Shown here: in pieces, positions 1 to 25,777 of the stretch
How the letters are laid out: the number at the start of each line of letters is the position of its first letter
How positions within the stretch are numbered: the stretch's first letter is position 1
DNA from: Octopus sinensis
Lineage: Eukaryota
Reading direction: 5' to 3'
DNA length: 25,777 bases
Assembly (NCBI RefSeq): GCF_006345805.1
Contig: NW_021835678.1
Location: 1 to 25,777 of the forward strand
Notes under the pieces: model-generated
The model's input: only the letters and a program-made list of their open reading frames with translations
What the model was told of the DNA's origin: nothing
Database searches by the model: none
Position numbers and translations under genes: made by a program

Positions 1-1030
1 ATGGATCAATAGCCGGATTACTGCGTTCCACTTTGAAAGGTATGCGTTTGCAATCCAGGAACAGGAAATATCAACCAAGTTCCTGATGCGCAAAAGCGAT
101 AGAGATGCAGAAAAAGTCGTAAAATGTGACATCCGATGCAAACTTTGGAGTTCAACACTGAAGATATCACCCACATCATAGGAAGCTGTCCGAAAATGTC
201 ATCACGGGTATTATCTACCGATGAGACATGACATTGTAGCTAGGACACTCTATAAAATCCGTCGGAAGGATAATCATGAGGACAAAGAAATAAAAATCCA
301 CAATAGGTGCAGGAGTGGCTGTGTGGTAAGTAGCTTGCTAACCAACCACATGGTTCCGGGTTCAGTCCCACTGCGTGGCATCTTGGGCAAGTGTCTTCTG
401 CTATAGCCCCGGGCCGACCAATGCCTTGTGAGTGGATTTGGTAGACGGAAACTGAAAGAAGCCTGTCGTATATATGTATATATATATATGTATGTGTGTG
501 TGTGTGTGTTTGTGTGTCTGTGTTTGTCCTCCTAGCATTGCTTGACAATTGATGCTGGTGTGTTTACGTCCCCGTCACTTAGCGGTTCGGCAAAAAAGAC
601 CGATAGAATAAGTACTGGGCTTACAAAGAATAAGTCCCCGGGGTCGATTTGCTCGACTAAAGGCGGTGCTCCAGCATGGCCGCAGTCAAATGACTGAAAC
701 AAGTAAAAGAGTAAAAAGACACAATATGGTAGAAGCCATAGCCACACATAATAAAAAGGAATACTGGAGGAATGTCCCAGAGAAGACCTCAATAAAATGT
801 AAGCCCAACAAACCTGATATTATGATTTAGGATAGAGAAGAGAAACTGTGCACAGTTGTGGAAATCGGCTGCCCAGCGGATGTTAACATAAAGCTGAAGA
901 TCAGTGAAAAAGAGAACACCCATGCTGAACTATTGAGAAATCGGCAGTTATTCTAGCCAAATTACAAGTTCAGGTTTATACCAGTAATTATTGGGGCCCT
1001 CGGATATGTAACACACTGCCTAAATACCGA
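1..1030 (+). mobile_element. 3' remnant of an R4/Dong-like non-LTR retrotransposon (CCHC knuckle plus restriction-like endonuclease), decayed and split by a SINE at 306-719
   Basis: Manual translation across frameshifts gives ..RCKL..EDITHIIGSCPKMSS..RHDIVARTLYK.. (about 130-300). After the SINE it gives ..NKPDIMI*DREEKLCTVVEIGCPADVNIKLKISEKEN..FIPVIIGALGYV (about 727-1015). These match the zinc knuckle, RHD motif and PD-(D/E)xK endonuclease of R2/R4-group elements. In-frame stops are present. Confidence 0.85.
306..719 (+). mobile_element. tRNA-derived SINE, family A (octopus OK/OR-like; exact name unverified), full length with 7-bp TSD
   Basis: A box TGGCTGTGTGG (316-326), B box GGTTCAGTCC (359-368), CORE-like CTTGGGCAAGT, central (TA)/(TG)n tract, (AGTAAAAG)n tail. 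CACAATA is duplicated at 299-305 and 720-726. Confidence 0.92.
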
Positions 1031-1310
1031 TCATGAGAATACATACATAAAACATAAAAATCTGCACATACATACATACATACAAACAAACAAACAAACA
1101 AACAAAGAAATACCCTGTTGTTGATGTTAATGGATCTAGGTTAGAAACCGGTCCTTTCTCTATTGGCAAGAAATCTTGAAATAAACTGACATATACACAC
1201 ATAAACATAAATACATACACACGCACCCACATACACGTAAATACACACATACATACACATGTGTATATAATACATAAATACACACACACATATATAATAC
1301 GCACACACAT

Positions 1311-1689
1311 GGAAGCACTCCGTCGGTTACGACGACGAGGGTTCCGGTTGATCCGAATCAACGGAACAGCCTGCTCGTGAAATTAACGTGTAAGTGGCTG
1401 AGCACTCCACAGACACGTGTACCCTTAACGTAGTTCTCGGGGATATTCAGCGTGACACAGAGAGTGACAAGGCCGGCCCTTTGAAATACAGGTACAACAG
1501 AAACAGGAAGTAAGAGTGAGAGAAAGTTGTAGCGAAAGAGTACAGCAGGGATCACCACCATCCCCTGCCGGAGCCTCGTGGAGCTTTAGGTGTTTTCGCT
1601 CAATAAACACTCACAACGCCCGGTCTGGGAATCGAAACCGCGATCCTATGACCGCGAGTCCGCTGCCCTAACCACTGGGCCATTGCGCC
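1311..1689 (-). mobile_element. tRNA-derived SINE, family C (tRNA-Arg-like head), apparently full length
   Basis: Minus strand starts GGCGCAATGGCCCAGTGGTTAGGGCAGCGGACTCGCGGTCATAGGATCGCGGTTTCGATTCC, with A box at 1682-1672 and B box at 1639-1628. About 300 bp of unrelated body follows. ACGCACACACAT flanks both sides (1299-1310, 1695-1706) but lies in microsatellite. Confidence 0.85.
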
Positions 1690-1932
1690 ACCACACGCAC
1701 ACACATACACATATATTTAATACATTTAAACGTAAAAAAGAGAAAGTGACCGAAATGAATTAAAGGGAAGTAACTCGGTTGCTCTTCAATTGTATGAGAA
1801 AGTCTCGACATGTCCTGCCACATCAAACACAACAACCGCGTCGTGATTGCTTCTCACAGGAAACAGACGATGTTTTCTGTGGCCACTCCTTTGGCTCTCA
1901 TATTCTTACTCATTACATTGCCCACCTCCACT

Positions 1933-1998
1933 ATCATCATCATCATCATCATCATCAGCAGCAGCATCATCAACAAAACCACTACCACTACTACTACT
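1933..1998. repeat. (CAT)n/(CAG)n/(CTA)n trinucleotide tract
   Basis: Direct reading. Confidence 0.9.
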
Positions 1999-2347
1999 GC
2001 AACTACCGGTTCGAGAGTAGACAGGACACAGACAGGAGGCGAGAGTTGAAGACGATAACAGTGCAAACATCATGGCTGACCTTTCACATTGGCAGACACG
2101 TACAACTTCAGGGAATTGTGTGGGTGCGAGTGTGTGTACTTGTGTGTGTGTGTATTTATGTATGTATATATCTATATGTTTGTCTATATGTGTGTGTGTA
2201 TTATGTGCATACACACACGTTGGTTACGAGTTAATGACTCGCTCAGTCATCAATCAGAGTGTCAGAAATACGCAGACTCGTGCCTGGATTTTATGATGTT
2301 CATGATATCCCCACCGCACACACGCAGATGCGTGCATGTGTGCCTAC

Positions 2348-2351
<4 letters not shown>

Positions 2352-2409
<58 letters not shown>

Positions 2410-2625
2410 CAAATACGTAGCTAGCTAGCCAGCCAGCCAGCCAGCTAGCGAGCTAGCTAGCTAGATATAGGTAGGTTGATTGACAAATTGACAGATAAGA
2501 TAGCAAAATAGAGATAGACTGATAGACACTGATAGCTAGATAGATAGGTAAACAGACGGACAGATTGATAGCTAGCTAGATAGATAGAGAGCTAGATAGA
2601 CAGATTGAGAGATAGAGAGAGAGGC
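2352..2625. repeat. (GA)n followed by compound GCTA/GCCA/GATA tetranucleotide repeats
   Basis: Direct reading. Confidence 0.9.
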
Positions 2626-2654
2626 GGACAAACACACCAACGAGTGTGTGTGTG

Positions 2655-2687
<33 letters not shown>

Positions 2688-3155
2688 CATGACCGGGCGT
2701 GCACACAGCTCTCCGTTAACCTAAATCTAATCTTTCTTTGTCAGGTTTGTGTTCTCTATATTTTATCGCTTTAATTCTACGTTATACACCCACGGACAAC
2801 TGTAGCCGGTCATAACCAGGACACAACAAACACTAACAACATGCCTAAAGATATTTCAGTATATCTAGCGGGAGGGACATCCCCTTCTTTATGCACCAAA
2901 CTGTACAGATTGATGCAACACAGATGCACAATATCCTACCCATAACGGACAGTTGCTGGATGGGTCGAAACGACCGTCGTACTGAATAAAGAAGACTAGC
3001 GCCAAATCTTTCCGTTTCCTCCATCAATTACGACACTGAAAAATTCCTGAAGCAGATCCAACGGAAATTGACTCTACTGGATGACATCAGGCAGCCGGAA
3101 ACTGTGAACGTGCTTTACTCAACACACTAATTAACACACATAGCCATTAATCCTA

Positions 3156-3527
3156 GGCGCAGGAGTGGCTGTGTGGTAAATAGCTTGCTAACCAACCACA
3201 CGGTTGCGGGTTCAGTCCCACTGCGTGGCATCTTGGGCAAGTGTCTTCTGCTATAGCCCCGGGCCGACCAATGCCTTGTGAGTGGATTTGGTAGACGGAA
3301 ACTGAAAGAAGCCTGTCGTATATATGTATATATATGTATATGTGTGTTTGTGTGTCTGTGTTTGTCCCCCTAGCATGCTTGACAACCGATGCTGGGTGTG
3401 TTTATGTCCCCGTTACTTAGCGGTTCGGCAAAAAGAGACCGATAGAATAAGTACTAAAAGGTGGTGCTCCAGCATGGCCGCAGTCAAATGACTGAAACAA
3501 GTAAAAGAGTATAAAAGAGTAAAAGAG

Positions 3528-3530
<3 letters not shown>
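3156..3530 (+). mobile_element. SINE family A, near full length with an internal deletion in the 3' half
   Basis: GGCGCAGGAGTGGCTGTGTGG head and AGTAAAAG tail. Lacks the segment between AAGTACT and AAAGGTGGTGCTCC seen in the 306-719 copy. Confidence 0.9.
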
Positions 3531-3571
<41 letters not shown>

Positions 3572-3573
<2 letters not shown>

Positions 3574-3800
3574 TTGGTGGACGCAAACCGAAAGAAGGCC
3601 GTGTGTCTGTCCTCACCAGCATCGCTTGACAACTGATGTTGGTGTGTTTAGATTCCCGTAACTTAGCGGTTCGGCAAAATTGATCGATAGAATAACCAGG
3701 CTCACAAAGAATAAGTCCTGGGGTCGATTTGTTCGACTAAAGGCGGCCTCCCAGCATGGCCGCAGTCAAATGACTGAAACAAATAAAATTATAAAAGAGT
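3572..3800 (+). mobile_element. SINE family A, 5'-truncated older copy
   Basis: Matches the 3' half of family A (CTTAGCGGTTCGGCAAAA ... CATGGCCGCAGTCAAATGACTGAAAC). Confidence 0.85.
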
Positions 3801-4202
3801 GTATATATGTGTGTGTGTGTGTGTGTGGTGTGTGTGTGTGTGTGTGTGTGTGTGTTGTGTGCGTGTGTGCGTGTGTGTGTTTGTGTCTATATATATATAG
3901 AAACGTAGGTACGGTAAAATCCAGCCTGTGTATGTGAGTGTATATTTGTGTGTGTGTGTATATGTGTATGTGTGTATATATGTAATTATGTGTATATATA
4001 CATATCTCTATGTAGTTAATGCGAGGATGTCTTATCTTATCCTCCAAAGGGATTATCATATCCAAAATTTCACTGGTTTAATCGCCGACACCATTGAAGA
4101 AAATCTCTTCGATATGTATGGGATTATTATAATAAGTGTAAATATGATTAAAGAAGAGAAACGGAGAGTTGGTAAGGATGTAGAATGAATTTATTAACAT
4201 AT

Positions 4203-4289
4203 AGGCGCAGGTGTGGCTGTGTGGTAAGTAGCTTGCTAATCAGCCACATGGTTCCGGGTTCAGTTCACTGCGTGGCACCTTGGGCAAGA
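4203..4289 (+). mobile_element. SINE family A, head only
   Basis: GGCGCAGGTGTGGCTGTGTGG ... CCTTGGGCAAG, then truncated. Confidence 0.85.
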
Positions 4290-4517
4290 GTATGGATGAT
4301 GCACACACACACACATGGATGTGTCCTTTCTCTCTTCCCTTTTCTGAACTACTTGTTTTTCTCTTTACTCTTTCCCCCAGCTGATTCCTCATCTGATTCC
4401 TCACTAATAACCATATATAAACACTTCATCAAAATATGAATTTCGTATTATATGATTCTCTGCTTTCATGTTTTTCTCATATGTACAACTTCGTGGTTCC
4501 TATCAGCAAATGAAACA

Positions 4518-4990
4518 TGTTAGTTAGTTAGTTAGTTAGTTAATTTGGCTCAAAAGCAAATAGCAAGGCCATGTAGGGGACATGGAGTTAAGTACAGGGT
4601 GGTGTTCATGTAAAGAGTTCAGGCCACTTGAGGTCAAGGGAGGCTTTGAACAAAGCGGTCGTCGGCATCTTCACCATCTCGTCTGGCAGCTTGTTCCACG
4701 GATCCGCAACCCGGACGGAGAAAGCTCCTCTCCTTCGATTGAGATGAAATCGTCGCAGGTAGAGCTTTTCGGAATGACCCCGCAGCCGACGCTCTGGAGC
4801 AGGAGTGAAGAACAGCTCTTTCGAGGTTACACTTTCCGCTTATGATGTTGTGGGCGAGAATGAGATCACCACGGCGGCGGCGTTTTTCAAGAGAATAAAG
4901 GTCGAGCGTCCTCAGCCTTTCTTTGTAGGACAAATTTTTGAGACCATGAACCATGCGGGTAGCCAGCCTCTGGACATTTCGAGATGCTGT
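4518..4990 (-). mobile_element. CR1-clade LINE, 3' fragment with (TAAC)n tail
   Basis: Frameshifted translation ..VQRLATRMVHGLKNLSYKERLRTLDLYSLEKRRRRGDLILAHNII..RGHSEKLY..FSVRVADPWNKLP..FKASLD matches the CR1 ORF2 C-terminus. The (GTTA)n tract at 4518-4541 is the tail. Confidence 0.88.
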
Positions 4991-5069
4991 ATGTAATGGT
5001 AAATAAAGAATACCAAGAAATTTTCCAACTTCCTGTTATGTTATACGTACGTACATATATATATATATG

Positions 5070-5230
5070 GTTTTATTCTTGTGGTTGTTGCCATGGTGAA
5101 GCACCGCCGTTTTAGACGAAGAAATTTACCTCTGGACTTATTCTTTGTAAGCCTGGTGCGTATTCTGACGTTTCTCTTACGAGTATGTAAACACGCCAAC
5201 ACCGGATGTCAAGCGATGGTTGGCGGGTGG

Positions 5231-5232
<2 letters not shown>
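5070..5232 (-). mobile_element. SINE family A, degenerate 3' part
   Basis: GCACCGCC, GACTTATTCTTTGTAAGCC and GTCAAGCGATGG blocks. Confidence 0.7.
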
Positions 5233-5267
<35 letters not shown>

Positions 5268-5354
5268 TTTCAAAGAAAATATTTCTCTCAGCGTTTACTA
5301 TTTTCCTCTTCGTTTTGGTCTAACGACATGTTTGTTTTCGTTTCGGTTACCCTT

Positions 5355-5530
5355 CATGTTTCCACAATCCTGTTTTTGTTCCTATCTTTGACCTTCCCTA
5401 AATCCAAAATCTTATTTTGGAATTTATGGGAGTAACTGTGTTTGAAGACTCATATTGTCGTTGATTGCTCGAAATGGGGAGTGGATAGCCGACAGCTGAT
5501 GAAGGGTCATTCTTTGTATTACTTATCCTT
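5355..5530 (+). repeat. Dispersed repeat homologous to 13735-13915; possibly a Penelope-like terminal-repeat remnant
   Basis: Shared blocks TGTTTCCAC..TCCTGTTT.TGTT, TGCTCGAAAT and AGCC.ACA.CTGATGAAGGGTC.TTCTTT. The PLE assignment is inference. Confidence 0.55.
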
Positions 5531-5694
5531 TTATTCTCTCTCGTTATTTGCATATTTAACTCATGTTTCCGTACTTTATTTTATTTACTGTTGGTGACGT
5601 CCTGTACCCACATGTGTGTGTGCGTGTGATTGTGTGTGTGTGTGTGTGTGTGCGTGCGTGTTGTGTGTATATATATATATATATATATAATAAT

Positions 5695-5845
5695 GGCTTC
5701 TTTCAGTTTCCGTCAGCCAAAAATGCACTCACAAGGCTTTGGTTAGTTCGAGGCTATAGTAGAAGACCCGCCCAAGGGGGCAAGAGACTGAATCGGAACC
5801 ATGTGGTTGGGAGCAAGCTTCTTACCACACACCCACGCCTATGTC
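5695..5845 (-). mobile_element. SINE family A, degenerate 5' half
   Basis: GGCTTCTTTCAGTTTCCGTC ... GGAACCATGTGGTTGG ... CTTCTTACCACAC. Confidence 0.75.
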
Positions 5846-5850
5846 TATAT

Positions 5851-5863
5851 ACATATATATATA

Positions 5864-5932
<69 letters not shown>

Positions 5933-5981
5933 TATACTATATATATATATATATATATAAAGAATATTATATTAATATATA

Positions 5982-6012
<31 letters not shown>

Positions 6013-6019
6013 ATATATG

Positions 6020-6061
<42 letters not shown>

Positions 6062-6064
6062 ATG

Positions 6065-6100
<36 letters not shown>

Positions 6101-6102
6101 TG

Positions 6103-6139
<37 letters not shown>

Positions 6140-6151
6140 TATATGTATATA

Positions 6152-6189
<38 letters not shown>

Positions 6190-6270
6190 TACGAGGACTT
6201 TTGTATGTATATATATGTATATATATGTGTGTGTGTATATATATATGTGTGTGTGTGTATATATATATAT
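5851..6270. repeat. Long imperfect (TA)n microsatellite grading into (TG)n
   Basis: Direct reading. Confidence 0.95.
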
Positions 6271-6545
6271 ATTTCAAGAATTTTGTACCTTTAATAAAAG
6301 TGTATACATACGTGTGCGTGTGTGTGTATGTGTGAGTGTGTGAGTGTGTGTGTTCCTCTGTCTGTTCGTCTGTATGTATATGCACGAACATGAAACTACT
6401 TGTCTAAGTATTAATCTTCCTTTCACCTTCTCCTTGCCATTTTATCTAAACTGGAACCCATGACTTCCACTTTCCAATGTGAATTTTTTACCATTTTATA
6501 ATTTTATTTACTTTTATTCACCCGCGAACTTGATGGGCATTTAAC

Positions 6546-6815
6546 AACATCATCATCATCATCATTGTTCGACCGTGGTCGAGACAATGGAATTTACCAT
6601 GCTACGCCAGACTTCACGGTCCATCATGGCATTACGGAGGTCCTGTTGCTGGATGCCTGTATCCCTGGAGATTACATCAGGGTAGGAGAGTGTGCGCCCT
6701 CTGGTATTGCGAGTAGATGGCTTCCAGAGGAGAAGAGTAGAAATTACTTCTTTTTCAGGTCTACAACAATGTCCAGCAAACTGGACTCTCCTACCTTTCA
6801 CAACAACAGGTCAGC
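6546..6815 (-). mobile_element. RTE-clade LINE, 3' fragment with (GAT)n tail
   Basis: ORF 6562-6801: RRVQFAGHCCR..LLLWKP..RGRTLSYPDVISRDTG..LRNAMMDREVWRSMV, the typical RTE C-terminus. It is followed directly by TGATGATGA repeats. Confidence 0.88.
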
Positions 6816-6852
6816 CGACACTAAAAATCTCAAGTGAGGCTTCTTCATCAAT

Positions 6853-6897
6853 GAACCTGAAAAGACCCAGACTGATCGGTCGAAACATATGTTGTAC
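6853..6897 (+). ncRNA. Type I hammerhead-like motif, probably inactivated (C3 opposite A8)
   Basis: GAAC-CTGAAAA-GACC[10 nt]GGTC-GAA-ACATATGT-T-GTAC. AATAAA follows at 6900. Confidence 0.55.
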
Positions 6898-6980
6898 CTA
6901 ATAAAGGTCTAATATGAAATCGATCTCCTACTATTAACAGTATACGCACACACACAGACACACACACACACAGACACATA

Positions 6981-7011
<31 letters not shown>

Positions 7012-7504
7012 CACAAATATATGCGCATATAAGAGTTCAGGATTCAAATGGATAAAGAACCTAAATAGTTTCATCAGTGAATACAAATATATAAATTAAG
7101 AGAAGGGAAGAGGAAAGAACAATGCGTCGAGATGAGACCAGAAGGCTCAGTATATTCGAATCATACCATTTTATTTTATGTATTTGTATTCACTCTGATG
7201 AAGCTCTATGTACAAGATCGAATATACTATAAACATGAATATTATTTTCGATTGACATTGGCAGCCGAAACGGCCGAAAGAAATGTCATGCTATGTTTTG
7301 TATTAAAAAAGATTATTCACCGAAATTGGTCAATTTGTTTGTTGATCATCTTTTCTTCATTTTCTGCTTATTTAAATTTGATTCTTGATAAACTTTTTAT
7401 TCTGTTACTACCTATGAGCATAGTGTGCTTGCATACCCATATAATATATTATATGCATTCCCATATAATATATATTATTTCTATCTATTTAACTCTCTCA
7501 TATT

Positions 7505-7552
7505 GTCTCTGATGAATGGATACCTCTTATATTCCTGAAACAGCTGTAAAAC
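7505..7552 (+). ncRNA. Type I hammerhead ribozyme motif, core intact, stems I and II each with one mismatch
   Basis: GTCT-CTGATGA-ATGGATA[CCTCTTA]TATTCCT-GAA-ACAGCTGT-A-AAAC. GUA triplet and palindromic stem III. Confidence 0.65.
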
Positions 7553-7630
7553 TATCTTTCTCTTTATAAATGTTATGGAAATTTCATACTGCCTTGGCTT
7601 TATCTTATTTAACACACACACACACACACA

Positions 7631-7708
<78 letters not shown>

Positions 7709-7721
7709 AACACACACACAA

Positions 7722-7752
<31 letters not shown>

Positions 7753-7896
7753 TCGGTATATGTGTATTCTTTTATTTTTATTTTATTTTTTGTTTCAGTC
7801 CTAAGGCTGTGCCCATGTTGGAGTATATACACATACATATATGCATATATATATATATATATATATAAGACCAAAGGGGTATGTCAAAAAATTTTT

Positions 7897-8135
7897 AAAA
7901 ATACAGACTGGGACAAGAAGGCAAAACATTTAGAAGACGATACAAAAAACACGGACGGGACATTCGAAGCCTTCAATCTTCAGTCAAGAACTGGATCATC
8001 CTCGCAATTTCGGCTGATTAATCTCAAGATTAATCAGCCGGTTCTTAACTGAAGATTGAAGGCTTCGAATGTCCCCTCCGTGTTTTTTGTATCGTCTTCT
8101 AAATGTTTTGTGTTCTTGCCCCAGTTTGTATTTTT
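7897..8135. repeat. Fold-back inverted repeat (about 95-bp outer arms plus 14-bp inner hairpin)
   Basis: 7897-7991 is the reverse complement of 8041-8135 with few mismatches. Inner hairpin CGGCTGATTAATCT-CA-AGATTAATCAGCCG at 8011-8040. Confidence 0.92.
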
Positions 8136-8185
8136 TTACAACACACACACAACACACACACACACAAATATATATATATATATAT

Positions 8186-8219
<34 letters not shown>

Positions 8220-8379
8220 ATATATATAACAAAGTTGAGTTGTGGGGTATATATAATATATATATACATACATACATATATATACATATATATATATTTC
8301 AAGAATTTTGCAGCTTTAATAAAAGTGTATACATACGTGTGCGTGTGTGTGTATGTGTCAGTGTGTGTGTGTGTGTGTG

Positions 8380-8415
<36 letters not shown>

Positions 8416-8717
8416 ATGCATCCATCAATGTTTACTGCTAAAACTCTGTCTCCGCTCTCACCCTAGTACTGTTCCAGCTGCTGTATATGAGGGATGTGTG
8501 GAGGTGAGAAGAGGAGAAAGTTCCATCTTTATGGAATTTCTCTTCCATAAAATTATGGAATCATCCAAAGAACATTTCCAACGAAAAAAAAACGTTGCCT
8601 CTTCCTCAGTTTATTACTTCAAGTTGTGTGATATCGATTACGCTTTCACTGATTATCTGATTGGTTATTGATTATCTGATTGGTTATTGATTTTATGAAA
8701 TTATATGCGAATTACGA

Positions 8718-9131
8718 TCAGGAGTGGCTGTGTGGTAAGTAGCTTGCTAACCAACCACATGGCTCCGGGTTCAGTCCCACTGCGTGGCACCTTGGGCAAG
8801 TGTCTTCTGCTATAGCCCCGGGCCGACCAATGCCTTGTGAGTGGATTTGGTAGACGGAAACTGAAAGAAGCCCGTCGCATATATGTATAATATATATATA
8901 TGTGCGTGTGTGTTTGTGTGTGTGTGTTTGTCTCCCTAGCATTGCTTGACAACCGATGCTGGTGTGTTTATGTCCCCGTTACTTAGCGGTTCGGCAAAAG
9001 AGAGCGATAGAATAAGTACTGGGCTTACAAAAAGAATTAGTCCCGGGGTCGAGTTGCTCGATTAAAGGCGGTGCTCCAGTATGGCCGCAGTCAAATGACT
9101 GAAACAAGTAAAAGAGTAAAAGAGTAAAGAG
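8718..9131 (+). mobile_element. SINE family A, full-length young copy
   Basis: Head, CORE-like motif, central microsatellite and (AGTAAAAG)n tail, closely matching 306-719 and 25071-25480. Confidence 0.9.
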
Positions 9132-9919
9132 AGTGTGTGTGTGTTGTGTATGTATGTACACACACACACACACACGCACGCACACACACACACACACACA
9201 CGCACGCACACACACATAATATGGGTGGCTAATTCGCAATTTTAGAACCTAAAGGCAGAAATATAAACGTCACTAAAGTGATAAAGGGAACTTGTGAGGA
9301 ACAGTATTGCTAGAAATAAGTGTCGAAGCAACTATAAAACTATCATGGCAATACACATACACTGTGTATGTATATTTGATATTGTTTATGTTCCTCGGGC
9401 TGCTTCTCATTCATATGTCTACAAGTATGTATGGCGATTTGTTCCTTTCTTTTCCTTGGGATTTCCTATGATTCCTGTTTCCGAAGAAGAGCTATGTCCG
9501 AAGCGTAACACAACCACTCATTTCCTTCTCTGAGCGTCGTGGTTTTTTCATGTCTTTTTCTCCGTTTTTAAAAAAAAAATTAACTATGTACTGCATGTTC
9601 ACATGTAGTTTCACATGTATTTTCACATGTATGTTTACATGTGTGTGTGTGTGTGTGTGTGTGTAATTTTGTTGCTAAGCTTCAGAAGGAAATATCGAAT
9701 TTAGAATAATTCTTCCACCATTTTTAAAGTTTGTTCTTTGTTTTCGTTATTATTTTTAAGATATAAAGAAGATATTTTACAAAACGGTTTCCGTTTCGAC
9801 CAAGACATCTTGGTTTTATAGAATTACTTTTGGTCGACTCAGTTCTGGTTTCTGGAACTTCGGCCGATTGACAAAAGTGTTCGTGCATCGAATTAAATTC
9901 TGTATTTAACTGTTTATCC

Positions 9920-10069
9920 TTTATCTTTTACTTATTTCAGTCATTAGACTGCGGCCATGCTGGGGCACAGCACTTGTTTTTATAAGCCTGGTATTTATTC
10001 TATCGGATTCTTACCGAACCGCTAAGTTATGGAGACGTAGACACACCAGACTAAGTTATGGAGACGTAG

Positions 10070-10162
<93 letters not shown>

Positions 10163-10473
10163 CGTTTTGAGCTTTGGTTTGCAAGATCTTTATATGAGTT
10201 CGTGTGTTGAAGAAGAATTCTGTTGTGTCAGGGGAGAGTCATTTTCTTTTTGTGCCTTATATGGGTCAAGTGGTGGTGGTGGAGCAAACACACACACACA
10301 CACACACACACGACAGAATTCTTTCAGTCTCCGTCTACCAAAATCCACTCACAAGGGTTTGGTCGGTCCGAGGCTATATTAGAAGACGCTTGCCCAAGGT
10401 GCCATGCAACGGAACTGAACCCAGAACCATGTGGTTGGTAAGCAAGCGTCTTGCCCCACAGTCACGCCTGCGC
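9920..10473 (-). mobile_element. SINE family A, older copy interrupted at 10076-10262 by (CA)n/(TA)n and a family-P fragment
   Basis: 3' half at 9920-10075 (with a 29-bp local duplication of CTAAGTTATGGAGACGTAGACACAC). The 5' half resumes at GGTCAAG (about 10263) and ends GCCTGCGC at 10473. Confidence 0.75.
10161..10262. repeat. Family-P fragment (same as 14271-14370), abutting (TA)n
   Basis: TTCGTTTTGAG.TTTGGTTTGCAAGAT..TTTATATGAGTTCGTGTGTTGAAG ... GGGGAGAGTCATTTTC is near-identical to 14272-14370. Confidence 0.85.
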
Positions 10474-10530
10474 TAATTTGTTTCGACTCATTACTCTCTG
10501 GTTTGAAATTCCACCGAGGTCACGTTTAAG

Positions 10531-10940
10531 TACCTTTTTCTTTATTACCCACAAGGGGCTAAACACAGAGGGGACAAACAAGGACAGACATAGGTATTAA
10601 GTCGATTACATCGACCCCGAAAGGATGAAAGGCAAATTTATCGACCCCGAAAGGATGAAAGGCAAAGTCGACCTCGGCGGAATTTGAACTCACAACGTAA
10701 CGGCAGACGAAATACCTATTTCTTTACTACCCACAAGGGGCTAAACACAGAGGGGACAAACAAGGACAGACATAGGTATTAAGTCGATTACATCGACCCC
10801 AGTGCGTAACTGGTACTTAATTTATCGACCCCGAAAGGATGAAAGGCAAAGTCGACCTCGGCGGAATTTGAACTCAGAACGTAACGCAGACGAAATACGG
10901 CTAAGCATTTCGCCCGGCGTGCTAACGTTTCTGCCAGCTC
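10531..10940 (-). mobile_element. tRNA-derived SINE, family B, tandem dimer
   Basis: Head GAGCTGGCAGAAACGTTAGC (10940), B box GAGTTCAAATTCC (10875-10863). The body 10713-10897 is repeated at 10531-10715. Confidence 0.85.
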
Positions 10941-11506
10941 TACACAGTTAGTTGGCGGGAGGTCGACCGCCTTCCTCCAAGTCTTTGTTTTTTTACCCTG
11001 TGCCTATCTTACAAACACTCGCTTCGACAAAATAACCTTCGCTGCCTTTCTTCAAAGATGCCAATTTTCGTATGATTGAACCTGTTCGATGATTGATCAA
11101 TATAAATTAGAATCCACAAGCAACTCTAACATAATATAGTAGATTCACGCCACCACCAGCCTCATCAAGCAACCGCCATCCCGCCCAGTTAAAAATAAAA
11201 TCACTTCTAATTGTAGAAATAATTATCAAAGACAGTTAACAGCGGCCATTGCTATATTATTTTTAATTAAAAAAAAAGACACATCTCCCCCTCCGTTTCC
11301 CTCACATTTTAATTCAAGCGACAAACGGACGATACAAGGGAATCGACGTCAGATTTTTTTTTCTCGTGTTTTCTACGTCAACATAATTTTTTTTCAATAT
11401 ACCGGAAGTGTTTTTAAGTCTATTTATGTCAAACGGAATCAATAAATTGTCCGCCATATCAAGAATTCTAACTAGCAATCCATATTTATAACATGCTCTA
11501 TTCTCC

Positions 11507-11511
<5 letters not shown>

Positions 11512-11558
<47 letters not shown>

Positions 11559-11642
11559 AACACACAGACATATGCATATACTTATATCTACATACACACA
11601 CAAATCTTCAATCATATATATGTTCATGTGTGTACAAACATG

Positions 11643-11696
<54 letters not shown>

Positions 11697-11780
11697 AACA
11701 CACATACATATGCATATACTTATATCTATAAACACACACAAATCTTCAATCATATATATGTTCATGTGTGTACAAACATG

Positions 11781-11834
<54 letters not shown>

Positions 11835-12055
11835 AACACACATACATATGCATATACTTATATCTACATACACACACAAATCTTCAATCATATATATGTT
11901 CATGTGTGTACAAACATGTCTACACACACACACACACACACACACACCACATATATATATATATAAACACACATACATATGCATATACTTATATCTACAT
12001 ACACACACAAATCTTCAATCATATATATGTTCATGTGTGTCCAAACATGTCTACA
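11512..12055. repeat. Minisatellite, 4 units of about 131-138 bp, each containing a variable (CA)n
   Basis: Anchor TCTTCAATC at 11605, 11743, 11881 and 12012. Confidence 0.92.
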
Positions 12056-12439
12056 TAGACACACATATACGCACACAACAAACATATGTATATCGATACT
12101 TATATACATATATGCGTCTATATACACACATCTTGCCAGTAAAAAAAAAAATTACAAACACTTATTTGTAATTTAAAAAAAGAAATGAAAAGGATAAAAA
12201 TGTTTTGATTTGAGAAACGAAATGAAATTTTAAAGATTTTGTTAAAACAAGAAATAAAACGACACAGTTTCGGTTAAAGAAGTTTGTTTCAATTAATATG
12301 TAGAGATCTTCAGGGAAGAAGGTAAAAATAACCTATCCAGGTGGAGTGGTGGTGGTGGTGGTGGCGAAGTCAGTGTACAGCTGGAGCAGTGTAACACAAC
12401 AACAACAATAATACTTAGTGGCTTAGATCACTGGTTCTG

Positions 12440-12567
12440 ACACATACATGCACACACACGTATATAAAGACGTACATAGAGACGTATTCATATACATACA
12501 TACATGCATACGTACACACGTATACACATACAGACATACATACGCACACATGCAGACAGACAGACAG

Positions 12568-12608
<41 letters not shown>

Positions 12609-12630
12609 CACACAATACACATATGTACGT

Positions 12631-12711
<81 letters not shown>

Positions 12712-12952
12712 CACACATACACATATGTACACACATACATACAACAAAATATACACCTACATACATTTGCACATACGCACAAACACATCGACACATATAT
12801 ACGCATACATACATAAACATACACATATACACTGATACACATAAAATACACACACAAACACGTACACAAGCAAACACGCACGCATGCACGCACACACACA
12901 CACGCGCACACACACACACGCACACACACACATACGCACACGCACACACGCG

Positions 12953-13005
<53 letters not shown>
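12440..13005. repeat. Compound (CA)n/(TA)n/cryptic simple-sequence region
   Basis: Direct reading. Confidence 0.9.
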
Positions 13006-13184
13006 TTCCAGAATTGGAATGTGTATTTCTGTCATTTAAACGAAAAACTGAAACGAAAATAGAACACGAGATTGTAGAAGGACAGAATTAGAGAATAAGA
13101 ATAACGGAATGGTGGAATGAGCAAAAAGTATTACAATCATAGAATGAGAGAATTGCAGAATAGTATTGCGATTGAATATATATA

Positions 13185-13395
13185 TTCTTTTACTTTCTAT
13201 TCTTTTACTTGTTTCGGTCATTTGACTGCGGCCATGCTGGAGCACCACTTTTAGTCGAACAAATCGACCGCAGGACTTATTCTTTGTAAGCCTAGTACTT
13301 ATTCTATCGGTCTCTTTGTGCCGAACTGCTAAGTTACGGAGACGCAAGCACACCAACATCGGTTGTCAAGCGATGGTGGGAGGACAAACACACAC
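13185..13395 (-). mobile_element. SINE family A, 3' half
   Basis: TTTTACTTGTTTCGGTCATTTGACTGCGGCCATGCTGGAGCACC ... GGTTGTCAAGCGATGGTGGG. Confidence 0.85.
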
Positions 13396-13415
13396 AAACA
13401 TATACATACATACAT

Positions 13416-13470
<55 letters not shown>

Positions 13471-13734
13471 CATGTACACAAATACATACACATATGCACC
13501 TACATACATTTGCACATACGTACAAACACATCGACATATATATACGCATACACACATACACATTACACTGATACACACACATAAAATACACACACACACA
13601 CACACACTCACACACATCTTTCTTTCTCTCCGTTGTAGCTGGAACAAAGAAGACCTGATCTTGTCTGTCTCCTGTCAAAGCTTGATCTCCGCGTTCGCCG
13701 CCACAGCCTCGTTTAGGCTCAGCAGCCCTTCCTG

Positions 13735-13915
13735 TTTGTTTCCACCGTCCTGTTTGTGTTACCTGTTTTGACCCTCCGCAAAATCCCAAATTTTATTTAA
13801 TTTGCTTTGCGGAAGCAACTGTTGTATCGAAAGCGTATCTTGTTGTTAAATGCTCGAAATACGAGACTAGAAAAACAGCCAACAACTGATGAAGGGTCGT
13901 TCTTTATGTTATTTG
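13735..13915 (+). repeat. Dispersed repeat homologous to 5355-5530
   Basis: Same shared blocks as 5355-5530. Confidence 0.55.
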
Positions 13916-14039
13916 TTTTGTTTTCCATTTGTGACTTTCGTTGTTCGAAAGAATAGTTCATGTTCCATGTACTCATGTACTCGTACTTTCGTACTACATA
14001 TGCACACACACACACACACGCACACACACACATACATAT

Positions 14040-14245
14040 GTTGACCTCGTGAGACCACTTGCATTTTTTCCCTCTGTCCTCCCACCTCGGGATCTTTCTT
14101 TCTCTTATGTTTCCGACGAAGAGCTCCGCTCGAAACGTCATACCCTCCTTCTTCCCTTTTTTCCTGAGCGCCTAATAATACTTTAATTGTTCCACCTCTT
14201 TGCGTTGTTGTCTTTTTTGTTTTCTTGTTTGGATTAACTTTATAT
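14040..14245 (+). mobile_element. Putative Penelope-like terminal-repeat fragment carrying a CCGACGA hammerhead-like motif (14109-14143)
   Basis: GTTT-CCGACGA-A-GAGC[TCC]GCTC-GAA-ACGT-C-ATAC. Related copies at 9477-9511 (+) and 22043-22078 (-). The 3' end abuts (TA)n. Confidence 0.6.
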
Positions 14246-14270
14246 CTATCTATATATATATATATATATA

Positions 14271-14660
14271 TTTCGTTTTGAGATTTGGTTTGCAAGATTC
14301 TTTATATGAGTTCGTGTGTTGAAGCATATTCTGTTGTGTCAGGGGAGAGTCATTTTCTTTTTGTGCCTTATAAAGTAACACACTCACCGGTAAAATTTCC
14401 ACTTTTTTCTTATTTTTATTTTACTAAAATTTTCGTTGCATCTTCCAACCTTTTCAATAGTCAAGACTATTGAAAAGGTTGCAAGAAGCAAGACACAAAA
14501 ACAAAACTACTCTCTCCAGACACAACAGAATATGCTTCAACATACGAACTCATATAAAGAATCTTGCAAACGATATATGAGTTCGTACGTTGAAGCATAT
14601 TCTGTTGTGTCTGGGGGAGAGTCGTTTTGTTTTTGTGTCTTGCTTCTTGCAACCTTTTTC
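14271..14660. mobile_element. Family-P (putative Penelope-like terminal repeat) in three alternating orientations (+/-/+)
   Basis: Copy A 14271-14462, inverted copy B 14465-14571, copy C 14574-14658. B and C share a 68-bp deletion (14368-14435 of A). Confidence 0.8.
14423..14461 (-). ncRNA. Minimal type I hammerhead motif with U3-A8 variant core
   Basis: Minus: ACTA-TTGAAAA-G-GTTG[GAAGATG]CAAC-GAA-AATT-T-TAGT. Confidence 0.55.
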
Positions 14661-14979
14661 TCTTGGCTTTATTGAGAAAATTCTATAGTTTGTAACATAT
14701 TTGTTGTTTTTTTTCTTCAATTTCTGCAATTTCAACCAATCACTGACGTCTATTAAGGTAAAAAACATTCTGTGCCATATGAAAATGTCCCACGTTTAAG
14801 AAACAGATTGAGTTTATTTACATTTGTGAAGAAAAAAAGATACCCTTCCCTCCACCCCTAACCCTAAAACAGATTGAAATGCAATAGATCGATACTAGGG
14901 TCATAATTATGGGTGACAATTTCATATGACACCGCTAGAAAAAACTGCCGTTCAAACCGAAAAGATCCGAAACTTTAGT

Positions 14980-15075
14980 CATCGAACCCTGAAGAATAAA
15001 AAACAAAGCTGACCTCAGCAGGATTTGAACTCAAGAAGAAAGTTCATTCGACGCTCTAACGTTTCTTGCGATTCT
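14980..15075 (-). mobile_element. SINE family B, degenerate 5' fragment
   Basis: CAAAGCTGACCTCAGCAGGATTTGAACTC ... CTAACGTTTCT aligns to 10845-10935. Confidence 0.6.
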
Positions 15076-15191
15076 CCGATTTAGCTGTTGTTTCTAGCAG
15101 ATAGTGACCGTAGCGAGAGCTTCTAGTGAATTCATGTTTTCCCCACCGGCACCGGAAGATTAAGTTGGATATCGGCACTAGCAAAACCTCA

Positions 15192-15220
15192 AGGTCATAC
15201 GGGGTCATGACCTCTGACCT
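15192..15220. promoter_or_regulatory. Cluster of four RGGTCA nuclear-receptor half-sites (DR4 + IR0 + DR1)
   Basis: AGGTCA-tacg-GGGTCA-TGACCT-c-TGACCT. Function is inferred only. Confidence 0.4.
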
Positions 15221-15284
15221 TCATCCCGTTCAACTAAAGATTGTAAAGAGAGAGTAAGAGAAAAAGAGAGGGAAAAGAATACAT

Positions 15285-15327
<43 letters not shown>

Positions 15328-15826
15328 CGTGTGTATGCTTGCGTGGTATATAAATGTTGTGTGTTTAGATATGTTTGTGCGTGTGTGTAAACATGCGTGT
15401 GTATACATACATATACATACGTACAGAGAATGTGTGTGTAGATAACATCAGTTCTGTGTATATATGTGTGTATACACACATACATGCACATACATACATA
15501 CTGAAAATATGTGTGTGTGTGTGTGTGTGAGTCATTTCCTCGTGACCTGTCCACTGACAGACGATAACAACCCACCCCCCAACTGCAGAAGGAAGGAGGA
15601 TCACACAAAGACAAACAAGCAACGAAGCAGTGTCTGTGGATGGCTTCCATTCCAGTCGTTGTTTCACCAAAATATTTCAGGAAGAAGCAAATATTTCCTG
15701 AGACACTCTCTCCTTATCAGATTTCCAAAATAAATTGTTTTTCGTTCGAGGTCACGTTTACCAAAATAAATAAACAAACGCAACGAATAAAAAAAATGAA
15801 CGCCATAAAAAACACAACAGAATATT

Positions 15827-15857
<31 letters not shown>

Positions 15858-16017
15858 TTGTTTGATTTATCGATTTCGACGTAATTTCTAAATTCGAGAG
15901 GTTCTTCTTTCTCATTTTCTAAGGAGAAATTTATTTCTCCCCCGACGATGGATGGTCCAACAAAGACAATGCCAACCTTCTCTTCTTTCACATGAACAAC
16001 TTTTCATCTTGTATCTT

Positions 16018-16181
16018 TGACTTGTTTTAGTCATTGGATAGCGGCCATGCTGGGGCACCTACCGCTTGAAGAAGTACTATAGTCGAATGAATCAACTCCA
16101 GGACTTAATTTGTTTCTTACAGCCTAATACTATTTTATCGGTATCTTTTGCAGGGACGCCACCGGTTGTTAAGTGGTGGTG
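16018..16181 (-). mobile_element. SINE family A, degenerate 3' part
   Basis: GACTTGTTTTAGTCATTGGATAGCGGCCATGCTGGGGCACC ... TATCGGTATCTTTTGC ... CGGTTGTTAAGTGGTGG. Confidence 0.7.
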
Positions 16182-16564
16182 GTCCATCACTATAATCCAG
16201 AGAGCAAAGCCCAGTCAATGCAGTGGAAGCACCGTGACTCACCTCCTCCAAAGAAGGCAAGAGTGCAGCCCTCCGCTGGCAAGGTCATGCTCACAGTCTT
16301 CTGGGACCAGGACGGAGTAGTGATGACTGATTTCCTGGCAAAGGGTACCACAATTACAGGAGCCTATTATGCTTCACTTTTGAGGAAATTAAGAGAAGCT
16401 ATCAAAATCAAGAGGCGGGGCAAGAGGAGGTGAGTCACGGTGCTTCCACTGCATTGACTGGGCATTGCTCTCTGGATCATAGTGATGGCCCACCACCACT
16501 TAACAACCGGTGACGTCCCTGCAAAAGATACCGATAAAATAAGTATTAAGCTTTAAGAAACAAA
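16109..16564. repeat. Inverted duplication (about 140-bp arms, 175-bp spacer) spanning the SINE-mariner junction
   Basis: 16109-16248 is the reverse complement of 16424-16564 with a few mismatches and one indel. Confidence 0.92.
16181..16425 (+). pseudogene. Internal fragment of the adjacent mariner transposase (no TIRs), opposite orientation
   Basis: VHHYNPESKAQSMQWKH..KVMLTVFWDQDGVV..KRRGK. About 3 differences in roughly 245 bp from the reverse complement of about 17330-17575. Confidence 0.92.
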
Positions 16565-16831
16565 AAAACACACACAAACAAACAACAAACGATAGAGATG
16601 CAAAATGGAATACACGGGAAACTTTATTCCAGCGATGGTTTCGACCCTTTCTACATCGATCTTTCGCAGGTGGGAAGCAATTCAACAAGTCGTGATGCCT
16701 CCCTCGGTGCAGAAGCATCAGGTGACGTCACAAGACGTATCTCGTTATATGAACTGTTTCGATCTAACACAGCATTTTGTTAGTGTCCATAAGTTTAAGC
16801 CGTTGGGCAGGAATATAAGAATAAAGAAATT

Positions 16832-16910
16832 TGTAGTAAGAAGCAGGCTTCCCAACCACAGGGTTCCGGATTCAATCCTACAGCGTGGTACCTTGAGTAC
16901 GTATCTTCTA
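16832..16910 (+). mobile_element. SINE family A, degenerate head, ending at the (TA)n where the mariner is inserted
   Basis: GTAAGAAGCAGGCTTCCCAACCACAGGGTTCCGGATTCAATCC ... GTACCTTGAG ... TCTTCTA. Confidence 0.65.
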
Positions 16911-16929
16911 TATATATATTGTATATATA

Positions 16930-18215
16930 CGAGGGGCGTTCAATATGTAATGCCCCTGACCCACTTCCCATAGCAGTAGAGCAACGAAACTTGGCACAGT
17001 TATTAATCTTTTTCTACATAGGAACCACCCAGAGTTACGCATTTCTCCCATCGTTTGATGCAGCTCTGGAGACCGTTTTTGTAGAAGACCCCCAGCTTGG
17101 TCCTCCAACCATGACGTAACTTCAGAAATCAAGGCTGCATCATCTGGGAAACGCTTTCCTTTCAAAAACAACTTCATGGCTGGGAAGAGGTGAAAATCAG
17201 AGGGTGCAAGGTCAGGAGAGTAGGGGGGTGGGGGAGGAGTTCATAGCCGCACGCCTGTGCTTCTGATCTGGCGACACGCGAGTTGTGGACCAGAGCGTTG
17301 TCCTGCAGGTAGAGGATGTCTTTGCTGATCTTGCCCCGCCTCTTGATTTTGATAGCTTCTCTTAATTTCCTCAAAAGTGAAGCATAATAGGCTCCTGTAA
17401 TTGTGGTACCCTTTGCCAGGAAATCTGTCATCACTACTCCGTCCTGGTCCCAGAAGACTGTGAGCATGACCTTGCCAGCGGAGGGCTGCACTCTTGCCTT
17501 CTTTGGAGGAGGTGAGTCACGGTGCTTCCACTGCATTGACTGGGCTTTGCTCTCTGAATCATAGTGATGGACCCAGGTTTCATCCTGTGTCGTCAGTCTT
17601 TCGAAAAATTTTGACTCTTCTTGGCACATCTCTAAATTCATCCTCGAGCACTCGACGCATTCTTGCTTCTGGAAAGGTGTGAGCAACATGGGAATCCATC
17701 TGGCAGAGACCTTTTGCATATGCAAATGGTTATGAATGATAGTTTCCACAAACCCGGTACTAATCTTGACCTCATGAGCTATTTGGCGAATAGTTATGCG
17801 TCGATCTCCCAAAATGGCAGTCTCAACTTGACGGACAGATGCCTCATCAATGGCAGAGGTGGGACGACCAGATCTGGGAGCTGTTTCCACAGAGTTCCGA
17901 CCATGTTTGAATTCACGATGCCAGCGTTTTACAAGGTCATATGATGGGGCATCATCACCATAAGTTACTTTCATTTCATCAAAAGTCTCCCGTGGTGTGC
18001 GTCCTTTCAAATACAAAAATCGGATCACTGCTCGACACTCAACAGGTTCCATTTCACACTTGACTCAGTTCAAACGCCTGTAAATCAGACACCACAATTA
18101 GTTCAGAGCTGTAATTTGCCACTTAATCTATAGAGATATAAATAATTGCACATGCAAACTTTCAGATCAAACAACTGCAAGTGGGTCAGAGGCATTACTT
18201 ATTGAACGCCCCCCG
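16930..18215 (-). mobile_element. Full-length mariner (Tc1/mariner, D,D34D; irritans/Bytmar-like by motif), 1286 bp
   Basis: 37-bp TIRs CGAGGGGCGTTCAATATGTAATGCCCCTGACCCACTT (16930-16966 and 18179-18215, 3 mismatches). TA TSD at 16928-29 and 18216-17. Confidence 0.95.
17003..18052 (-). pseudogene. Mariner transposase with two compensating frameshifts (about 349 aa when repaired)
   Basis: MEPVECRAVIRFLYLKG, RWIPMLLT, TQDETW, LQDNA and (repaired) HPPYSPDLAPSDFHLF..RWEKCVTLGGSYVEKD*. A 1-bp deletion lies in the homopolymer at 17223-17228 and a 1-bp insertion at 17089-17093. Confidence 0.92.
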
Positions 18216-18246
<31 letters not shown>

Positions 18247-18265
18247 TATATAATATATATATATA

Positions 18266-18307
<42 letters not shown>

Positions 18308-18329
18308 GTATATATATTGTATATATATA

Positions 18330-18385
<56 letters not shown>
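18216..18385. repeat. Imperfect (TA)n microsatellite
   Basis: Direct reading. Confidence 0.95.
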
Positions 18386-18430
18386 GAATAAATAAATAAA
18401 TGGAGTTGAACGAAGATGTTATCAAAATTC

Positions 18431-18521
18431 CTTTACTCTCGACATATGTTTCGAAGACAACATGGCTTTATTCCAAAGGAATAAACGGTGTAAGATGCAA
18501 TCTTCTCATCAGGAAAGAAAG
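18431..18521 (-). ncRNA. Canonical type I hammerhead ribozyme within a 175-bp unit (18386-18560) flanked by TA-rich tracts
   Basis: Minus: stem I CTTTCTTTC / GAGAG-T-AAAG; core CTGATGA (18512-18506); stem II GAAGAT / GTCTTC; GAAA (18452-18449); palindromic stem III ACATATGT; C17 at 18441 (GUC triplet). Confidence 0.82.
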
Positions 18522-18600
18522 GGACCCTCTCTCAACAACAAGACAATTACGACTCTCATCATATATATATTGTATATATATTATACATATATATTATATA

Positions 18601-19784
18601 TGCTTTTTCTCAGCAGTTTCAGCTCAGAGCCGTGGCCATGATGATGCACCGCCGTTTTGCTACACTGTTATTACTGAGAGCCTCCTCCAATATGTGGCAC
18701 TTGGTGAAGAATAGAGTTTGATGTAGCTACTCTCATTTGCACCTCTTGCGTGAGGGAGGTTCATCTGGGACTCTCGACAGGAAGAGGTCCAGTTTTGATT
18801 TGAACTGTATATTATTATCCTCAGCCCATCTGTAAATTGAGTCCAACTCCTGCTGCAGATGTGCAACATCGCTGGGGTTCTGTATTTTCTGCGAGACTTC
18901 GTGTGTCTGCGTAGCTAGCAAGGGTGGCTATCCGGGCAGTTGAGGGCATATCTGAGAGGGCCAGTATGAAAAGCAGTGGTCCCAAGACAGTATCCCGTGG
19001 AACACCGCTCACTATTTGTGTTTTTATTGAGGTGGCTCCATTGGCCACTACTGCCTGACTCCTATCTTTCAGAAAGTAATGTAACCATTCTCCGAGTTTT
19101 CCTGCTATGCCGAGATCACGCAGTTTGTGGCATATCATACCATGATCCACCTTGTCAAAAGCTTTTGCAAAATCAAGGTATATTAGTCCACATTTGATTT
19201 GTTGAATAACTGCCTCAACACCCAGTCATAATGTTTTAAGAGCTGGGTCAGGCAGCTCCTACCTGGTCGAAAGCCACGCTGGGCATCACTTAGCAAGTTA
19301 TTTTCTTCTAGGAATGCGATTAGTTTCCCTCTAACTATCCGTTCCATGACTTTGCTTATGTGTGAAGTCAGAGACAGGCCTATATTTTTTGGTACCTGCT
19401 CTACTCCCCCCTTTATGGATTAGGCATATTATTCCCTCCTTCAGCTTGCTTGGCAGTCTGTCATTTGCAAGAAGACCCTGGAAGAGAATACGGAGAGGTT
19501 TTGCCAGGACACGTTTACACGATTTGAAGAGGATTCTTGGGAAACCATCAGGACCAGCAGTTGAGTTTGTGTCCACTTCATCTATGGCTAGTAGTATATC
19601 TTCTTTGCTAATATCAATGTATTCCATTGTAATTGCCTCGCTGGTTATAGGTGAAGCGGAAAAGAAGTCCATTGGTTCGTTTACTTGTCTGTGTTCCAAC
19701 GGGATGGTAAAGACACTTTTGAACTGGTCATTGAATACGAAGGAGCCATAATACCTCACTGATTTTGGTTGGACTGTCTGAGGG
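18601..19784 (-). mobile_element. CR1-clade LINE (second family): 5'-truncated RT fragment joined by an internal deletion to the 3' end
   Basis: Across frameshifts: QFKSVFT, AGPDGFP, YRPVSLTSHISKVMERIV, GFRPGRSCLTQLL, KAFDKVDHG, GVPRDTVLGPLLF, YAD(D)T, then FKSKLDLFLSRVPDEP..SNSILHQ and a 3' tail. TA-rich sequence lies on both sides. Confidence 0.9.
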
Positions 19785-19789
19785 ATATA

Positions 19790-19882
<93 letters not shown>

Positions 19883-19895
19883 ATATATGTATATA
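19785..19895. repeat. (TA)n microsatellite
   Basis: Direct reading. Confidence 0.95.
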
Positions 19896-19964
19896 ATCTT
19901 TGAATGGAATAACAAAAAAACGGAACAAACACTGCTGGACGTTTTGTCCAACACTAATACCGTC

Positions 19965-20113
19965 AAAAGAACCCTAGTAGTTAGCTGGTACTTTATATTA
20001 TGGCCCTGGGAATGATAAAACAACGGTAACCTTGGCATGGTTTGAACTCAGAATGTAAAGGGCCGAAGCAATACCCTGAAGTATCTTATCCAATTCTGTA
20101 ACGCTTCTGCCAA
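19965..20113 (-). mobile_element. SINE family B, old degenerate copy
   Basis: AGCTGGTACTT, GGTTTGAACTCAGAATGTAAAG and TAACGCTTCTGCCA blocks align to 10800-10938. Confidence 0.6.
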
Positions 20114-20765
20114 CACACCGTGTCTCTCTAGATTCCTTATGCGAAACTTATTTTAAAATAAGGGTCACTTTGGATGATGTAGGTGCATTATGCCTGGATA
20201 AAATACAGGAATGTTACAACAGGAAAGTCTTTGATAATAAGTGAGGGTTGACAGCAGCACCACCACAACTAATGGAGTGTCTTGACTGCTATTTCCAGCA
20301 TGCCCCATGACCATAGACTCCTTCATTGGTTGTGGTTATTGTTGACGTTTAATTCCATCACAATCTTGGCTGATCAGTACGAAGAGCAGAGGGGCTCCAA
20401 ACATAACCATCCTGTTCTCTTTAGGGATTCAAATTATTCTTGTTTCAAAGACGGGGGTGTTGTTTGATTTGAGAGATTTGGGCTGCTATTTCTACCGGGT
20501 TGTAGAAATACAACGTCAATTTCTCCGTCATCCCGAGATGTAAAAGGTCATGTAGAAGGTCATTGCCGTTACAAAACCCGAAATGCCTCGTTAACCAGGT
20601 TGTCTGGAACTTATCGATTTCTAGTTATCAACTGGCTAAGTCCACCGCGCCGTAAAAAGACGTAAATCGGGCAGAACAAATACTGATTACTCTGTATGTA
20701 GGAGAGAAAGGTATCTATCTACAAACGCACACAAATGCAATACGTTTTTGTGTGTGTCTGTGTAT

Positions 20766-20939
20766 AAGTGGCTGCGTGGGAAGTAGCTTGCTTACCAACC
20801 ACATGGTTCCGGGTTCAATCCCACTGTACGGCACCTTAGCCAAGTGTCTTCTACTATAGCATCGGGTCGACCAAAGCCTTGTGAGTGGATTTGGTAGACG
20901 GAAACTGAAAAAAGCCCGTCGTATATATATATATATATA

Positions 20940-20982
<43 letters not shown>

Positions 20983-21078
20983 TGTGTGTGTATTTGTGTG
21001 TCTGTGATTGTCCCCAACCATCCCTTGACAACCGATGTTGCTGTGTTTACGTCCCCGTAACTTAGCGGTTCGGCAAAA
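20766..21078 (+). mobile_element. SINE family A, 3'-truncated
   Basis: Head through CTTAGCGGTTCGGCAAAA. Confidence 0.85.
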
Positions 21079-21082
21079 CTGT

Positions 21083-21160
<78 letters not shown>

Positions 21161-21401
21161 TATATGATATATATATATATATATATATATAATGTATTTA
21201 TATAATGTATGTAATGTATGTAGCGACATTTCCTCTCATAGATTCCGGATGAATTGTAGTTACTATCGATTAATCTAGAAACTGATCAAACTCCATATCG
21301 GAATTACAGATCAATATAGTATAGACACGTCGCCAATAATTCTTGATTAGGTCAGCTTTTAGAATGGCAAGTTAACTTACTCGACGCACCTGGCGTATGT
21401 A

Positions 21402-21775
21402 CTCTTTTACTTGTTTCAGTCATTTGACTGCGGCCATGCTGGAGCACCGCCTTTAATCGAGCAACTCGACCCCGGGACTTATTCTTTTGTAAGCCCAGTA
21501 CTTATTCAATCGGTCTCTTATGCCGAACCGCGAAGTGACGGGGACGTAAACACACCAGCATCGGTTGTCAAACAATGCTAGGGGACAAATACAGACACAC
21601 AAACACACACACATACATACATATATATATACATATATACGAGGGGCTTCTTTCAGTTTCCGTCTACCAAATCCACTCACAAGGCTTTGGTCGGCCCGAG
21701 GCTATAGTAGAAGACACTTTCCCAAGGTGCCACGCAGTGGGACTGAACCCGGAACCATGAGGCTGGTAAACAAGA
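21402..21775 (-). mobile_element. SINE family A, lacking about the first 25 nt
   Basis: From the tail CTCTTTTACTTGTTTCAGTC to GGAACCATGAGGCTGGTAAACAAG. Confidence 0.88.
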
Positions 21776-21884
21776 AATGTCACAAGGCGAGGGGCCTTAG
21801 ATAGGCGACGTGCGTTGAGTACTCTTGTGGTCTTCTTGTACTGTGCGACACAAACACGCAAGCACACACACGCACTTTGTTCTT

Positions 21885-21941
21885 TACCTACCTACCTACC
21901 TACCTACCTACCTACCTACCTACCTACCTACCTACCTACCT
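21885..21941. repeat. (CCTA)n microsatellite
   Basis: Direct reading. Confidence 0.9.
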
Positions 21942-22229
21942 GGTCAAATCGAATAGTCGAACATTAAAAGTAACAGTAACAAGATGACTTGCACATGGAC
22001 TGTATTAGTTCGACGGTCAGTAAAGGTGGAAAAAGAGAGGGTTTTTGATGTTTCGAGCATAACTCCTTTGTCCGAAAGGAAAACGGAAAAGTGTATCACG
22101 AACCACACGTGTGTGGTTACATGGCTGAAGTGACACCTACATAATACATACATTCTAGAGCACACAGTCACATGCGCGTCTGCACACACACACACACACA
22201 CACACACATTTTACTTGCTGAGTTTAGAG

Positions 22230-22519
22230 TCGTGGTTCTCAGTTAGGGTCCATATGTGCCCAGGTGTTCCATATGACCTTTGCGGGTGGGGGGGTGGGGG
22301 GTCCATATAAAGTTTTATCCTTAAGAATTTATGTGCAATAAATCGATTATACTTCTAAAATACATAAAATATTAAACTTTTTATACAATTCCTAATATTC
22401 AATTAGAAATAGAATGGAATTTTTAAACATCGAATGACTGTGTGTGGGGGGGGGTGTTCCAGTCGAGTAAAATAGGAATCAAAGAGGTCCATGGGTCCAG
22501 AAATGGTTAAGAACCACAG
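22230..22519. mobile_element. hAT/Charlie-type MITE, about 290 bp
   Basis: Degenerate TIRs TCGTGGTTCTCA and (rc) CTGTGGTTCTTAACC resemble the Charlie CAGTGGTTCTCAACC end. The 8-bp flanks GTTTAGAG and GTCTAGCG (6/8 identical) fit an NTCTAGAN target. Confidence 0.7.
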
Positions 22520-22705
22520 GTCTAGCGGAAGGAAGAGAACCTATAACCTTTGCCATCCCTTCGTGGCTGATAAGGTTGATGCCGATGGGATCTCGTTTAA
22601 AGGGTTGCAGGCTAAATAATACAGGTATGACAATGGCCAATTTTACACAAATGAAGCAGATTCTTTAAAAGTTAATTATTTCGCCATCTTAATTATTTCA
22701 TCTTT

Positions 22706-22900
22706 GACTTGTTTCAGTCATTTGACTGCGACCATGCTGGGGCACCACCTCCAAGGATTTTAAGCGAACAAATCGACCCCCAGGACTTGTTTTTTTGAAA
22801 CCTAGTACTTGTTCTATTCTCTTTTGCTGAACTGCTAAGTTACGGAGACGTAAACACACCACTTGTTATCAAGCGATGGAGGGGAGCAAATACACACACG

Positions 22901-22954
<54 letters not shown>

Positions 22955-23110
22955 TATATATATGATGCAGCACGAAGCTTTGTCAGTGAACAGGTCGTGG
23001 TCTCAAAGCGACGAAAAATATTTTGACAAATTAAATTTAAACGTTGAAGTGAATCTAACGGTTTTGTGTGTTTCTTAAATGGCTTATAAACACCTTCCAC
23101 GCTGCAATTG

Positions 23111-23146
<36 letters not shown>

Positions 23147-23275
23147 CAAGCTTATTTCAGTTTCTGTCTACCAAATCCACTCACAAGGCTTTGGTCACCC
23201 TGAGGCTATAGCAGAAGACAATTGCCCAGGGTGCCACACAGTGAGACTGAACCCAGAACCATGTGGTTGGAAAGC
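22706..23275 (-). mobile_element. SINE family A, older copy in two pieces (22706-22950 and 23145-23275)
   Basis: The 3' half and 5' half flank about 190 bp of unrelated sequence plus (TA)n. Confidence 0.65.
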
Positions 23276-24180
23276 CCAATTTGTCCAACAATGCAATTAG
23301 CCAGAGATAGTAGTCAATAAGGAGAAGCAGAGCTGAATAAAATATAGTCTAAGCTGAGTTGAAATCTTTACCCTACTTCACGGTTCCGCTTCATCAGGTG
23401 ACTGGTGACATCCTCTGTAATTCTGTTTAGAGCTTGTGATCGATATCAGGACAACTGCAAAACTACGTCCAGCTGTAACATAACACCGAATCATTTGAAA
23501 CAAAAGCATAACGTTTTATGGGTGATCGGAGAAAGAACTCACCCCCCAGTTTCTATTTTCTTCATCTCAGCTTCCACTCTCCTCCAACTCCTTCATTTTT
23601 AACTTGTCGCCAGTCTTCCATAGTTTCCTGTCCTTTTAGCAGCAGCAGCAGTTTTTTTTTTGTCAGTTTTCGTCCAAATGATTTTGCCTTTGAATTCGGA
23701 ATTCCTTCGCCCGTGCCACAACAGCTTGAATCTTATTAGCTGAGCCCGTTGAGTCTTCATATCATCCCTGTTTCTTTCTTCCTTCCTTCCGTTCTCTAAT
23801 GAATAATTGACAAATGATGATGTTTTCGAGTTTCTGTGGAGGCAATATGAAAGTGCAAACTTCATCTATTTCAGCAGAGCTGATCTGAAGAGTCGGTCTG
23901 TTATAAACCGATTTAATATTCATAGAATCAATAAAAAAAAAAAAGAGAGAACTGACTGTGAATTCCCAAATTACTGAATATCTGATATATTTATAGACTG
24001 AATGTGTGAGAGTGTGGGGAGGGGTTTAGTGCAACACGTAACGGCATTAGTTGTACATAATGTATGTTTTATACTGACAGCAATGTGATGAATGCATTAA
24101 TTACATTACAATTGGACCTAAGGGAGATAATCAATAGATTACTGGAACCCCCGCTTCCTGGCTTTTGCATCGATGTAACA

Positions 24181-24778
24181 CCATCCAAGAGGGGTGGGCA
24201 TATTTGGACACATATCACAAACTGATTTCATTTTTTGCTTCTTTCCTTTTTTTTCGTTTCATTCTTCTTTCCATCTCTCTTGTACTCAACCACTTACGGG
24301 TTCCCCCACTCACACCCTCACCCACACAGCCATCCAAGAGGGGTGGGCATATTTGGACACATATCACAAACTGATTTCATTTTTTGCTTCTTTCCTTTTT
24401 TTTCGTTTCATTCTTCTTTCCATCTCTCTTGTACTCAACCACTTACGGGTTCCCCCACTCACACCCTCACCCACACAGCCATCCAAGAGGGGTGGGCATA
24501 TTTGGACACATATCACAAACTGATTTCATTTTTTGCTTCTTTCCTTTTTTTTCGTTTCATTCTTCTTTCCATCTCTCTTGTACTCAACCACTTACGGGTT
24601 CCCCCACTCACACCCTCACCCACACAGCCATCCAAGAGGGGTGGGCATATTTGGACACATATCACAAACTGATTTCATTTTTTGCTTCTTTCCTTTTTTT
24701 TCGTTTCATTCTTCTTTCCATCTCTCTTGTACTCAACCACTTACGGGTTCCCCCACTCACACCCTCACCCACACAGCC
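24181..24778. repeat. Tandem array, 4 apparently identical 149-bp units
   Basis: CCATCCAAGAGG starts at 24181, 24330, 24479 and 24628. The internal T8 run has the same length in all units. Confidence 0.95.
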
Positions 24779-25070
24779 TTCCTTCTTTCTTTCTTTCTTT
24801 CTTTCTTTCTCCATCACCATTTCTTCCTCAAACCAATCATTTATTCCTCATCAGCACAACTTCCTCTTCACGCTCTTCCAAACCGTTTTCTTCTTAAATT
24901 CTTTCATTTCTCACATTTTACTTTTGTCATCCAATAATCTGCTGCCGAGGTCACGTGAACACATTACATACAACTCTAGTCTCGCACCAATTCTGATTCA
25001 TTCCTGCGCGCATGCGTACAACACTTGCAGTAACTAACATGTCACAGACAAAAATAATGCTTTAGTTGTC

Positions 25071-25480
25071 TCTTTACTCTTTTTCTCTTTTACTTGTTTC
25101 AGTCATTTGACTGTGGCCATGCTGGAGCACCGCCTTTAATCGAGCAACTCGACCCCGGGACTTATTCTTTAGTAAGCCCAGTACTTATTCTATCGGTCTC
25201 TTTTGCCGAACCGCTAAGTTACGGGGACATAAACACACCAGCATTGGTTGTCAAGCAATGCTAGGGGGACAAACACAAACATATACACACACACCCATAC
25301 ATATATATACATATATACGACAGGCTTCTTTCAGTTTCCGTCTACCAAATCCACTCACAGGGCATTGGTCGGCCCGGGGCTATAGCAGAAGACACTTGCC
25401 CAAGATGCCACGCAGTGGGACTGAACCCGGAACCATGTGGCTGGTTAGCAAGCTACTTACCACACAGCCACTCCTGCGCC
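25071..25480 (-). mobile_element. SINE family A, full-length young copy
   Basis: Head ends ..CTCCTGCGCC at 25480. Candidate 8-bp TSD TAGTTGTC (25063-70) / TATTTGTC (25481-88). Confidence 0.92.
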
Positions 25481-25777
25481 TATTTGTCATGACAATACTT
25501 CATTTTTTTTTTGTCTTGCAATTTATTTTATTTTTTAAGTCACACTTCAAAATCATTGGTGAAAAAAAACCCTTCGAGTATATTTGGTTTTAAGGGTCTG
25601 GACCACGTGGTTTCTGAATAAGACACACAAATGCACGCACACAACACTGGACCCATTTGAGGTTGCTTCCTTTTCCCTTTGTTCTTTTAAGATCATCTCT
25701 CAGCCTTTATCAACACTACACTTTCCCTCTTCCTTTTTTGTAACTCTGACTCTCCCTCTCTCTCTCTTTCTCTCTCT

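What the first reader, a model, noticed from the sequence alone, without database searches (positions are those of the whole stretch)
18431..18521. Fully canonical hammerhead ribozyme in a 175-bp TA-flanked unit
All conserved core nucleotides are present on the minus strand: C3-U4-G5-A6-U7-G8-A9, the G10.1-C11.1 pair, G12-A13-A14, the A15.1-U16.1 pair and C17. Cleavage is predicted between 18441 and 18440. Stem I has 9 bp with a 1-nt bulge. Stem II has 6 bp and extends into an unusually long arm with a further 4 bp and an 8-bp hairpin (TTTATTCC-TTT-GGAATAAA, 18485-18467). Stem III is the palindrome ACAUAUGU, the arrangement known from dimer-acting PLE and retrozyme hammerheads. The unit (18386-18560) has no ORF and lies between the mariner and the LINE tail. 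It could be a solo PLE terminal repeat or a retrozyme-like monomer, and it would cut any minus-strand transcript crossing it. An alternative hairpin (AAGAU-UGC-AUCUU) could compete with stem II.
Basis: partly seen in the sequence, partly recalled or inferred. Interest (0 to 1): 0.85.

Follow-up and report, generated by a model that had tools for sequence, protein, structure and literature searches.

The report
Solo hammerhead ribozyme relic in octopus DNA
A complete self-cleaving hammerhead RNA motif really is encoded here, most likely as a stranded fragment of a ribozyme-carrying jumping gene that landed in a TA repeat of an octopus-like genome; this kind of element is already well known in animals.

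Summary
The motif is real. On the minus strand, 18522-18430 spells a type I hammerhead with every core nucleotide, G10.1-C11.1, A15.1-U16.1 and C17. Cleavage is predicted between 18441 and 18440. It is the only such motif in the window, and none as good appeared in 600 Mb of random sequence.

Rfam does not detect it. The likely reason is a 53-nt helix II and a loop-less 8-nt palindromic helix III.

LINE and SINE matches place the window in an Octopus-like genome. One 22-kb Octopus sinensis locus, fetched for its LINE and not for any ribozyme, holds two more hammerheads of the same build. They also sit between microsatellites. All 13 compared pairs are kept and 6 differ on both sides.

The 175-bp unit lies inside a TA microsatellite, between the (TA)n tail of a LINE and a mariner. 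It is not part of the LINE. The best reading is a solo fragment of a Penelope-like-element or retrozyme-type retroelement. Those elements carry dimer-acting type I hammerheads and prefer (TA)n targets.

No tandem partner, Penelope-like ORF or homologous copy of the unit was found. Cleavage was not tested.

This is a new member of a known kind, of modest interest.

The parts
18430..18522 (-). Type I hammerhead ribozyme motif. Stem I 5' strand is 18522-18513. Core C3-A9 is 18512-18506. The helix II arm is 18505-18453. G12-A14 is 18452-18450. The helix III palindrome ACAUAUGU is 18449-18442. C17 is 18441. Stem I 3' strand is 18440-18430. The predicted cut lies between 18441 and 18440.
   Evidence: Sequence; descriptor scan; nulls; folding.
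18453..18505 (-). Unusually long helix II: a 6-bp basal stem (GAAGAU/GUCUUC), a 4-bp extension and an 8-bp distal hairpin (18485-18467).
   Evidence: RNAfold of the arm alone gives -12.3 kcal/mol. Pair probabilities are about 0.9 for the basal stem and 0.7-1.0 for the distal hairpin.
18386..18560 (-). 175-bp non-TA unit carrying the hammerhead, 36% G+C. It has 38 nt upstream of stem I and 44 nt downstream, and ends in (ATTT)3. Read as a solo fragment of a retroelement of the Penelope-like-element/retrozyme type.
   Evidence: Boundaries. No second copy in the window or in the six other eukaryotic loci then held, 86 kb of them octopod. G+C.
18216..18385 (.). (TA)n microsatellite, about 85 units, downstream of the unit on the ribozyme strand. 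It continues as about 22 bp of TA-rich DNA to the left of the mariner (about 16908-16929).
   Evidence: Tandem Repeats Finder; sequence.
18561..18602 (-). TA-rich 42-bp stretch upstream of the unit. It is the 3' tail of the LINE: the closest LINE relative also ends in a (TA)n-rich tail of about 45 bp right after the conserved 3'UTR motif.
   Evidence: Alignment A3 of four LINE 3' ends.
18603..19760 (-). Degenerate jockey/CR1-like LINE with frameshifts and an internal deletion of about 600 bp. Its true ORF2 C-terminus (VPDEP) starts at 18771. The 3'UTR motif GGTGCAnCAnCATGGCCACnGC...CTGAAA lies at about 18651-18614. This is a neighbour of the ribozyme unit, not part of it.
16920..18218 (-). Mariner transposon inserted into the same TA microsatellite. 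This is a neighbour of the ribozyme unit, not part of it.
   Evidence: Pfam Transposase_1 and HTH_48; blastn extent against L001 and L002; terminal repeats visible.

Best explanation
The 175-bp unit is a solo, probably 5'-truncated, copy of a hammerhead-carrying retroelement. It belongs to the lineage of Penelope-like elements (PLEs) and animal non-LTR retrozymes, and it inserted into a TA microsatellite of an Octopus-like genome.

The proposed mechanism is inferred from the families, not shown here:
1. In its parent element the motif is transcribed on what is the minus strand here.
2. It folds into a type I hammerhead and cuts its own RNA after C17, leaving a 2',3'-cyclic phosphate and a 5'-OH.
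3. In cis, helix III is only two base pairs plus the self-complementary loop AUAU. Efficient cleavage is therefore expected when two copies, in tandem units or in two transcripts, pair their ACAUAUGU stretches into an 8-bp intermolecular helix III (a double hammerhead).
4. This trims multimeric element RNA to unit length, for circularisation or reverse transcription.

At this locus there is a single copy with no partner and no element promoter or ORF. The ribozyme is therefore most likely an intact but idle relic. At best it would give slow or partial cleavage of read-through minus-strand transcripts.
For: Shown:
- The core and all three helices are complete.
- Chance is very unlikely: 0 of 1500 random windows, 0 in 600 Mb, and 0 of 61 core-matching metagenome sequences have the stems.
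- LINE relatives in Argonauta hians and Octopus sinensis, and SINE copies 80-95% identical to O. sinensis, place the window in an octopodid genome.
- O. sinensis locus L003 holds two hammerheads of the same build. They have CUGAGGA, a 60-nt helix II arm, the palindrome ACGUACGU and a 6-7-bp stem I. They lie in a 372-bp inverted repeat flanked by CA/TA microsatellites.
- Between the window motif and the L003 motif, 13 of 13 compared pairs are kept. Six are changed on both sides, including the inner helix III pair A-U to G-C, which keeps the palindrome.
- RNAcofold predicts the double hammerhead with an intermolecular 8-bp helix III, at -52.2 against 2 x -22.4 kcal/mol.
- The unit lies within a TA microsatellite.

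From the literature:
- Metazoan type I hammerheads have a helix III of 1-2 bp plus a 2-4-nt palindromic loop and act as dimers. PLE hammerheads have an enlarged helix II and a conserved G10.1-C11.1 pair, and most occur as single, widespread, truncated copies (PMC4209133).
- PLEs show (TA)n insertion bias, 5' truncation and tandem or inverted copies, with the hammerhead near the 3' end (PMC8557442).
- Retrozyme units are about 170-400 nt and of low G+C (PMC7229834).
- Solo retrozyme monomers exist, and retrozymes derive from PLE pseudo-LTRs (bioRxiv 10.64898/2026.07.22.740005).
- Octopus vulgaris carries PLE families (PMC13282606).
Against: - No Rfam hammerhead model matches, even at E <= 10. 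The same is true of the O. sinensis copies, so this reflects the architecture and says nothing either way about this copy.
- No PLE ORF (RT plus GIY-YIG) adjoins the unit. The only RT nearby is a LINE, and the RT near the L003 copies is also LINE-like.
- There is no tandem partner.
- No homologous copy of the 175-bp unit was found in the six other eukaryotic loci then held (86 kb of them octopod), among 5.8 billion proteins searched with its six-frame translation, or among 1.84 billion representatives.
- The window motif and the L003 motif share architecture but have no alignable sequence outside the core. The pair comparison is therefore between two descriptor-selected motifs, not true homologues.
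- The PLE-typical extra nucleotide between A9 and G10.1 is absent.
- The 175-nt unit is not unusually structured (z = -0.94). Its MFE fold sequesters the stem I 5' strand and the core. Hammerhead-competent states make up about 3.5e-5 of the ensemble in a model that ignores tertiary contacts.
- Cleavage was not tested.
Confidence: 0.72

Rival explanations
1. It is a monomer of a still-active non-LTR retrozyme family. Tandem arrays elsewhere in the genome would be transcribed, self-cleaved and ligated into roughly 175-nt circular RNAs. This copy would be one of their dispersed integration products.
For: The unit is 175 bp at 36% G+C, within the reported 170-400 nt, low-G+C range. A helix III of 2 bp plus a palindromic tetraloop is the invertebrate retrozyme type (PMC7229834). 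Solo monomers are a recognised class (bioRxiv 10.64898/2026.07.22.740005). The ribozyme is fully intact.
Against: There is no tandem repeat here. No other copy was found in the six other eukaryotic loci then held, 86 kb of them octopod, or among predicted proteins. The unit is not highly self-paired (z = -0.94). Canonical retrozyme hammerheads have a helix II of about 4 bp with loop 1-loop 2 contacts, not a 53-nt arm.
Confidence: 0.15
2. It is a chance match to the hammerhead consensus in AT-rich, repeat-rich DNA.
For: There is a single copy with no detectable homologue. Rfam is silent. The fold z-score is only about -1. Loose hammerhead-like matches do occur at about 0.4 per Mb in random sequence.
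Against: No match as good was seen in 600 Mb of random sequence or in 1500 random windows. None of the 61 metagenome sequences carrying the core letters and the palindrome has the stems. The same unusual architecture recurs in O. sinensis with different stem sequences. Three good motifs were found in 112 kb of octopod DNA, against one poor match in 379 kb of other DNA.
Confidence: 0.04
3. The unit belongs to the neighbouring LINE, either as a ribozyme in its 3'UTR or as a 3' transduction carried along by it.
For: It has the same orientation as the LINE and begins only 42 bp after the LINE's 3'UTR motif. Ribozymes are known in other non-LTR elements (HDV-like ribozymes, cited in PMC4209133).
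Against: Three other copies of this LINE family (L069, L003, L006) share the 3'UTR motif. After their short tails they continue into unrelated DNA with no hammerhead. The closest copy ends in its own (TA)n tail, so 18561-18602 is the LINE's end. The unit's 3' end shows no similarity to the LINE's 3' end.
Confidence: 0.03
4. It is a host-exapted ribozyme with a role in processing a cellular transcript, like the conserved intronic hammerheads of amniotes.
For: The motif is intact although the surrounding elements are decayed.
Against: No gene was recognised anywhere in the 25.8-kb window. It holds only transposons, SINEs and microsatellites. Orthologous conservation could not be examined.
Confidence: 0.03

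Closest known systems
Hammerheads of Penelope-like elements (min-HHR and palindromic-helix-III variants; Cervera & de la Pena 2014, PMC4209133)
   Same: Type I topology and a conserved G10.1-C11.1 pair. Helix II is enlarged (6 bp or more). Helix III is short and palindromic, which implies action as a dimer. Most genomic copies are single, dispersed and truncated. The host elements prefer (TA)n targets and form inverted or tandem partial copies (PMC8557442), as seen at the O. sinensis locus.
   Different: No RT/GIY-YIG ORF or pseudo-LTR context is present here. There is no extra nucleotide between A9 and G10.1. Helix II is a 53-nt three-segment arm, not 7-8 bp plus a loop. Stem I is long (10 bp) rather than 4-5 bp.
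Animal non-LTR retrozymes with canonical type I hammerheads (Cervera & de la Pena 2020, PMC7229834)
   Same: Unit size (175 bp) and low G+C (36%). Helix III is 2 bp plus a palindromic tetraloop, as in invertebrate retrozymes. The unit is non-coding.
   Different: It is not in tandem. Helix II is not the 4-bp type and no loop 1-loop 2 contacts can be recognised. The unit RNA is not highly self-paired.
Rfam Hammerhead_1 (RF00163) and the other Rfam hammerhead models
   Same: The catalytic core letters and the three-helix junction.
   Different: It scores below E = 10 against every Rfam model. The likely reason is that the long helix II insertion and the loop-less helix III are outside what the models allow. 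The O. sinensis copies are also missed.
Naiad PLEs with an 'HHR_half_core' (Craig et al. 2021, PMC8557442)
   Same: (TA)n target preference. Naiad remnants are reported in Octopus. The two halves of the core are separated by 35-50 nt in some Naiad 3'UTRs, similar to the 53-nt spacing here.
   Different: Naiads are described as lacking canonical hammerheads. No Naiad ORF is present here. The link is only a lead from the text and was not tested.

Membership tests
Hammerhead ribozyme (type I) | Conserved core C3 U4 G5 A6 N7 G8 A9, G12 A13 A14, and H17 at the cleavage site | tested here: met
   CUGAUGA, GAA and C17 are at 18512-18506, 18452-18450 and 18441.
Hammerhead ribozyme (type I) | Three helices around the core, with the G10.1-C11.1 and A15.1-U16.1 pairs, helix I open | tested here: met
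   Stem I has 10 bp with one bulge, stem II has 6 bp plus an extension, and helix III is a 4-bp palindrome.
Hammerhead ribozyme (type I) | Match to a curated covariance model (Rfam hammerhead families) | tested here: not met
   No hammerhead hit at gathering score or at E <= 10. The O. sinensis motifs of the same architecture are also missed.
Hammerhead ribozyme (type I) | Core and helices conserved, with covariation, in related sequences | tested here: inconclusive
   No true homologue of the unit was found. Two O. sinensis motifs of the same build keep 13 of 13 pairs, 6 changed on both sides. Both sequences were picked by a pairing descriptor.
Hammerhead ribozyme (type I) | Loop 1-loop 2 tertiary contacts that give fast cleavage at physiological Mg2+ | not tested
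   The bulged U in stem I and the internal loops of the long helix II could contact each other. Nothing was modelled.
Hammerhead ribozyme (type I) | Site-specific self-cleavage | not testable with these tools
   Needs in vitro transcription, or mapping of RNA ends.
PLE pseudo-LTR hammerhead | Lies in a repeat flanking an RT plus GIY-YIG ORF | tested here: not met
   The neighbouring ORFs are a LINE RT and a mariner transposase. Most genomic PLE hammerheads are reported as solo copies (PMC4209133), so this does not exclude descent from a PLE.
PLE pseudo-LTR hammerhead | Minimal or palindromic helix III (dimer design) and enlarged helix II | tested here: met
   ACAUAUGU is self-complementary, and the predicted dimer has an intermolecular 8-bp helix. 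Helix II has 6 bp or more.
PLE pseudo-LTR hammerhead | Unpaired nucleotide between A9 and G10.1 | tested here: not met
   G10.1 follows A9 directly and pairs with C11.1.
PLE pseudo-LTR hammerhead | Insertion in microsatellites, (TA)n in particular; 5' truncation; inverted or tandem partial copies | tested here: met
   The unit is embedded in TA repeats. The O. sinensis copies form a 372-bp inverted pair between microsatellites. Target preference is per PMC8557442.
Animal non-LTR retrozyme | Two or more tandem units, each with a type I hammerhead | tested here: not met
   There is a single unit. Tandem Repeats Finder and blastn find no second copy in the window.
Animal non-LTR retrozyme | Unit of about 150-450 bp, low G+C, non-coding | tested here: met
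   175 bp at 36% G+C. There is no ORF on the ribozyme strand.
Animal non-LTR retrozyme | Highly self-paired unit RNA, found as circular RNA | tested here: not met
   The fold z-score is -0.94. Circular RNA cannot be tested here.

The most novel reading that the evidence does not exclude
Octopod genomes may carry an undescribed hammerhead variant. Its marks would be a 50-60-nt helix II arm, an 8-nt self-complementary helix III and no 9/10.1 bulge. Such a variant escapes Rfam and the usual descriptors. It would belong to (TA)n-targeting elements. These could be the 'missing' complete hammerhead of Naiad-type Penelope-like elements, whose core halves were noted 35-50 nt apart. Alternatively they could be a cephalopod retrozyme family producing small circular RNAs.
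Probability: 0.2. Interest if true: 0.55.

Novelty: new member of a known kind. Interest (0 to 1): 0.35.

Why it matters
Hammerhead-bearing retroelements are abundant in many animals, yet no paper in the searched library (Creative Commons PMC papers and bioRxiv) describes them in octopus.

This copy, and the two in O. sinensis, show that octopod genomes hold intact hammerheads that Rfam-based annotation misses because of their long helix II. That has two practical consequences for cephalopod genome annotation:
- Ribozyme counts based on Rfam models may be underestimates.
- 'Unknown' repeats next to TA microsatellites may be relatives of Penelope-like elements or retrozymes.

If tandem arrays of such units exist, they would predict a class of ribozyme-made circular RNAs in cephalopods. 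As a single locus the finding is ordinary and adds nothing new in kind to ribozyme biology.

Tried and rejected
- Rfam at gathering score and at E <= 10 gave only noise hits (mir-297, SNORD15). The same was true for the O. sinensis copies.
- My first pattern search, with a 20-50-nt gap, missed the motif because helix II is 53 nt. Its hits at 7509 and 24794-24854 have no hammerhead stems.
- Exact-product look-ups of three window ORFs found nothing on record.
- The six-frame translation of the unit against 5.8 billion proteins gave no hit at E <= 1.
- The 53-aa antisense ORF against 1.84 billion representatives gave four hits, none a credible homologue. P0149 is a 52-nt tandem repeat read in three frames, without a hammerhead core. 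P0152 is a repeat-containing protein, judged a chance match from its sequence. P0150 and P0151 were not inspected; they are about 1,000-aa proteins matched in 5-6 short stretches.
- An IMG/VR pattern scan gave 0 hits.
- A JGI metagenome scan gave 61 hits, all without stems. They serve only as an empirical null.
- The idea that the unit is the LINE's 3'UTR was rejected by comparing four LINE 3' ends.
- The idea that the unit's 5' edge repeats the cleavage-site sequence (11 of 13 bases) is not significant: 155 of 2000 shuffles do as well.
- The RT ORF near the O. sinensis hammerheads is LINE-like, not from a Penelope-like element.
- A hammerhead-like stretch in Argonauta (L004, minus strand, at 4999) lacks the 10.1-11.1 pair and was not used.
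- Weak hits from the most relaxed descriptor (window 14457, L003 19867) fall within the background rate.
- I did not build a covariance model. Two unrelated sequences whose arms MAFFT misaligns would not give a usable model.

Full report
**1. The observation**

The sequence is 5'-CCUUUCUUUC / CUGAUGA / GAAGAU...GUCUUC / GAA / ACAUAUGU / C / GAGAG-U-AAAGG-3'.

In window coordinates:
- C3-A9 is 18512-18506.
- G10.1 is 18505 and C11.1 is 18453.
- G12-A14 is 18452-18450.
- A15.1 is 18449 and U16.1 is 18442.
- C17 is 18441 and G1.1 is 18440.

The predicted scissile bond is therefore between 18441 and 18440, as stated. Stem II has 6 bp and continues into a 4-bp segment and an 8-bp hairpin. The open helix is helix I, so the topology is type I.

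**2. Is it more than chance?**

I wrote a descriptor requiring CUGANGA, GAAA, H17 and paired stems. It finds exactly one hit in the 25.8-kb window, and it is this one.

Three null tests followed:
- 1500 random windows from a first-order Markov model of the window gave 11 loose hits (I >= 4, II >= 3, III >= 3) and none as good as the observed motif.
- 600 Mb of composition-matched random sequence gave 229 loose hits and none as good.
- A scan of JGI metagenome contigs for CTGANGAG-N40-70-CGAAACRTAYGTC returned 61 sequences. None combines stem I >= 4 with stem II >= 4.

The base-paired context is therefore not what random DNA supplies around these letters.

**3. What standard tools say**

Rfam (4227 models) reports no hammerhead at gathering score, nor at E <= 10 on a 291-nt slice. 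It also misses the two O. sinensis hammerheads described below. I attribute this to the architecture: a 53-60-nt insertion in helix II and a helix III with no loop. It is not evidence against this particular copy. I could not re-score a shortened version to prove the point.

RNAfold of the isolated motif forms stems I and II and the distal hairpin, but its energy is unremarkable (z = -1.0). In the isolated 93-nt motif:
- stem II pairs have probability about 0.9;
- stem I pairs have probability 0.96-0.98;

In the full 175-nt unit a different competitor wins. The stem I 5' strand pairs with upstream AGAGAGGG, and the core is sequestered. The best hammerhead-competent fold lies 4.4 kcal/mol above the MFE. 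Such states make up about 3.5e-5 of the ensemble, in a model that ignores tertiary stabilisation and co-transcriptional folding.

**4. Surroundings**

- Mariner: 16920-18218 is a mariner (Pfam Transposase_1 and HTH_48). Its extent comes from blastn against two related copies. It lies inside a TA microsatellite whose main block is 18216-18385, with about 22 bp of TA-rich DNA also to the left of the mariner.
- LINE: upstream on the ribozyme strand, 19760 to about 18603 is a frameshifted jockey/CR1-like LINE. Its best named relatives are from Argonauta hians and Octopus sinensis.
- Internal deletion: comparison with fuller relatives shows the window copy lacks about 600 bp internally. RT motif '...NNIQF' is joined to the ORF2 C-terminus 'KSKLDLFLSRVPDEP'.
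- LINE 3' end: this is marked by a conserved 3'UTR motif, GGTGCAnCAnCATGGCCACnGC...CTGAAA, shared by four copies. After it, the closest relative (L069) has a (TA)n-rich tail of about 45 bp and then unrelated DNA. L003 and L006 also run into unrelated DNA.
- Consequence: 18561-18602 is the LINE's own tail, and the hammerhead unit is not part of the LINE.
- Host genome: the dispersed SINE-like repeats of the window match an O. sinensis locus at 80-95% identity. The window therefore comes from Octopus or a close relative.

**5. Related sequences**

The decisive lead came from L003, a 22-kb piece of O. sinensis chromosome CM016866.1. It was fetched only because it carries a LINE relative. The descriptor found two hammerheads there, on opposite strands. 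Each reads CCUACG / CUGAGGA / GGAA...(60-nt arm)...UUCC / GAA / ACGUACGU / C / CGUAGG.

The build is the same as in the window. It has a direct G10.1-C11.1 pair, a very long imperfect helix II arm, an 8-nt self-complementary helix III and a solid stem I. The stem sequences are entirely different.

On an alignment trimmed to the proximal helices, 13 of 13 pairs are standard in both sequences and 6 differ on both sides. Sliding the 3' partners by 1-3 columns drops pairing to 25-50%. One of the six is the inner helix III pair, A-U to G-C, which turns ACAUAUGU into ACGUACGU and keeps the self-complementarity. In cis those positions would be loop nucleotides, so keeping them self-complementary makes sense only if helix III forms between two molecules. 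The search that found the L003 motifs required only 2 helix III pairs, so the full palindrome was not imposed. The stems I and II were partly imposed by the descriptor, which limits the weight of the other five pairs.

The L003 copies lie in a 372-bp inverted repeat (17406-17774 and 17975-18345, 98.7% identity). They sit between CA/TA microsatellites.

Other DNA (379 kb) gives one poor match.

I found no sequence homologue of the 175-bp unit itself:
- none in the window;
- none in the six other eukaryotic loci then held, 86 kb of them octopod;
- none among predicted proteins searched with its translations. Two of the four hits were inspected and proved artefacts; the other two were not inspected.

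**6. Mechanism**

RNAcofold of two copies predicts the classic double hammerhead, with an intermolecular 8-bp helix III and intact helices I and II. The energy is -52.2 kcal/mol against -44.8 for two monomers. The O. sinensis motif behaves the same way.

The literature describes exactly this design:
- Metazoan type I hammerheads have a helix III of 1-2 bp capped by a 2-4-nt palindromic loop and work as dimers in tandem transcripts.
- Hammerheads of Penelope-like elements have an enlarged helix II and a conserved G10.1-C11.1 pair. They mostly occur as single, widespread copies that are probably truncated elements, and they show low activity in vitro (PMC4209133).
- Invertebrate retrozyme hammerheads have 2 bp plus a tetraloop and cleave at 0.1-0.8 per min as monomers (PMC7229834).

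I therefore infer the following. In the parent element the motif trims multimeric RNA to unit length. At this solo locus it is an intact but probably idle relic.

**7. What element?**

Penelope-like elements insert preferentially in microsatellites, (TA)n in particular. They are heavily 5'-truncated, form tandem or inverted partial copies, and carry the hammerhead near the 3' end (PMC8557442). Octopus vulgaris has Penelope-like families (PMC13282606). Animal retrozymes are now argued to derive from the pseudo-LTRs of these elements, and they include solo monomers (bioRxiv 10.64898/2026.07.22.740005).

The TA embedding of the window unit and the inverted, microsatellite-flanked pair in O. sinensis fit this picture. 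However:
- no RT/GIY-YIG ORF adjoins either locus;
- there is no tandem array;
- the unit RNA is not rod-like.

I therefore file it under the Penelope-like-element/retrozyme lineage by analogy, at about 0.7 confidence. I cannot choose firmly between 'truncated 3' end of a Penelope-like element' and 'retrozyme monomer'.

**8. Novelty and score**

Hammerheads in animal retroelements are well known and can number thousands to more than 100,000 per genome. The searched library (Creative Commons PMC papers and bioRxiv) holds no paper describing them in octopus. The 50-60-nt helix II arm, which hides them from Rfam, is a modest new twist seen in two unrelated octopod families.

The most novel reading not excluded is that these are the full hammerheads of Naiad-type, (TA)n-targeting Penelope-like elements, or of a cephalopod retrozyme family. 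In Naiads only 'half cores' 35-50 nt apart were noted (PMC8557442).

The classification is new member of a known kind, with interest 0.35.

Noticed in passing
window 16920-18218: The mariner has a 292-aa ORF (17174-18052, minus strand); relatives are about 350 aa. Its DNA is 89-92% identical to copies in the mantis shrimp Oratosquilla oratoria (L001) and in an ENA contig (L002). The rest of the window is octopod-like. This suggests horizontal transfer among marine invertebrates.
   Followed up: partly
window 16131-16541: A palindromic, rearranged mariner fragment. 16181-16425 is a 99% inverted copy of 17329-17573, and it is bracketed by 118-nt inverted arms (16131-16248 and 16424-16541).
   Followed up: no
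window 18603-19760 (minus strand): A jockey/CR1-like LINE with frameshifts and an internal deletion of about 600 bp that joins RT motif 'NNIQF' to the ORF2 C-terminus 'KSKLDLFLSRVPDEP'. Its 3'UTR motif GGTGCAnCAnCATGGCCACnGC...CTGAAA is conserved in O. sinensis, Argonauta hians and an ENA contig. The closest copy also ends in a (TA)n tail.
   Followed up: yes
window 6857-6893 (plus strand): A hammerhead-like stretch, CCUGAAAA-GACC(10 nt)GGUC-GAAACAUAUGU-U. It has the same helix III palindrome as the main motif and a 4-bp helix II, but G8 is A and stem I is weak. It may be a decayed copy of a short-armed hammerhead, and it lies next to a (CA)n repeat.
   Followed up: partly
window 24181-24782: A 149-bp tandem repeat with 4 copies at 99% identity. 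A diverged fifth unit and a (GAAA)n tract follow. It contains no hammerhead.
   Followed up: partly
window 302-716, 3154-3370, 8705-9132, 20767-20975, 21400-21774, 23119-23275, 25080-25484: Many copies, in both orientations, of a SINE-like repeat of about 400 bp. They are 80-95% identical to copies in Octopus sinensis. Most abut microsatellites.
   Followed up: partly
L003 17406-18455 (Octopus sinensis CM016866.1): A hammerhead-bearing 372-bp inverted repeat with a 200-bp centre. An extra 75-80-bp inverted copy of part of the centre lies at 18381-18455. The whole is flanked by CA/TA microsatellites. This complex inverted structure is of the kind described for insertions of Penelope-like elements.
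   Followed up: partly
window 18548-18560 versus 18436-18448 (minus strand): The 5' edge of the unit (AUAUGAUGAGAGU) resembles the stretch across the cleavage site (AUAUGUCGAGAGU) at 11 of 13 positions. That would be expected for a more-than-unit-length copy, but 155 of 2000 shuffles score as well.
   Followed up: yes
window 18524-18534 with 18515-18523 (minus strand): In the full unit, upstream AGAGAGGG can pair with the stem I 5' strand CCCUUUCU. The resulting alternative fold is 4.4 kcal/mol more stable than the hammerhead-competent fold. It could act as a switch or simply inactivate the solo copy.
   Followed up: partly
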